64,000 nucleotides of DNA from an uncultured Woeseia sp. GTDB lineage: Bacteria > Pseudomonadota > Gammaproteobacteria > Steroidobacterales > UBA11654. Under the pieces are notes generated by a model that was not told the origin of the DNA, made no database searches, and saw only the letters and a program-made list of their open reading frames with translations. The stretch covers positions 6,631 through 70,630 of the forward strand of contig CAZVRH010000002.1 of NCBI GenBank assembly GCA_964629335.1, written 5' to 3'. Below, one piece after another: positions 1 to 64,000 of the stretch (positions are counted from its first letter, which is position 1; every line of letters starts with the position of its first letter). The position numbers were made by a program, and so were the translations under genes.

Positions 1-775
1 AGGACTTTTAGGACTTCTCTTAGCTGGCGTAATGTTTTTTTTCAAAGAAACTCCAAAAAGAAAAGAGATTATTAGAAATCAGCCAATTAAAAATGTATTT
101 ACTAAACAAACTTTCCTCGAATCCATTAAAGAGTTAAGAATTATCATCAAAGGAAGTTATGCGCTTAGAATGACCATCTACGGAGGTATAGCAGCAAACT
201 TTATTCTTGGCGCATTGGCTTTTGATCAGTTGTGGTTGGTCGAAGACAAAGGCTTTGACCGTGCTGAGATTCTAATAATTAGCGGCACCATTGGATTTCC
301 TGCAGGAATCTTAGGAAACTTATTTGGAGGTTTAGGCAGTGACTACTTTGTTCAGAGAACAGGTAAGAGTAGACAGACATTTCTCTTTTGGTGTTTATTG
401 GTTTTATCTCCATGTATTCTTTTTTATCGATTAACAGACGATACAAGTGTTATTTTCTTTTCACTCATGTTTTTAGGTTTTTTTCAATGGGGTTGTTTAT
501 ACGGTCCTATTACGTCTTCTGTACAAGAACTTGCTCCTGAAAAGAATAAAGCTTTGGTTCTGGCTTATTATTTATTTTTAACAAACTTAGTCGGTATTGG
601 ACTATCCACTACCTTTGCTGGAATTTTAACCGATGTTTTGATTTTTAATGACATAGAAAACCCCTACACCATAACACTCTTGATTTTTCAGTTTTTATCC
701 ATGTTGTGTTTCCCAGCATTTTATTTAGCCGGAAAGGAAATTAACTCAAGACCAACCAATCTAAGAGAACTTTAA
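1..775 (+). CDS. MFS-type transporter, C-terminal part (5' end lies outside the window)
   Basis: The frame stays open back to nt 2 (GLLGLLLAGV precedes the first Met). The translation is a run of hydrophobic helices separated by short charged loops, typical of the second half of an MFS permease. Confidence 0.55.
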   Translation, partial: GLLGLLLAGVMFFFKETPKRKEIIRNQPIKNVFTKQTFLESIKELRIIIKGSYALRMTIYGGIAANFILGALAFDQLWLVEDKGFDRAEILIISGTIGFPAGILGNLFGGLGSDYFVQRTGKSRQTFLFWCLLVLSPCILFYRLTDDTSVIFFSLMFLGFFQWGCLYGPITSSVQELAPEKNKALVLAYYLFLTNLVGIGLSTTFAGILTDVLIFNDIENPYTITLLIFQFLSMLCFPAFYLAGKEINSRPTNLREL

Positions 776-2212
776 CTCTTTATCAGTGATACGTCCGTAT
801 CTCAGCTGAAGGACATCTTTTTTATAATTTTGGGTATTTCTCCATGGATCTCTTGCTCCTTGACGTGGAAGAGTCTCTAGAACTCTTAAAACGTAGCCGG
901 AATTAAAATCCAACCATTCACCGTCCACTTCTATTTCTCCCTCAGGTGTAGGTCGGCAATATTTGTAACCGTGCCTATCCATATAGTTAAACAAACGGCA
1001 TGCATACTCAGCGGTCAAATCAGCTCGAAGCGTCCATGAAGCATTGGTGTAGCCAAAGGTCATAATAAGGTTAGGAACATTACTGACCATCATCCCTTTG
1101 TAAGTCATTGATTGCGATGAAATGACGGGTTCATTGTCCACAGTAATATCAATATTGCCGAACAAGAGAACATTGAATCCTGTTGCGGTGACAATAATAT
1201 CTGTTTTTAATTCATCTCCAGATTTTAATTGAATTCCGTCTTCTGTAAATTTTTCAATACGATCTGTGACCACGGAGGCATTACCGTCATTAATAGCATT
1301 GAATAAGTCACCGTCAGGAACTAAACAAAGTCTCTGATCCCAAGGGTTATAAGGTGGAGTGAAGTGTTTATCAATGTCAAAATTGTTTGGCAGATACTTT
1401 CTGACTAAGTCAATTAAAAAAGTTTTGAATCGTTTTGGGTTTTTTCTTGCTCGTTTAAAGAGAAAAGACTGCATATTAATGTTTTGCCAACGCATCACAT
1501 AATAAGCCACAGTATTGTTGGTTAATTTTCTAATAAAATTTCCTAAAGGGCTATTATTGGGTCGAACGATATAATAGGTGGGTGTGCGTTGTAACATAGT
1601 AATATGTTCAGTGGTTTCAGCCATTGTAGGTATGATCGTGACAGCAGTGGCACCGCTTCCAATTACAACCACTCTTTTTCCTGAATAATCGAGATCTTCA
1701 GGCCATTTCTGTGGATGAATAATTTGACCTTTGAAATTCTCTCTACCTTCAAATTCAGGTTCGTATGGTTGATCATAATCATAGTAACCTACACAAAAAT
1801 ATAGGAAATCACAGGTGACGGTTTTATCTGCATCATCGAGTTTATTTTTGTAGTGAACAGTCCATTGTGCTTGATCTGATGACCACGACACTGAATTAAC
1901 CTGAGAATGATATCGAATATTCTCTTTTATATTGTTTTCTTCGGCAATTTCATCAAGATAATTGAGAATTGCTCCTCCTTCTGCAACCAGTTTTTCTTCT
2001 TTCCAAGGTTTAAATCTGAAGCCCATGGTGGTCATGTCAGAATCAGATCTGATGCCTGGATATTTGAACAGATCCCAGGTCCCGCCTAATCGATCTCTTG
2101 ACTCAAGAATCAGATAGTCTTTCTGTGGAGTTTCTCTCTGGATATGGTATGCCGCTCCGATTCCAGATAGGCCAGCACCGACAATTAATATATTTACATG
2201 TTCGTGTTCCAT
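761..2212 (-). CDS. Type I Baeyer-Villiger / flavin-dependent monooxygenase
   Basis: N-terminal FAD Rossmann motif ILIVGAGLSGIGAAY. BVMO fingerprint FxGxxxHxxxW(P/D) present as FKGQIIHPQKWPED. Second dinucleotide motif VVVIGSGATAV. 483 aa. Confidence 0.8.
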   Translation of the reverse strand: MEHEHVNILIVGAGLSGIGAAYHIQRETPQKDYLILESRDRLGGTWDLFKYPGIRSDSDMTTMGFRFKPWKEEKLVAEGGAILNYLDEIAEENNIKENIRYHSQVNSVSWSSDQAQWTVHYKNKLDDADKTVTCDFLYFCVGYYDYDQPYEPEFEGRENFKGQIIHPQKWPEDLDYSGKRVVVIGSGATAVTIIPTMAETTEHITMLQRTPTYYIVRPNNSPLGNFIRKLTNNTVAYYVMRWQNINMQSFLFKRARKNPKRFKTFLIDLVRKYLPNNFDIDKHFTPPYNPWDQRLCLVPDGDLFNAINDGNASVVTDRIEKFTEDGIQLKSGDELKTDIIVTATGFNVLLFGNIDITVDNEPVISSQSMTYKGMMVSNVPNLIMTFGYTNASWTLRADLTAEYACRLFNYMDRHGYKYCRPTPEGEIEVDGEWLDFNSGYVLRVLETLPRQGARDPWRNTQNYKKDVLQLRYGRITDKELKFS

Positions 2213-2288
2213 TTCTATAGTTACATATATAGTAGAAGGCTGTAATATATCTTAAACCAATATTCGTTGATAATCTTTTACAAAATTT

Positions 2289-3863
2289 ATGAGTTATTTA
2301 GTTTTAGCAAGAAAATGGAGACCAAAGTTTTTTTCGGAAGTTTCAGGCCAAGATCATGTTGTAAAAGCATTACAAAATTCGCTTAAACAAAATAAAGTCC
2401 ATCATGCCTTCCTATTTGCAGGAACCAGAGGCGTCGGTAAAACAACGATCGCTAGACTGCTTGCAAAAGCCTTAAATTGTGAACAAGGAATTGCTAAGGA
2501 GCCCTGCGGTACATGCGGTTCATGTGAGTCTATAGATGCAGGGACTTTCATGGATCTCATCGAAGTTGACGCAGCTTCTCAAACAGGCATAGATAACATC
2601 AGAGAATTGCTTGAAAATTCACAGTACACTCCCACTTCAGGAAACTATAAGGTTTATTTAATTGATGAGGTTCATCAATTATCCAAGTCAGCTTTTAACG
2701 CACTATTAAAAACACTTGAAGAACCGCCACCGCATATGAAATTTCTTTTGGCAACCACTGAAAGTGAAAAGATACCCATCACAGTCTTGTCCCGGTGTTT
2801 GAAATTTAATCTGAAAAAAATATCGGAAGAAAATATTACCGCTCGAATGAAAAACATCTGTGATCAAGAGAACATTAATTATGAAGAAAGAGCAATTGAA
2901 TTAATTAGTGCCATGGCCGATGGCAGCATGAGAGACGGCTTGAGTCTGTTGGATCAAGCTCTCGCTTATGAAGATTATAATTTAACCACCGAACAAGTGT
3001 CTTCAATGCTTGGCACCATTGATAACAAATATCCATTAAACATCCTTCAAGCAATTCTATCCCAAGATAAGCAGATTCTGGTTGAAACTTTAGAAGCAGT
3101 TGATGAATTGTATCCAGACTACAATGGGTTGCTGGATACCATGGCATCATTAACTCAATCTGTGGCTTTTCTACAAATAATAGAAACGGATCAAGTTGTT
3201 GATAATAAGGGTGAAACCCAATTATTAACTACTATTGCTGACAGTTATTCGCCTGAATTAATACAACTGATTTATCAAATGGCAATCACCGCTAAGCAGG
3301 ACATTCAATCAGCTCCTAGTCCAAAGGAAGGTTTTATTATGGCTATCCTAAGAATGTTTGCATTTCAGCCAATTGATTCTTCGTCCATATCATCCTCAAC
3401 CAGAAGAATCAAAGCTAAGAAAGTTACAAAAGAACCGTTGAAAAAAGAAACAATTGAGGTGAAGAGTGATCATAATATTGTCGCTAAAAACAATGAATTT
3501 AATACAAAACGATGGACATCATTAGTCTCAAAAATGCGACTGAAAGGAACCGCTAAACAATTGGCATCGCATTGCACAGTCGATGAGTTAAAAGCGGGTC
3601 ATCTTATCCTTTTAATTGATCCAGAAAATGAACACCATTTAATCGATAGGGCAACTAATGAATTAGAAAAATATCTAATCAACAGTTTCAATAATATTGA
3701 TCAGGTAAAAGTTAAGATTTCTCAAACCAATGGAGCAACGTTAGCTAAAAAAAAATCTCAAGAAAATGAAGAACAGAAAATCATGAACGAATCACGAATT
3801 AAATCAGACCCAAATCTACAAGAATTTATGGATCTTTTTGATGCAACTATTGAGGACTCTTAA
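2289..3863 (+). CDS. dnaX: DNA polymerase III subunit tau (gamma/tau)
   Basis: YLVLARKWRPKFFSEVSGQDHV, Walker A GTRGVGKTT, Zn module CGTCGSC, and DEVH box, with SRC in ITVLSRCLKF. 524 aa. Confidence 0.95.
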   Translation: MSYLVLARKWRPKFFSEVSGQDHVVKALQNSLKQNKVHHAFLFAGTRGVGKTTIARLLAKALNCEQGIAKEPCGTCGSCESIDAGTFMDLIEVDAASQTGIDNIRELLENSQYTPTSGNYKVYLIDEVHQLSKSAFNALLKTLEEPPPHMKFLLATTESEKIPITVLSRCLKFNLKKISEENITARMKNICDQENINYEERAIELISAMADGSMRDGLSLLDQALAYEDYNLTTEQVSSMLGTIDNKYPLNILQAILSQDKQILVETLEAVDELYPDYNGLLDTMASLTQSVAFLQIIETDQVVDNKGETQLLTTIADSYSPELIQLIYQMAITAKQDIQSAPSPKEGFIMAILRMFAFQPIDSSSISSSTRRIKAKKVTKEPLKKETIEVKSDHNIVAKNNEFNTKRWTSLVSKMRLKGTAKQLASHCTVDELKAGHLILLIDPENEHHLIDRATNELEKYLINSFNNIDQVKVKISQTNGATLAKKKSQENEEQKIMNESRIKSDPNLQEFMDLFDATIEDS

Positions 3864-4468
3864 TGAAATCGTTCAGTCCTGCACTTCAAGATCTCATTGA
3901 AGCCTTTAAACAACTACCAGGTGTGGGTATTAAGAGTGCCCAAAGAATTGTTTTTCATCTGCTGAAAGATAAAGACGATAAAGCTCTTTTTTTAGCAGAA
4001 TCTCTGCAAAAATCACTGGAATCCATTCAAGAATGCGAAATGTGCAGAATGTATACAGACAGTCAAATTTGTAGTATTTGTTTAGACGATGAAAGAGATA
4101 ATAAGTCTCTGTGCGTTGTTGAATCGCCCGCTGACTTAATGGCAATTGAGAACACCATGCAATTTAATGGGCTTTATTTTGTGCTCATGGGAAGGCTTTC
4201 ACCACTCGACGGCATTGGACCTGATGAGCTAAAAGTAAACAATCTAATAAAGTTATTAAAGAATAAAAACATTAAGGAAGTTATTTTAGCTTGCAGTCCA
4301 ACCATCGAAGGGGAGGCCACAGCAAACTATATTGGGTCAATAACCGAAGAATTAGAGGTCAAAGCAACGCGAATAGCTTACGGTGTTCCCATGGGGGGCG
4401 AGCTAGAATATGTAGACTCCAATACACTAATCCAGGCAATAAATAACAGAAACACAATAGAAACTTAG
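3863..4468 (+). CDS. recR: Recombination protein RecR
   Basis: LIEAFKQLPGVGIKSAQRIVFHLL helix-hairpin-helix, CxxC...CxxC finger (CEMCRMYTDSQICSIC), Toprim C-terminal half. The ATG overlaps the dnaX stop (TAATG). Confidence 0.95.
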   Translation: MKSFSPALQDLIEAFKQLPGVGIKSAQRIVFHLLKDKDDKALFLAESLQKSLESIQECEMCRMYTDSQICSICLDDERDNKSLCVVESPADLMAIENTMQFNGLYFVLMGRLSPLDGIGPDELKVNNLIKLLKNKNIKEVILACSPTIEGEATANYIGSITEELEVKATRIAYGVPMGGELEYVDSNTLIQAINNRNTIET

Positions 4469-4470
4469 CT

Positions 4471-5367
4471 TTAAAAATAAGCAGCTATTAACTTTTTATA
4501 ATTGCGATAACGTTCTTGAGAAATTTGCTTAGTCTTTACCATCTCTTTGACAACACAAGTAGGTTCTTCTATATGGGAGCAATCTCGATATTTGCATTTA
4601 AAATCCTGAGCATGGATTTCAATAAATCCTTTTTTGATATCATGAATCCCTTTGAGATTAGGATGTAAATTCTCAACGCCTGGAGTATCAATCAGGAAGC
4701 TATTGTTATTTAATAAATGTAACTTCGTTGTCGTCGTGGTGTGCTTGCCTTTTTTTGATCGCCCGGAAAGAGCCCGTGTTTTGATATCATCTGTACTTAA
4801 TAATAGGTTGGTGATGGTTGATTTGCCCACACCCGATTGTCCGACTAACACAGAACGATGGTTATCTAGTTTATGAATAAATTCTGCAATATTTATTTTT
4901 GATTTAGCTGATATTTTTATTAAGTCGTAATTAAGTTTGGAGTATTGATGTAATTCTTTAGTGATCAATTCACTTTCTAAGTCTATTTTATTCAACACTA
5001 TTAATAACCGGCAATTGATTAATTCTGAAATAAGAATTAACTTATCAATTAACAGATAATTAGGCTTTGGCTCAGCTGCAACGACTAAAAGAATTTGTGT
5101 AACATTATTGACAATATTTTGCTTAAAGCCCTTCTTATTAAGTCGTTCTACCTGATTGACAGGATCTAGAATATTATTTATCAGTACCGAGGATTCATCT
5201 AATTCCTCATAATTAACAAAGTCTCCAACCACAACAGCGGCTTGTTTTTTTTTGAGAAAATGAAGAAAACCAGACCTGATACTCCATAGCATTCCTCTAT
5301 TGCCATGCAGTTCTGTAACGAGTGCTAATTTGTCATCTTCTTTTATCAAACTTTTGTGATTATACAT
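4471..5367 (-). CDS. rsgA: Ribosome small-subunit biogenesis GTPase RsgA (YjeQ)
   Basis: Circularly permuted GTPase order: NKIDL (G4) comes before GQSGVGKST (G1). C-terminal zinc knuckle CKYRDCSHIEEPTCVV. Confidence 0.9.
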   Translation of the reverse strand: MYNHKSLIKEDDKLALVTELHGNRGMLWSIRSGFLHFLKKKQAAVVVGDFVNYEELDESSVLINNILDPVNQVERLNKKGFKQNIVNNVTQILLVVAAEPKPNYLLIDKLILISELINCRLLIVLNKIDLESELITKELHQYSKLNYDLIKISAKSKINIAEFIHKLDNHRSVLVGQSGVGKSTITNLLLSTDDIKTRALSGRSKKGKHTTTTTKLHLLNNNSFLIDTPGVENLHPNLKGIHDIKKGFIEIHAQDFKCKYRDCSHIEEPTCVVKEMVKTKQISQERYRNYKKLIAAYF

Positions 5368-5393
5368 TTATAAGTCTGTTAGAATCATCTTAT

Positions 5394-5945
5394 ATGACTA
5401 GACCAGCAAAACGATTAATTTGGATTGATTTAGAAATGACTGGACTAGATACCAATAACGACAGTATTTTAGAGATAGCAACAGTCGTCACTGAATCAAC
5501 TCTTGAAATTGTCTCCGAAGGACCAAATTATGCTATTTACCAGGACGAGGAAACTCTGGACGGTATGGACGATTGGAATAAGAAACAGCATTCTCAATCA
5601 GGCTTGCTTGATCGAGTCAGGGATTCATCGATAACCATAGAACAAGCTGAAAAAGGTACACTGGAATTTCTTCAAAAAATCACAAATAAAAAAGAAGCAC
5701 CAATGTGCGGTAACAGTATCTGTCAAGACAGACGTTTTTTAGCCCGACTTATGCCTGATCTCGAAGATCATTTTCAATATCGTAATCTTGATGTCACCTC
5801 CATCAAAATTACATCACAGCTATGGGCACCAGATATTGCTCGATCTTTTACTAAGAATAGCAATCATTTAGCTAGGGACGATATTTACGATTCAATCTAT
5901 GAATTAAAACATTATCGGAATCATTTTCTTAGGACTGAGGATTAA
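5394..5945 (+). CDS. orn: Oligoribonuclease
   Basis: LIWIDLEMTGLD DEDDh exonuclease motif, then NSICQDRRFL and the C-terminal HLARDDIYDSIYELKHYR. I use the internal ATG at 5394 because the longer ORF start would overlap rsgA. Confidence 0.9.
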   Translation: MTRPAKRLIWIDLEMTGLDTNNDSILEIATVVTESTLEIVSEGPNYAIYQDEETLDGMDDWNKKQHSQSGLLDRVRDSSITIEQAEKGTLEFLQKITNKKEAPMCGNSICQDRRFLARLMPDLEDHFQYRNLDVTSIKITSQLWAPDIARSFTKNSNHLARDDIYDSIYELKHYRNHFLRTED

Positions 5946-6323
5946 TTAGCCACCAGCGAAAAATAAAGCTATTGTTGATGCAAATCCAACTAAATAGGCA
6001 ACACTTCTCAAAGTCCCTTTATTGGTCAAATAAAAGCTTGCGTGTAAAACACGTGAAACCACAAAAATAATAGCCAATGAATCAATGATTGATTGATCGT
6101 TACCCATCCAATGAGCAGCAATAACAGCAGCAAAAAATGCAGGAAATGATTCATAACAATTCTGTTCTGCAGAGTGTGCATTTTGGGCCTTACCACTGAG
6201 AGACGAAATATGGTTTCTTGGTGATTCATTATTATATTTTACGTCTGAATTTGATTTTGAAACACCTGCGAGATAGACAGGTATAAACATACAAAACACA
6301 AGACTATAGAATGCTATGGTCAT
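5946..6323 (-). CDS. MAPEG-family small membrane protein
   Basis: 125 aa with about 4 TM helices. The central AHSAEQNCYESFPAFFAAV matches the MAPEG R/H..N..E..P.F pattern. Confidence 0.6.
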   Translation of the reverse strand: MTIAFYSLVFCMFIPVYLAGVSKSNSDVKYNNESPRNHISSLSGKAQNAHSAEQNCYESFPAFFAAVIAAHWMGNDQSIIDSLAIIFVVSRVLHASFYLTNKGTLRSVAYLVGFASTIALFFAGG

Positions 6324-6399
6324 GGTTGATTACTCCTTTTAATAGTGATGGTTTGATTATAATATGGAATCAATAAAGATATGAGATTTTGGCAATAAC

Positions 6400-6918
6400 G
6401 TGATCATAAAATACAGTAAAAATCTGAAGAATGAAAAACCATTAAACCCAATATTATTAGCCGAAAAACTTCAGAAGAATTATGAAGAAAGTTTTAATAT
6501 CTTTAGTGAATTGATACTTGAACCATTAACAATAGAACCCAATTCAATTGGACAATATAAGTTAATGAATTTTACTCTCCAATCAGGACAAAGTATGCCG
6601 TTAATTTATGTGTCCCTGGAAACATTATCGAAATACACACTGCATTGTTCTATGCGGATAGATGGCGGGGTTTTAAATGAGAACACCAAGGTCTATCAAA
6701 CTCCATTTATGTTTAGAATGAAACTTTACCTAGACGCGCGCCTCTTAGAAGTCTATGACGCATCCTCATTACCATTACTGAGAGAAAAAAAGGACACTGA
6801 AATTTCTCCTAAGTTGCTTAATCCAGTTAGCACGGAATCAAAACTGATTAAATCTAATTTTTTAAATGCATGGTTGGTGTCTGTAAAAAACTACAATTAC
6901 AGATTATTAAACAAATGA
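6400..6918 (+). CDS. DUF1249 (YqiB-like) protein
   Basis: MKLYLDARLLEVYDAS and KSNFLNAWL resemble, from memory, E. coli YqiB VRLYHDAMVAEV...INQFLADWL. The start is GTG as given in the ORF track. Confidence 0.45.
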   Translation: MIIKYSKNLKNEKPLNPILLAEKLQKNYEESFNIFSELILEPLTIEPNSIGQYKLMNFTLQSGQSMPLIYVSLETLSKYTLHCSMRIDGGVLNENTKVYQTPFMFRMKLYLDARLLEVYDASSLPLLREKKDTEISPKLLNPVSTESKLIKSNFLNAWLVSVKNYNYRLLNK

Positions 6919-8294
6919 ATAACAACCCGTTATCGAACTCAAACTTTACAAAATTATTTGTTGCTCAAATTATTGCCTTAGTAGGAACGGGTTTATCAAC
7001 AGTAGCTCTCTCTTTATTAGCTTATGATATGGCAGGAGGACAAGCGGGTACTGTTTTGGGAATTGCCTTGGCATTCAAGATGGTTGCCTATGTGTTTTTT
7101 GCACCAATAATCGGTGGAATTGTCCATAGAATATCCAGGAAATATTTTATGATATCAATGGACGCCCTCAGAGCCGCTATTGTTCTTGTGATGCCTTTTG
7201 TATCAGAAGTTTGGCATATCTATGTATTAATCTTTCTTTTAAATCTTTTTTCTGCTGGCTTTAAACCTGTATTTCAAGCTGTTATTCCAGATGTACTCAA
7301 TGATGATGAACAATACGGAAAAGCATTAGCCTATTCCAGAGTGGCTTATGATTTAGAAAATATCTTGAGCCCTACATTGGCCGGTATTGGCCTCTTATTT
7401 TTCACTTATACTGGCTTGTTTGTATTCAACTCTATAGCTTTTGTGATTTCAGCATTGATCATTGTTATTACATTTTTACCTAAACCTAAACCAGTAGAGA
7501 GAAGCGGCACTTTTCTTAATGAGGTCACTTACGGAATTGTATCGTACTTTAAAACACCTAGATTGAGATCACTACTGGTTCTCTATATCGGTATAGCTCT
7601 GGGTAGTTCAATGATTATTGTCAACACCGTTATTTATGTTAAAGAGTATTTAATGCTCTCTGATTCCATGCTTGCAATATTTTTCGCAAGCTCCGGTCTT
7701 GGATCCATGTTGATGGCCTTTACATATCCTGCCTTAGCTAAAAAAACAAACGACAAGACAATAACCCATTTGGGCATAGTCATCCTCTTAATCTCACTTT
7801 TATTAATGTCTTTTGAACCGTCTTTGAACTTCGCTATCGTGACTTGGTTTGTCGTTGGAACTGGATTGTCATTATCGCAAATACCTGCAGGTAAAATAGT
7901 TAATATGTCGGCAAATCCCAATGACCGTACAGCTTATTTTTCAGCTCAATTTTCACTATCACATTTATGCTGGTTGTTTGGTTATCTTGCAGCTGGTCAG
8001 TTGGTCTTTATTTTTGGGTTTGCATACACCGCAACCTTTTTTGCATGTATTGTAGCTTTTTGTTTTATTTACAGTGTTTTATTTTGGCCCAAAGAAGAAG
8101 ATGATAATGCAATGATTCATACTCACACAGAACTCACACATGAACATTCTCATGAACACGATGATCACCATCAACATGAACACGGGTCAAATCCAGAAGA
8201 AATAAGCCATTCCCATGAACATCAACATCAACAAATCACACACAAACATCCCTTTCATATAGATATCCACCATCAGAACTGGCCATCAAATTAA
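6915..8294 (+). CDS. MFS transporter (MFS_3 / EntS-like) with histidine-rich C-terminal tail
   Basis: NFTKLFVAQIIALVGTGLSTVALSLLAYDM followed by about 12 TM helices. I prefer the ATG at 6915, which overlaps the upstream stop as ATGA. The last 58 residues contain about 19 His by my count. Confidence 0.75.
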   Translation: MNNNPLSNSNFTKLFVAQIIALVGTGLSTVALSLLAYDMAGGQAGTVLGIALAFKMVAYVFFAPIIGGIVHRISRKYFMISMDALRAAIVLVMPFVSEVWHIYVLIFLLNLFSAGFKPVFQAVIPDVLNDDEQYGKALAYSRVAYDLENILSPTLAGIGLLFFTYTGLFVFNSIAFVISALIIVITFLPKPKPVERSGTFLNEVTYGIVSYFKTPRLRSLLVLYIGIALGSSMIIVNTVIYVKEYLMLSDSMLAIFFASSGLGSMLMAFTYPALAKKTNDKTITHLGIVILLISLLLMSFEPSLNFAIVTWFVVGTGLSLSQIPAGKIVNMSANPNDRTAYFSAQFSLSHLCWLFGYLAAGQLVFIFGFAYTATFFACIVAFCFIYSVLFWPKEEDDNAMIHTHTELTHEHSHEHDDHHQHEHGSNPEEISHSHEHQHQQITHKHPFHIDIHHQNWPSN

Positions 8295-8299
8295 TTAAA

Positions 8300-10396
8300 T
8301 TATGATTGTTGAGGAATCTCGGGTAGATGGCTTGTGGTTTGCACTGATCGATCATCGCCATAAGCTTCAATCAAGTCAATCACCATTAAGTAAGCTTCAT
8401 TTAAAATCGTTTTGGAGCTAAATTCATCAAATGAAGCGGTGTTTTCTACGCCTAACTCATCCAATCTAGTCTCCCTTCTTATTGTATTATTTTTTGTTCT
8501 TTCATCTCGATCTTGTTTTCTTATTTCCATGTTTAGTGACACCGAGTTCATTTGAGAAGTTTTATTAAACTCTGCGATATCCTCAATTAAGAAATCAAGT
8601 GCAAGGTTATTAGATTTTCTGAGTTCAAAATTCTTTTCGACAACATTTATTGTTGTTTGAAGATTTGTATATGTCTCAAAATTTAAACCTAGAATCTTAT
8701 CCCAGGGTAGAGGGTTGATTTTAGTTTCCTCGCCAATAATTTCATCGTTAATAAAAGAGGGAAGAACTATGTCCGGACTAACACCTTTATTCTGTGTACC
8801 TTCTCCTGTTACACGATAATATTTTGCTATGGTTAACGTTAGTTGGCCGAAGCCTTTTTTTGATTTATATCTGGAGTATCTATCTAGAGGATATAGATTC
8901 TGCACGGAGCCTTTTCCAAAAGTTTTTTGACCGATCACTAACCCTCTTTCATAGTCTTGTACTGCAGCAGCAAATATTTCTGATGCTGAAGCACTATAAC
9001 GATCAACCATAATTGCTAAAGGCCCATCATAAATCGAACCAAAAGATGGATCATCAATAACTTCTAGATTTCCTTCCATGTCTTTAAGTTGGACTACTGG
9101 GCCTTGGTCAATGAATAAACCGGTGAGTGAAACTGCTTCATCGAGTAAACCACCAGCATTACCTCTCAAATCAATTATCAGAGCATCTATCCCTATTTCA
9201 CTAATTTCAGAAACTAATTTCTCAACATCAGATGTAGTGCTTCTAAAATTCTGATCACCGCGTCGTCTGGCAGCAAAATCTTGATAGAAGCTTGGTATGG
9301 TTATAACGCCTATTTCAAATTCTTTATCATCTGATGTAATCGTTTTGATATAACTTGAAACTGCTTGTTCTTCAAGGGTCACGTTATCTCTAGTAAGCGT
9401 TAAATCAAATGGGTTGGCATCAGGATCTGTGGACGTAGGCAAAATTCTAAGCTTAATTTTACTGCCTTTTGGTCCTCTAATTAATTTAACCACATCATTA
9501 AGGTCCCAGCCTATTATCTCTGTTGAGATTGTAGAATCTCCTTCGTATATGCCTATGATTTTATCCAATGGGTTTAAAGTGCCATTTATTTCAGCAGGCC
9601 CTCCCGGAATTAAGTTAACAATCTCAATAAAATCTTCATTATTTTGTAACCTAGCGCCAATACCTTCATAAGATAGACTCGTTTGTATTTCATACTCTTC
9701 TGCCTGTGAAGGCGTCAAATAACTTGAATGAGGGTCAAGATAGGCCATGTAAGAGTTCAAGAAGATATTGATTACATTTTCTTCGTCATAATTATTGATC
9801 CTTTTTAAAATTCTTGAGTATCTTTTATTGAGAGTAATTTTTGCTTTATCAATAGATTGTCCTGCGAGAACCAGTGAAAGTAAATCGTTCTTAACTCTTT
9901 TTCTCCAAATATCATCTAATTGATCTGTACTTCTAGGCCAGACTTTATTGTCTGACCTAAATTCGTAGGATTCATCAGTATCAAAGGAGTTTATTTGATT
10001 AATTAAATCGATGGAAAAAGACAGTCGTTGTTGAACCCTTAATCGATAGACACCAAAAATATCAAAAACAGCCTCCAAATCACCGTTAATTAATGATTCA
10101 TCAATTAGATATTTATATCTTTGGAAATAATTAATATCAGATTTTAAGAAATACACTTTTAACGAATCCAATGTCTCAATATAGGTATCGAGTATCTCAA
10201 CCGAGGATTCGTTATCAATTTGCTCTTGATTAATATGAGCTCTTTCGCTGATTGCGGTAACTAATTTTAAAAGATGATTGTCGACAGGTTTTTGAATCAA
10301 TAAACCGGGCACCGTTGCTGAATCTTGGCTACTAACCTGAGTGGTGATTAATAGAAGAACAGTTAGGATTAGCTTGGTTATTTTAGTCATTATCAT
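8300..10396 (-). CDS. prc: Tail-specific (C-terminal processing) protease, S41A
   Basis: Signal peptide and PDZ region (YEGIGARL...GGPAE). S41 core IDLRGNAGGLLDEAV and SASASEIFAAAVQDYERGLVIGQKTFGKGSVQ. 698 aa. Confidence 0.9.
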   Translation of the reverse strand: MIMTKITKLILTVLLLITTQVSSQDSATVPGLLIQKPVDNHLLKLVTAISERAHINQEQIDNESSVEILDTYIETLDSLKVYFLKSDINYFQRYKYLIDESLINGDLEAVFDIFGVYRLRVQQRLSFSIDLINQINSFDTDESYEFRSDNKVWPRSTDQLDDIWRKRVKNDLLSLVLAGQSIDKAKITLNKRYSRILKRINNYDEENVINIFLNSYMAYLDPHSSYLTPSQAEEYEIQTSLSYEGIGARLQNNEDFIEIVNLIPGGPAEINGTLNPLDKIIGIYEGDSTISTEIIGWDLNDVVKLIRGPKGSKIKLRILPTSTDPDANPFDLTLTRDNVTLEEQAVSSYIKTITSDDKEFEIGVITIPSFYQDFAARRRGDQNFRSTTSDVEKLVSEISEIGIDALIIDLRGNAGGLLDEAVSLTGLFIDQGPVVQLKDMEGNLEVIDDPSFGSIYDGPLAIMVDRYSASASEIFAAAVQDYERGLVIGQKTFGKGSVQNLYPLDRYSRYKSKKGFGQLTLTIAKYYRVTGEGTQNKGVSPDIVLPSFINDEIIGEETKINPLPWDKILGLNFETYTNLQTTINVVEKNFELRKSNNLALDFLIEDIAEFNKTSQMNSVSLNMEIRKQDRDERTKNNTIRRETRLDELGVENTASFDEFSSKTILNEAYLMVIDLIEAYGDDRSVQTTSHLPEIPQQS

Positions 10397-11012
10397 TTAA
10401 GGATTCTAGATAGTCATAAAAATCCTCCGGGACAGCCTTCTCGTATAGACTGAGGAGTTGTAGATAAGTATCAAAGTATTCTGGGTCATTTTTCTTTTCT
10501 GATTTCTTCCACATCATATAAACCTGAGACATAGGATTCATTGGTGCTTCAATATAAGCTGAGTACTTCCACTGTTTATTCTTTTTGACCACAACACACA
10601 TGACTCTGTCGTAGCCGCTTAAAGGATTGCTGTTAATAATTTTTAAATCATAGTGAAGATCCATAACGATTATGGCGACATCGCTTGAAATTAATTTTAT
10701 TTTAATATTTGAATAATCATTTCTTATTCCATCCAGTATCTTTTTTCCAGGTACAGGATCCCAATATCGTTCTAATGAACTCCAATCTGTTGGAAAATCG
10801 ACCCTTTCTTCTGGTATGTATAAGGGATTCTCATCTGTTTCATCCCATAGTGATTTTAGGTCTGAATAATTCTGTGTGTCCCAAATTCTTTTTGTTTCTT
10901 CAATTAGATCGAGTATTTCATTTCGTGCGTCATTATTATTAGCACCAAGATAAGTCGGATGATAACAACCTATTATAAAAACAGCAGCTATCATAAATTT
11001 TATGTTTTTCAT
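10383..11012 (-). CDS. Exported protein or lipoprotein, possibly NTF2-like (SnoaL/DUF4440-like) fold
   Basis: From the internal Met it reads MKNIKFMIAAVFIIGCY (signal peptide with a lipobox-like IIGC), with AAGG about 8 nt upstream. The IWDTQNYSDLKSLWDE ... KKNKQWKY pattern is NTF2-like. Function unknown. Confidence 0.45.
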   Translation of the reverse strand: MKNIKFMIAAVFIIGCYHPTYLGANNNDARNEILDLIEETKRIWDTQNYSDLKSLWDETDENPLYIPEERVDFPTDWSSLERYWDPVPGKKILDGIRNDYSNIKIKLISSDVAIIVMDLHYDLKIINSNPLSGYDRVMCVVVKKNKQWKYSAYIEAPMNPMSQVYMMWKKSEKKNDPEYFDTYLQLLSLYEKAVPEDFYDYLESLNDND

Positions 11013-11016
11013 TCTT

Positions 11017-11667
11017 TTACCTTGAGAAAAAACCAACAATTTGCTGAGTTAACCCTTCGCATGCATTAGATTGTGTTCTAGCTAGAATCGGAATCGGTAT
11101 AACTATTGCTGGGATCACAGAAGTACCCGAAACACTGGCACTAAGATTTCCTACAGATGCCTCCTGACTTAAATCCCATATGCTTGCTTCGTAAGCAGAA
11201 GTGTCATCCCACCAAGCAAAACCAAAGCAACCCCCACCTCCAGGCCCAGCTGCACAAGATAAGGCTCCAGAACTTGCATTGGTCTTGGTTTCACCGGTTA
11301 CTTTTACTAAGTACTTTATTTCTAATTGATCTAACTTATCTTTAATAATCTGCTTACTTAGTAATTGGGGTAATTTTTCTATAGTTTGAGGGGCAGTACT
11401 TGGTTCAAACCAGGGATAAAAGATGTTTTGGAATTCCGTTGTGGAGATGACATTAAATTCATTCTGTTTTTTAGACAACGATTGATTTAAGCAATCCATG
11501 AAATCATTCTCCGTTTTATTTCCAGTGTGATAACTATCAGATAAGACTACGATTGATTCTCCTTCTTTTATTGAATATGCAGCATTCACTTCTTGATCTA
11601 TTCTTGTCGTGGAGCATCCAGAAATAAGGAAACAGATAATCAACAGTGCAGTCAGTGATTTATTCAT
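11017..11667 (-). CDS. Lipoprotein of unknown function with a Cys-Gly-rich loop
   Basis: MNKSLTALLIICFLISGCSTT is a signal peptide plus lipobox LISGC. Internal SCAAGPGGGGCFGFAWWDD. 216 aa. Confidence 0.6.
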   Translation of the reverse strand: MNKSLTALLIICFLISGCSTTRIDQEVNAAYSIKEGESIVVLSDSYHTGNKTENDFMDCLNQSLSKKQNEFNVISTTEFQNIFYPWFEPSTAPQTIEKLPQLLSKQIIKDKLDQLEIKYLVKVTGETKTNASSGALSCAAGPGGGGCFGFAWWDDTSAYEASIWDLSQEASVGNLSASVSGTSVIPAIVIPIPILARTQSNACEGLTQQIVGFFSR

Positions 11668-11673
11668 AATGAT

Positions 11674-12270
11674 TTATTTTACTAAATCCATGAGTTCATT
11701 TAATTCTTTTTCGATTTGAATAGTAAGGTTTGCACCAACATCTCTTAAAGCAAGATTGATGGCATTAGCCATAGCTTGATTTCCATCAAACGACCCTGTT
11801 TCTTGTTCTCCATAACCGGTAATATCCCAATTTTGCACCAGTTCTAAATCAGAATTATAAATATTGATTGTATATTTGATCCATATCGAGAATTTATCGT
11901 TTGATGCCAATTGAGGAGTGAGATATTCAAATTTTTCGAGATCAACTGATAGCACCAGGTCTGTATCTGTCGTATCCAAGGAATCAAAGGAGTCTCTTTC
12001 CAAGATGTTTGAAAAAAAAGAACCAAAGATAATAGCAAATACTTTTTTTTGAGTATCTTGGAAATTAATATCCCAAGTAGAATCAGTTTCTTCCAGGGCT
12101 GTACTTTGGAACAGATAATTCTTTACCGTATCGCCGTAGATTGTAATCACTGAGACATTTTGATCTTTTAAGACAAGAGGTGAGGGCACTGAACTAGAAA
12201 TGGTAATAGATTGAGATGTACAGCTGGAAATCAATACCACAAGTATTAAATTATAAATCCTGATCTTCAT
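11674..12270 (-). CDS. Lipoprotein of unknown function
   Basis: MKIRIYNLILVVLISSCTSQ is a signal peptide plus lipobox LISSC. The start overlaps the upstream stop as TAATG. 198 aa. Confidence 0.6.
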   Translation of the reverse strand: MKIRIYNLILVVLISSCTSQSITISSSVPSPLVLKDQNVSVITIYGDTVKNYLFQSTALEETDSTWDINFQDTQKKVFAIIFGSFFSNILERDSFDSLDTTDTDLVLSVDLEKFEYLTPQLASNDKFSIWIKYTINIYNSDLELVQNWDITGYGEQETGSFDGNQAMANAINLALRDVGANLTIQIEKELNELMDLVK

Positions 12271-13271
12271 TAAATTTCAGGTTCCACTTCTTCAGAGTAC
12301 GCTTCCCAAGTCCCTTTTGGATTTGTTTGACCCCAACCCGATTGTTTTTCTAGAAGGTCTGGATGGTCTTTAATTATTCTTTCTAGGACAACTTTAGGGA
12401 TATCCTCAGTCGTTCCTGTTATTTGATAACTATGCATTCGTCCAAATAAAGCACCATCGATTAAATTACTTCCCATCTTCATCCATGGCCACCAGGGAGA
12501 GGTCCTCATAAAGCCAGCATGAAAGGGCGAAGAGGGTATTGAACGATCGCTCATTGTTTGGATGGGCGTGTAAAAAGTAAAATGCTCAGATGGATTAATG
12601 ATTTGAGTTGTATGGGCTTTAGGCCACTTATCTTTTGTTACAGGATTGGTGTATTCATGGGAATATTCCCACGTGAGAAGATATTGGTCTCCAATTTCTT
12701 GCCAAGGTAAAATAAACGGGATTGATTCAGAGGATGTATCAGCTTCAGCCTCATTCATTATAGTTGGTTGATCTACTGATGAATTACCCATTACAAATTT
12801 AGGCATGGATTCAGTAAGATGACCTCTCATTCTTCTATTAATAAATGGGAACACTTCAACCGTTTCATTAGTCCAAGGATTGTCCCAGGTGTCTATGATT
12901 TTACCTGTATTCAGGTCTGTAAAATAACCAGCTTCAGTGCCTCGAATATGGATACTACCGTCGTTATTAAGTCGAGATTGCATGTTGCCAAACCCAACAT
13001 AACCAAATAAGGGCATTAGCCGTTTGGTACCGATTCGGGCAAATTGAACGCCTTGATAACCGCCATACGTTGGTGAATCAGCATAACTTCCCCATAATTT
13101 ACCAAAGGCATATAAATTATCTTTAGGGGCAGTGAAGTCTAAGTTAGAGGGAGAACTAGAATCACTAACTCTGGCTTGTAAATCAAATGACTTACCTAAA
13201 CCGTATCCTACAAATGTGGATGCAATGAGATTTCTTCTGGAAATCAGCGAATTATAAACCGAAGCAAACAT
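12270..13271 (-). CDS. Exported protein of unknown function, possibly DUF1838-like
   Basis: The N-terminus SRRNLIASTFVGYGLG resembles a twin-arginine (Tat) signal. 333 aa, Trp/Pro rich (SPWWPWMKMG). The family assignment is from memory only. Confidence 0.5.
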   Translation of the reverse strand: MFASVYNSLISRRNLIASTFVGYGLGKSFDLQARVSDSSSPSNLDFTAPKDNLYAFGKLWGSYADSPTYGGYQGVQFARIGTKRLMPLFGYVGFGNMQSRLNNDGSIHIRGTEAGYFTDLNTGKIIDTWDNPWTNETVEVFPFINRRMRGHLTESMPKFVMGNSSVDQPTIMNEAEADTSSESIPFILPWQEIGDQYLLTWEYSHEYTNPVTKDKWPKAHTTQIINPSEHFTFYTPIQTMSDRSIPSSPFHAGFMRTSPWWPWMKMGSNLIDGALFGRMHSYQITGTTEDIPKVVLERIIKDHPDLLEKQSGWGQTNPKGTWEAYSEEVEPEI

Positions 13272-13279
13272 GGCGTTCC

Positions 13280-13891
13280 TTATTCTAGGGCAGCTTCATT
13301 AAACTCTTCGATGCTTTCTTCCTCTGATTCAGTGTCAGCGTCAGGCCAGATTTTTGTAAATTTTGTTCCTTCCAGACTTATTCCAGCTATGATGCCTTTA
13401 TGGCCAAAGACAAATCCAACAATAGGATCTTGACTTTCTGTAGTATCAATTGAGCCTCCAGCACCCATATTCCATAGAGCAACAGCTCCATCCACACCGG
13501 CTTGCCAACCTGAACTATAAAGAAAATTATCCATAGCTTCATCGTCAAAAAATAAAATCACGAGATCTTTTGCGCCAACTCCAAGTTGTATTCCCAGAGA
13601 CGTGCTGAAGGCTCTGTAATATTGCACCTTAATATCATCAACAATTAATGCACCTTCACCATATTCCATCCCTAACACTACACCTGCTTTGATCATTCTA
13701 GGAATAACCAATATACCTCTTGCACCGTCAAGATACCCTTGAGCACCTTGAATTTCATCTGAGAATCGTGCTAAAGCGCTTTCGATAGCAGCATCAATCT
13801 CATTTGTGTTTTTAGCGTTTATGGATTCTGGAGTATTAATTGTTATGAATAGAAAGATCGAAAGAATAAAATATTTAGTGAAGTATTTCAT
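13280..13891 (-). CDS. SYLF (Ysc84/DUF500) lipid-binding-domain protein, secreted
   Basis: Signal peptide ending INA. ARGILVIPRMIKAGVVLGMEYGEGALIV ... GIQLGVGAKDLVILF ... GWQAGVDGAVA is the repeating G-rich SYLF pattern. Confidence 0.6.
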   Translation of the reverse strand: MKYFTKYFILSIFLFITINTPESINAKNTNEIDAAIESALARFSDEIQGAQGYLDGARGILVIPRMIKAGVVLGMEYGEGALIVDDIKVQYYRAFSTSLGIQLGVGAKDLVILFFDDEAMDNFLYSSGWQAGVDGAVALWNMGAGGSIDTTESQDPIVGFVFGHKGIIAGISLEGTKFTKIWPDADTESEEESIEEFNEAALE

Positions 13892-13894
13892 TTT

Positions 13895-14752
13895 CTAATC
13901 CTTAAGTATGTCGTTATAAAAGTCAGTTCTTCTGTCTCTAAAGAATCCCCATGATGAACGATATTCCTTGATTTCGTCAAGGTCAAATTCGTGAACGATG
14001 GTTTCTTGATCATGGCGGCTGCATTCTTTTACTTTAATACCGGTTCCGTCTGTAATAAATGAGGAACCGTAAAACGACATTGAGAATCGATCATTTGACT
14101 CGGTTCCTATTCTATTGGACGCTATAATAGGTACACAATTTGCAGCCGAATGGCCTTGCATTACAATTTGCCATGAGTCTTTAGAATCAAATTCAGAATT
14201 ATCAGGCTCACTTCCAATTGCTGTTGGATAGAAAATTAATTCCGCACCATTCAGAGTCATAATCCGAGCTGCTTCAGGGAACCATTGATCCCAACAGATC
14301 CCCGTACCTATTTTGCCGTAAGTTGTATTAAAAACTTTAAATCCAGTATTACCAGGATGAAAATAGTACTTTTCCTCATATCCAGGCCCATCAGGAATAT
14401 GCGATTTTCTGTATACATCGAGTATCTCTCCATTAGCATCGATCATTGCTAAAGAGTTATAAAAGGTATTATTGTCTCGTTCAAAAAAGCTCGTTGGTAA
14501 AACAACAGCGAGTTCTTTAGCAAGTTCAGACATTTCGTTGAGTAAGGGATTGTTTTTAAAGGGTTTAGCTAACTCAAAGTTTTTAGGATCGTTCAGGCAA
14601 GGAAAGTAAACTGATTCGAATAATTCTTGAATAAGTATTATTTGCGCGCCTTGTGCAGCAGAATCTGCAATCAATTGTTTTGCGTTATCAATGTTAGCTC
14701 TCGTGTTTGTAGAACATGGCATTTGTGTTGCCGCTACAGTAACCTTTCTCAT
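13895..14752 (-). CDS. aguB: N-carbamoylputrescine amidase (CN hydrolase)
   Basis: MRKVTVAATQM start. Glu/Lys/Cys triad contexts ILIQELFE, YRKSHIP and GTGICWDQWFPE. The internal Met at 14752 avoids overlap with aguA. Confidence 0.85.
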   Translation of the reverse strand: MRKVTVAATQMPCSTNTRANIDNAKQLIADSAAQGAQIILIQELFESVYFPCLNDPKNFELAKPFKNNPLLNEMSELAKELAVVLPTSFFERDNNTFYNSLAMIDANGEILDVYRKSHIPDGPGYEEKYYFHPGNTGFKVFNTTYGKIGTGICWDQWFPEAARIMTLNGAELIFYPTAIGSEPDNSEFDSKDSWQIVMQGHSAANCVPIIASNRIGTESNDRFSMSFYGSSFITDGTGIKVKECSRHDQETIVHEFDLDEIKEYRSSWGFFRDRRTDFYNDILKD

Positions 14753-14766
14753 GATGTCTCCATATG

Positions 14767-15798
14767 TTAAATAAAGGGTTGTTGTTGTGTTATACAATGG
14801 ACACATCCACCGCCTTCAACAATCCTTGATCCCTCAAGTGTAACAATTTTTCTATCATGAAAAACCTTTGAGATTGTTTCTATGGCTTCTTTATCCTTGG
14901 GATCATTAAAAATTGGTAAGACGACCCCGTTGTTTGCAATATAAAAGTTAATATAAGATAAGGGCATACGCTCGTTTAGGAATTCTTTATAACCAGGTTG
15001 ATGAATTGTGATGATATCATAGCTCCTTCCTTGTAAATCTTTTGCGTGTTTTAGACGGTTATTGTTTTCCTTTAGTCGTTCATAATTTGAATCCAGTTGG
15101 TCAAATTCAGTTAATGCAATAATCTGATTATTTGGAGTAAAGCAAGCTAAATTATCAATATGCCCTCCGGTGTCATCAAATTCTAAGGCAGCAATCAACC
15201 AGATAAAGTTTTCAACACCTAGGTATTTTTCAAGAATATGTTCAGCTTCTTTCTTATCTAAACCAGGGTTTCTCATTGGATCCAGTATTACATCTTCAGT
15301 TAACATAAGGGTTCCCTTACCGTCAGTGTGGATAGCGCCGCCTTCAAGAACAATGGGTGCATTAAAATGCATGACGTCAAGATGTTGGATTATTGTCGCA
15401 GCTATCTCAGCATCTTTTGAATAATCAAGCCCGCAATTCTCACCGTAATTGTTAAACGTCCAGTTGATACCTGCTATTTGCTTGTTATTGGAAACAAAGG
15501 TTGGTCCAGAATCTCTACACCAACTGTCATCAATAGAAAAGTTGACAACAGTAACATTAGAGGTGACCATCGATTTTAATGCCTCAACGTCCCCTTGATT
15601 GGCTACTAATGTTACTGGCTCAAACAATGAAATAAGGTTTGCAGTTTCTGCATAAGCTTCTCTCATAGTATTTGTGTTAGGGTATCGTTGGAGATCGAGA
15701 CCTGTTGGCCACATCATCCATGTTTGTGAATGAGGTTGCCATTCTGCAGGCATATAAAAACCTAAATCTTTTGGATACTTATTTATTAATTCATCCAT
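14767..15798 (-). CDS. aguA: Agmatine deiminase
   Basis: FYMPAEWQPHSQTWMMWP, DSWCRDSGPTFV, and C-terminal catalytic Cys context GGGCVHCITQQQP. Confidence 0.9.
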   Translation of the reverse strand: MDELINKYPKDLGFYMPAEWQPHSQTWMMWPTGLDLQRYPNTNTMREAYAETANLISLFEPVTLVANQGDVEALKSMVTSNVTVVNFSIDDSWCRDSGPTFVSNNKQIAGINWTFNNYGENCGLDYSKDAEIAATIIQHLDVMHFNAPIVLEGGAIHTDGKGTLMLTEDVILDPMRNPGLDKKEAEHILEKYLGVENFIWLIAALEFDDTGGHIDNLACFTPNNQIIALTEFDQLDSNYERLKENNNRLKHAKDLQGRSYDIITIHQPGYKEFLNERMPLSYINFYIANNGVVLPIFNDPKDKEAIETISKVFHDRKIVTLEGSRIVEGGGCVHCITQQQPFI

Positions 15799-15803
15799 AA
15801 TTC

Positions 15804-16151
15804 TGGTGGAGGCGGCGGGAATCGAACCCGCGTCCGCCAGCTATCCGCATTATGATCTACATGTTTATCCTTTTCTTTAAATTTAGTTTCATAGAACCGA
15901 AAGGAAGGTCACTATAAAACGATCCTCTGACTTAGAGTTTAGTAATTATTTGCAGAAGAAAAATAACTACGATCTTGGATAATTTTCATTAATTTAACCC
16001 TCCAAGAGAGGTCAGATTAATGCCAGCTGGATTAAGCAGCTAGTGCGTAGTTGTCGTTTGCAACTAATTTAATTCAGATTTTTTTAAGTGGATTCTGAAC
16101 CTCTACATGCACATAATGTTTCAACACCAACGTCGAAACCTTGACGCCCCC
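15804..16151 (-). ncRNA. ssrA: tmRNA (SsrA)
   Basis: On the minus strand the 5' end is GGGGGCGTCAAGGTTTCGACG. The 3' end is GGCGGACGCGGGTTCGATTCCCGCCGCCTCCACCA, a tRNA-Ala-like acceptor with a G3:U pair. The tag frame GCA AAC GAC AAC TAC GCA CTA GCT GCT TAA encodes ANDNYALAA* (16061..16032). Confidence 0.95.
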
Positions 16152-16155
16152 TCTT

Positions 16156-16185
16156 TTAATAATCAATTGTGCAGTATTATCGCAA
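16156..16185 (-). promoter_or_regulatory. Candidate sigma70 promoter for ssrA
   Basis: The minus strand reads TTGCGA, an 18-nt spacer, then TATTAA, ending 4 nt before the mature 5' GGGGG. Confidence 0.3.
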
Positions 16186-16213
16186 CTAAAGAATTAAGTT
16201 TAAACTAGAAAAG

Positions 16214-17245
16214 TTATCGTGATTCTATGGAATCCAGTATCCATTCTTTAAAATAGGGGTGAGTTGAAAGGCCTTTTGAGTTAAATGTGTAATCTAAGTT
16301 GTTAAAATCTTTTTTAATATTTTTTTGTATACCTTTTCCTGACATTAAGTTTGAGACCATAAGGACTCTCATTCCTTTCTCGTTGGAGTTATTTATAAAC
16401 TCTTTAATTCGTTGAACATTATTTTCACGAACCTCTTTGGAAGCATCGTCTTGGAGTGTAAATGAACGTACACTATGAAACTCTGAGTTATCAGTTATAA
16501 ATTCCGCTATATTGTCCATAATCAATAATTCTTTGGCATTGTCATCAGAATCAACAGGGCCATGGGCTATGATAATAACCACTTCATTCTTTTGATTTAT
16601 GCTAATTTCCTCAGCGTATTCCAGTATTATTTTTTTTGCAAAGATGCTATCGCTGATTGGCTCTAAAAAGACTATTCCTTGGGTTTTAACTTGATTAACA
16701 TCGGCGTAAGTAAAGTCCTCTTCGAGTTGAAAGATGTACTTCCATTGTCTAAAAAGAGTGTTGTAGGGTGTGCTTGTTACAGGAATTACGTATACATTTT
16801 CGATCTTGTTTTTCTTAATTTCGATTAAAGAACAACTGATGTGATTTGAAGCCATCATGCTCATGCCTAGGGAAAGCGAAGTTATATAAGAATCTCCAAG
16901 CTCTTTCATGCTTTCATAAAACTCGTCATCTCCTTGTTTCCCAAAACCATGGGCAAGGATTAATAAACCGTCTTTTGTCTCTGGATTGTTTTTAATGGGC
17001 CAATAATAGTTCGGTCCCATCATCTTCATCATATTGTTAATTTGTTCGTTTGATAATCTGGAAAGGGTGGGGAGTTTGGTTCTTAGTTGATCGTATTTTG
17101 TTTTCATAGATGACATCGGCATCATCTGTGGAAATTTTTTACCCGATTCATTTATATTAACATTGCAATTCATCTCGTCCATTGCAAACACATTGAATGA
17201 AATAAAGGCAAGGACAGTTAATAGTCTGATTTGATTCTTTATCAT
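16214..17245 (-). CDS. Periplasmic class II chelatase-fold (CbiX/SirB/CbiK-like) protein with Met-rich N-terminal segment
   Basis: From the Met at 17245 it reads MIKNQIRLLTVLAFISFNVFA (signal peptide). Two repeats each have a beta-strand-HG motif (GLLILAHGFGKQGDDEF; VVIIIAHGPVDSDDNAKE), and each is followed by a V.V.P/..N..G strand. The Met-rich stretch is FPQMMPMSSM...NNMMKMMG. The fold call is pattern-based only. Confidence 0.4.
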   Translation of the reverse strand: MIKNQIRLLTVLAFISFNVFAMDEMNCNVNINESGKKFPQMMPMSSMKTKYDQLRTKLPTLSRLSNEQINNMMKMMGPNYYWPIKNNPETKDGLLILAHGFGKQGDDEFYESMKELGDSYITSLSLGMSMMASNHISCSLIEIKKNKIENVYVIPVTSTPYNTLFRQWKYIFQLEEDFTYADVNQVKTQGIVFLEPISDSIFAKKIILEYAEEISINQKNEVVIIIAHGPVDSDDNAKELLIMDNIAEFITDNSEFHSVRSFTLQDDASKEVRENNVQRIKEFINNSNEKGMRVLMVSNLMSGKGIQKNIKKDFNNLDYTFNSKGLSTHPYFKEWILDSIESR

Positions 17246-17706
17246 TAGTTCCTCGTAATATATTTTTTGGCTATTCTTTCTTGATCTCTTTTCCAATCTC
17301 TTTGTTTTATAAGATTTCTTTTGTCTTGTTTCTTTCTTCCTTTAGCTAATCCTAATTTAACCTTAACTTTTCCTTTTTTCCAATAAAGTGAAATAGGGAT
17401 CAATGTGTATCCTTTTTGACTAATGTACCCATTTAGTTTAGAGATTTCTCGTTTATGAAGTAATAATTTTCTGGTTCTAGTCGCTTCTGATTCGTCGGTG
17501 ATATTAGCATTTCGTAGAGGAGAAAAGTGTGCACCGATGAGGAAGACTTCATTATTTTTAAGAATCGCATAACTTTCTTTTATATTTCCTCGGTTATCTC
17601 TAAGACTTTTTACCTCCCATCCTTTTAAGGCAATTCCTGCTTCGATTTGTTCTTCAACATTAAAATCAAATAATGCTTTTTTATTTTTAATAATTGTATT
17701 TGTCAT
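17245..17706 (-). CDS. smpB: SsrA-binding protein
   Basis: KNKKALFDFNVEEQIEAGIALKGWEVKSLR, LLLHKREI and the basic C-terminal tail. 153 aa. Confidence 0.95.
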   Translation of the reverse strand: MTNTIIKNKKALFDFNVEEQIEAGIALKGWEVKSLRDNRGNIKESYAILKNNEVFLIGAHFSPLRNANITDESEATRTRKLLLHKREISKLNGYISQKGYTLIPISLYWKKGKVKVKLGLAKGRKKQDKRNLIKQRDWKRDQERIAKKYITRN

Positions 17707-17759
17707 TGATTTCAGGGTAATTTAGTCCTATCAAGTAACATTATAACGTTTTCGTATAA

Positions 17760-19133
17760 ATGAGTAATATCTCAAATAAAGAAAGACAATCAATCCATGG
17801 TTTATGGTCATCACGGATGACATTCATTCTCGCTGTTACCGGTTCAGCAATTGGTTTGGGTAACATATGGAAATTTCCATATGTGGCTGGAGCCAATGGA
17901 GGAGGGGCATTTGTCTTAGTTTATCTGATATGCATTTTAGTTATTGGTTTTCCGATTATGGTTTCTGAGATTCTATTGGGGAGAAAAGGAAGAAGGAACC
18001 CGATTACATCAATGCAACTACTAGGCATCGAGGAAACTGGAAACAAGCACTGGCAAATTGTGGGCTTTATAGGTTTATTTGCAGGGTTCCTGATTCTTTC
18101 CTATTACAGCGTAATAGCCGGTTGGACGCTTCACTATTTCACACTTTCAATCAGTGGAGCGTTCAATAATCTTCAAACAGAAGAAGTGAATCTAATTTTT
18201 TCTGATTTGACTGGTTCAATAATGACTCAGTCAATCTTCCATACACTGTTTATGCTAATAACTGTGATGATAATAGCCAAAGGCATAAAGAATGGTTTGG
18301 AGAAAGCTGTAAAGTTTATGATGCCTGCTTTGCTGTTTATCATGTTAATGCTCTTAATCTACTCAATTACACAAGGCGATTTCTCTAGAGGTGTTGAATT
18401 TCTATTAAAACCGGACTTTTCAAAAATCAATTCTGAAAGCATTTTGGCCGCAATGGGTCAGGCTTTTTTTACTCTTAGTCTGGGCATGGGCTGTATTGTT
18501 ATGTATGGTGCCTATTTACCGAAAAATGAATCAATTGTTAAAACATCATTAACTATCATATTTTGTGACACCTTAATTGCCTTATTAGCAGGGTTAGTAA
18601 TTTTTCCAATTGTTTTTGATAATAATCTTGCACCGACGGATGGCCCAGGATTAATATTTTTAACACTACCCTTGGCGTTTTCAGACATTAACGGTGGTTT
18701 ATTGTTTGGGTCATTATTTTTTATTCTCCTTGGTTTTGCCGCTATTACCTCTGCTATAAGTTTACTAGAACCTTCCGTTGCTTGGATGATTGAAACTAGG
18801 CACATCAATAGAGGCACATCTGCTTTAATAATAGGATCAGTGATTTGGTTACTAGGCTTCTTAACGATCTTATCATTTAATGAATTATCAGACTTTATTG
18901 TCTGGAAAGGCACGCTATTCGATAATATTGACTATCTCACCAGTAATATTTTATTGCCGATTAGTGGACTATTATTTACCGTATTTGCAAGTTGGTTTAT
19001 GAGTAAGTCATCATCTCGTTCTGAATTATCTGATATTCCGCTAACTTCGTACAAAGTATGGCAATTTCTTGCAAAAGTTGTTGCCCCTATAGGCGTGTTA
19101 ATTATTTTTCTTAACGCTATTAATATTTTTTGA
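17760..19133 (+). CDS. Sodium-dependent neurotransmitter:sodium symporter (NSS/SNF) family transporter
   Basis: WSSRMTFILAVTGSAIGLGNIWKFPYVAGANGGGAFVLVYL is the NSS signature. About 11-12 TM helices. Confidence 0.9.
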   Translation: MSNISNKERQSIHGLWSSRMTFILAVTGSAIGLGNIWKFPYVAGANGGGAFVLVYLICILVIGFPIMVSEILLGRKGRRNPITSMQLLGIEETGNKHWQIVGFIGLFAGFLILSYYSVIAGWTLHYFTLSISGAFNNLQTEEVNLIFSDLTGSIMTQSIFHTLFMLITVMIIAKGIKNGLEKAVKFMMPALLFIMLMLLIYSITQGDFSRGVEFLLKPDFSKINSESILAAMGQAFFTLSLGMGCIVMYGAYLPKNESIVKTSLTIIFCDTLIALLAGLVIFPIVFDNNLAPTDGPGLIFLTLPLAFSDINGGLLFGSLFFILLGFAAITSAISLLEPSVAWMIETRHINRGTSALIIGSVIWLLGFLTILSFNELSDFIVWKGTLFDNIDYLTSNILLPISGLLFTVFASWFMSKSSSRSELSDIPLTSYKVWQFLAKVVAPIGVLIIFLNAINIF

Positions 19134-19558
19134 TTTTGAATCAGTTCAAACGATCATTTGTGATTCAGAAGCCTCTTGATAGTGTGTTTGATCTTTTCTC
19201 CGATGTCCGGCAGTATCATACTTTCATTCCGTATTGTGTAGATTCAGAAATTATAGAAAATAATGATGAATACACCTTAGCTTGTTTAACCCTAGATTTT
19301 TTTGGAAAGAGAACATCTCTTACTACGAAAAATGAAATTGAAACAAATACATCGATTAAAATGAATTTAATTGATGGCCCATTTCAACACTTTAAAGCCC
19401 AGTGGACCTTTGATGCTATTGACGATAAAACTACTGATCTTAATTTTGAAATGGAATATAAAATAAGTAATAAGTTACTAGAATTTGTATTTAATAAAAA
19501 TCTGAACGTTGTTAGTGACTCAATCATAAGAGCCTTTCAGGTAAAACTAGTAAACTAA
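19130..19558 (+). CDS. ratA: SRPBCC/START-fold protein, RatA (YfjG)/COQ10-like
   Basis: 142 aa. VFDLFSDVRQYHTFIPYC ... FEMEYKISNKLLE matches the polyketide_cyc2 pattern. It has the conserved neighbourhood with bamE and smpB. TTG start overlapping the upstream stop. Confidence 0.65.
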   Translation: MILNQFKRSFVIQKPLDSVFDLFSDVRQYHTFIPYCVDSEIIENNDEYTLACLTLDFFGKRTSLTTKNEIETNTSIKMNLIDGPFQHFKAQWTFDAIDDKTTDLNFEMEYKISNKLLEFVFNKNLNVVSDSIIRAFQVKLVN

Positions 19559-19893
19559 TTAGCTGGTCTCGAAACTACGTCTTTCTCTATTCTGACTACC
19601 CTGTCATTTTCAAAATAAACAACCAGCCAATACTTTTGGGTATCTCCGTTTGATTCTGGACCCATTCTGGGTTGATATAAATAAATATAGTCCCATCGGT
19701 TTTGCTCGTAAGGAGTGCCTATCACAGGACCACCCAATAAATATTTTATCTGGCTTTTTGTCATGTTAATTTCAACACGGTCAATGTTTTCAATATTAAG
19801 AAGGTTGCCTTGCTGAAGATCTGGACGGTAAACACAAGCTTCGATAATAATTACAATCGCAACAACAATAATGAGTTTACAAATTTTAGTCAT
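19555..19893 (-). CDS. bamE: Outer membrane protein assembly factor BamE (SmpA/OmlA)
   Basis: From the internal Met: MTKICKLIIVVAIVIIIEAC (lipobox), then LQQGNLLNIENIDRVEINMTKSQIKYLLGGP ... RWDYIY. Confidence 0.8.
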   Translation of the reverse strand: MTKICKLIIVVAIVIIIEACVYRPDLQQGNLLNIENIDRVEINMTKSQIKYLLGGPVIGTPYEQNRWDYIYLYQPRMGPESNGDTQKYWLVVYFENDRVVRIEKDVVSRPAN

Positions 19894-20776
19894 TTCTTCT
19901 ATCTTTACCCCAAAAAAGTTTAGATTTAAGAGTATCAAAATAATCATAATTTTCTGGATGCAATAAGGACACTGCTTTTTTTGCTTTCTTTACCAGTAAT
20001 TCATGGCCCGGTTTAAGTTCTAAGATGGTGTCTCCATCAAGAACTATACTCGCTGTATCGTTTTGATGCTCGTTTAAACGTAGCATAATCTCTGATGAAG
20101 AAGGAACCACCATAGGTCTGTCATTAAGTGTGTGTGGACATATAGGAACTAATACAAAGGCTTCAACATCAGGTTTCAAAATAGGGCCACCGCAGCTTAA
20201 AGAGTAAGCTGTGGAACCGGTAGGAGTGGAGATAATAAAACCATCTCCCTCGTGTGTATTAATAAATCTGGTGTCAATAAAGGTTTCAATATTGATCATT
20301 CGTCCAGTTTCTCTTCTGCTGATGACAATATCATTAAAGGCGTAACCAATACTTTTTAAGTTGTTTTTCTCTCTGATAAATACCTCAATGAGCATTCTTT
20401 CTTCAATTTTAGATTTGCCTGAGACGATGTCCTCAATTACAACAATGGCATTTTGAGGGTTAATATCAGTTAAAAAGCCTAACCTTCCTCGATTAATTCC
20501 GGTAATAGGTATCTCATGATCATAAGCGAGTTTAGTTGATTTAAGCATGGTTCCGTCGCCACCAACTGAAATGATGAGATCAACATCAACCATCTCTTTG
20601 CTGGAGATTAGGTTGTATCCTTTCTCTATTGTTTTCAAGGTATTGGGAAAGTTAGGATCAATTAAGTAGAAATCAAGTTTTTTGTTTTCAAAATTCTTAA
20701 TAATTTCTTGAATAACAGAAAACGATCTTTCGTTACTAAAATTACTCGAGAAACCTATTTTTTTATATTCTTTCAT
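19886..20776 (-). CDS. nadK: NAD kinase
   Basis: GGDGTML, GINRGRLGFLTD, and STPTGSTAYSLSCGGPI. Confidence 0.9.
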   Translation of the reverse strand: MKEYKKIGFSSNFSNERSFSVIQEIIKNFENKKLDFYLIDPNFPNTLKTIEKGYNLISSKEMVDVDLIISVGGDGTMLKSTKLAYDHEIPITGINRGRLGFLTDINPQNAIVVIEDIVSGKSKIEERMLIEVFIREKNNLKSIGYAFNDIVISRRETGRMINIETFIDTRFINTHEGDGFIISTPTGSTAYSLSCGGPILKPDVEAFVLVPICPHTLNDRPMVVPSSSEIMLRLNEHQNDTASIVLDGDTILELKPGHELLVKKAKKAVSLLHPENYDYFDTLKSKLFWGKDRRND

Positions 20777-20787
20777 TAACTAAACCC

Positions 20788-20816
20788 TTGACTGTTAAGA
20801 AATATTTGCAAATGAT
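20788..20816 (+). promoter_or_regulatory. Candidate promoter upstream of hrcA
   Basis: TTGACT, a 17-nt spacer, then AATGAT. The -35 is embedded in CCCTTGAC, which also resembles a sigma32 -35 (CCCTTGAA). Confidence 0.3.
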
Positions 20817-20860
20817 AACAGATTAATTAAATATTAGCTTAATCGATCATTTCAATTAAC

Positions 20861-21904
20861 ATGACGGAAAAAACTAAAATTAATTTACCCTCTGATAGAG
20901 CCAAAAAAATACTCTCTGCAATAATAGATAATTACATAGAAGAAGGCATACCTGTTGGGTCCAAGAAAATTGCGACATACGATCGCTTTAATTTAAGTCC
21001 TGCAACCATTAGAAATGTGATGTCTGATCTTGAGAATTTAGGTTTTCTGTCTTCTCCGCACACTTCTTCAGGACGGATACCAACCCCGAAAGGATATCGT
21101 TTCTTTATAGATCGATTGCTCCAACTTCAGCCGGTTGCTAATGACCAATTTACATCTATCCAAGAAACCGTTTCTCAAACAAAATCTAACAGTAAAGACT
21201 TAGCCACAAATGTCTCATCAACACTGTCAGCCATTACACAATTAGCTGGCATCGTAACAGTTCCTAAAAAACAAGAGAGCATCTTAAAAGAAATAGATTT
21301 TATTCCACTATCGGAAAAACGAATTTTGGCAATTGTCGTCATTAATGACGCTGAAGTTGAGAATAAAATCCTACAAATGAAAAGAAGTTATACCCGAGAG
21401 GAGTTACAGATATCATCAAATTATTTAAATCAAAATTATGTTGGTAAATCATTTGAATATATTAAAGATGATTTAGTTAAACAAATTGAAGAAACCTCAG
21501 AATTAGCTCAATCCTTAATGAATAACATAGTTAACATTGCCGATGAAGTTCTCAAAACTCAAAAAACAGAAGAATACGTCGTCAGTGGTGAAAATAGGTT
21601 AATGGATTTTGATGAGTTATCAGATATAAAGAAATTAAAAGAACTCTTTCAAGTTTTCAATGAAAAACAGCTGCTTCTTCAATTATTAGACAAGAGTATT
21701 TCAACCAGTAATATTCAAATATTTATTGGTGAAGAATCTGGCTATAAATTACTTGATAATTGCAGTCTAATTACAGCCCCTTATACCAATGAAGAAGGCT
21801 CCATTGGTGTCTTGGGAGTTATTGGACCTACACGAATCGCCTATCAAAAAGTTATTCCAATAGTAGATATAACAGCCAAATTGCTCAGTCAATCATTGAA
21901 ATAA
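20861..21904 (+). CDS. hrcA: Heat-inducible transcription repressor HrcA
   Basis: RAKKILSAIIDNYIEEGIPVGSKKIA winged-helix N-terminus, LENLGFLSSPHTSSGRIPT, and C-terminal GSIGVLGVIGPTRIAY. Confidence 0.9.
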   Translation: MTEKTKINLPSDRAKKILSAIIDNYIEEGIPVGSKKIATYDRFNLSPATIRNVMSDLENLGFLSSPHTSSGRIPTPKGYRFFIDRLLQLQPVANDQFTSIQETVSQTKSNSKDLATNVSSTLSAITQLAGIVTVPKKQESILKEIDFIPLSEKRILAIVVINDAEVENKILQMKRSYTREELQISSNYLNQNYVGKSFEYIKDDLVKQIEETSELAQSLMNNIVNIADEVLKTQKTEEYVVSGENRLMDFDELSDIKKLKELFQVFNEKQLLLQLLDKSISTSNIQIFIGEESGYKLLDNCSLITAPYTNEEGSIGVLGVIGPTRIAYQKVIPIVDITAKLLSQSLK

Positions 21905-21940
21905 AAAAAATTGACCATAGATTATGGTGAAGGAATTGAT

Positions 21941-22522
21941 ATGAATGACAAAACAAATAATCTTGATGACCCAAGCCATGAGTTAACTGAAGATGAATCA
22001 TTATCTTCTAGTGAAGAATCTTTGTCTGAAAATAATGAAAAAGATCTTCTCTCTAAGGACAATGAACTTCTCCAACTCAAACAACAAGCAGACGATCATT
22101 GGGATAAAGTCTTAAGACTTCAAGCAGAACTTGAGAACCTAAGAAAAAGAACATTAAAGGATATAGAAAGTGCAAGCAGAGGTTCTATAGAGAGAGTTTT
22201 TCAAGAAATACTTCCAATTATGGACAGCTTTGAGTTAGGGATGAAAGTTGACACATCCAATAAAGAAGGAATTGAGACCTTTATAGAAGGACAAACAGCT
22301 ACCTATAAGCAGTTCCAATCTGTATTAGATAAATTTCTCATTGAAACAATTAATCCAGAAAATATGAAATTCGATGCTGAACTACATGAAGTTATGACCA
22401 TGCAGGAAAGCGATGAAGTTGACAGCGGATATATCATAGAGGTCATACAAAAGGGATATCGTTTAAAAAATAGATTACTCAGACCTGCCAGGGTAATAGT
22501 CAGTTCCGACGAAAAAAAGTAA
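21941..22522 (+). CDS. grpE: Nucleotide exchange factor GrpE
   Basis: RLQAELENLRKR coiled coil and C-terminal GYRLKNRLLRPARV. I prefer the ATG at 21941, which has GAAGGA upstream, over the TTG at 21911. Confidence 0.9.
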   Translation: MNDKTNNLDDPSHELTEDESLSSSEESLSENNEKDLLSKDNELLQLKQQADDHWDKVLRLQAELENLRKRTLKDIESASRGSIERVFQEILPIMDSFELGMKVDTSNKEGIETFIEGQTATYKQFQSVLDKFLIETINPENMKFDAELHEVMTMQESDEVDSGYIIEVIQKGYRLKNRLLRPARVIVSSDEKK

Positions 22523-22529
22523 CTCATTA

Positions 22530-22556
22530 CTTGAATTTTAAAAAACCGTTCATATA
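22530..22556 (+). promoter_or_regulatory. Candidate sigma32-type heat-shock promoter for dnaK
   Basis: CTTGAA (22530-35), then about 15 nt to CATAT within CCGTTCATAT. Compare the consensus CTTGAA-N13-15-CCCCATNT. Confidence 0.35.
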
Positions 22557-22586
22557 ACTAGCAAAACAATGCTACTGGAGTAAATC

Positions 22587-24524
22587 ATGGCGAGAGTAAT
22601 TGGAATCGATTTAGGAACAACAAATTCTTGTGTGGCTATCATGGATGGTGACCAAGCAAAGGTTATTGAAAATTCAGAAGGAGATAGAACAACTCCATCA
22701 ATAGTTGCTTACACAAAAGACGAAGAAAGAAGTATGGTAGGCCAGTCTGCTAAAAGACAGGCTGTGAGCAACCCTGAGAACACCTTGTATGCAATTAAAA
22801 GACTTATAGGTCGAAAATTTGACGATTCTGTGGTCAAAAAAGATATTGATAAAGTTCCTTTTGAGATTAAAAAAGCAAAAAACGGCGATGCGTGGGTAGT
22901 AGCTAACGGAAAAGAAACAGCGCCACCAGCTATCTCTGCAGAAGTTCTTAGAAAAATGAAAGAAACAGCTGAGTCCTATTTGGGTGAACAAGTAACCGAA
23001 GCAGTAATCACAGTACCTGCTTATTTTAATGACTCACAAAGACAGGCAACTAAAGACGCAGGAAAAATAGCCGGATTAGAAGTTAAACGAATAATCAACG
23101 AACCTACTGCCGCAGCTCTTGCATACGGCTTAGATAAAAAAAGAGGCGATAGAAAGATTGCTGTCTATGACTTAGGTGGCGGGACATTTGACGTTTCGAT
23201 TATTGAAATTGCGGACGTTGAAGGTGAAAATCAATTTGAAGTTTTAGCTACAAATGGCGACACCTTTCTCGGAGGTGAGGATTTTGATCTTAGAGTTATG
23301 GATCATCTTTTAGATGAATTTAAAAAACAAACAGGCATGGATGTAGAAAACGATACCCAAGCACTACAAAGACTTAAAGAAGCAGCTGAAAAAGCTAAAA
23401 TAGAACTATCAAATCAAGCACAAACAGATATAAATCTACCTTACTTAACTGCAGATTCTTCAGGACCTAAGCATCTTAATTTAACTTTAACCAGAGCCAA
23501 ATTAGAATCACTGGTTGAAGATTTAATTGTTCAAACCATAGAACCATGTAAAACAGCTCTTAAAGATGCTGGGTTAGCAGTTGGAGACGTTAAAGATGTA
23601 ATTCTAGTTGGCGGCCAGACGAGAATGCCGAAAGTACAAGATGAGGTTAAATCGTTTTTTGGTGTCGAAGCTAGAAAAGATGTGAACCCCGATGAAGCGG
23701 TTGCTATAGGTGCAGCAATACAGGGGGGCGTTTTGTCCGGAGATGTAAAAGACGTCTTGTTACTTGATGTCACTCCACTTTCACTTGGTATAGAAACCCT
23801 AGGTGCTGTAACCACAAAACTGATTGAGAAGAATACAACGATCCCAACCAAAGCTGAACAAATATTCTCCACTGCAGAAGATAATCAAACCGCTGTAACG
23901 ATCCACGTATTGCAAGGCGAAAGAGAACGAGCTCAAGATAATAAATCACTCGGTAGGTTTGACTTAACAGACATCCCTGCAAAGCCCAGAGGGTTACCTC
24001 AAATTGAAGTTGCTTTTGATATTGATGCAAACGGTATTATTAATGTTTCAGCAAAAGATAAAGAAACAGGTAAAGAGCAGAAAATCGTAATTCAAGCTTC
24101 AAGCGGTTTATCTGATGAAGAGATTGATCAAATGATTTCTGATGCTGAATCAAATGCTGAAGAAGACAAGAAATTCAGAGAATTGGTCGATATTAAGAAT
24201 CAAGGAGATCAATTGGTGCATGCGACAGAAAAATCACTTGAAGAATTGGGTGAAAAAGTTACTCCTGAAGAACGAAGCAATGTTGAAGGGAGTATCGGGG
24301 AACTTAAAGAAGCACTGAAAGGTGACGATAGAGACACCATTGAAACAAAGCTCAAAACTTTATCAGAAGCTTCAGTTGGAATTGCTCAAAAAGCATTCGA
24401 GGAAGCCCAAGCAAATGCTAGCGCTGAATCAAATGACAATGATGATCAACAAACTGAAGAAAAAGTTGTTGACGCAGAATATGAAGAAGTAGTCGACAAC
24501 GATAAAGATAAAGATAAAAACTAA
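22587..24524 (+). CDS. dnaK: Chaperone DnaK (Hsp70)
   Basis: [22 protein letters not shown] and [11 protein letters not shown]. 645 aa. Confidence 0.98.
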
Positions 24525-24546
24525 ACGATAGTTTAGTATTTAAAAA

Positions 24547-24575
24547 TACAGGATAGGCAGTTTGTCTATCCTGTA
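24547..24575 (+). promoter_or_regulatory. Intercistronic stem-loop between dnaK and dnaJ
   Basis: Perfect 10-bp inverted repeat TACAGGATAG / CTATCCTGTA with a 9-nt loop. No U-tract follows, so this is more likely an attenuator or stabiliser than a full terminator. Confidence 0.5.
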
Positions 24576-24594
24576 TTGATAAAAAAGGGGAGTT

Positions 24595-25731
24595 ATGAGT
24601 AAACAAGATTACTATCAAACACTTGGTTTGCAGAAAAACTCTTCCGATGCAGAAATCAAAAAAGCTTATCGTAAGTTAGCTATGAAATATCATCCAGACC
24701 GAAATCCAGATGATGAAAATGCTGAAAATAAATTTAAAGAAGCTAAAGAAGCCTATGAAGTTTTATCTGATAATCAAAAAAGAGCTGCTTATGATCAATT
24801 CGGACATGCCGGTGTAAACAATCAGGCCGGTATGGGAGGAGGTTTTAATCCCGGAGATGCGTTTAATGACATTTTCGGTGATATGTTTGGAGATATCTTT
24901 GGTAACAATCGAGGACAACGCCGACAAAGCACTGCACAACGAGGTGCCGATCTTAGATATGAATTAGATCTTGATCTCGAACAAGCGGTATTTGGAGAAT
25001 CAATTAAAATCAATATTCCTTCGCTGATCGGTTGCAAAGCATGTTCAGGTTCTGGTGCAAAAAAAGGAACCCACGCAACAACCTGTCTTAGATGCGAAGG
25101 GAGAGGTTCAGTAAGAGTTCAACAAGGTTTTTTTACATTACAGCAAACGTGTCCTGATTGTAGGGGTGCCGGGCAAACAATAAAAAATCCTTGCCTTGAT
25201 TGTTCAGGATCTGGAAGAGTAAAAAAAGACAGAACAATATCAATTAAAATTCCTCCAGGTGTAGATCAAGACGACAGAATAAGACTCTCCAACGAAGGTG
25301 AAGCTGGAATGAAAGGTGGTCCATCAGGTGACTTATATGTTGATATAAATATAAGGCGACATCCCATTTTTAAACGAGAAGGAAGTAATCTATTTTGTGA
25401 AGTGCCTATTAGCTTTACTAAAGCTGCTCTAGGCGGAACGGTACAAGTTCCAACCATCGACGGAGCTGTTAATCTAACAATACCCTCAGAAACACAATCG
25501 GGAGAGGTCTTTAGACTCAGAGGTAAAGGCGTAAAATCCTATCGCGATAGAGTTTTGGGTGATTTATTTTGTGATATTCAAATAGAAACACCTATTAATT
25601 TAAGCACTGATCAGAAAAATATTCTAAAATCATTCGAAGATTCAATTAATAAAAGCAAAAAAGAACATCGTCCAAATAAAAACAAATGGACAGAAAGTGT
25701 GAAAAACTTCTTCAATCGCTTAGGAATTTAG
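24595..25731 (+). CDS. dnaJ: Co-chaperone DnaJ
   Basis: J domain with YHPDRNP, a G/F-rich linker, and four CxxCxGxG zinc motifs ([32 protein letters not shown]). Confidence 0.97.
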
Positions 25732-25818
25732 AAATAGAGTCCGATTTCTTTCTTTGGTCTGTAGAGTTAATCTATAATCTAGACGATAAACATAACCATC
25801 TATTAAGAGCAAATTACC

Positions 25819-26520
25819 ATGCATGTTGAACCATTCGATTTATTTGGTCTACAGCATTTACTCACATTGTCGATTGCAACAGTGCTTATTTTTACAATCT
25901 GTTTCTACTTCCAAAATAAAAATAATGGTACAAAATATTCTGCAGGAATTGCTATAGCAGCACTACTTGTTGTTCATCAAATTAACGGAATCTTAAATAC
26001 CTTTACATTTAATCACGCATGGCAGGAAGCATTTCCCCTTCATATGTGTGATCTTTCAGCTTTTGCTATTGCATATTATCTTTGGAAAAGAGAAAAGATT
26101 TTCTTCAATTGTGCTTTTTTCTGGGGCATTGGTGGAGCCACAATGGCATTATTGACTCCTGATGTAGACTTTGCTTTTCCAAACGCAGTTTTTGTCCCAT
26201 TCTTTTATGCACACTCATTAATATTACTTGGTGTTTTCTTTTCAGTTATTGCACTAAAACAAAGACCTTATTTAAATGATGTTCATAAAGTTATAGGTAT
26301 TAGTCTGGTCTTAATGATTTTTATTTATCTAGCTAATTTTGTTTTAGGTGATGGCGCAAACTTCTGGTACTTAAATGCTAAACCAGACAATGCTACCATC
26401 ATGAACCTGTTCCCTGATCCTCCATACCATATTTTAGTCACTATCCCAGTTGCTATAGCGCTGTTTTATATTATCTATCTGCCTCTTTGGATTAAAGATT
26501 TAATCACTAAAAATGACTAA
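25819..26520 (+). CDS. Integral membrane protein, YwaF/TIGR02206-like
   Basis: 233 aa with about 7 TM helices. FPLHMCDLSAF resembles the conserved (L)PLH(L/M)C motif of that family. Assignment is from memory. Confidence 0.45.
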   Translation: MHVEPFDLFGLQHLLTLSIATVLIFTICFYFQNKNNGTKYSAGIAIAALLVVHQINGILNTFTFNHAWQEAFPLHMCDLSAFAIAYYLWKREKIFFNCAFFWGIGGATMALLTPDVDFAFPNAVFVPFFYAHSLILLGVFFSVIALKQRPYLNDVHKVIGISLVLMIFIYLANFVLGDGANFWYLNAKPDNATIMNLFPDPPYHILVTIPVAIALFYIIYLPLWIKDLITKND

Positions 26521-26597
26521 ATATAAAAAAAAGATAATTAATACGTGACATAAGAAATAATTGAACCTAATATGTTTTGGGTTCCAAACAATTTTTC

Positions 26598-26628
26598 AGG
26601 AAGGACCTTGTAGGTACCTTCCTTTTTT
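26598..26628 (+). terminator. Rho-independent terminator
   Basis: AGGAAGG-ACC ttgta GGT-(A)-CCTTCCT stem (7 bp, one bulge, then 3 bp) followed by TTTTTT. Confidence 0.65.
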
Positions 26629-26655
26629 ATAAAAAAACACAACTAGGAATAGAAA

Positions 26656-27762
26656 TTGACTGAAGCGGTTCTCACATTAGAAGACGGGACAATATTTAAA
26701 GGTAAATCAATTGGTATAAAAGGTTCTTCTATTGGCGAAGTAGTGTTTAATACCTCGATGACAGGTTATCAAGAGATTCTTACCGATCCTTCATATTATC
26801 AACAAATAGTCACACTAACATACCCTCATATTGGCAATACTGGCACCAATAAAGAGGATTTTGAGAGCACCCAAGCATTTGCATCAGGCCTTATCATAAG
26901 AGAACAATCCCTGATATCGAGTAGCTGGAGAAATGAGACTAATTTAGAAGATTTCTTACGACAACAAAGCATAGTGGCTATATCTGGAATTGATACGAGA
27001 AGGCTAACCAATCATATTCGAAAGAATGGCTCCATGAGTGGGTGTATCAGTTCAGATAACCAGACAATTGAAGAGTGCGTCAAATTAGCAAAATCTTTTC
27101 CTGGTCTCGCAGGCATGGATTTAGCAAAAGAAATCACCACCGATGCTGTTTACAAGTTCCAACCCGAAAATATTTCTAACGGTCAGAATATCTATAAAGT
27201 GATAGCTATTGATTTTGGAATTAAAACAAATATCCTAAATTTACTCTATCAATCAGGATGCGATGTAACTGTCGTTCCTGGAAACACTCCTTTTACTGAT
27301 ATCAAAGAAATGCAACCAGATGGTATTTTTTTATCTAATGGCCCAGGTGATCCAGAACCATGTGAATACGCAATAGCAACCATAAGAGAATTCCTTGAAA
27401 TTAAAATACCCATGTTTGGCATCTGCTTAGGTCATCAGCTTCTTGCTATAGCGAGTGGTGGAAAAACTAAAAAAATGAAGTTTGGTCATCACGGTGCTAA
27501 TCATCCTGTGCAAGATTTAAAAACTGGTGAAGTTTTTATTACCAGTCAGAATCATGGTTTCACAGTAGATGAATCATTTTTACCAGAGAATGTTTCTGTA
27601 ACTCATAGGTCATTATTCGATCAAACAATTCAAGGGATTGAAATACCTGATTCCAATGCCTATAGCTTTCAAGGTCATCCAGAAGCATCTCCAGGACCTC
27701 ATGATATCAACACCTTATTTGATAAATTTATACATCTTATGTCACATGCCAAAAAGAACTGA
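26656..27762 (+). CDS. carA: Carbamoyl-phosphate synthase small (glutaminase) subunit
   Basis: [24 protein letters not shown], the amidotransferase nucleophile context [10 protein letters not shown], and a later HGANHPV segment. TTG start with AGGA upstream. Confidence 0.95.
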
Positions 27763-30700
27763 AATACAATCTGTACTCATAATAGGAGCTGGACCCATCA
27801 TCATTGGACAAGCTTGTGAGTTTGATTATTCGGGGACCCAAGCATGCAAAGCACTAAAAGAAGAAGGCTATCGCGTGATTCTTGTCAACTCTAATCCGGC
27901 AACAATTATGACAGATCCAGATAGTGCTGATTCAATCTATATTGAACCAATCAATTGGCAAACAATAGAAAAGATAATTGCTGAAGAAAAGCCTGACGCA
28001 TTATTACCAACTATGGGAGGACAAACGGGCTTAAATACCGCTCTTGATTTGGCATCAAGAGGTGTCTTAGAACAACACAACGTAGAACTTATTGGAGCCA
28101 CCAAGGAAGCTATAGATAAAGCTGAAGATAGGGAGCTTTTTAAACAGGCTATGGAAGAAATCAATATTGATGTGGCTCAATCCGGTTTGGCAAATAATCT
28201 AGATGAAGCATTATCCATTGCAAATTCAATTAACTATCCACTAATAATTAGACCATCATTTACATTAGGTGGAAGCGGTGGTGGTGTGGCAAATGATGAA
28301 ACTGAATTTATCACTATTGTAAGCAGAGGTTTAGAGTTGTCTCCCACTTCAGAAGTTTTGATAGAAGAATCTCTTCTTGGTTGGAAGGAATACGAAATGG
28401 AGGTCGTTAGAGACAATAAAGATAATGCAATTATTATTTGCTCAATCGAAAATGTAGACCCCATGGGCGTTCACACGGGTGATTCAATCACTGTGGCTCC
28501 TGCTCAAACACTCACTGACAAAGAATATCAAGTCATGCGAGATTACTCGATCGCAATACTCAGAAAGATAGGAGTGGATACTGGAGGCTCAAATGTTCAA
28601 TTTGCTGTTAACCCTGAGAATGGAAAAATAATTGTTATAGAAATGAATCCAAGAGTGTCTCGATCATCTGCCCTAGCATCAAAAGCCACTGGTTTCCCCA
28701 TTGCAAAGATTGCTGCCAAGCTCGCTATTGGTTATACATTGGATGAACTAAAAAATGACATCACAGGCGGAGCCACACCGGCTTCTTTTGAACCCACTAT
28801 TGATTATGTGGTCACTAAAATACCTAAATTTACATTTGAAAAATTTCCTAAAGCAAACTCAATTCTAACCACTCAAATGAAATCAGTAGGCGAAGCCATG
28901 GCAATAGGAAGAAATTTTCAAGAATCACTTCAAAAAGCTATTAGAAGTTTGGAATCTAGTCACTATGGACTAACTGAGGTAAGTGTTGACAGTGAATTTA
29001 ACAATAGAATTTCTGATCCTAGTCCGGAAAGACTGTTCTATCTGGCACAGGCGTTTAGAGAGCATTACACCATTGAAGAAGTATTTAATCTAACACAAAT
29101 AGATCCCTGGTTTTTAACCTATATAAAAGACTTAATAGACACTGAAAAGACAATTTCAACAACCCCTCTAAGTTCATTTGATTATGAATTTCTAAACGAG
29201 ATTAAGAAAAAGGGTTTCTCTGATTTGCGTATCGCCCATATTACTAAAACCACCGAACAAGAAATCAGAGACAAAAGGAAAGAACTGAATATTCACCCAG
29301 TATTTAAAAGAGTTGATACTTGTGCAGCTGAATTTGAAACATCCACAGCCTATCTTTATTCCAGTTATGACGACGAATGTGAATCAAAGCCAACAAATAA
29401 GAAAAAGATAATAATCTTAGGCGGAGGCCCGAATCGAATAGGGCAAGGAATTGAATTTGATTATTGTTGCGTGCACGCTGCAATGGCCGTCTCAGAAGCC
29501 GGTTTTGAATCTATTATGATCAACTGTAACCCAGAAACAGTCTCTACAGATTATGATACGTCCGATCGCCTATATTTTGAACCGCTGACTTTTGAAGATG
29601 TTATGGCAATTGTAGATGTGGAACAACCAGAAGGTATCATTATCCAATTTGGAGGGCAAACTCCACTTAAATTAGCAAAACAATTAAAAGATGCGGGAGC
29701 ACCGATTATAGGTACACAACCAGAATCCATTGATATAGCAGAAGACAGAGAGTTGTTTAAACAATTGGTTATTGATAGTCAGCTTCTACAACCTTACAAC
29801 GAAGTGGCAACAGATCTAGATGAAGCTTTAGTGAATGCAAAAAAAGTTGGGTATCCTCTTGTTGTTAGACCTTCATACGTACTAGGTGGTCGTGCTATGG
29901 AAATCGTATATAACGATGAGGAATTAGAAACCTATATGACAGAAGCGGTAAAAGTGTCTAATGAATCACCGGTTTTATTAGACCATTTTCTTAACAAAGC
30001 AATTGAAGTCGATGTGGATGCAGTTTCAGACGGGAAAGATGTCCTAATCGGTGGAATTATGGAGCATATAGAACAGGCAGGCGTTCATTCTGGTGACTCA
30101 TCATGTTCCATACCTGCTTATAGTCTATCTGATTCAATACAAAATGAAATTGTTAGACAAATGACTGAATTTACTCAGCAACTCAATGTTATTGGTTTAG
30201 TCAACGCACAGTTCGCTATAAGAAAAGGTAAAATATTTGTACTCGAAGTTAATCCAAGAGCATCAAGAACTGTTCCCTTTGTCTCAAAAGCCACCGGAAA
30301 TCAGCTCGCTAAAATTGCTGCAAAAGTTATGACCGGCATTACTTTAAAAGAGCAGGGTATTCAATCCTCTTATAAACCAGAATTCTTTTCCGTTAAAGGT
30401 CCCGTCTTCCCCTTTAATAAATTCCCAGATACAGACCCAATACTTGGACCTGAAATGAAATCAACTGGTGAAGTCATGGGGATCGGTGAAACCTTTGGTG
30501 AAGCGTATATAAAGTCTCAATATGGAGCCGGTATAGTTATACCGAACAAGGGCAATGTTTTTATTTCTGTTCGAAACCCAGATAAAACAGACAAACTCAT
30601 TAAAATTGCTGAATTTTTAACGAATAATGAATTTGATATTGTTGCAACAAATGGAACTGCAGAATTTCTAATTGAGAATAAGATCAATTGCTCTTACATA

Positions 30701-30943
30701 AATAAAGTCCATGAAGGTCAACCGCATATAGTCGATTTAATTAAAGATAAAAAAATAAATTTAATTATTAATACAACTGAGGGAAAACAATCAATCGAAG
30801 AATCCTTTTCAATAAGAGCAGAAGCCGTGATTTCTGGAATTACATACTACACAAGCCTAGAAGCTGCATTTGCAACGATAGAATCTTTTGATTTTCTGGG
30901 TACAATTAATATTAATAAGTTACAAAACTACTTAAAAACCTGA
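27746..30943 (+). CDS. carB: Carbamoyl-phosphate synthase large subunit
   Basis: [30 protein letters not shown], duplicated ATP-grasp halves (second half [20 protein letters not shown]), and a C-terminal MGS-like domain. The internal ATG at 27746 overlaps the carA end by 17 nt. Confidence 0.97.
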
Positions 30944-31419
30944 TGGATAAACATGTAATGACAATTGAAGGAAGTGATCTTTTAAGAGAGGAGTTAAAGT
31001 CATTAAAATCAAAAGATAGGCCAGAAATAATTCAAGCAATAGCCACGGCAAGGGGTTTTGGGGATTTAAAAGAAAATGCTGAATATCATGCTGCAAAAGA
31101 ACGACAAAGTTTCATAGAAGGAAGAATTAAAGAAATCGAAGCTAAACTCTCTAACTCTCAAATAATCGACGTTACCGTTCTCAATATTTCAAATAAAGTC
31201 GTTTTTGGTTCCACGGTCACATTTCTTAATCTAGATAACGAGAAATTGACCCAATACAAGATCGTTGGTGAAGATGAAGCAAATATCGATACAGGTTTAA
31301 TTTCATATAAAGCCCCTGTTGCAAAAGCCTTAATTGGAAAATCAATAGACGATCTTATTGACATCTTAGTCGAAGATACAAAACAATCACTCCAAATTAC
31401 AAATATAGAATATATCTAG
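30943..31419 (+). CDS. greA: Transcription elongation factor GreA
   Basis: [23 protein letters not shown]. 158 aa. Confidence 0.95.
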
Positions 31420-31431
31420 GCCTGAAAAACG

Positions 31432-32049
31432 ATGGCTCAAAAAAACTGGAGAAAAAATCAGTCGAAAGATAACTATTTTATAAAAGCTAGGAAACTAGGC
31501 TATAGATCTAGATCGGTTTTTAAGTTAATAGAGATTAATAAAAAATATAACATCTTAAAAAAAGAATCTTTAATTTTAGATATTGGATCCAGTCCTGGCG
31601 GTTGGTCAGAGTTTATAGTTGGTAATTACCAGATAAAAAATCTAGTTGCCAATGATATACAGTTAATGAAATCAATTGATGAAGTTACATTTATACATGG
31701 AGACTTCACAGAAGATTCTGTAAAAAAGCAAATTAAGAGTTCAAACAAAGATAAAAGATTTAACCTAATTCTTTCTGATATTTCTACCAAAAAGACTGGA
31801 AATAAAGTTACAGATCAATACCAATTTTATAATATTGCTGAAAATATACTTGAATTTTCAATAAATGGACTTACATCTAATGGTGTATTGGTGATAAAAG
31901 TATTTATGGGACTTGGTTTTGATGATTTTGCAAACGATTTAAGACATTTTTTCGAACATGTATACATATTTAAACCAAAATCATCAAGGGCTGAGAGTAA
32001 AGAAACATACGCTATAGGAAAAAAGATTAGGTATACTCAAAATTTATGA
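31432..32049 (+). CDS. rlmE: 23S rRNA (U2552-2'-O)-methyltransferase RlmE (FtsJ)
   Basis: [20 protein letters not shown] motif [12 protein letters not shown], and the [14 protein letters not shown] end. Confidence 0.9.
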
Positions 32050-33944
32050 ATAACTTTTTTAAAAATGCAACCGTATGGATTGTAATAGGAATAGTCATGT
32101 TGACTGTTTTCAATTCTTTTTCACCAAACTCGATTCGTCAACAAACCATTGATTACTCAACATTTTTGGAATTAGTTAGAACAGGTAACATCAGTGAGGT
32201 GGTTTTTGAAAATGATGTGATTAAAGCCAAAAGAATTAATGGAGATAAATTTTTAACCTATAACCCTGAAACAGATAACACAGCTCTTATAGGAGAACTT
32301 AATAAGTCTGGAGTAAGAATCAGTGCTAACCCACCTAAGAATCAGAATATTTTTGTAAGTTTGCTTATAAACTCATTTCCTGTGATCTTACTAATAGCTG
32401 TCTGGATATACTTCATGCGACAAATGCAAGGTGGAGTAGGTGGCGGAAGAGGAGCCATGACTTTTGGTAAAAGTAAAGCCCGCTTACTGGGAGAAAACCA
32501 AATTGAAGTCACATTTGCCGATGTTGCTGGGATAGAAGAAGCGAAAGAAGAAGTGATTGAAATTGTAGAATTTCTTAAAGACCCGTCTAAATTTCAAAGA
32601 TTGGGCGGTAAAATACCAAAAGGCGTTCTCATGGTAGGTTCACCAGGAACAGGGAAAACTCTTTTGGCAAGGGCGATAGCTGGAGAAGCTCAAGTCCCGT
32701 TCTTTACAATTTCAGGTTCTGATTTCGTTGAAATGTTTGTAGGTGTAGGAGCCTCAAGGGTCAGAGATATGTTTCAAGAGGCTAAATCGCATTCTCCATG
32801 TATAATTTTTATCGACGAAATAGATGCTGTGGGAAGACAACGAGGTGCTGGTCTTGGTGGAGGTCATGATGAGAGAGAACAAACACTAAACCAACTGTTA
32901 GTAGAAATGGACGGTTTTGAAGACAATGTAGGAGTAATTGTCATCGCTGCTACAAACAGACCAGATGTTTTAGATGCCGCACTTCTTAGGCCAGGACGTT
33001 TTGACAGACAGGTGGTTGTGCCATTACCAGATGTACGAGGAAGAGAACAAATTCTAAAGGTCCATATGAGAAAAGTACCTCTAGACAAAAATGTTAAACC
33101 CTCCATTATCGCTAGAGGAACTCCTGGTTTTTCTGGTGCTGATTTAGCCAACCTGGTCAACGAATCTGCACTAATCGCTGCCAGAGGAAATAAAAAGTTT
33201 GTCAATATGGACGATCTGGATAAAGCTAAAGATAAAATCATGATGGGTACAGAAAGAAAATCCTTAGTCATGAGTGAAGATGAAAAGAAACTCACTGCTT
33301 ATCATGAAGCTGGACACGCAATCGTTGGCCTATCAATTGATGGCCATGACCCAGTGTATAAAGTGACAATTGTCCCCAGAGGACGAGCATTAGGTGTCAC
33401 TATGTTTCTCCCTGAAGATGATCGATACAGCGTAAGTAAAAAAAGGTTAATGGGACAAATTACTAGTTTATTTGGCGGCAGAGTAGCTGAAGAACTAATA
33501 TTCGGAAAAGAAGCAGTTACTACTGGCGCATCAAATGATATAGAACGAGCAACCGATCTTGCAAGAAACATGGTTACAAAATGGGGTCTCTCAGAAAAAT
33601 TAGGTCCTCTTACTTACAGCGAAGATGAAGGGGAAGTCTTTTTAGGAAGATCAGTGACTCAAACCAAACAGGTTTCTGATGTTACTGCAAAGATAATTGA
33701 TGATGAAGTAAGGAAAATTATTGATGAAACCTATCAATCAGCAACTGCAATTATAAACAAACAGATGAACCGTCTTCATAAAATGGCAGAAGCTTTATTA
33801 AAATATGAAACGATAGAAGATTTTCAAATCGAAGACATCATGAATGATAAAGAACCAAGACCTCCTAAGGATTGGGAATCAGACGATGACTCCTCAGAAG
33901 ACCATAACAGTCCCGATATTGGTGGGCCCGCTACACAACATTAA
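32046..33944 (+). CDS. ftsH: ATP-dependent zinc metalloprotease FtsH
   Basis: Walker [12 protein letters not shown], Walker [32 protein letters not shown], and zinc site HEAGHA. Confidence 0.97.
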
Positions 33945-34033
33945 GAAAATCCAAGATCAGAAAAAAGCTGAATAAATATTAGCTAATTTACTGCCAAAAC
34001 CTATAAAATGATCGCTTCTTCAAAATAGTAACG

Positions 34034-35371
34034 ATGATAAACAATAAGAAAAAAGTTTTTGGTACTGACGGTGTCAGAGGAAAAGTAGGAGAATATCCTA
34101 TGACAGTTGACTTCACTATGAGGTTAGCATCAGCTATTGCCTCTGTATTAGTTCCCAATGGCGGCACTGTTGCAATTGGTAAAGACACCAGAGTCTCTGG
34201 ATATATGTTTGAATCAGCACTTGAATCAGCTTTTGTTGGCTACGGTCTAAAAGTTACTTTACTTGGGCCATTACCATCTCCAGCTATATCTCACTATGTC
34301 AGACAAACAGAAAGTGACTTTGGAATAGTTATCAGCGCTTCTCATAATTCTTACGAATACAACGGCATTAAAATACTAAACCAAAATGGTGAGAAACTTG
34401 ATTCTTACCAAGAAACCTTAATCGAAGAGAGAATATCAGATGACCCTATTACCAAAGAAGCAGATAACATCGGGAAAGCTTATCGATCTGGTGATTCTAG
34501 AGATAAATATAAATCCCTTCTTCATAGTGTTTTCTTAGACCATACAAAGCCGTTGAATGGAATGAAGATAGTGGTAGATGCTTCTAATGGAGCTGCTTAT
34601 AAAATTGCACCACAAGTTCTCCTTGAATTAGGTGCAGAAGTCATACCTATAGCTTGTTCACCAAATGGTTATAATATTAATGATAAATGTGGAACCACAA
34701 ACCCAGACACAATAAAAAACACCGTAACTGCCACACATGCTGATGTTGGTATTGCATTAGACGGGGATGCCGACAGGGTTTTAATTATTGATGAAACCGG
34801 GAACATACTTAATGGTGATCAAATTCTCTATATACTAGCCAAAGGGAACCTTGGGAATCCTAAATTTAATTCTAAAATTGTGGGCACTGTTTTATCCAAC
34901 CTTGGGTTAGAAAATGCACTAAAAAGCATTAACATCGACCTTCATAGATCTGACGTGGGCGATAAAAATGTCTACACTTTAATGAAATCCATTGGTTCCA
35001 TGATTGGCGGAGAACCTTCTGGTCATATAATTAATACAAATTATTCACCAACTGGTGACGGTTTATTAGTAGCCCTTTTAACATTAAATGAATCACTCAA
35101 ATCTAACACCCCTCTAAGTAAGTTAGGCAGCGATTTAAATCTGATAACTCAAATTAACAAAGATATTGAAATCAATAAAAAACAACCATCCTCTGGGACA
35201 TTAGAATCAATTGCATCTTCAGCCTCAAAGAAGCTTAATCAAGGAAGGGTTATAATAAGAGTCTCAGGTACCGAACCAGTGATAAGGATTTTAATAGAGT
35301 CAAATGATAATAAAAAAAATAATGAAGTGATTGGCTTTATAGAAAAAGAAATCACAAAACATCAATCATGA
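34034..35371 (+). CDS. glmM: Phosphoglucosamine mutase
   Basis: FGTDGVRGKVG, active-site SASHNSYEYNGIK, and GIALDGDADR. Confidence 0.93.
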   Translation: MINNKKKVFGTDGVRGKVGEYPMTVDFTMRLASAIASVLVPNGGTVAIGKDTRVSGYMFESALESAFVGYGLKVTLLGPLPSPAISHYVRQTESDFGIVISASHNSYEYNGIKILNQNGEKLDSYQETLIEERISDDPITKEADNIGKAYRSGDSRDKYKSLLHSVFLDHTKPLNGMKIVVDASNGAAYKIAPQVLLELGAEVIPIACSPNGYNINDKCGTTNPDTIKNTVTATHADVGIALDGDADRVLIIDETGNILNGDQILYILAKGNLGNPKFNSKIVGTVLSNLGLENALKSINIDLHRSDVGDKNVYTLMKSIGSMIGGEPSGHIINTNYSPTGDGLLVALLTLNESLKSNTPLSKLGSDLNLITQINKDIEINKKQPSSGTLESIASSASKKLNQGRVIIRVSGTEPVIRILIESNDNKKNNEVIGFIEKEITKHQS

Positions 35372-36123
35372 ATTACTTAATCTCAGCAAATTGGAAAATG
35401 AATGGTGATAAAGCATTTGTCCAATCTTATCTCTCAACAGTAAACATCGAAGATGATCCTGAGGTGCAAATGCTTATATGCCCACCAGACTGTTATCTCC
35501 AGGAGATGGACGCCAATGCATCCCAGGTAGTTTTAAGGGGAGCACAAAATCTTTCTTTTAATTCTAACGGTGCTTTCACGGGCGAAGTATCTGCTGACAT
35601 GTTACATGACCATAACGTTGAATACGTTATAGTCGGACATTCTGAAAGAAGACAATTCCATAATGAAACTAACCAAATTGTAGCTAAAAAGTTTAAAACG
35701 GCAATAAACAACAACATCATTCCTATACTCTGTGTAGGAGAATCATTAGACCAAAGAAAGTCCGGTGATACATACACTCATCTTAGAGAACAAATACAGT
35801 CCGTAATAACAGAACCAATGATTCTCAATGACAAACAATTTGTTGTTGCTTATGAACCGATATGGGCGATAGGAACTGGAGAAACGGCAACTCCTGAATT
35901 GGCCAATGAAGCCCATATTTTTATTCATGACACAATTAATGAAATATGCTCATCAAATGAACATAATGCCGTTATAATTTATGGCGGCAGTGTTAATAGC
36001 AATAATGCCACTGACCTATTTAAGATGAGTCACATTAATGGAGCTTTAATTGGTGGTGCGTCATTGGACGTTAACGAGTTCATTAAAATTTTTAACATAG
36101 CTAAGGAAATAAACCATGGGTGA
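35368..36123 (+). CDS. tpiA: Triosephosphate isomerase
   Basis: ANWKMNG, VGHSERR, AYEPIWAIGTG and IIYGGSV. Confidence 0.93.
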   Translation: MNYLISANWKMNGDKAFVQSYLSTVNIEDDPEVQMLICPPDCYLQEMDANASQVVLRGAQNLSFNSNGAFTGEVSADMLHDHNVEYVIVGHSERRQFHNETNQIVAKKFKTAINNNIIPILCVGESLDQRKSGDTYTHLREQIQSVITEPMILNDKQFVVAYEPIWAIGTGETATPELANEAHIFIHDTINEICSSNEHNAVIIYGGSVNSNNATDLFKMSHINGALIGGASLDVNEFIKIFNIAKEINHG

Positions 36124-36454
36124 TATTAATTCACTATTACTTGTATTCCACGTAATTACGGCAATATTGATTGTCGTGTTAATACTATTGCAAAAAGGGA
36201 AGGGTGCTGACATGGGTTCAGCCTTTGGAGCCGGTGCCTCAGGGACAATCTTTGGATCTAAAGGATCAGCTAATTTTCTATCCAGAACAACTGCCGTGTT
36301 AGCCACGGTATTCTTTATAACCAGTCTAACTCTAGCCTATTTAAACAAAGGAACAGTTCAGACTAATAGTATCTTAGATTCTGTCAATACAATAGAAACA
36401 GAAGAGCAAGACAATGATTCAGTTGCTATATCACCTCAAATTCCTGAACAATAA
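36116..36454 (+). CDS. secG: Preprotein translocase subunit SecG
   Basis: ILLQKGKGADMGSAFGAGASGTIFGS signature. 112 aa. Confidence 0.85.
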   Translation: MGDINSLLLVFHVITAILIVVLILLQKGKGADMGSAFGAGASGTIFGSKGSANFLSRTTAVLATVFFITSLTLAYLNKGTVQTNSILDSVNTIETEEQDNDSVAISPQIPEQ

Positions 36455-36465
36455 TCCTATATTGC

Positions 36466-36548
36466 GCCGATGTGGTGGAATCTGGTAGACACGCTGTCTT
36501 GAGGGGGCAGTAGCGAAAGCTGTGCCGGTTCGAGTCCGGCCATCGGCA
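36466..36548 (+). tRNA. leuU: tRNA-Leu (anticodon GAG)
   Basis: Acceptor GCCGATG/CATCGGC with discriminator A. Anticodon stem CTGTC/GGCAG with loop TTGAGGG. Long variable arm. T-arm GCCGG TTCGAGT CCGGC. CCA is not encoded. It sits after secG, as in E. coli. Confidence 0.9.
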
Positions 36549-36607
36549 AACTAAAAATCTTTAACTATAAATATATGAAATATCTATAGTTTGTATCTAT
36601 AAAAATA

Positions 36608-36627
36608 ATATCCACATTTTATCCACA
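36608..36627 (+). promoter_or_regulatory. Two tandem DnaA-box motifs
   Basis: ATATCCACA (36608-16, 8/9 match) and TTATCCACA (36619-27, 9/9 match to TTATCCACA). Same orientation, 11 bp start to start. Confidence 0.4.
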
Positions 36628-36692
36628 TATTGGAATATTTGTAATAAGTTGTAATTATTATATTTAATGCTAAGTATTTGAATATATAAGCT

Positions 36693-36721
36693 ATTTTATT
36701 TTCTAAAAAAGGTGCTACAAT
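36693..36721 (+). promoter_or_regulatory. Candidate extended -10 promoter for the nuo operon
   Basis: TGcTACAAT (36713-21) with a weak -35 ATTTTA 17 nt upstream. Lies about 37 nt before the nuoA ATG. Confidence 0.35.
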
Positions 36722-36757
36722 AGCCACGAATTTTAGAAATAGAACTTGGTACTGTTC

Positions 36758-37114
36758 ATGTTAGAGAATTATCTACCAATTATTATCTTTATTTCAGTCG
36801 CTGCAATTCTTGGCGTTATCATGCTACTTTTAGGTTTTCTCTTCGGTGCTGGGGAAAAATCTGACGCAAAATTATCTCCTTACGAGTGTGGCTTTGAAGA
36901 ATTTGAAGATGCAAGAATTCCTTTCGATGTTCGTTACTATCTTGTTGCAATCCTCTTTATCATTTTTGACTTAGAAATCGCCTTCCTATTTCCGTGGGCT
37001 ATAGCGTTAAAAGAAATTGGATCTGCAGGTCTAATTGCAATGGTTATTTTCTTGCTAGTCCTAGTTATAGGTTTTATTTATGAATGGAACAAAGGGGCGC
37101 TCGAATGGGATTAA
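36758..37114 (+). CDS. nuoA: NADH-quinone oxidoreductase subunit A
   Basis: LSPYECGFE...[11 protein letters not shown] (ND3 signature). ATG at 36758. Confidence 0.9.
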
Positions 37115-37605
37115 AAAAAAATAATAATGATCTCATAGTCCAGCAAGGTCCAGGCTTCGTAACAACATCGGTTGATAAATTAGTCAACTGGGCAAGAACA
37201 GGTTCTATGTGGCCTGTTACATTAGGCTTGGCTTGTTGTGGAATAGAAATGATGCACTCGGCAGCTTCTCGATACGATACCGATCGTTTTGGGGTATTTT
37301 ACCGACCTAGCCCTAGACAATCTGACGTGATGATTGTTGCCGGAACACTCTGCAATAAAATGGCGCCAGCTTTAAGAAAAATCTACGACCAAATGGCTGA
37401 ACCTAAATGGGTTATCTCGATGGGTTCGTGTGCCAATGGAGGCGGCTACTATCATCACTCATATTCAGTTGTCAGAGGCTGCGATCAAATCATACCAGTT
37501 GATGTGTATGTACCAGGTTGCCCACCAACAGCCGAGGCTTTGATTAACGGCATTATTGAATTGCAAGAAAAAATTAGATCGGAAGAATCTATCGCCAATG
37601 GCTAA
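37105..37605 (+). CDS. nuoB: NADH-quinone oxidoreductase subunit B
   Basis: [19 protein letters not shown] and PGCPP (N2 cluster ligands). The ATG at 37105 has AAAGGGG upstream. Confidence 0.92.
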
Positions 37606-38254
37606 AGAAAATCACATAAAATTAATTAATCAAAAACTTTCTGACTATAGTCATTCATTATTATCCTCAGATCATGATCCATTGTTCCTAATAGAACAAT
37701 CTGAATTAGTTAAAATTTGTAAGATATTAAAAACTGACAATGAACTCGATTATTCCATTCTTATTGATATTTGTGCTGTTGATTATCTGACTTACGGTCA
37801 AGCTGACTGGGTAACTAAAGACGCCACAAAAACAGGATACTCCAGAGCTGTCGAACCAAAAATAATTGCTGATGACGATGATGAATTCCCAGATCGATTT
37901 GCAATTTTTTATCAACTGTTATCTCTCTCTAATAATTCCCGAATCACCCTAAAAACATTTACGACAAAATCAAATCCTCCTAGTGTTCCCTCCATTAATA
38001 AAATATGGAACTCAGCGAATTGGTTTGAAAGAGAAGCTTTTGATCTAATGGGAGTGCATTTTAAGGGTCACCCCGATTTAAGGCGGATTCTTACTGATTA
38101 TGGCTTTATTGGTCATCCTTTTAGAAAAGATTTTCCTACCAATGGAAACTTAGAGGTTGTTTACGATGAAGAAAAAGAAGAAGTGGTATATAAACCTGTA
38201 ACTATCACTACACGACCGAGCGTGCCTCGAGTCATCAGGAAAGATAATGACTGA
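37598..38254 (+). CDS. nuoC: NADH-quinone oxidoreductase subunit C
   Basis: [32 protein letters not shown] separate gene, not fused to nuoD. Confidence 0.9.
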
Positions 38255-39497
38255 AAGTAATTTATCTTTAAATTTTGGACCCCAGCATCCTGCTGCCCAC
38301 GGCGTGCTTCGACTCATTATGGAAATGGACGGTGAAGTTGTAAAACATTTAGACCCTCATATAGGATTACTACATCGTGGCACAGAGAAGCTTGCTGAAA
38401 TAAAACCCTACAATCATTCGATTGGTTACATGGACCGGATGGATTATGTGTCTATGATGTGCTGCGAGCACTCTTACGTTCTCGCCATTGAACGGCTCCT
38501 GGGTATAGAACCTCCTAAACGTGCTCAATACATCAGAGTAATGTTTGATGAAATAACCAGACTCCTTAATCACCTGTTGTGGTTAGGCGCTCATGGTCTA
38601 GATATTGGGGCCATGGCACTTTTTTTATATTGTTTTAGAGAACGTGAAGACTTGCTTGATTGCTATGAAGCTGTTTCGGGTGCCAGAATGCACGCTACTT
38701 ATTATCGACCAGGTGGTGTATATAGGGATCTTCCTGATGAAATGCCTAAATATTCTGCCAATCGATATATTTCAGAAAAGAAGGTTAAACAACTCAATTA
38801 TAATCGAGAAGGATCGCTACTCGACTTCATTGAGGATTTCACTGACAGATTCCCCTCGTTAGTGGATCAATATGAAACTCTTCTTACAGACAATCGAATT
38901 TGGAAACAACGGACAGTTGATATCGGCGTAGTATCTCCAGAAAGAGCCAAAGACCTTGGTTTTTCTGGCCCCATGTTAAGAGGCTCAGGAATCGAATGGG
39001 ATCTTAGAAGAAATCAACCTTACGAGATTTATAACGAACTTGATTTTCTTATCCCAATTGGATTGAACGGTGACTGTTATGACCGATATCTTGTAAGAGT
39101 TGAAGAAATGAGACAGTCAACCAAAATCATTCAGCAATGCATTAAATGGTTAAGAGAAAATCCTGGATCGGTAATGATTAATGATAATAAATTTGCTTCC
39201 CCCAAAAGAGACCAAATGAAACACGACATGGAATCATTAATTTATCATTTCAAATTATTCACTGAAGGTTATTCAGTACCTAAAGGGGAGGTCTATGCAG
39301 CTATAGAACATCCTAAGGGTGAGTTTGGAGTATTTCTAATGTCAGATGGAGCAAATAAACCCTATCGGATGAAAGTTAGAGCCCCTAGCTTTGCTCATCT
39401 TGCTGCTATCGATGAAATGTCAAAAGGCCATATGCTAGCTGATGTGGTGTCCATTATTGGAACATTGGATATAGTTTTTGGAGAAATTGATCGCTGA
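38247..39497 (+). CDS. nuoD: NADH-quinone oxidoreductase subunit D
   Basis: [22 protein letters not shown] and the C-terminal DIVFGEIDR. Confidence 0.95.
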
Positions 39498-39499
39498 TC

Positions 39500-39991
39500 A
39501 TGCCATTACTTAATAAAGAAATAAAAGAAGAGATAGATTTATGGGTACAAAAGTTTCCCGAAGGAAAACAACGTTCTGCAATTATTGCTGCTCTTCATTC
39601 AGTTCAACATTTTAACCAAGGGTTTTTAACATCTGAATTAATGAATGAAGTTGCCGAATACCTTGATGTACCAAAGATCCAAGTATTTGAAGTCGCTTCG
39701 TTCTACTCCATGTTTAATACTCAACATGTCGGTCAACATGAGATTTCTGTCTGCACCAATATATCCTGCATGTTAAGAGGCTCAGATGAAATTCTAGATC
39801 ACATAGAAAAACGTTTGCAAATTAAATCGGGAGAATCAACAACAGATGGCAAAATATTTCTAAAAAAAGAAGAAGAGTGCCTTGCTGCTTGCACAGGAGC
39901 TCCAATGCTAATGCTCGATCATCAATACATCGAAAATCTTGACATTAAAAAAGTTGATGAAATTCTCGATGCACTGGAGAAAAAACAATGA
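39500..39991 (+). CDS. nuoE: NADH-quinone oxidoreductase subunit E
   Basis: [2Fe-2S] ligand contexts VCTNISCMLRG and CLAACTGAP. Confidence 0.92.
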   Translation: MPLLNKEIKEEIDLWVQKFPEGKQRSAIIAALHSVQHFNQGFLTSELMNEVAEYLDVPKIQVFEVASFYSMFNTQHVGQHEISVCTNISCMLRGSDEILDHIEKRLQIKSGESTTDGKIFLKKEEECLAACTGAPMLMLDHQYIENLDIKKVDEILDALEKKQ

Positions 39992-41274
39992 ATGAAATAA
40001 ACCAAGTTGTTTTTTCAAATATCGATAATAAAGATCCATGGACAATTGATTCATATATAAACTCAGGAGGCTATGAGGCATGGAAAAGGATTTTAACAAA
40101 TAAAAGTGACTCGTATTCACCAGAAAACATTATTCAGACCATTCAAGACTCTGGGTTGCGAGGCCGAGGGGGAGCTGGTTTTCCAACAGGTCTAAAATGG
40201 AGTTTTATGCCAAAGGAAGATACACAGAAGTATATAGTCTGCAACTCAGATGAAAGTGAACCAGGGACATGTCATGATCGAGACATTTTAAAATTTAATC
40301 CACACGCCTTAATTGAAGGTATAGCGATTGCAGGTTATGCCATAGGAGCAACTATTGGATACAACTACGTCAGAGGTGAATTTATAGATGAATGTTACCC
40401 TCGTATTGAGAATGCATTAAATGAAGCCTATCAACGTGGATTCCTTGGTAAGGATATCCTTAATAGCAGCATAGATTTTGATTTATTTAATTTTCTCGGT
40501 GCAGGCGCATACATTTGTGGCGAGGAAACAGGTTTACTGGAATCCTTAGAAGGCAAACAAGGAAAGCCCAGATTCAAACCTCCGTTTCCTGCGAATTACG
40601 GTCTTTACGGTAAACCAACCACTGTTAATAACACCCAGACATTGGCCAGTGTTCCAATGATTATAAAGAATGGCTCCGAGTGGTTTAAATCTTTTGGTAC
40701 AGAAAAATCACCTGGGACCATCATTTTTTCAGTATCTGGTCATGTTAATAACCCTGGTAACTATGAATTACCACTTGGCATTCCTTTTAATAAACTCATT
40801 GAATATTCAGGTGGAATCTTAAATGGGCAAAAATTAAAAGCCGTAATTCCAGGAGGGTCCTCAACGAAAGTACTGCCTTCTCATGTTATTGAAGGTTGCA
40901 CCATGGATTATGAATCGCTTCAACAAGCTGGTTCGTCGTTAGGAACTGCTGCCGTGGTGGTTATAGCCGAAGGCACATGCATGGTGAACTTGCTAAAACG
41001 AATATCGAGATTCTATTTTGCTGAAAGTTGTGGTCAATGTACTCCGTGCAGAGAAGGCACAGGATGGTTGTACAGAATCTTAGACAGGATCACGAAAGGC
41101 AAGGGTAAGGCATCTGACTTGGAATTACTGGTGGATGTGGCCAACAGAATTGAGGGCAATACGATCTGTGCATTTGGTGATGCATCGGCTTGGCCAGTAC
41201 AAAGTTTTATTGAACATTACTATGAAGAATTCGAATACATGGTTAAACACAAAGGAAAAACCAAGGCTGCCTAA
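39988..41274 (+). CDS. nuoF: NADH-quinone oxidoreductase subunit F
   Basis: GLRGRGGAGFPTGLKW (FMN/NADH site) and ESCGQCTPCREG (N3). Confidence 0.95.
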   Translation: MNEINQVVFSNIDNKDPWTIDSYINSGGYEAWKRILTNKSDSYSPENIIQTIQDSGLRGRGGAGFPTGLKWSFMPKEDTQKYIVCNSDESEPGTCHDRDILKFNPHALIEGIAIAGYAIGATIGYNYVRGEFIDECYPRIENALNEAYQRGFLGKDILNSSIDFDLFNFLGAGAYICGEETGLLESLEGKQGKPRFKPPFPANYGLYGKPTTVNNTQTLASVPMIIKNGSEWFKSFGTEKSPGTIIFSVSGHVNNPGNYELPLGIPFNKLIEYSGGILNGQKLKAVIPGGSSTKVLPSHVIEGCTMDYESLQQAGSSLGTAAVVVIAEGTCMVNLLKRISRFYFAESCGQCTPCREGTGWLYRILDRITKGKGKASDLELLVDVANRIEGNTICAFGDASAWPVQSFIEHYYEEFEYMVKHKGKTKAA

Positions 41275-41277
41275 TAT

Positions 41278-43443
41278 ATGACTGATAATAAAGTAAAAAT
41301 TACTATCGACGGCACCGTTTATTCAGTTGACAAAAGCAAAATGTTAATTGAAATTACAGATGAGCTTGGTATCTATATTCCCAGATTTTGTTACCACGAA
41401 AAACTCTCGATTGCAGCCAACTGCCGGATGTGTTTAGTAGAAGTTGAAAACTCCAATAATGCTCTCCCAGCCTGTGCAACACCCGTATCAGACGGGATGG
41501 TTGTACACACACAGTCTTCATCATCAAAGACTGCTCAAGAATCAACGATGGAGTTTCTTCTCATTAATCATCCTCTTGATTGTCCAATATGTGATCAAGG
41601 AGGAGAATGTGAACTACAAGATCTTGCCTACTCTTATGGAAAAAATAATTCTAGATTTGACTTACTCAAACAAACAAAACCCAATGATGATTTAGGCCCT
41701 CTGGTTTCTACCGATATGACACGATGCATTATGTGCACTCGTTGTGTAAGGTTTGGAACAGAAGTAGCTGGAATACAGGAACTAGGGACCATCGGAAGAG
41801 GTGAAGCTTCAACAATAAGCACCTTTGTTGAACAAACGGTAGATCACGAATTATCAGGCAATATAATTGACCTATGTCCCGTCGGCGCCTTGAATAATAA
41901 ACCCTATCGTTACACCGATAGAACATGGGAGTTGGACCAAATTAAAAGCATCTCACCGCACGATTGTGTGGGCACAAATATCTCTATGCATGTTAAAAAC
42001 CATAAAATTAAACGAGTGGTCCCTCTCCAAAACGACCGTGTTAATGAAGCATGGATTGCTGATAGGGACAGATTTGGATTTGATGGAATATATTCACCCG
42101 ATCGGATTGATATACCTCTAATAAGAAGAAATGGCGAATTAGTTGCAACTTCACATGAAGATTCAATACGGCTAATGAATGAACACATATTTTCATTAAG
42201 TAATACTCATTCGCAAGAAAAAATAGCTGCCCTTGTATCCCCATCAATATCTTTGAATGAACAATTTCTTTTAGCAAATTACCTATCTCTTCATGAAATT
42301 AAAAATATTGATCATCGGATTCATCAGATTGATTTTACCGGTGACACTCTCGATCCTTTATTTCCTCATTTAAATATCGATCTAAACGACATTCAAAACA
42401 TGAAAACTATTCTTGTGATTGGGTCTGATCTTAGAAAAGAAACCCCAATGATCGCTCATTGGGTCAAAAAAGCTGCAGATAATGGATCGTCAATACATTT
42501 CATTGATAACTCAATCAGAGAGTATCACTTTCCAATTAGTGATTACATAATGACAGATAACGAATCGATAGCAGACAATATTGGCATGCTAGTAAAAGCT
42601 GCTTTTAGTATTACAGATTCAGTTATTCCCAATCATATTGAGGACAGATTAAACAAATTACCCGTACCAACAGCCACCCATCAACAAATTGCCTTATCTC
42701 TTTGTAATAACGATCAGACACTCTTAATCAATGGCCTTTTAGCAAGGTCACACCCTAACTTTGCTTTAATAAGAAGCTATATCAATATTTTGTCAGAACT
42801 CTCTCACTCAAGAATAGGAGAATTGTCTCACGGAGCTAATTCGATTGGTGCCTATATTACCGGTTGTATACCTCATCGCAATCAACTCGCAGAACCCTCT
42901 GATCAAGGATTAAACGCACTACAGATTGCCTCCTCTAATCACGATCTATTAATATTATATGGACTTGAATCGAAAGACTGCCTCTACGAGAAAAATCTAA
43001 TTGAGTCAATCAAAGGATCTAAGACGGTAATTGCTTTTAGTTATTTTAAAGATGAAGTCTTTAATAAATACGCAGATATTATTATTCCAATTAATACCAC
43101 TTATGAATCGAAGGGATCATTTATTAATTTAACCGGGACTCTTCAGGAATTTAATAGTGACATGATGCACCCACACGACTATTTAAGTAATGAAAAACTC
43201 TTGTCAGACTTAATTAACATTAGCGGTAATAAAGTACCTTCTTTTGAAGATTTCCTTAAGCAATTAATACCATTCATTCACGAGAATGTTAATAACCCCA
43301 ATTACATTAATGAACTCCCATTAGAATCTGTGGAGAGAGAATCTTTGAATTCTTTGAATCAATTTAATATGTACAACCAAGACCCCATTCTCAGACGTTC
43401 AAAACCGTTGCAATTAACTAAAGAATCATTGGGTGATAACTGA
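41278..43443 (+). CDS. nuoG: NADH-quinone oxidoreductase subunit G
   Basis: N-terminal 2Fe-2[20 protein letters not shown], then [18 protein letters not shown], then [10 protein letters not shown]...CPVGAL. 721 aa. Confidence 0.93.
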
Positions 43444-43445
43444 TC

Positions 43446-44516
43446 ATGGAAAAATTCATCTCATCTTATCTTTCATTTATGTCTCCACAGGCAGAGGCTC
43501 TTGTTATCTCTTCACTGCAAATAGCAGTAGTTATTGTTGGGTTAATTTTAACGGTTGTTTTTTTGATTTACTTTGAACGCAAGGTAATAGGGTACATGCA
43601 TGCAAGAATAGGGCCCAATAGAGTTGGTCCTTTTGGTTTACTTCAAACAATCGCGGATACTTTAAAACTACTGTTAAAGGAAATCATCATCCCCGCAAAA
43701 GCGGATCGATTTCTCTTTTTACTAGCTCCTGTGTTGCTCCTCATTCCTGCTCTCGCAGCTTGGGCTGTAGTTCCGCTTAACCCAGAATTCTTAATTGCCG
43801 ACATTGATGCAGGATTACTGTATTTACTGGCTCTGACATCGTTCGGCATCTATGGAGTTATTTTGGCCGGCTGGTCGTCTAATTCAAAATATGCCTTTCT
43901 TGGCTCTATGAGAGCTGCAGCTCAAATGGTGGCTTACGAAATAGCAATGGGTTTTGCACTCGTTGGCGTATTAATGGCAGGCGGTAGTTTAAAACTTGGA
44001 GCTATTGTCGAAGCACAAAGTGGGGGTGTCTTTAACTGGTTCTGGGTACCTTTGTTCCCTTTATTTATTGTTTACTTCATTTCAGGTATTGCAGAAACAA
44101 ACAGACATCCTTTTGATTTAGCTGAAGGTGAAGCGGAAATAGTTGCTGGATTTCATGTTGAATACTCCGGTATGGGATTTGCAATATTCTTTTTAGCAGA
44201 ATATATCAACATGGCACTGATCTCGGTATTGACGTCAATCATGTTTTTAGGTGGGTGGGAGAGTTTTTTCTCTGGGCTTTCATTTCTTGACAATACGGTA
44301 CTAGAATTCATAACTGAACCCAGTATCTTCTGGTTATTTCTCAAAACCTTATTTTTCTTATTTATCTTTGTTTGGTTAAGAGCTTCTTTTCCAAGATATC
44401 GTTATGACCAATTAATGACCTTGGGCTGGAAGGTCTTAATTCCGATAACTATTGTTTGGATTGGAGTCGAGTGTGTAATGTTCACACTTGAAATCGGACC
44501 TTGGAGTGTCGCATGA
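43446..44516 (+). CDS. nuoH: NADH-quinone oxidoreductase subunit H
   Basis: [24 protein letters not shown] and [26 protein letters not shown]. Confidence 0.95.
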
Positions 44517-44998
44517 ACTTTTCTAGATTACTAAAAAAACTGACTCTATCAGATTTTATTAAGGGGTTTTTGGTAACACTTAAGGTCTTCTTTTCAAAAA
44601 AAGTTACCGTCCAGTACCCAGAAGTCAAGACCCCTCTATCACCTCGCTTTAGAGGTAAATTGGCGTTAATGAGATACGACAATGGCGAAGAACGATGTAT
44701 CGCCTGTAAATTATGCTCAGCAGTGTGTCCTGCACAAGCCATAACCATTGAATCTGAAGAACGAGAAGACGGTTCAAGACGAACCACCAGTTTTGAGATA
44801 GATGCCTTTAAATGTATTTATTGTGGTTTTTGTGAAGAAGCATGCCCAGTAGATTCTATTGTGGAGACGAATATTTTTGAATATCACATGACTGAAAATC
44901 AACAACGTATTCAAACAAAAGAAATGCTCTTAGCCACAGGAGATAAATACAGGAAACAAACAAACGCAAATAAAATGAAGGATTCAACTTACAAGTGA
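44513..44998 (+). CDS. nuoI: NADH-quinone oxidoreductase subunit I
   Basis: Two ferredoxin motifs, [12 protein letters not shown] and [13 protein letters not shown] prefer the ATGA overlap with the nuoH stop. Confidence 0.93.
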
Positions 44999-45591
44999 TT
45001 AAAGAAATTATATTTTATACATTTTCTTCTGTGCTCATCTGTTCATCACTGGCGGTGATCTTATTTAGAAACCCCGTCTACTCAGCTGTTTCCCTTATAT
45101 TATCATTTATTACCAGTGGTTTTTTATGGCTTTTACTTCAAGCTGAATTCTTAGCAATAGTTCTGATACTGGTCTATGTCGGTGCCGTAATGGTGTTGTT
45201 TTTATTCGTAATCATGATGCTGAATATTAACAATGAAAAAGACAAGACCAATTTCAATTCACTCGCACCTTTTGCCTTATTTATCGGCTTAATCATTGCT
45301 GCTGAACTCATCACACTTATTTGGATTAACTCTAGTCAATTCAATATTAATTCACTCTCTATTCAAGAGTCTGACCAAGTAAGCAATACTTTGGCATTAG
45401 GTAAAGAGCTCTTCACTAATTACATTCTCTCCTTTGAGATAGCCGGGTTTATTCTTTTGCTGGCCATTATTATCTCCATCTCCTTAACTTTGAGAACTAG
45501 AAAAAACGTAAAAACTCAAATAGCTTCAGAACAAATCAATGTAAATCCATCAACTCGAATCAAATTAGTCGATCTTAAGGATAACGAATAG
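44995..45591 (+). CDS. nuoJ: NADH-quinone oxidoreductase subunit J
   Basis: ND6-like. [21 protein letters not shown] start overlapping the nuoI stop. Confidence 0.88.
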
Positions 45592-45593
45592 CG

Positions 45594-45899
45594 ATGCTGA
45601 CACTACAGTCATACTTATCCTTAGCTGCCATTATCTTTGCGATCGGCATTATTGGAATAGTCATCAATCGTAAAAATATCATTATTGTGATGATGTGTAC
45701 CGAACTGCTCTTAATTTCAGTTAACTTTAATTTTATTGCATTTTCTTATTTTAACCAGGATATCGCTGGGCAAATCTTTGTTTTTTTCATTCTTACTGTT
45801 GCGGCTGCCGAAGCGGCTATTGGTTTAGCCATTTTAGTGGCTTTATACAGAAACAAGAACTCCATTGATGTTCAGGAACTTAAAACACTGAGGAATTAG
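45594..45899 (+). CDS. nuoK: NADH-quinone oxidoreductase subunit K
   Basis: ND4L-like, 101 aa. [12 protein letters not shown]...[14 protein letters not shown]. Confidence 0.9.
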
Positions 45900-47855
45900 A
45901 TGTTATTTAATTTAAGCTTGATGGCCCTAATCATTCCTCTAATCGCAGGAGTTCTCGCTGGTTTCTTCGGTAAAACAATTGGAAAAACCTTTACCAATGG
46001 TGTGACAATTCTCGGTGTACTGATCTCACTGCTTATTTCGATATATCTCCTTGTTTCGATACTTGATAACCCCAAACTTGTGTTTAATCAAAATGTTTAT
46101 ACTTGGTTATCAATTGGATCTTATAAACTCTCAATTGGTCTTCTAGTAGATAATTTGACCGTCAGCATGATGATTGTCGTTAACTTTGTATCTCTCATGG
46201 TGCACATATACACGATTGGCTATATGGATAAAGACCCTGGTTATCATCGTTTCTTTTGCTATATCTCTTTATTTACTTTTGCAATGCTCTCATTGGTTAT
46301 GTCAAATAATTTCCTTCAGCTCTTCTTTGGGTGGGAGGCAGTAGGTGTTATGTCTTATCTTTTGATCGGTTTTTGGTACACCAAAGAATCTGCGATTAAA
46401 GCAAATTTTAAAGCGTTTATAATCAACAGAATAGGGGATATGTTCCTTATTCTAGGAATTGCTCTGCTGTTTTCAGTTTTTGGAACATTGGATTATGCAC
46501 ATATTTTTAATAATGCAGAGTCAATAACATCGAATACCATCAACCTCTCATCTTCTTTGGAAATATCGAGTCTAACCTTAGCCTGTTTATTTCTTTTTGG
46601 CGGAGCAATGGGTAAATCAGCACAGATGCCATTACATGTATGGCTACCAGATTCTATGGAAGGCCCAACGCCTATTTCAGCACTTATCCATGCAGCAACA
46701 ATGGTAACCGCAGGTGTCTTCATGCTCGCCAGAATGTCCCCATTATTTGAATTATCTGCCACTGCCTTATCCTTCGTTTTAATCATCGGTTCGATCACTG
46801 CTATCTCAACAGGACTGCTCGGACTTGTTCAATACGACATTAAACGAGTTATAGCTTACTCAACATTGTCCCAATTAGGGTATATGGTCGTTGCTGCGGG
46901 AGTTTCTGCATATTCAGCGAGTTTATTTCACCTTATGACTCATGCCTTTTTTAAAGCCTTGCTCTTCCTTGCAGCAGGATCTGTTATTGTTGCCTTGCAC
47001 CACGAACAAGACATTAGAAAAATGGGTGGATTGAAATCAAAACTCCCCATTACCTATGCTACTTCACTGATTGGTTCTCTCGCATTGATCGGTTTTCCTG
47101 GCTTTTCTGGGTTCTTTTCAAAAGACGCACTGATTGAGGCTGTCTCTCATTCCAGTGCCTATGCTTCAGATTTTGCCTATTACTGTGTACTCATTGGAGT
47201 GTTTATAACTTCTTTATACACATTTAGGCTCTTTTTCCTGGTATTCCATGGACATCCCAATAATGAAAATAAGAACGTAAAAGAACCCCAACTGTCGATA
47301 ATAGCTCCCTTGATTTTATTAGCTATTCCCTCAATATTCATAGGATGGCCAACCATAGGGCCTTTGGTTTTTAACGACTTCTTTGCGAATTCAATTGTAC
47401 AGGCAGCTTCAAATGATATTTTTGGCTATCAATTTACAGATTCATATGATTTTCTAACTCATTCTCTTTCAGGACCTGTTGTCTATATTGCAATTTTTGG
47501 AATATTTATTTCTTATTTTCTCTATATAGTAAAACCAGAAGTTCCTGAGAGAATGTCTAAAACCTTTAATCCATTTTATAAACTTCTAATCAACAAATAC
47601 TATTTTGATCATCTCTACGAAAATATCTTTGCAAAACTATTTAATAATTTAGGCAACTCATTGTGGACCAAAGGGGATATAAAAATCATCGATAATTTTA
47701 TTGTCAATGGGACAGCTAATAGGGTAGGGCAATTTTCAAACAAAATAAGAGAAGTACAATCTGGTTATATATATCATTACGCATTGATGATGGTTCTGGG
47801 TTTAGCCCTTTTCTTAGCTTGGGTTGTATTTAAATCACTAGGTTTAGTCTTATGA
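45900..47855 (+). CDS. nuoL: NADH-quinone oxidoreductase subunit L
   Basis: ND5-like antiporter subunit. FFGWEAVGVMSYLLIGFW, KSAQMPLHVWLPDSMEGPTPISALIHAATMV. Confidence 0.95.
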   Translation: MLFNLSLMALIIPLIAGVLAGFFGKTIGKTFTNGVTILGVLISLLISIYLLVSILDNPKLVFNQNVYTWLSIGSYKLSIGLLVDNLTVSMMIVVNFVSLMVHIYTIGYMDKDPGYHRFFCYISLFTFAMLSLVMSNNFLQLFFGWEAVGVMSYLLIGFWYTKESAIKANFKAFIINRIGDMFLILGIALLFSVFGTLDYAHIFNNAESITSNTINLSSSLEISSLTLACLFLFGGAMGKSAQMPLHVWLPDSMEGPTPISALIHAATMVTAGVFMLARMSPLFELSATALSFVLIIGSITAISTGLLGLVQYDIKRVIAYSTLSQLGYMVVAAGVSAYSASLFHLMTHAFFKALLFLAAGSVIVALHHEQDIRKMGGLKSKLPITYATSLIGSLALIGFPGFSGFFSKDALIEAVSHSSAYASDFAYYCVLIGVFITSLYTFRLFFLVFHGHPNNENKNVKEPQLSIIAPLILLAIPSIFIGWPTIGPLVFNDFFANSIVQAASNDIFGYQFTDSYDFLTHSLSGPVVYIAIFGIFISYFLYIVKPEVPERMSKTFNPFYKLLINKYYFDHLYENIFAKLFNNLGNSLWTKGDIKIIDNFIVNGTANRVGQFSNKIREVQSGYIYHYALMMVLGLALFLAWVVFKSLGLVL

Positions 47856-49339
47856 TTGTTGATCAACTCATTTGGATTCCAGTACTAACCGGTCTATTGG
47901 TGCTAGTGCTCGGTGAGAAACGGTCAAACTTTGCATACGCATTGTCATTACTTATTTCATCAGGGTTATTTTTCTTATCCATCTATATGTATTTTCTTTT
48001 TGATAACGCATTAAGTTCGTATCAGTTTGAGCTTAAAGTGCCCTGGATTGATCGTTTTAATATAAATTATCATCTCGGTATAGATGGAATATCTTTACCT
48101 CTTATCATGCTGACTACTTTTTTAAGTCCGATTGTTATCTATACCTCAAAAACATCCCCTAAGAATAAAATGCATCAATACATTGCCTCTTTTCTCATAC
48201 TAGAAGGCATGATGATTGGAGTTTTCTCTTCTCTAGATGCATTCCTGTTTTATGTGTTCTGGGAGGCTATGCTCATTCCTATGTTTCTGATCATAGGCAT
48301 CTGGGGAGGGAAAAATAGGATCTATGCCACCGTTAAATTTTTTCTATACACCTTCCTTGGGTCTGTATTCATGTTGATTGCTATTATCTTTCTATATCTG
48401 AAAACCGGCAGTTATTTGATCTCTGATTTTTATGAAGTATCCCTCTCCTTAAATCAACAGATTCTTATTTTCTTAGCCTTTCTTTTTGCTTTTGCGGTAA
48501 AAATCCCAATGTGGCCAGTACACACTTGGTTACCGGATGCTCATGTGGAAGCACCTACTGGAGGGTCAGTCATTCTAGCCGCTATCTTATTAAAGATGGG
48601 TGGTTATGGCTTTTTAAGATTTAGCTTGCCTATTACACCAGAGGCTTCTCTCTCTATGGCTCCAATTATGATCACCCTTTCTCTGATTGCGATTATATAT
48701 ATCGGTCTGGTGGCATTGGCACAAACCGACATGAAAAAACTTATTGCATATTCATCAATATCCCATATGGGTTTTGTCACACTGGGTTGTTTTGTTTTCT
48801 TTGTCCAATCAAGTTCAATAAATCTGGACACGATTAATTTGGCTATCAATGGCGCTATGATTCAAATGATTTCGCACGGTCTAATATCCGCTGCCTTATT
48901 TCTTTCAATTGGGGTTATGTATGACAGGCTGCACAGCAGAAACATTGAAGACTATGGCGGCATAGTCACGAAAATGCCAAAATTTTCTGTGCTCATGGTC
49001 TTTTTTGCTTTATCGAATGCTGCACTACCTGGTACTTCGGGGTTTGTGGGTGAACTCACCGTTATCCTTGCCAGCTTCAAAGTTAATATATATATAGCGT
49101 TACTATCAGCATTGACTCTAATCATTGGGGCAGCGTATACGCTGTGGATGATCAAAAGAGTTATATTTGGTGCTGTAACCAATGAGAAGATTAATTCTCA
49201 ATCTGATATGAACCTAATAGAAGCCATTCCTCTTGGTTTAATCGCTCTTCTGATTCTGTTAATAGGAGTCTGGCCAAAACCTCTTACAGATATGATGAAT
49301 TCAACAATATTGGCTCTTAGTTATTTGGTGAGTGGGTAA
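47852..49339 (+). CDS. nuoM: NADH-quinone oxidoreductase subunit M
   Basis: ND4-like. VKIPMWPVHTWLPDAHVEAPTGGSVILAAILLKMGGYG. Confidence 0.95.
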   Translation: MIVDQLIWIPVLTGLLVLVLGEKRSNFAYALSLLISSGLFFLSIYMYFLFDNALSSYQFELKVPWIDRFNINYHLGIDGISLPLIMLTTFLSPIVIYTSKTSPKNKMHQYIASFLILEGMMIGVFSSLDAFLFYVFWEAMLIPMFLIIGIWGGKNRIYATVKFFLYTFLGSVFMLIAIIFLYLKTGSYLISDFYEVSLSLNQQILIFLAFLFAFAVKIPMWPVHTWLPDAHVEAPTGGSVILAAILLKMGGYGFLRFSLPITPEASLSMAPIMITLSLIAIIYIGLVALAQTDMKKLIAYSSISHMGFVTLGCFVFFVQSSSINLDTINLAINGAMIQMISHGLISAALFLSIGVMYDRLHSRNIEDYGGIVTKMPKFSVLMVFFALSNAALPGTSGFVGELTVILASFKVNIYIALLSALTLIIGAAYTLWMIKRVIFGAVTNEKINSQSDMNLIEAIPLGLIALLILLIGVWPKPLTDMMNSTILALSYLVSG

Positions 49340-49342
49340 TTT

Positions 49343-50773
49343 ATGAACATTGAATTATCACTGATTATCCCTGAATTAATTATAGCATCGGCTATTTGTT
49401 TACTTATTCTGGTCAACAGTTTTCTTTCATCAAATAAACGCTTCACCGGATTGGTAATTGGTGCAATAACGATGGCTGTTTGTGCTTTGATTTCATTACT
49501 ATCTTTATTAGACACGACAAACTTAATTATCTTCAAGGGTCACTATAAAATTGATCATTTAGCAACTGGTCTAAAGCTTGTTACCTATCTAAGTGGATTC
49601 ATTGTCTTCACAGGCACCAGAACCAATAAAGACAATGCCAAGAGCGAACTCATATTGTTAGAACTTTTTGCAATACTTGGGGTCTCCATCCTTGCTTCTT
49701 CTAATAATTTATTAACATTATATTTAGGTTTAGAAACTCTCACATTATCGATGTACGGCTTAGTTGCTTCTAAACGATCTTCTGAATTAGCCACTGAATC
49801 AGCTATGAAATTTTTCGTACTTGGTGCCATAGCTTCTGCAATATTCTTATATGGTGTCTCTTTTGTTTACGGTTTATACGGGACTTTAACCTTTGGTGGA
49901 TTTAATAACCCAATCATTAATGGATCCATAGAAATGCAATTAGCTCTAGCCTTTATTATATGCGGAATTGCTTTTAAATTTGGCGCTGTACCTTTTCATA
50001 GCTGGGTGCCTGATTCTTATCAAGGTGCAAGCACATCATCTGCTCTTTTTATTTCCACAATACCTAAATTAGGAGCCTTTGCATTAATATATAGACTTCT
50101 ATTTCAAACCTTTATCTCAAATGTAGAATTCTGGTCGTTGCTAATTCTATTCATCGGTCTTATATCTTTGATTCTAGGTAATATTATTGCTATAGCTCAA
50201 GATAATTTAAGAAGACTCTTGGGTTACTCTGCCATTGGGAACATCGGCTTCACCCTTATCAGCTTTTCAATAGGAACAACCGATGGAATAACCGCTTCTT
50301 TAATCAGTCTAATTATTTATATTCTTAATACTGCAGTGGCATTTATGATTATAGAAATCATCTCAACGGAGAACAGGTCTATTGTCACTCTTTCAGACAT
50401 TAAAGATCTCAATTCATCTCGCCCGTGGATGTCATTACTGATGCTCCTCTCGATGTTTAGTATGGTGGGTATCCCGCCATTAATTGGTTTTTATGCAAAG
50501 TGGATAGTTCTGACCGAACTGATTAAAGCAGATATGTTAATCATAGGTCTGATTGCCGTAATAATGTCAGTAATTGCAGCTTTCTATTATCTAAGAATCG
50601 TCTGGTATATGTATTTTGAAAAAAATGATCTACCAATGATGCAAGGAACTTCAAATATCTTCCAAAAAATATCCGTCAGTATTATCGGCCTGATGATTCT
50701 AATATTTGGTCTCTATCCGTCTCCAATTATTGATTTTTGCAAGTCTATTATTTTCCCCATTTTTATTGATTGA
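49343..50773 (+). CDS. nuoN: NADH-quinone oxidoreductase subunit N
   Basis: ND2-like. FKFGAVPFHSWVPDSYQGASTSSALFIS. Confidence 0.93.
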   Translation: MNIELSLIIPELIIASAICLLILVNSFLSSNKRFTGLVIGAITMAVCALISLLSLLDTTNLIIFKGHYKIDHLATGLKLVTYLSGFIVFTGTRTNKDNAKSELILLELFAILGVSILASSNNLLTLYLGLETLTLSMYGLVASKRSSELATESAMKFFVLGAIASAIFLYGVSFVYGLYGTLTFGGFNNPIINGSIEMQLALAFIICGIAFKFGAVPFHSWVPDSYQGASTSSALFISTIPKLGAFALIYRLLFQTFISNVEFWSLLILFIGLISLILGNIIAIAQDNLRRLLGYSAIGNIGFTLISFSIGTTDGITASLISLIIYILNTAVAFMIIEIISTENRSIVTLSDIKDLNSSRPWMSLLMLLSMFSMVGIPPLIGFYAKWIVLTELIKADMLIIGLIAVIMSVIAAFYYLRIVWYMYFEKNDLPMMQGTSNIFQKISVSIIGLMILIFGLYPSPIIDFCKSIIFPIFID

Positions 50774-50806
50774 TTGATAAAAAAAGATTAGTATCTTCTG
50801 CACAGA

Positions 50807-50883
<77 letters not shown>

Positions 50884-50891
50884 TTTAGGTT

Positions 50892-50916
50892 AGGCCCCGT
50901 CTGGGGCTTTATTTTT
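50892..50916 (+). terminator. Rho-independent terminator or attenuator after metY
   Basis: AGGCCCC gtct GGGGCTT (7-bp stem including one G:U) followed by TATTTTT. Confidence 0.6.
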
Positions 50917-50927
50917 GATGGAGTAAA

Positions 50928-51383
50928 ATGGATTTTTTAGATAGTAAAATTAGAGAGCAAATAGAAACTTCGATTAATTCGATCGGTTTTGAATTAATGG
51001 ACATTGAATGCAGTCCCAATAAAGGCGGACTTAAAATCACCACTTTCATTGATCATTTCGATGGCATAACCTTAGATGATTGTGTCAAGGCTTCTAAAGC
51101 GATTGAACCTATACTTGAAAATGAAAACGATAAAGAGAGTTATTTATTAGAGGTTTCTTCACCTGGGCTAAATCGAAAACTGATTACAAAAGAACATTTT
51201 GATAGGTTCATTGGCAAACAAATTAAAGTTAAGTTAAAAAGCAAAATGGATAACAGGAAGAATTTTAAAGGAGAGTTATTAGCTAGAACTCAAGATCAAA
51301 TTGAAATACTTGTTGATAACTTAAAATTTAATATAGATATAGATTCTATTGAGATATGTAGAATTGTCCCTAAATTTAAATAA
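50928..51383 (+). CDS. rimP: Ribosome maturation factor RimP
   Basis: YLLEVSSPGLNRKL and the position upstream of nusA. Confidence 0.9.
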   Translation: MDFLDSKIREQIETSINSIGFELMDIECSPNKGGLKITTFIDHFDGITLDDCVKASKAIEPILENENDKESYLLEVSSPGLNRKLITKEHFDRFIGKQIKVKLKSKMDNRKNFKGELLARTQDQIEILVDNLKFNIDIDSIEICRIVPKFK

Positions 51384-51392
51384 GAGAAGGAT

Positions 51393-52895
51393 ATGGCAGT
51401 AGAAATTATTAAAGTTGTAGACACAGTCTCTGAAGCCAAAGATGTGGAGAGGGAAGTTATATTTGAGGCGATCGAAAATGCAATTGCATCTGCTACAAAG
51501 AAAAAATACGAAGAGAACATGGATGTAAAAGTCATTATTGATAGAGACACGGGTGATTATAAAACCTACAGACAATGGATGGTTTTTGAAGATGACTCAA
51601 GAGAATTAGAAGATCCAGACATTGAACTTAGAATGATTGATGCAGTTGACGTTCAAAAAGATGCATCACCAGGTGAATATGTTCGTCAAGAGATCGATTC
51701 GGTGGATTTTGGAAGAATTGGAGCACAAATTGCCAAACAAGTAATCGTCCAAAAAGTTAGAGAAGCCGAAAAACAAAAGACCATAGATCGATTTTCAGAC
51801 AATGTAGGAGAACTGGTCAGTGGCGTCGTTAAACGCTTGGATCGAAATGGTTTTTATATTGATATCGGAGGTAATTCAGAAGCATTTCTCCCAAGAAGAG
51901 AAATGATTCCTAAAGAAGCCATTCGTCCTCAAGATCGAATAAAAGCATTGTTAAAAGACATAAACACTGATTTAAAAGGCCCCCCATTAATCTTATCAAG
52001 AGTTATGCCTGAGTTCTTAGTTGAGCTTTTTAAAGTTGAAGTTCCAGAAATAACACAAAATCTTATCGAAATCGTCGGCGCTTCAAGAGACCCTGGATTA
52101 AGAGCAAAAATTGCAGTTCGCTCAGACGATAAAAGAATCGACGCTGTTGGGGCTTGTGTCGGCATGAGAGGCTCTAGAGTTCAATCTGTTTCTAACGAGC
52201 TTAATGGAGAGAGAATAGATATCATCCTTTGGTCTGATAACGACGCACAGTATGTTGTTAATGCTATGTCGCCTGCAAATGTTGTCTCTATAATTGTTGA
52301 CGAAGAAAACCAATCAATGGACATCGCCGTTGAGGAAGCAAAATTATCACAAGCAATTGGACGCGGCGGACAGAACATAAGACTTGCCAGTGAACTGACA
52401 CAATGGAAATTAAACATTCTAAGTGAAACAGAAGCCCTCGAGAAAGATGATGCGGAATTAAAACAGATAACCGATCTATTCGTTGAATCATTATCAGTAG
52501 GAGACGATGTTGCAATATTGCTTGCACAAGAAGGTTTTACAACAATAGAACAAGTTGCATATGTCCCAATATCTGAGCTAGAAAAAATTGATGGATTTGA
52601 TGAGAAACTTGTCAATGAACTAAGAGAAAGAGCTCAAGATCAATTACTTATTGAAGCTATTTCAACTGAAGAAAATCTGGATGAACATGGTCCTGAAGAA
52701 GATCTGCTTAAACTTGAATCTGTTAGTGAAGAATTGGCATATTCCTTAGCAAGATCAGGGATTAATACAAGGGAAAAACTTGCAGAACAATCTGTCGATG
52801 AACTAATTGATATAGAAGACATAAATGAAGAAGAAGCCGCTACCATCATTATGGAAGCTAGGGAGATATGGTTCAATGATGATGATAAGGATTAA
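51393..52895 (+). CDS. nusA: Transcription termination/antitermination factor NusA
   Basis: S1 domain (GELVSGVVKRLDRNGFYIDIG), KH domains (VGACVGMRGSRVQSV; AIGRGGQNIRLAS) and acidic C-terminal repeats. Confidence 0.96.
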   Translation: MAVEIIKVVDTVSEAKDVEREVIFEAIENAIASATKKKYEENMDVKVIIDRDTGDYKTYRQWMVFEDDSRELEDPDIELRMIDAVDVQKDASPGEYVRQEIDSVDFGRIGAQIAKQVIVQKVREAEKQKTIDRFSDNVGELVSGVVKRLDRNGFYIDIGGNSEAFLPRREMIPKEAIRPQDRIKALLKDINTDLKGPPLILSRVMPEFLVELFKVEVPEITQNLIEIVGASRDPGLRAKIAVRSDDKRIDAVGACVGMRGSRVQSVSNELNGERIDIILWSDNDAQYVVNAMSPANVVSIIVDEENQSMDIAVEEAKLSQAIGRGGQNIRLASELTQWKLNILSETEALEKDDAELKQITDLFVESLSVGDDVAILLAQEGFTTIEQVAYVPISELEKIDGFDEKLVNELRERAQDQLLIEAISTEENLDEHGPEEDLLKLESVSEELAYSLARSGINTREKLAEQSVDELIDIEDINEEEAATIIMEAREIWFNDDDKD

Positions 52896-52911
52896 CATTT
52901 GAGAAAACACT

Positions 52912-55323
52912 ATGTCTAATACAACAGTATCAAAGCTAGCCTTGGCACTTAAAATCAGTCCAGATAAACTGATTTCACAATTGAATGATGCAGGTGTTAG
53001 TGTTAAGAATGAAACTGATGAATTATCCAATGACCAGAAGTTGACTCTGTTAAATCATCTAAGAGGCAGTCACGCTACAAAAAAAGAAATTAAATCTCCT
53101 AAAAAGTTAACGGTTAACAGAAGATCGCAAAGTGAATTGAAATTATCTGGGGGATTTGGGACTTCAAGAACAGTTAATGTTGAAGTAAGAAAAAAGAAAA
53201 CATATTTAAACAAAGAATCTCTCATTGAAGATGCAAAGCAGGAAAATGCATTAAATGAAGAAATTGAACAAAAGAAACAACAAAACATTAAACAAGAAAC
53301 TTCAGAAGAGATTCAGGATATACCGACTACAGATAACAATGATAATGAAATAAATCAAAATATTCCCCCTGCAGTTGACGCTACTAAATCTCAAGGCAAG
53401 CCTAGTAAGAAAAAAAGAAAAAAAGGCAAACCTGCAAAAAAAGAAGACCCATTCGAAATGGTAGAACTCCATGTTAAGGGCCGAGTAAAACGAAAGAAAA
53501 AAAGACAAATTAGAAGAACAGTTAATCCGGCTTCTCTGGACCAATCCCATTCTTTCGAAAAACCTACTGCACCAATAATTAAAGATATCTCAGTGCCGTC
53601 TTCAATTTCACCACAAGAAATTGCCCAAAAATTAGCCATAAAAGTCAATGAAGTAATCTCAGTTTTAATTAATCAAGGGATTATGATTACTGGAAATGAT
53701 CACATTGACCAAGACACAGCAATACTAATCATTGAAGAGCTAGGACATAAAGCTTATCCAATGGATGAACGATCGGTTGAGGACTCAATTTTTGATCAAC
53801 AAACAAACCCAAATGATTTGGTAGAAAGGCCTCCTGTCGTCACTATCATGGGACACGTTGATCATGGTAAAACTTCTTTGCTGGATTATATTAGAAAATC
53901 AAAGGTCACTGACAGTGAAGCGGGTGGAATTACACAACACATCGGTGCTTATACTATCAATTATCAGAACAAGGATATCACTTTCCTGGATACACCCGGC
54001 CATGCTGCCTTTTCTCAGATGAGATCTAGAGGAGCCAATATCACGGATATTGTTATTTTAATAGTCGCTGCAGATGATGGTGTTAAACCCCAAACTAAAG
54101 AAGCCATTCAGCATGCAAAAACTGCAAAAGTACCGATCATAATAGCAATTAATAAAATTGATAAACCCGAATCAGATATTGAAAAAGTTAGAAATGAGTT
54201 GATGGCAGAAGAAATTCTTCCAGAGGAACTTGGGGGTGAGCACTTATTCGTAAATGTTTCGGCTAAATCTGGTGATGGAATTGATGATCTACTAGATACC
54301 GTTTTACTCCAATCTGAAGTACTAGAGCTTAAAGCTCCGAATGAAGGCAGGCCAATAGGTTCAGTAATCGAATCAGGAATAGAAAGTGGTAAAGGTGCTG
54401 TGGCAACTATCCTCATACAAGAAGGGAGACTAAATAAAGGTGATCTAGTGATCGTGGGTGAAGAATCTGGAAAGGCACGATTGCTTCTAAATGAGAACTC
54501 TGAACAATTAGATTATGCAATACCGTCCATGCCTGTAAGATTGTACGGACTGTCTGCTGCTCCAAATACAGGCGAAGAAATGAGAGTAATAGATTCAGAA
54601 AGACAAGCAAAAGAAATTATTGAAACGAGAAAATCAAATAGAAAACAGAATCTATTAAATGAAAAACAAACACTAAGAATGAAATCCTTTATGGAGAGCT
54701 CAGGTTCTACAACCGATAAAAAAACCATCCCTATTATGATTAAAGCAGATGTTCAAGGCAGTTCAGAAGCAATCAAAGAATCTCTGATTAAATTAGAAAC
54801 TGAAGAAGTCGAAATTGACATAGTCTCAAGTTCAATTGGGGGTATTACAGAATCCGACATTAATTTAGCGGAAGCCTCTGATGCTTTTATTATTGGCTTC
54901 AATGTTAGGGCTGATACTACAGCTCGTAAAATGATTAAAGATTCTATAGTGGATGTTAAATATTACAGTGTTATTTATGAAACTATTGAAGATATAGAAA
55001 ATATGATCAGTGGCCTCTCAGCGCCAATAATAAAAGAACAAATATGCGGTCTTGCTGAAGTACGAGATATTTTCGATTCACCAACACTGGGCAAAATTGC
55101 AGGGTGCTTAGTTATAGATGGAACCGTTATTAGATCCAATCCAATAAGAGTCTTAAGAGACAACACAGTAATTTACGAAGGTGAATTAGAGTCACTTAGA
55201 CGTTTTAAGGACGATGTTAATGAAGTTCAATCAGGAACTGAATGCGGTATTGGTGTAAAAAATTATAACGACGTTAAAACAGGCGATCAAATAGAGTGTT
55301 ATAAAATGGTTGAAAGTAAGTAA
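52912..55323 (+). CDS. infB: Translation initiation factor IF-2
   Basis: G domain VTIMGHVDHGKTSLLD, DTPGH and NKID. Lys-rich N-terminal region. 803 aa. Confidence 0.96.
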   Translation: MSNTTVSKLALALKISPDKLISQLNDAGVSVKNETDELSNDQKLTLLNHLRGSHATKKEIKSPKKLTVNRRSQSELKLSGGFGTSRTVNVEVRKKKTYLNKESLIEDAKQENALNEEIEQKKQQNIKQETSEEIQDIPTTDNNDNEINQNIPPAVDATKSQGKPSKKKRKKGKPAKKEDPFEMVELHVKGRVKRKKKRQIRRTVNPASLDQSHSFEKPTAPIIKDISVPSSISPQEIAQKLAIKVNEVISVLINQGIMITGNDHIDQDTAILIIEELGHKAYPMDERSVEDSIFDQQTNPNDLVERPPVVTIMGHVDHGKTSLLDYIRKSKVTDSEAGGITQHIGAYTINYQNKDITFLDTPGHAAFSQMRSRGANITDIVILIVAADDGVKPQTKEAIQHAKTAKVPIIIAINKIDKPESDIEKVRNELMAEEILPEELGGEHLFVNVSAKSGDGIDDLLDTVLLQSEVLELKAPNEGRPIGSVIESGIESGKGAVATILIQEGRLNKGDLVIVGEESGKARLLLNENSEQLDYAIPSMPVRLYGLSAAPNTGEEMRVIDSERQAKEIIETRKSNRKQNLLNEKQTLRMKSFMESSGSTTDKKTIPIMIKADVQGSSEAIKESLIKLETEEVEIDIVSSSIGGITESDINLAEASDAFIIGFNVRADTTARKMIKDSIVDVKYYSVIYETIEDIENMISGLSAPIIKEQICGLAEVRDIFDSPTLGKIAGCLVIDGTVIRSNPIRVLRDNTVIYEGELESLRRFKDDVNEVQSGTECGIGVKNYNDVKTGDQIECYKMVESK

Positions 55324-55326
55324 TTA

Positions 55327-55686
55327 ATGGCCAATGACTATTCAGCATCTAATCGATTAGAGAAAAGAATTCAAAGAATCATCAGTCACAACCTGATTCA
55401 TAATATTAAAGATAATAGACTTAAAGATGTCTCCATAAATGACGTTCAATTAACTAAAGATTTAAGTATTGCAAAAGTTTTTTGCTCAACTCTTGTTCAA
55501 GAAAAATCCAATAAACATCTTGAAAAGTTGTTATCTAAGGCTTCTGGTTTTTTCAAAAAAGAAATCGGAAAATCTTTAAACATAAAAAAAATACCCGATC
55601 TTCACTTTATCATCGACAATCATGAAGAATACGCTAATCGAATAAACCAACTTATTGAAGATGCCGTAAAAAATGACAAAAAATAA
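55327..55686 (+). CDS. rbfA: Ribosome-binding factor A
   Basis: 119 aa. VSINDVQLTKDLSIAKVF, plus the position after infB. Confidence 0.88.
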   Translation: MANDYSASNRLEKRIQRIISHNLIHNIKDNRLKDVSINDVQLTKDLSIAKVFCSTLVQEKSNKHLEKLLSKASGFFKKEIGKSLNIKKIPDLHFIIDNHEEYANRINQLIEDAVKNDKK

Positions 55687-56578
55687 CAATGAAGTGAATG
55701 GGATATTATTACTTGATAAAGCCAAAGGCATATCTTCAAACAAGATCTTACAAAAAGTTAAAGCGCTGTTTAACGCTAACAAGGCAGGACATTGCGGAAC
55801 TTTGGATCCATTAGCAACAGGGCTTTTACCAATATGTTTTGGTGCTGCTACCAAAACAGTTCCGTATTTAATTAACTCATCCAAAACCTATAATGTAACG
55901 GCTAAATTAGGAGAAAAAACAACCACAGGCGACTCAGAAGGAGAAGTTATCGAGCATGTACAAAATCAAAAAAACTATACAATCCAAGAAATCAAAACAG
56001 TCCTGGACGTATTTATTGGAGAAATAAATCAAACTCCTCCTATGTATTCTGCCGTTAAAGTAAATGGAACCCCTTTATATAAAATTGCTCGGAAAGGAAA
56101 AAGCGTTCTCAGGAAAACAAGAACGATAAACATTCATAAAATCCTAATTAATTCATTGGAAAAAAACATGATAAACCTGAGCATTCACTGCAGCAAAGGA
56201 ACCTACATTAGAACCTTGATTGAAGACATTGCCATACAGTTAAAAACACATGGCCATGTTAAAGAGTTAAGACGTCTTTCTATAGATGCATTTGGAACAC
56301 AAGAAATGATTTCAATTGAGCAACTCTTGGACTGCGACGACGATAAATTAACTCATTTTCTAAAACCCATTGATTTTGGCTTAAAGCACTTACCGAGTCT
56401 TGTAATCAATAAAGAAGATTCAATTCGATTCTGCCAAGGTCAAGAGATTAAATACAGCAACCTTGGGCTAAATAAAAAAACGATCAGAATTTATAACAGT
56501 AAACGAATTTTAATTGGGCTTGCCACCCAACAAATAAGAGATTACATAAAGCCCGTTAAAGTTTTTGTAAATAATTAA
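55673..56578 (+). CDS. truB: tRNA pseudouridine-55 synthase
   Basis: GILLLDKAKGISSN and GHCGTLDPLATGLLPICFG (catalytic Asp). Confidence 0.93.
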   Translation: MTKNNNEVNGILLLDKAKGISSNKILQKVKALFNANKAGHCGTLDPLATGLLPICFGAATKTVPYLINSSKTYNVTAKLGEKTTTGDSEGEVIEHVQNQKNYTIQEIKTVLDVFIGEINQTPPMYSAVKVNGTPLYKIARKGKSVLRKTRTINIHKILINSLEKNMINLSIHCSKGTYIRTLIEDIAIQLKTHGHVKELRRLSIDAFGTQEMISIEQLLDCDDDKLTHFLKPIDFGLKHLPSLVINKEDSIRFCQGQEIKYSNLGLNKKTIRIYNSKRILIGLATQQIRDYIKPVKVFVNN

Positions 56579-56586
56579 TTATCTTG

Positions 56587-56614
56587 TTGTTGTAATGGTT
56601 AATGTATGTAGAAT
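56587..56614 (+). promoter_or_regulatory. Candidate sigma70 promoter for rpsO
   Basis: TTGTTG, a 16-nt spacer, then TAGAAT, about 31 nt upstream of the rpsO ATG. Confidence 0.3.
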
Positions 56615-56645
56615 AGCGTTTTGAAAATAACAATTAATAGAAATA

Positions 56646-56915
56646 ATGACTTTATCAACCGATACAAAGAAAGAAGTTATAGACAAATACCAGACTTCCA
56701 AGGAAGATACTGGTTCGACTAATGTACAAGTTGCATTATTAACAGAGAAGATAAACTCTTTAACGGATCATTTTAAGATTCATAAAAAAGATAATCATTC
56801 TAGAAGAGGGCTTTTGATGATGGTAAATAAAAGAAGAAAACTTCTTGATTACCTTAAATCTAAGGATCTTCCGTCTTATAAGCAGCTTATTTCAGATTTA
56901 GGATTGAGAAAGTAA
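56646..56915 (+). CDS. rpsO: 30S ribosomal protein S15
   Basis: 89 aa. [37 protein letters not shown]. Confidence 0.96.
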
Positions 56916-56927
56916 ATATTTTTAAAT

Positions 56928-56943
56928 AGAGCAATAGGGCTCT
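56928..56943 (+). promoter_or_regulatory. Short stem-loop in the rpsO-pnp spacer
   Basis: AGAGC aatagg GCTCT (5-bp stem). It is in the position of the E. coli rpsO terminator / pnp leader hairpin, but it is weak. Confidence 0.2.
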
Positions 56944-56961
56944 TAATAAAAAGGAAAATAA

Positions 56962-59049
56962 GTGAATCAAATATCTAAAGAGATCATAATCAATGATCAA
57001 AAAATCGTATTAGAAACTGGAAAAATCGCAAGACAAGCAAATGGGTCTGTTCTTGTTTCATGTGAAGGAACATCAATATTAGCTACAGTTGCAGGCCGTA
57101 AAGAGGCGTCAGAAGGTCAAAGCTTCTTTCCACTCTCAGTTAACTATCAAGAAAAAACATACGCAGCGGGAAAGATACCTGGAGGGTTTTTTAAACGTGA
57201 GGGCAGACCTTCAGAAAAAGAAACCTTAATCTCTAGACTCATTGATAGACCATTACGGCCATCATTTCCAGATGACTTTTTAAATGAAATACAAGTTGTC
57301 TTAACAGTAGTGAGCTTAAACCCAGAGGTGCAAACAGATATCTTATCTATGATTGGAGCATCCGCTGCTATCTCTATATCCGATATCCCTTTTAATGGTC
57401 CAATTGGTGGAGCAAGAGTCGGCTACATTGACAATAAGTTCGTAATTAACCCGACAGTCAGTCAAATGGAAGATTCTAAACTCGATCTTATTGTTGCAGG
57501 AACCAAAGAAGCAATTCTAATGGTTGAATCTGAAGTTGATATTTTATCTGAAGAAATCATGTTAGATGCCGTAATGGCAGGTCATGAGGCAATAAAAGAC
57601 ACTATACTGGGAATAGACGGATTAGTTGAACAAGCTGGTAAGGATAAGTGGGTTATTGAAACTGTCGTACAAGATGAAAAACTTAAAAAGATTGTTAATG
57701 ACCTAGCTTTTGAGAAAATTAAAACAGCTTACCAAACCGCAGATAAAGTAGATCGACAAAATCAACTTGAAGAAATAAAAAACTTTGCTCTTGATGGGGT
57801 TAATACTGAGAATAACGAAGAATACGAATCATCTGATGTTTTAAGTCTAGTTAAGAAAATTGAAAAAGAGATAGTCAGATCTCAAATACTCAATGGTGAC
57901 GCTAGAATAGATGGAAGAGACACAGAAACTGTTAGAGATATCAACATTGAATTAAATATTCTAGAAAGAGCTCATGGATCTGCATTGTTTACCCGAGGAG
58001 AGACTCAAGCTCTTGTTGCTACGACCTTAGGTACTGAGAGATCTTCCCAAATAATTGATGCTCTTGAAGGAGAATACAAAGATAAGTTTATGCTTCATTA
58101 CAATTTCCCACCTTACTCAGTTGGTGAAACAGGCTTTATGGGATCACCAAAAAGAAGAGAGATTGGTCACGGTAAACTCGCCAGACGATCGTTAGAGGCT
58201 GTGCTTCCAGATATGGACACTTTTCCTTATGCAATTCGATTGGTATCTGAAATTACTGAATCAAACGGTTCCAGTTCGATGGCAACTGTTTGTGGTTCAA
58301 GTTTGTCCCTAATGCATGCAGGAATACCAATAAAGTCCCACGTGGCTGGAATAGCAATGGGACTTGTCAAAGAAGGTGATCAATATAAGGTCCTAACAGA
58401 TATCTTGGGTGATGAAGATCATCTAGGTGATATGGACTTTAAAGTTGCTGGGACTTCTGAAGGTATTACCGCCTTACAAATGGATATTAAAATTGACGGT
58501 ATCACAAAATCAATAATGCATGATGCTCTAGAACAGGCAAAAAAAGCAAGGTTGCACATACTTGATTTAATGAATAAATCTATTGCTAAACCCTCTGAGA
58601 ATTATTCACCATTTGCTCCATCAATAATTACGATAACGGTTCCAAAAGACAGAATCAGAGACGTCATTGGTAAGGGTGGTTCGACCATTAAATCTTTAAC
58701 AGAAGTGACTGGAGCTCAAATCGACATCAACGACGACGGGGTTGTCACCATAGCTTCTGTCGATCAGTCTTCAGGTCAAATGGCTAAAGAAAAAATTGAA
58801 CTGCTGACCGCTGAGGTAGAAAAAGACAAGATATACGAAGGAAGGGTTTCTAAAATTATGGATTTTGGAGCTTTTGTAACAATTCTTCCGGGTCGAGACG
58901 GTTTAGTTCATATTTCTGAAATCTCTGAAGATCGAGTGGAAAAAGTGACCGATGTTTTATCTGAAGGTCAAATTATCAATGTAAAAGTGATTGAAATTGA
59001 CAGACAAAATCGAATCAGACTGTCTATGAAGAAAATAGAACAAGACTAA
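56962..59049 (+). CDS. pnp: Polyribonucleotide nucleotidyltransferase (PNPase)
   Basis: Two RNase PH domains, KH ([12 protein letters not shown]) and S1 ([13 protein letters not shown]). GTG start with AAAGGA upstream. Confidence 0.96.
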
Positions 59050-59052
59050 CAA

Positions 59053-59505
59053 TTAATTATCGCTGAATTGTTTTTCTGTTATTTCTCTTCTTTCTTGTGC
59101 TTCTAAGGTAAGGTTAGCCACAGGTCTAGCTTCAAGTCTCTGAAGGCCGATCTCTTCACCGGTTTCTTCGCAATAGCCGTAGGTGCCATCATCTATCTTA
59201 TTTAATGATATCTGAATTTTACGAAGCAATTTTCTTTCCCTGTCTCTTGTTCTCAGTTCTAGGCCAAATTCAGATTCCTGAGTTGCTCTATCATTAGGGT
59301 CAGCCAAACTGTTACTGTCGTTTTGCATATGATTGACTGTTTTTTCTGCTTCTTTTTCTAATTGTTTTTTCCAGGCACTTAAAAGCTTTTTAAAATGTGA
59401 CAACTGCCATTTGGTCATATATTTCTCTTTTGCTCTGAGCTTATAAGGTTTCATCCCAAATTGCTCAAGCAATGAACCATTATGAATATTGTTTTGTTTT
59501 GGCAT
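59053..59505 (-). CDS. dksA: RNA polymerase-binding transcription factor DksA, variant without the Cys4 zinc finger
   Basis: Coiled-coil tip ADPNDRATQESEFGLELRTRDRERKLL. The C-terminal GYCEETGEEIGLQRLEARPVANLTLEAQ aligns with the CxxC-N17-CxxC module but reads C..T-N17-T..A. Confidence 0.85.
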   Translation of the reverse strand: MPKQNNIHNGSLLEQFGMKPYKLRAKEKYMTKWQLSHFKKLLSAWKKQLEKEAEKTVNHMQNDSNSLADPNDRATQESEFGLELRTRDRERKLLRKIQISLNKIDDGTYGYCEETGEEIGLQRLEARPVANLTLEAQERREITEKQFSDN

Positions 59506-59538
59506 AGTTATATAAAAACTTCTCTTAGAAAAAAAGCA

Positions 59539-59566
59539 ATTATACTTTCGAATTTTAAATTGTGAA
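59539..59566 (-). promoter_or_regulatory. Candidate sigma70 promoter for dksA
   Basis: The minus strand reads TTCACA, a 16-nt spacer, then TATAAT, about 33 nt upstream of the ATG. Confidence 0.4.
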
Positions 59567-59583
59567 GCATTTTGATGTCCTTT

Positions 59584-59967
59584 TTAAAGATTTATTTTAG
59601 ATCTCCAGTTTTTCTTTCTGTCTTCAAACTCAACTTCTGTATAGATTCCGCCTCTGACATTAAACTTGGATCTTACATTGATATACCTTGGCTGAAGGAC
59701 TTGCTTTAAATGATTATGAATTTGATTCGTGACAGCCTCATGAAAAGCGCCTTCATCTCTATATTTAGCCATATACTCTTTCAATGATTTTAGTTCTATA
59801 CATAATTTGTCAGGTACGTATTTAATATAAATTTTTGCAAAGTCTGGTTGACCTGTTTTGGGACAAAGACAAGTGAACTCAGGGATTTTAATTTTGATTA
59901 AATAGTCAGATTCAGTATTTGGGTTATCGAATGAATCCAGATCATTGGACGATATCTTATTGGTCAT
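59584..59967 (-). CDS. queF: NADPH-dependent 7-cyano-7-deazaguanine (preQ0) reductase, unimodular type
   Basis: [15 protein letters not shown] (catalytic Cys) and QueF motif ELKSLKEYM. 127 aa. Confidence 0.9.
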
Positions 59968-60053
59968 ATGAGTTCCTTGTAAACTAGTTGGAATAAATAA
60001 TGTATATATATCTTAATTCATTTAAAATGAAGCAACTAATTTTATAGTTATTT

Positions 60054-62771
60054 ATGCGACTAAGTAAAATTAAACTCTCAGGCTTTAAAACTTTTGTTGA
60101 ATCAACAACTCTCACTCTACCTTCAAATCTTGTCGGAATCGTGGGTCCTAACGGATGTGGCAAATCAAACGTTATTGACGCAGTTAGATGGGTGTTAGGT
60201 GAATCGTCTGCAAAGTATTTGAGGGGAGAATCTATGTCAGATGTTATTTTTAATGGATCGTCAACAAGAAAGCCTGTGAGCAATGCTTCCATAGAATTAT
60301 TTTTTGATAACACTGAAAAAAAAATTGGTGGTGAGTTCGCACAATACAATGAAATCTCGACAAGACGAGTCCTGTCTAGAGATGGACAGTCTCAATATTT
60401 TCTTAATGGAACGAAATGCAGACGAAAAGACATTACTAATTTATTTTTAGGCACAGGTCTAGGTCCTCGAAGTTACGCGATTGTTCAACAAGCAATGATA
60501 TCTGACCTTATAGAAGCTAAGCCCGATGAAATGAGGGTGTTTATAGAAGAAGCTTCTGGAATATCTAAATACAAACAAAAAAGAAAAGAAACAGAATCCA
60601 GAATAAAGAATACCCGAGAAAATCTAAACCGCTTAAATGATCTTAAAGATGAGATCGATAAGCAACTTAAACGTCTAAAAAAACAAAAAAATGATGCAGA
60701 AAGATATAAAAAACTAAGATTGAGAGAAAAAGAAATTGGTGCTGAAATAATTTACATCAAGATCATTGAGATCAATGATCTCATTGAAAGCAACAAGGCA
60801 GACTCAAGCAAATATCAGGATAACTATGATAACCAATTAACTAAACTTAGAAAAATAGAAGCCGATATCGAAGAATTAAGAGTTAAGAGTAACCTAGCAA
60901 ATGAAGAATTTAACAACAAACAAAAAGACCACTTTGAAATACAGGCAGATATCGCAAGACTTGAACAATCTATTGAATATGAAAAAGAACTAGCTTCACA
61001 AAAAACTATCAATGCAGAAGAGATTAGAATTGAATTGGAACAACTAAACCAAGAAGTCAATAAAGACGATCAAGAACTTCAGTCCATTGAACTAGAATTA
61101 GATCAAATTTCATCTTCATTTAATGAAGATAAGATGGAACTAACGAAACTATCCGATGAATTGTCAACAATAGAAAAAAGCTTTGAATCTACAGAAAATG
61201 ATAATGAAACTATAAAATCAGCCATCAACGAAAAAAACACTATTGTCGAAAAAGAAACAGTTAAAATTAACTTACTTCAAAAACAATTATCCAACCAAGA
61301 ACAACAAAAAATTATCATTCAAGATCTCCATCAACTTGAAAGTTCATTTTTAACATTAAAGGATAATTTAATCTCTCTTATTTCTTCAGTAAACCTCAAT
61401 GACTCTGAGCTCATTAATAATCAAATTAATCAATTTGAAACTGAATTAATTTCAATTTCATCAGCTCTGGGCGATACCGAAAAGAAAATTATAGATAACG
61501 AAAATGAACTGAGAAAATCAAAATCACTCTTAAATAAGAATTCTCACCAACTGGAGAAACTAAACTCAGATAAGATCAGTTCTGACGCTTTAAAAAATAA
61601 CTTATCCAATCAAAAAAACACTCTAACGCAAAAAATCAATAACTTATCCAATAAAGTTCAATCCCAAGAATTAAAGGTTGAATCACTAAAATCTTCAAGA
61701 GATGCAATGAATACTGCGATCAATCGACTTGAAGCTCAAAGAACTCAGCTAAAAAGCAGATCTCTTGAAATTACATTAAAAGCTAAAAACAATGAACTTC
61801 CAGAAGATGATTCAAAGCGAAAATTAGAAACCTTACTCAATAAAAGCCTGGTTCATGAAAAAGATCTAGATTCTTCGAGAAGGGTATTAGAAGAGTGTCA
61901 AACAAATCTTAGGAATTCTGAAATTGATCGAACAAATATCAATAGCGGAGTGAATCAAGCTAGAGAGGATCTCGAACATTTTAAATTAAACCAAAAAGAA
62001 TATGAGGTTAGAAAAGATTCTTTAAATGAACAATTGAAAAGTCAAGGCCATAACTTTGACTCTCTCAATAAAAATTTAGAAGATAAATCTATTGAACGAA
62101 ACGTCTTGAACCAAGAATTAGAAAAAACGCTAAAATCCATAGAGAGATTAGGTGACATTAATCTAGCTGCTTCAAAAGAATACGATCATGAGAATGAAAG
62201 AATGGAGAAGCTTAATTCACAATTCGAAGATTTAAATCGAGCACTGGATACTCTTAACGGAGCTATAAAGCAAATTGACAATGAATCAAAAACTAGATTC
62301 AACGAGACGTTTAAAAAAGTTAATGAAGGCTTAGAAAAACATTTCCCAAGACTTTTCGATGGAGGCAGGGCTTATCTGGAGTTAGAAAATAATGACGCTT
62401 TAGAAGGAGGTGTTTTTGTCATGGCTAGACCTCCTGGAAAAAGAAACAGTAACATTCATCTACTGTCTGGAGGAGAAAAAGCCCTCACTGCTGTTGCTCT
62501 ACTGTTTTCAATCTTTGAGCTTAATCCTGCACCGTTCTGCTTGTTAGATGAAGTGGATGCACCACTTGATGATACGAATGTTGGACGTTTTTGCGAAATT
62601 GTAAAAGAAATGAGCAGCAATGTTCAGTTTGTAGTTATCACTCATAATAAAACAACCATGGAACTAACCAAACAGCTTATTGGAGTCACTATGAGTGAAC
62701 CAGGGGTATCACGCTTAGTTTCAGTCGATGTGGATGAAGCTGTAGAATTATCAGAACAGCAAAGCACTTAA
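60054..62771 (+). CDS. smc: SMC-family chromosome partition ATPase, unusually short with no recognisable hinge
   Basis: N-terminal head KLSGFKTF...GPNGCGKSNVIDAVRWVLGE. C-terminal head LSGGEKALTAVALLFSIF...FCLLDEVDAPLDDTNV. Everything in between reads as coiled coil. 905 aa. Confidence 0.85.
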   Translation: MRLSKIKLSGFKTFVESTTLTLPSNLVGIVGPNGCGKSNVIDAVRWVLGESSAKYLRGESMSDVIFNGSSTRKPVSNASIELFFDNTEKKIGGEFAQYNEISTRRVLSRDGQSQYFLNGTKCRRKDITNLFLGTGLGPRSYAIVQQAMISDLIEAKPDEMRVFIEEASGISKYKQKRKETESRIKNTRENLNRLNDLKDEIDKQLKRLKKQKNDAERYKKLRLREKEIGAEIIYIKIIEINDLIESNKADSSKYQDNYDNQLTKLRKIEADIEELRVKSNLANEEFNNKQKDHFEIQADIARLEQSIEYEKELASQKTINAEEIRIELEQLNQEVNKDDQELQSIELELDQISSSFNEDKMELTKLSDELSTIEKSFESTENDNETIKSAINEKNTIVEKETVKINLLQKQLSNQEQQKIIIQDLHQLESSFLTLKDNLISLISSVNLNDSELINNQINQFETELISISSALGDTEKKIIDNENELRKSKSLLNKNSHQLEKLNSDKISSDALKNNLSNQKNTLTQKINNLSNKVQSQELKVESLKSSRDAMNTAINRLEAQRTQLKSRSLEITLKAKNNELPEDDSKRKLETLLNKSLVHEKDLDSSRRVLEECQTNLRNSEIDRTNINSGVNQAREDLEHFKLNQKEYEVRKDSLNEQLKSQGHNFDSLNKNLEDKSIERNVLNQELEKTLKSIERLGDINLAASKEYDHENERMEKLNSQFEDLNRALDTLNGAIKQIDNESKTRFNETFKKVNEGLEKHFPRLFDGGRAYLELENNDALEGGVFVMARPPGKRNSNIHLLSGGEKALTAVALLFSIFELNPAPFCLLDEVDAPLDDTNVGRFCEIVKEMSSNVQFVVITHNKTTMELTKQLIGVTMSEPGVSRLVSVDVDEAVELSEQQST

Positions 62772-62772
62772 A

Positions 62773-63270
62773 GTGGACAATGCATGGATACTACTAACTG
62801 CTATTTTTATAGTTCTGATCACTCTGTTAATTTATGAGAAAAAAAAGCGAAATGAAGCCAACAATCATTTAAATATAAATGAAAATTTTGTAATTAATGA
62901 AAACAAGGTTAATGAAAATGAAGTAATTAGTATGAGATTATCGCTTAAAGGTAGAACCATAACATTAATAGATGCAGTCGAACTCTTTAAATCAAAATCA
63001 ATACAAATGAACAATAAGGGAATCTTTGAAAAAAAAATAAATGATAATTGTTCTTATTTTGTAGCTAATCTTACAGAACCAGGGTACTTCAAAAACGACA
63101 AAAGTATCCACGGATTTACTTTCTTTTTTTTATCCAGCTATGAAATAGATGATAAGCGTCATTATGAAGAAATGAAAAAAGATATTTATGAAATCAATTC
63201 TATTTTTAAAGGCAAAATAAGGGATGACAGTATTTTCAAGAATAGTAAGACAGATGATAATCTCATATGA
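62773..63270 (+). CDS. zipA: Miniature ZipA-like cell-division protein
   Basis: N-terminal TM anchor WILLTAIFIVLITLLIY followed by basic KKKR. The C-terminal domain parallels the E. coli ZipA FtsZ-binding domain as I recall it (YFVANLTEPGYF vs FSLANMVKPGTF; GFTFFFLSS vs GVTIFMQVP). It sits directly after smc, as in many gammaproteobacteria. GTG start. Confidence 0.55.
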   Translation: MDNAWILLTAIFIVLITLLIYEKKKRNEANNHLNINENFVINENKVNENEVISMRLSLKGRTITLIDAVELFKSKSIQMNNKGIFEKKINDNCSYFVANLTEPGYFKNDKSIHGFTFFFLSSYEIDDKRHYEEMKKDIYEINSIFKGKIRDDSIFKNSKTDDNLI

Positions 63271-63357
63271 TCATAAAAGAAAAGATAACCATTGAATGGC
63301 TACATTAATTAAATATTACAAAATTAGATAAAACTGAGTTTAAAAAGATCATCGACT

Positions 63358-64000
63358 ATGAACGAAAACGATTATAGCAATCCGCAGCAAAGCGAAATGC
63401 CTTTCGCCATAGTTGATGGGGAACAACTTACTGAACTCCCTAAAGATTTATACATCCCACCTGTTGCCCTTCAGGTCTTTTTAGATGCTTTTGAAGGACC
63501 GCTTGATCTCCTTTTGTATTTAATCAGAAAGCAGAATTTAGACATTCTAGATATACCCATTGCTGATATAACAAAACAGTATGTAGATTACATTAATTTA
63601 ATGAAAGAGTTAGAACTGGAGTTAGCAGGAGAATATTTACTAATGGCAGCCATGTTAGCAGAAATAAAATCTAGATTACTGCTACCAATCTTTGAGGATA
63701 TTGAAGATGAGGAAGACCCAAGAGCTGAACTAGTTAGAAGACTTCTTGAGTATGAAAGATACCGAAAGGTTTCAGAAGAACTAGACCAATTAGATAGGGT
63801 TGAAAGAGATATCTATCCATCATCAGTGGAAACAGTGCAATTTGAAAAACCCATAGTCTTACCTGATATTCAGCTAAAAGAACTTGTGGTCTCATTTCAG
63901 GAAGTTCTCAAAAAAGCTGAAATGTTTTCCACACTTCATTTCACGAAAGAACCACTGTCTGTTAAAGAGCGTATGATGACAATTCTAGAAAAAATTGAAA
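63358..64000 (+). CDS. scpA: Segregation and condensation protein A (kleisin), 3' end outside the window
   Basis: My translation from the ATG at 63358 is MNENDYSNPQQSEMPFAIVDGEQLTELPKDLYIPPVALQVFLDAFEGPLDLLLYLIRKQNLDILDIPIADITKQYVDYINLM...GEYLLMAAMLAEIKSRLLLP. The frame is open to the window end. It is not in the ORF track because there is no stop. Confidence 0.85.
   Translation, partial: MNENDYSNPQQSEMPFAIVDGEQLTELPKDLYIPPVALQVFLDAFEGPLDLLLYLIRKQNLDILDIPIADITKQYVDYINLMKELELELAGEYLLMAAMLAEIKSRLLLPIFEDIEDEEDPRAELVRRLLEYERYRKVSEELDQLDRVERDIYPSSVETVQFEKPIVLPDIQLKELVVSFQEVLKKAEMFSTLHFTKEPLSVKERMMTILEKIE

Follow-up and report, generated by a model that had tools for sequence, protein, structure and literature searches.

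In the textbook account SMC proteins dimerise constitutively through the hinge, and several models also make it a DNA-binding site or a DNA entry gate. The locus described here raises the question of whether an Smc can do without it: within the window, i.e. the whole 64-kb stretch of DNA that was analysed, an smc gene encodes ATPase heads and long arms with no recognisable hinge between them. Is this a genuine and functional gene, how was its hinge lost, and what could hold two protomers together? The reading to which we give a probability of roughly 0.6 is that of a functional hinge-less Smc which dimerises through contact between its arm tips. The features on which the argument draws are the following.

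60054..62771, plus strand: smc, hinge-less orthologue of bacterial Smc, stop codon included (open reading frame, TIGR02168, Pfam SMC_N without SMC_hinge)
60054..60563, plus strand: N-terminal ATPase head half, residues 1-170, with Walker A at 60144-60170 and Gln146 (motifs, AlphaFold2, clade entropy)
60564..61382, plus strand: N-terminal arm helix as predicted, residues 171-443 (AlphaFold2 DSSP, motif position)
61383..61394, plus strand: predicted apex, a 4-residue turn SSVN, residues 444-447 (AlphaFold2; no hhalign homology to the hinge)
61395..62273, plus strand: C-terminal arm helices as predicted, residues 448-740, with breaks at 580-582, 664-667, 676-681 and 698-705 (AlphaFold2)
62274..62768, plus strand: C-terminal ATPase head half, residues 741-905, with the signature at 62463-62480, Walker B at 62535-62558, D-loop and H-loop (motifs, PDB, Foldseek)
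62773..63270, plus strand: short zipA-like gene, 165 aa, between smc and scpA (Pfam ZipA_C, 5e-6; the position is occupied in all relatives)
63358..64000, plus strand: scpA (kleisin), first 214 codons, running past the window end (Pfam SMC_ScpA PF02616, 1.3e-22)

An earlier note on this DNA had described a 905-aa open reading frame carrying both halves of an ATPase head, and both descriptions hold: the frame is intact, and all the ATPase motifs lie where they had been placed. Walker A (GPNGCGKSN) spans residues 31-39, Gln146 provides the Q-loop, the ABC signature (LSGGEK) occupies residues 804-809 and Walker B (FCLLDEVD) residues 828-835, with the D-loop and the H-loop also present. All these motifs are invariant in 74 aligned sequences. 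Within the hinge-less clade to which the protein belongs, column entropy is near 0 over the N-terminal head half, and the heads together with the ScpA-binding neck are nearly invariant. The protein scores 839.1 bits against the SMC_prok_B equivalog model TIGR02168 (cut-off 567.35), in two stretches; profile positions 1-435 are matched by residues 2-437, and positions 732-1164 of TIGR02169 by the C-terminal half (residues 450-892). Pfam SMC_N is found at 4e-56, the heads are matched in a PDB sequence search (e.g. 5xg3 at 1e-108), and Foldseek aligns the model with Smc head-ScpA structures at TM 0.8-0.9. Between the heads lies the long antiparallel coiled-coil arm typical of the family, predicted by AlphaFold2 as helices at 171-443 and 448-~740, with a heptad core occupancy of 0.5-0.9. 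The 905-aa protein is an orthologue of the bacterial Smc of the Smc-ScpAB condensin.

What this orthologue lacks is the hinge. SMC_hinge (PF06470) gives no Pfam match in it even at E<=1, and the same family is matched by the hinge-bearing relatives L015, P0121 and P0127. Approximately 290 central positions of the TIGR profile (about 436-731) find no counterpart, no hinge-only PDB chain is retrieved in the sequence search, and AlphaFold2 predicts a helix at 171-443, the SSVN turn at 444-447 and a second helix at 448-579 (mean pLDDT 78.8). The possibility that a degenerate hinge persists at the apex was considered and rejected: aligned by hhalign with the hinge regions of 57 relatives, residues 395-500 reached a probability of 3%, over a flanking arm motif only, while phmmer of the apex against PDB returned nothing meaningful. 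A zinc-hook-type apex was likewise discarded, as there is no CxxC anywhere in the protein; its cysteines are confined to positions 35, 122, 615, 829 and 847, with none between 122 and 615. The earlier note had reported both the undetectable hinge and the missing zinc hook, and had expected the apex near residues 400-500; that location stands, and the model narrows the turn to four residues. Thus Smc has no hinge, and its two arm helices are predicted to be joined directly in a bare helical hairpin.

A large deletion in AT-rich sequence, within a repetitive coiled-coil region, could also result from the collapse of low-complexity sequence during assembly, or mark a pseudogene in decay. However, the same length recurs on hundreds of independent contigs obtained with different assemblers, as well as in single-cell genomes, and the reading frame is open. 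The best 120 protein matches are all 905 or 906 aa long, at 64-100% identity, except for four entries of 758-857 aa which cover 84-95% of the query, and PF06470 occurs in none of the 120. Independent marine metagenomes, metagenome-assembled genomes and single-cell genomes have yielded over 100 protein clusters of this length (905/906 aa); the short form is found in 10 GTDB species genomes (L001-L010), single-cell genomes included, and the exact 905-aa protein is present on 8 contigs from at least three metagenomes. Moreover, dN/dS is ~0.07 over the whole gene, 0-0.05 in the heads and 0.13-0.20 in the apex core. An artefact or a pseudogene, which the earlier note had named, next to an SMC_hinge match, among the findings that would overturn its claim, was therefore rejected on the grounds of length conservation, occurrence in species genomes, purifying selection and repeated recovery of the same protein, and we regard it as barely credible. 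Given the near-invariant heads and neck, the fixed length and the intact scpA and scpB in the same gene cluster, there is little doubt that smc is here a functional hinge-less orthologue.

Comparison with orthologues, which the earlier note had proposed, places the short form beside hinge-bearing relatives from Woeseiaceae and Steroidobacteraceae, which are 1165-1172 aa long and carry, where Smc has its SSVN turn, a hinge of ~155 aa plus distal arm segments. The difference amounts to an in-frame central loss of ~264 aa, in which the hinge disappeared entirely and each arm gave up ~55 aa of its distal part. Since the deletion is symmetric around the apex, the two arm helices would now meet in the bare hairpin. 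The N-terminal arm is collinear with full-length SMCs up to residue 411 at least, and the C-terminal arm from residue 542 at the latest, where the anchor VESLKSS (542-548) corresponds to residue 810 of a 1169-aa relative. The motif E..[KR]I..L[EQ].Q, at residues 401-411, starts at 401 in hinge-less and full-length forms alike. A MAFFT alignment and simple length arithmetic (1003 - 97 = 906) had initially suggested descent from short-arm hinge-bearing SMCs (P0127, 1003 aa; P0136, 990 aa). This origin was rejected because the residue-401 motif, shared by the hinge-less clade and full-length SMCs, is absent from the short-arm forms.

The gene order pnp-dksA-queF-smc-zipA is common to the hinge-less clade and its hinge-bearing relatives, and the dksA-queF-smc-zipA part was also found in L036 and L038. 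A rough neighbour-joining tree recovers the clade as monophyletic among the SMCs of Gammaproteobacteria. Taken together, gene order and tree indicate that smc occupies the orthologous position and descends from a hinge-bearing Smc.

Naturally hinge-less SMCs have been reported once before, in 2025, for another phylum: abundant oceanic proteins from the Tara OM-RGC catalogue were assigned to Actinomycetes, branch with actinobacterial SMCs and are apparently the only SMC in their genomes (Environ Microbiome 2025;20:65, PMC12153180). The clade described here has gammaproteobacterial closest hinge-bearing homologues (Woeseiaceae and Steroidobacteraceae, at 40-53% identity) and shares their smc-zipA synteny, and all its genome records are gammaproteobacterial, with the labels Woeseia/Woeseiaceae or Gammaproteobacteria; on this comparative evidence, its hinge loss appears to be independent of the actinobacterial one. 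Furthermore, a second and rare gammaproteobacterial hinge-less lineage, related to SMCs of the Sedimenticola/Thiodiazotropha type, is represented by three sequences (P0244, 1016 aa; P0270, 1018 aa; P0271). In this lineage the hinge has been excised and AlphaFold2 predicts a bare hairpin with the turn at 498-502, but the arms keep their full length (~328 aa). Its gene lies in an smc-zipA context at a locus of 36% GC, and the apex motif LHDCE is common to two members. The three cases suggest that the hinge has been lost several times, in part at least among low-GC marine lineages. That loss of the hinge from a sole Smc is a recurrent and convergent event, shared by this low-GC pelagic gammaproteobacterial clade, the second gammaproteobacterial lineage and the published actinobacterial clade, is a proposal to which we give slightly less than even odds.

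The genes around smc indicate which complex the protein serves. The earlier note had placed scpA 590 bp downstream, and the distance is confirmed at 587 nt (start at 63358); the zipA-like gene lying in between, which continues the gammaproteobacterial smc-zipA arrangement, had been overlooked. On the source contigs scpA encodes 270 aa and scpB (202 aa) comes next; both match their Pfam families and are conserved in the clade. Kleisin and kite partners are hence both encoded, which supports the earlier suggestion that the complex is still in use.

Heads joined by a hinge-less coiled-coil hairpin recall Rad50, SbcC and RecN, and the protein could have acquired a new function, e.g. that of a RecN- or Rad50-like repair tether, leaving the chromosome to be organised by MukBEF, MksBEF or a second Smc. 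Such a change of role is improbable in view of the gene's orthologous position, with scpA and scpB in the same cluster, and of the family models: the Smc equivalog cut-off is exceeded, whereas Rad50 models reach 54-67 bits against cut-offs of 1000-1087 and RecN models 27.3 bits against 418 and 22.1 bits against 407.85. Within the window no paralogue came to light: phmmer of Smc against all open reading frames of at least 100 aa in the 64 kb recovers only Smc itself, and no Mre11/SbcD-type gene was among the genes called beside smc on the source contigs; for relatives, gene neighbourhoods were examined within +/-10 kb around the gene. For the published actinobacterial hinge-less SMCs, no regular SMC was found beside them in single-cell genomes (PMC12153180).

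The preferred reading therefore starts from the Smc-ScpAB of a low-GC pelagic gammaproteobacterial lineage, in which the ATP-gated head/kleisin module would still clamp and move DNA. ScpA would link the two protomers by binding one at its neck and the other at its cap, and ATP-dependent head engagement and side-by-side alignment of the arms may also join them. The most likely substitute for the hinge is a hydrophobic contact of loose specificity, of the four-helix-bundle type, in which the two apex hairpins meet. A RecN- or Rad50-like pairing at the apex, as the earlier note had suggested, would have to do without a zinc hook. The preferred scheme fits the experimental finding that B. subtilis Smc does not depend on a particular fold in its dimerisation domain (PMC5344682), and, drawing on both, neither DNA binding by the hinge nor DNA entry through it would be needed in this lineage.

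The composition of the apex bears on the contact itself. In favour, its hydrophobic fraction is 0.35-0.38, where the arm averages 0.26, and its charge is the lowest of the whole arm; both tendencies are seen across 17 divergent representatives. There is also a surplus of non-core hydrophobic residues at 400-462 (z up to 2.9), but it is confined to the N-terminal strand, a one-sidedness which speaks against a contact. The segment 436-465 is also the least conserved of the protein (entropy 1.7-2.05 within the clade), and variability of this degree would be unusual for a specific interface. Dimerisation by apex contact, taken on its own, is accordingly put forward as tentative, at rather less than an even chance.

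If the apices do not touch, ScpA and ATP would be all that joins the protomers, at their heads, as an open V or as loosely aligned rods; the complex would then act as an ATP-gated DNA clamp or as a translocator built on the kleisin ring, and the arms would enclose no compartment. The intact ScpA and ScpB favour this arrangement, which also agrees with an apex that varies more and is less constrained than any other segment and has no Cys pair, basic patch or similarity to any known dimerisation module. The raised hydrophobicity and depleted charge retained across divergent representatives argue against it, as do the strict length and an apex dN/dS which still denotes constraint. Furthermore, hinge mutants giving a single-armed B. 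subtilis SMC, in work by Hirano and Hirano from 2002, reportedly lose normal DNA interaction. We thus consider head-end joining unlikely, and retain apex contact in the preferred reading.

If hinge loss is indeed recurrent and convergent, Smc-ScpAB can organise chromosomes with just a helical hairpin at the arm tip, and the core SMC motor would need the hinge neither for dimerisation nor for DNA binding nor as a DNA gate. The only recognisable Smc in the 64-kb window, from a widespread marine lineage, has its hinge swapped for a 4-residue turn under strong purifying selection, with intact kleisin and kite genes alongside. Such proteins would offer natural minimal SMCs for mechanistic work, the 905-aa form being a compact candidate with which to find out at which steps DNA loading and translocation depend on the hinge.

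With canonical Smc, as in B. subtilis and the 1165-1172-aa orthologues (L011-L035), the protein shares the split ABC head with all its motifs, the neck and cap, the long antiparallel arm and the ScpA/ScpB partners, and with the 1165-1172-aa relatives also its chromosomal neighbourhood. The canonical form differs in having a hinge, ~264 aa more and arms each ~55 aa longer, in place of the 4-residue apex turn. Rad50/SbcC and RecN likewise combine heads with an antiparallel coiled-coil hairpin and dimerise, where this is known, at the coiled-coil tip. However, the CxxC zinc hook of Rad50/SbcC is absent here, RecN is a protein of about 550 aa compared with 905 aa, and the partner genes are a kleisin and a kite, with no nuclease, the neighbours being zipA, scpA and scpB.

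The closest experimental parallel is provided by engineered B. subtilis Smc(Zh) and Mini-Smc, which lack the hinge fold and/or have shortened arms and still support chromosome segregation, showing that the hinge fold itself is dispensable in that species (Buermann et al. 2017, PMC5344682). The natural Smc is a counterpart to these hinge replacements, with the difference that the engineered proteins still have a module devoted to dimerisation (hinge or zinc hook), whereas no recognisable one is found here. Functional engineered arms fall into windows of 253-267 and 321-373 aa, and arms of 270-320 aa are non-functional (PMC5344682). By the head/hinge bookkeeping of that study the arm here measures ~273-289 aa, outside the functional windows and within the range that fails in engineered B. 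subtilis Smc, an observation which runs against our best explanation; no claim is made on arm length in relation to the 91-aa periodicity described there.

Finally, the oceanic clade of PMC12153180 resembles the present one in its SMC heads and coiled coil with neither hinge nor CxxC, and in its origin from marine plankton metagenomes, while by the description in that paper it is set apart as actinobacterial rather than gammaproteobacterial. That report comes without operon context, deletion anatomy or selection analysis; all three are given for the clade described here, and what is new is thus an independent lineage together with the anatomy of its deletion, its operon context and the evidence of selection.

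The open reading frame at 60054-62771 (+) is intact, and the protein it encodes carries the ATPase head motifs at the places stated in the earlier note.

Features of smc and its surroundings in the window (residue numbers refer to the 905-aa protein)
60054-62771, +: smc, intact, 905 aa
Residues 31-39: Walker A, GPNGCGKSN (motif inspection)
Residue 146: Q-loop, Gln146 (motif inspection)
Residues 804-809: signature, LSGGEK (motif inspection)
Residues 828-835: Walker B, FCLLDEVD (motif inspection)
D-loop: APLDD (motif inspection)
Residue 864: H-loop, His864 (motif inspection)
Before residue 171: N-terminal head half (AlphaFold2)
Residues 171-443: N-arm, a single unbroken helix (AlphaFold2)
Residues 444-447, nt 61383-61394: apex turn of 4 residues, SSVN (AlphaFold2)
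Residues 448-579: return helix (AlphaFold2)
Later arm helices, with breaks at 580-582, 664-667, 676-681 and 698-705 (AlphaFold2)
After the last arm helices: C-terminal head half (AlphaFold2)
59984-60349, -: antisense ORF overlapping smc, 121 aa (ORF call)
60824-61060, -: antisense ORF overlapping smc, 78 aa (ORF call)
62773-63270: zipA-like gene directly after smc, 165 aa (ZipA_C, weak)
From 63358: scpA, continuing past the window end (PF02616, 1.3e-22)

Both antisense ORFs are most likely spurious products of AT-rich coiled-coil coding sequence. The hmmscan search proposed in the earlier note returned SMC_N over residues 3-886 (4e-56) and no SMC_hinge (PF06470) match even at E<=1. TIGR02168, the NCBIfam equivalog of bacterial Smc, reached 839 bits (cut-off 567), with the match split in two stretches. 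Residues 2-437 correspond to profile positions 1-435, and the C-terminal half (450-892) aligns with the sister model TIGR02169 at positions 732-1164, so that about 290 central profile positions are absent. Among PDB sequences, Smc heads and arms were matched (best example 5xg3, 1e-108) and no hinge chain was, while apex residues 395-500 could be matched neither to any PDB entry nor, by hhalign (probability 3%), to the hinge regions from 57 relatives. CxxC is likewise missing, the only cysteines being at 35, 122, 615, 829 and 847. The absence of both hinge and zinc hook claimed in the earlier note is thus borne out. In Foldseek, the predicted model groups with prokaryotic Smc head, joint and ScpA structures (target-normalised TM 0.74-0.9). 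Apart from the missing hinge, all features that define an Smc are present, and the protein is one by descent too.

An assembly deletion or a pseudogene, the alternative raised in the earlier note, is ruled out by length-conserved homologues, single-cell genomes, repeated contigs and dN/dS. The 120 best matches in a collection of 5.8 billion proteins, drawn from ENA, JGI, NCBI, Tara and Logan assemblies, share 64-100% identity with the query; all are 905 or 906 aa long except four shorter entries (758-857 aa, 84-95% of the query covered), and none contains PF06470. The short form also occurs at 60-83% identity in ten GTDB species-representative genomes (loci L001-L010), including the single-cell genomes AG-447-O13 and AG-435-A22, and at least 3 JGI metagenomes contain the exact protein, on 8 contigs in all and with identical gene order every time. 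Purifying selection was quantified by the Nei-Gojobori method on two pairs unsaturated at synonymous sites (dS ~0.45-0.48), giving dN/dS of 0.07 for the whole gene, 0-0.05 for the heads, 0.06-0.13 for the arms and 0.13-0.20 for the apex core (425-465).

Homologues at 40-53% identity (L011-L035, labelled Woeseiaceae, Woeseia, Steroidobacteraceae or Gammaproteobacteria) have a full-length Smc of 1165-1172 aa, with the Pfam hinge at about residues 524-621 where tested. When 1.84 billion cluster representatives were searched, the clade without a hinge came out as one cluster at 50% identity (P0092), and 145 of the next 149 matches are of about 1150-1220 aa. The window gene order, rbfA-truB-rpsO-pnp-dksA(-)-queF(-)-smc-zipA, recurs at the hinge-bearing smc of loci L036 and L038; the 905-aa gene is therefore an orthologue, not a paralogue. 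Hinge-less loci have a GC content of 31-37% against 45-65% in hinge-bearing relatives, and a rough neighbour-joining tree puts a long stem beneath the clade; both observations fit a pelagic lineage that is derived and has shifted towards AT.

The motif E..[KR]I..L[EQ].Q at residue 401 is common to the hinge-less clade and to full-length gammaproteobacterial SMCs (L011, L015, L018, P0281, P0290), and the N-arm is collinear with theirs. In the C-arm, the anchor VESLKSS (residue 542) has its counterpart at residue 810 of L015 (1169 aa), and the sum i+j of positions paired across the turn is ~891, compared with ~1155-1159 in L015, so the loss is symmetric about the apex. It totals ~264 aa, made up of a ~155-aa hinge and ~55 aa from the distal part of each arm. 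Descent from the hinge-bearing, short-arm proteins P0127 (1003 aa; L036 5001-8012) and P0136 (990 aa; L038 3027-5999), whose loci are syntenic with the window, was rejected, as both lack the residue-401 motif and therefore represent separate arm-shortening events. Each of their arms is ~81-85 aa shorter than in the 1169-aa form, a difference near the 91-aa periodicity that PMC5344682 describes for functional Mini-Smc. P0173 (1071 aa) is likewise shortened, with a weak hinge match (19.1 bits; cut-off 22.5).

The AlphaFold2 model, built with a 74-sequence alignment, has a mean pLDDT of 78.8. As the two head halves must meet, the arm helices are antiparallel and, with a turn of four residues, the predicted apex consists of a helical hairpin alone, lacking any globular domain. 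The N-arm patch ARLEQSIEYEKELAS (residues 297-315, window 60942-60998) is highly conserved, with E304 invariant in both the 74- and 46-sequence alignments, and faces the C-arm helix break at 580-582 (61791-61799; Pro584) in the model; together they form a predicted conserved coiled-coil discontinuity.

All parts of the head/kleisin/kite module are present and under constraint, and the hinge is gone. On the source contigs scpA (270 aa) is followed by scpB (202 aa), the order smc-zipA'-scpA-scpB is kept across the clade, the L002 ScpB matches PF04079 at 1.8e-47, and neck residues 171-215, which bind the ScpA N-terminus, are near-invariant (entropy 0.04-0.26). Judged on genes and conservation, this evidence indicates a Smc-ScpAB complex still in use, in agreement with the earlier note. 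ATP would still sandwich two heads and ScpA would still link the two Smc molecules, binding one at its neck and the other at its cap, so that a 2:1:2 holocomplex could assemble without a hinge.

What happens at the arm tips was weighed from apex composition, measured over 17 representatives below 90% identity, and from the experimental precedent that it makes no difference in B. subtilis which fold the Smc dimerisation domain has (PMC5344682). On this basis we tentatively favour, at a probability of about 0.4, a loosely specified hydrophobic hairpin-hairpin contact combined with arm alignment. The last ~40 residues before the turn are the arm's most hydrophobic part (0.35-0.38, mean 0.26) and its least charged, hydrophobic side chains outside the a/d heptad core are in excess there (z up to 2.9), comparably elsewhere only at the joint near the head, and length is strictly conserved; all this was counted for tip contact. 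Two observations argue against a specific interface: variability along the protein peaks at residues 436-465 (entropy 1.7-2.05), and the non-core excess is confined to one strand. A complex joined at the heads only, with arm tips apart, is the less probable alternative. The arm measures ~273 aa as helix, or ~289 aa by the head/hinge bookkeeping of PMC5344682, and falls outside both length windows (253-267 and 321-373 aa) in which Smc engineered in B. subtilis is functional (PMC5344682).

Among the neighbours, the zipA-like product is 165 aa long versus 211-256 aa in hinge-bearing relatives, ZipA_C scores 26.8 bits versus 106 in L036, and ligA, which follows zipA in L005 and L038, no longer does so in the window; ZipA may have been reduced in parallel with Smc. 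In MAG BPCL01000001 (L001 9219-9510) the scpA frame lacks its first ~30 codons, probably a sequence error of the MAG; scpA is intact (270-276 aa) in L002-L009 and the source contigs. The only Rfam matches at gathering threshold in the window are a tmRNA gene (15804-16151, -; 204 bits) and a tRNA gene (50807-50880, +).

A check of the outliers in the 1.84-billion-representative search led to another gammaproteobacterial lineage that has independently lost the Smc hinge, made up of P0244 (1016 aa; L037 5001-8051), P0270 (1018 aa) and P0271. Its closest relatives are SMCs of the Sedimenticola/Thiodiazotropha type, its arms remain full-length, its locus has 36% GC, and AlphaFold2 again predicts a bare hairpin, with the turn at 498-502. 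P0244 and P0271 have the apex motif LHDCE in common.

The earlier note's reading is supported, and the finding is real. Identity with Rad50/SbcC is rejected, since the window Smc has no zinc hook and HMM scores far below the cut-offs, and RecN is rejected on HMM scores. Natural hinge loss has been published before, for another phylum: an abundant oceanic clade of the Tara OM-RGC catalogue, assigned to Actinomycetes, lacks hinge and CxxC and has no regular SMC alongside it in GORG-Tropics single-cell genomes (Environ Microbiome 2025;20:65, PMC12153180), the sole report of natural hinge-less SMCs retrieved by a full-text literature search. The window clade, set apart from it by taxonomic assignment rather than direct sequence comparison, is gammaproteobacterial and therefore represents an independent loss. 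What is added to that report is an independent lineage in which the deletion is defined and symmetric, synteny shows orthology, the ScpAB operon is intact and purifying selection has been quantified, together with evidence of recurrent hinge loss.
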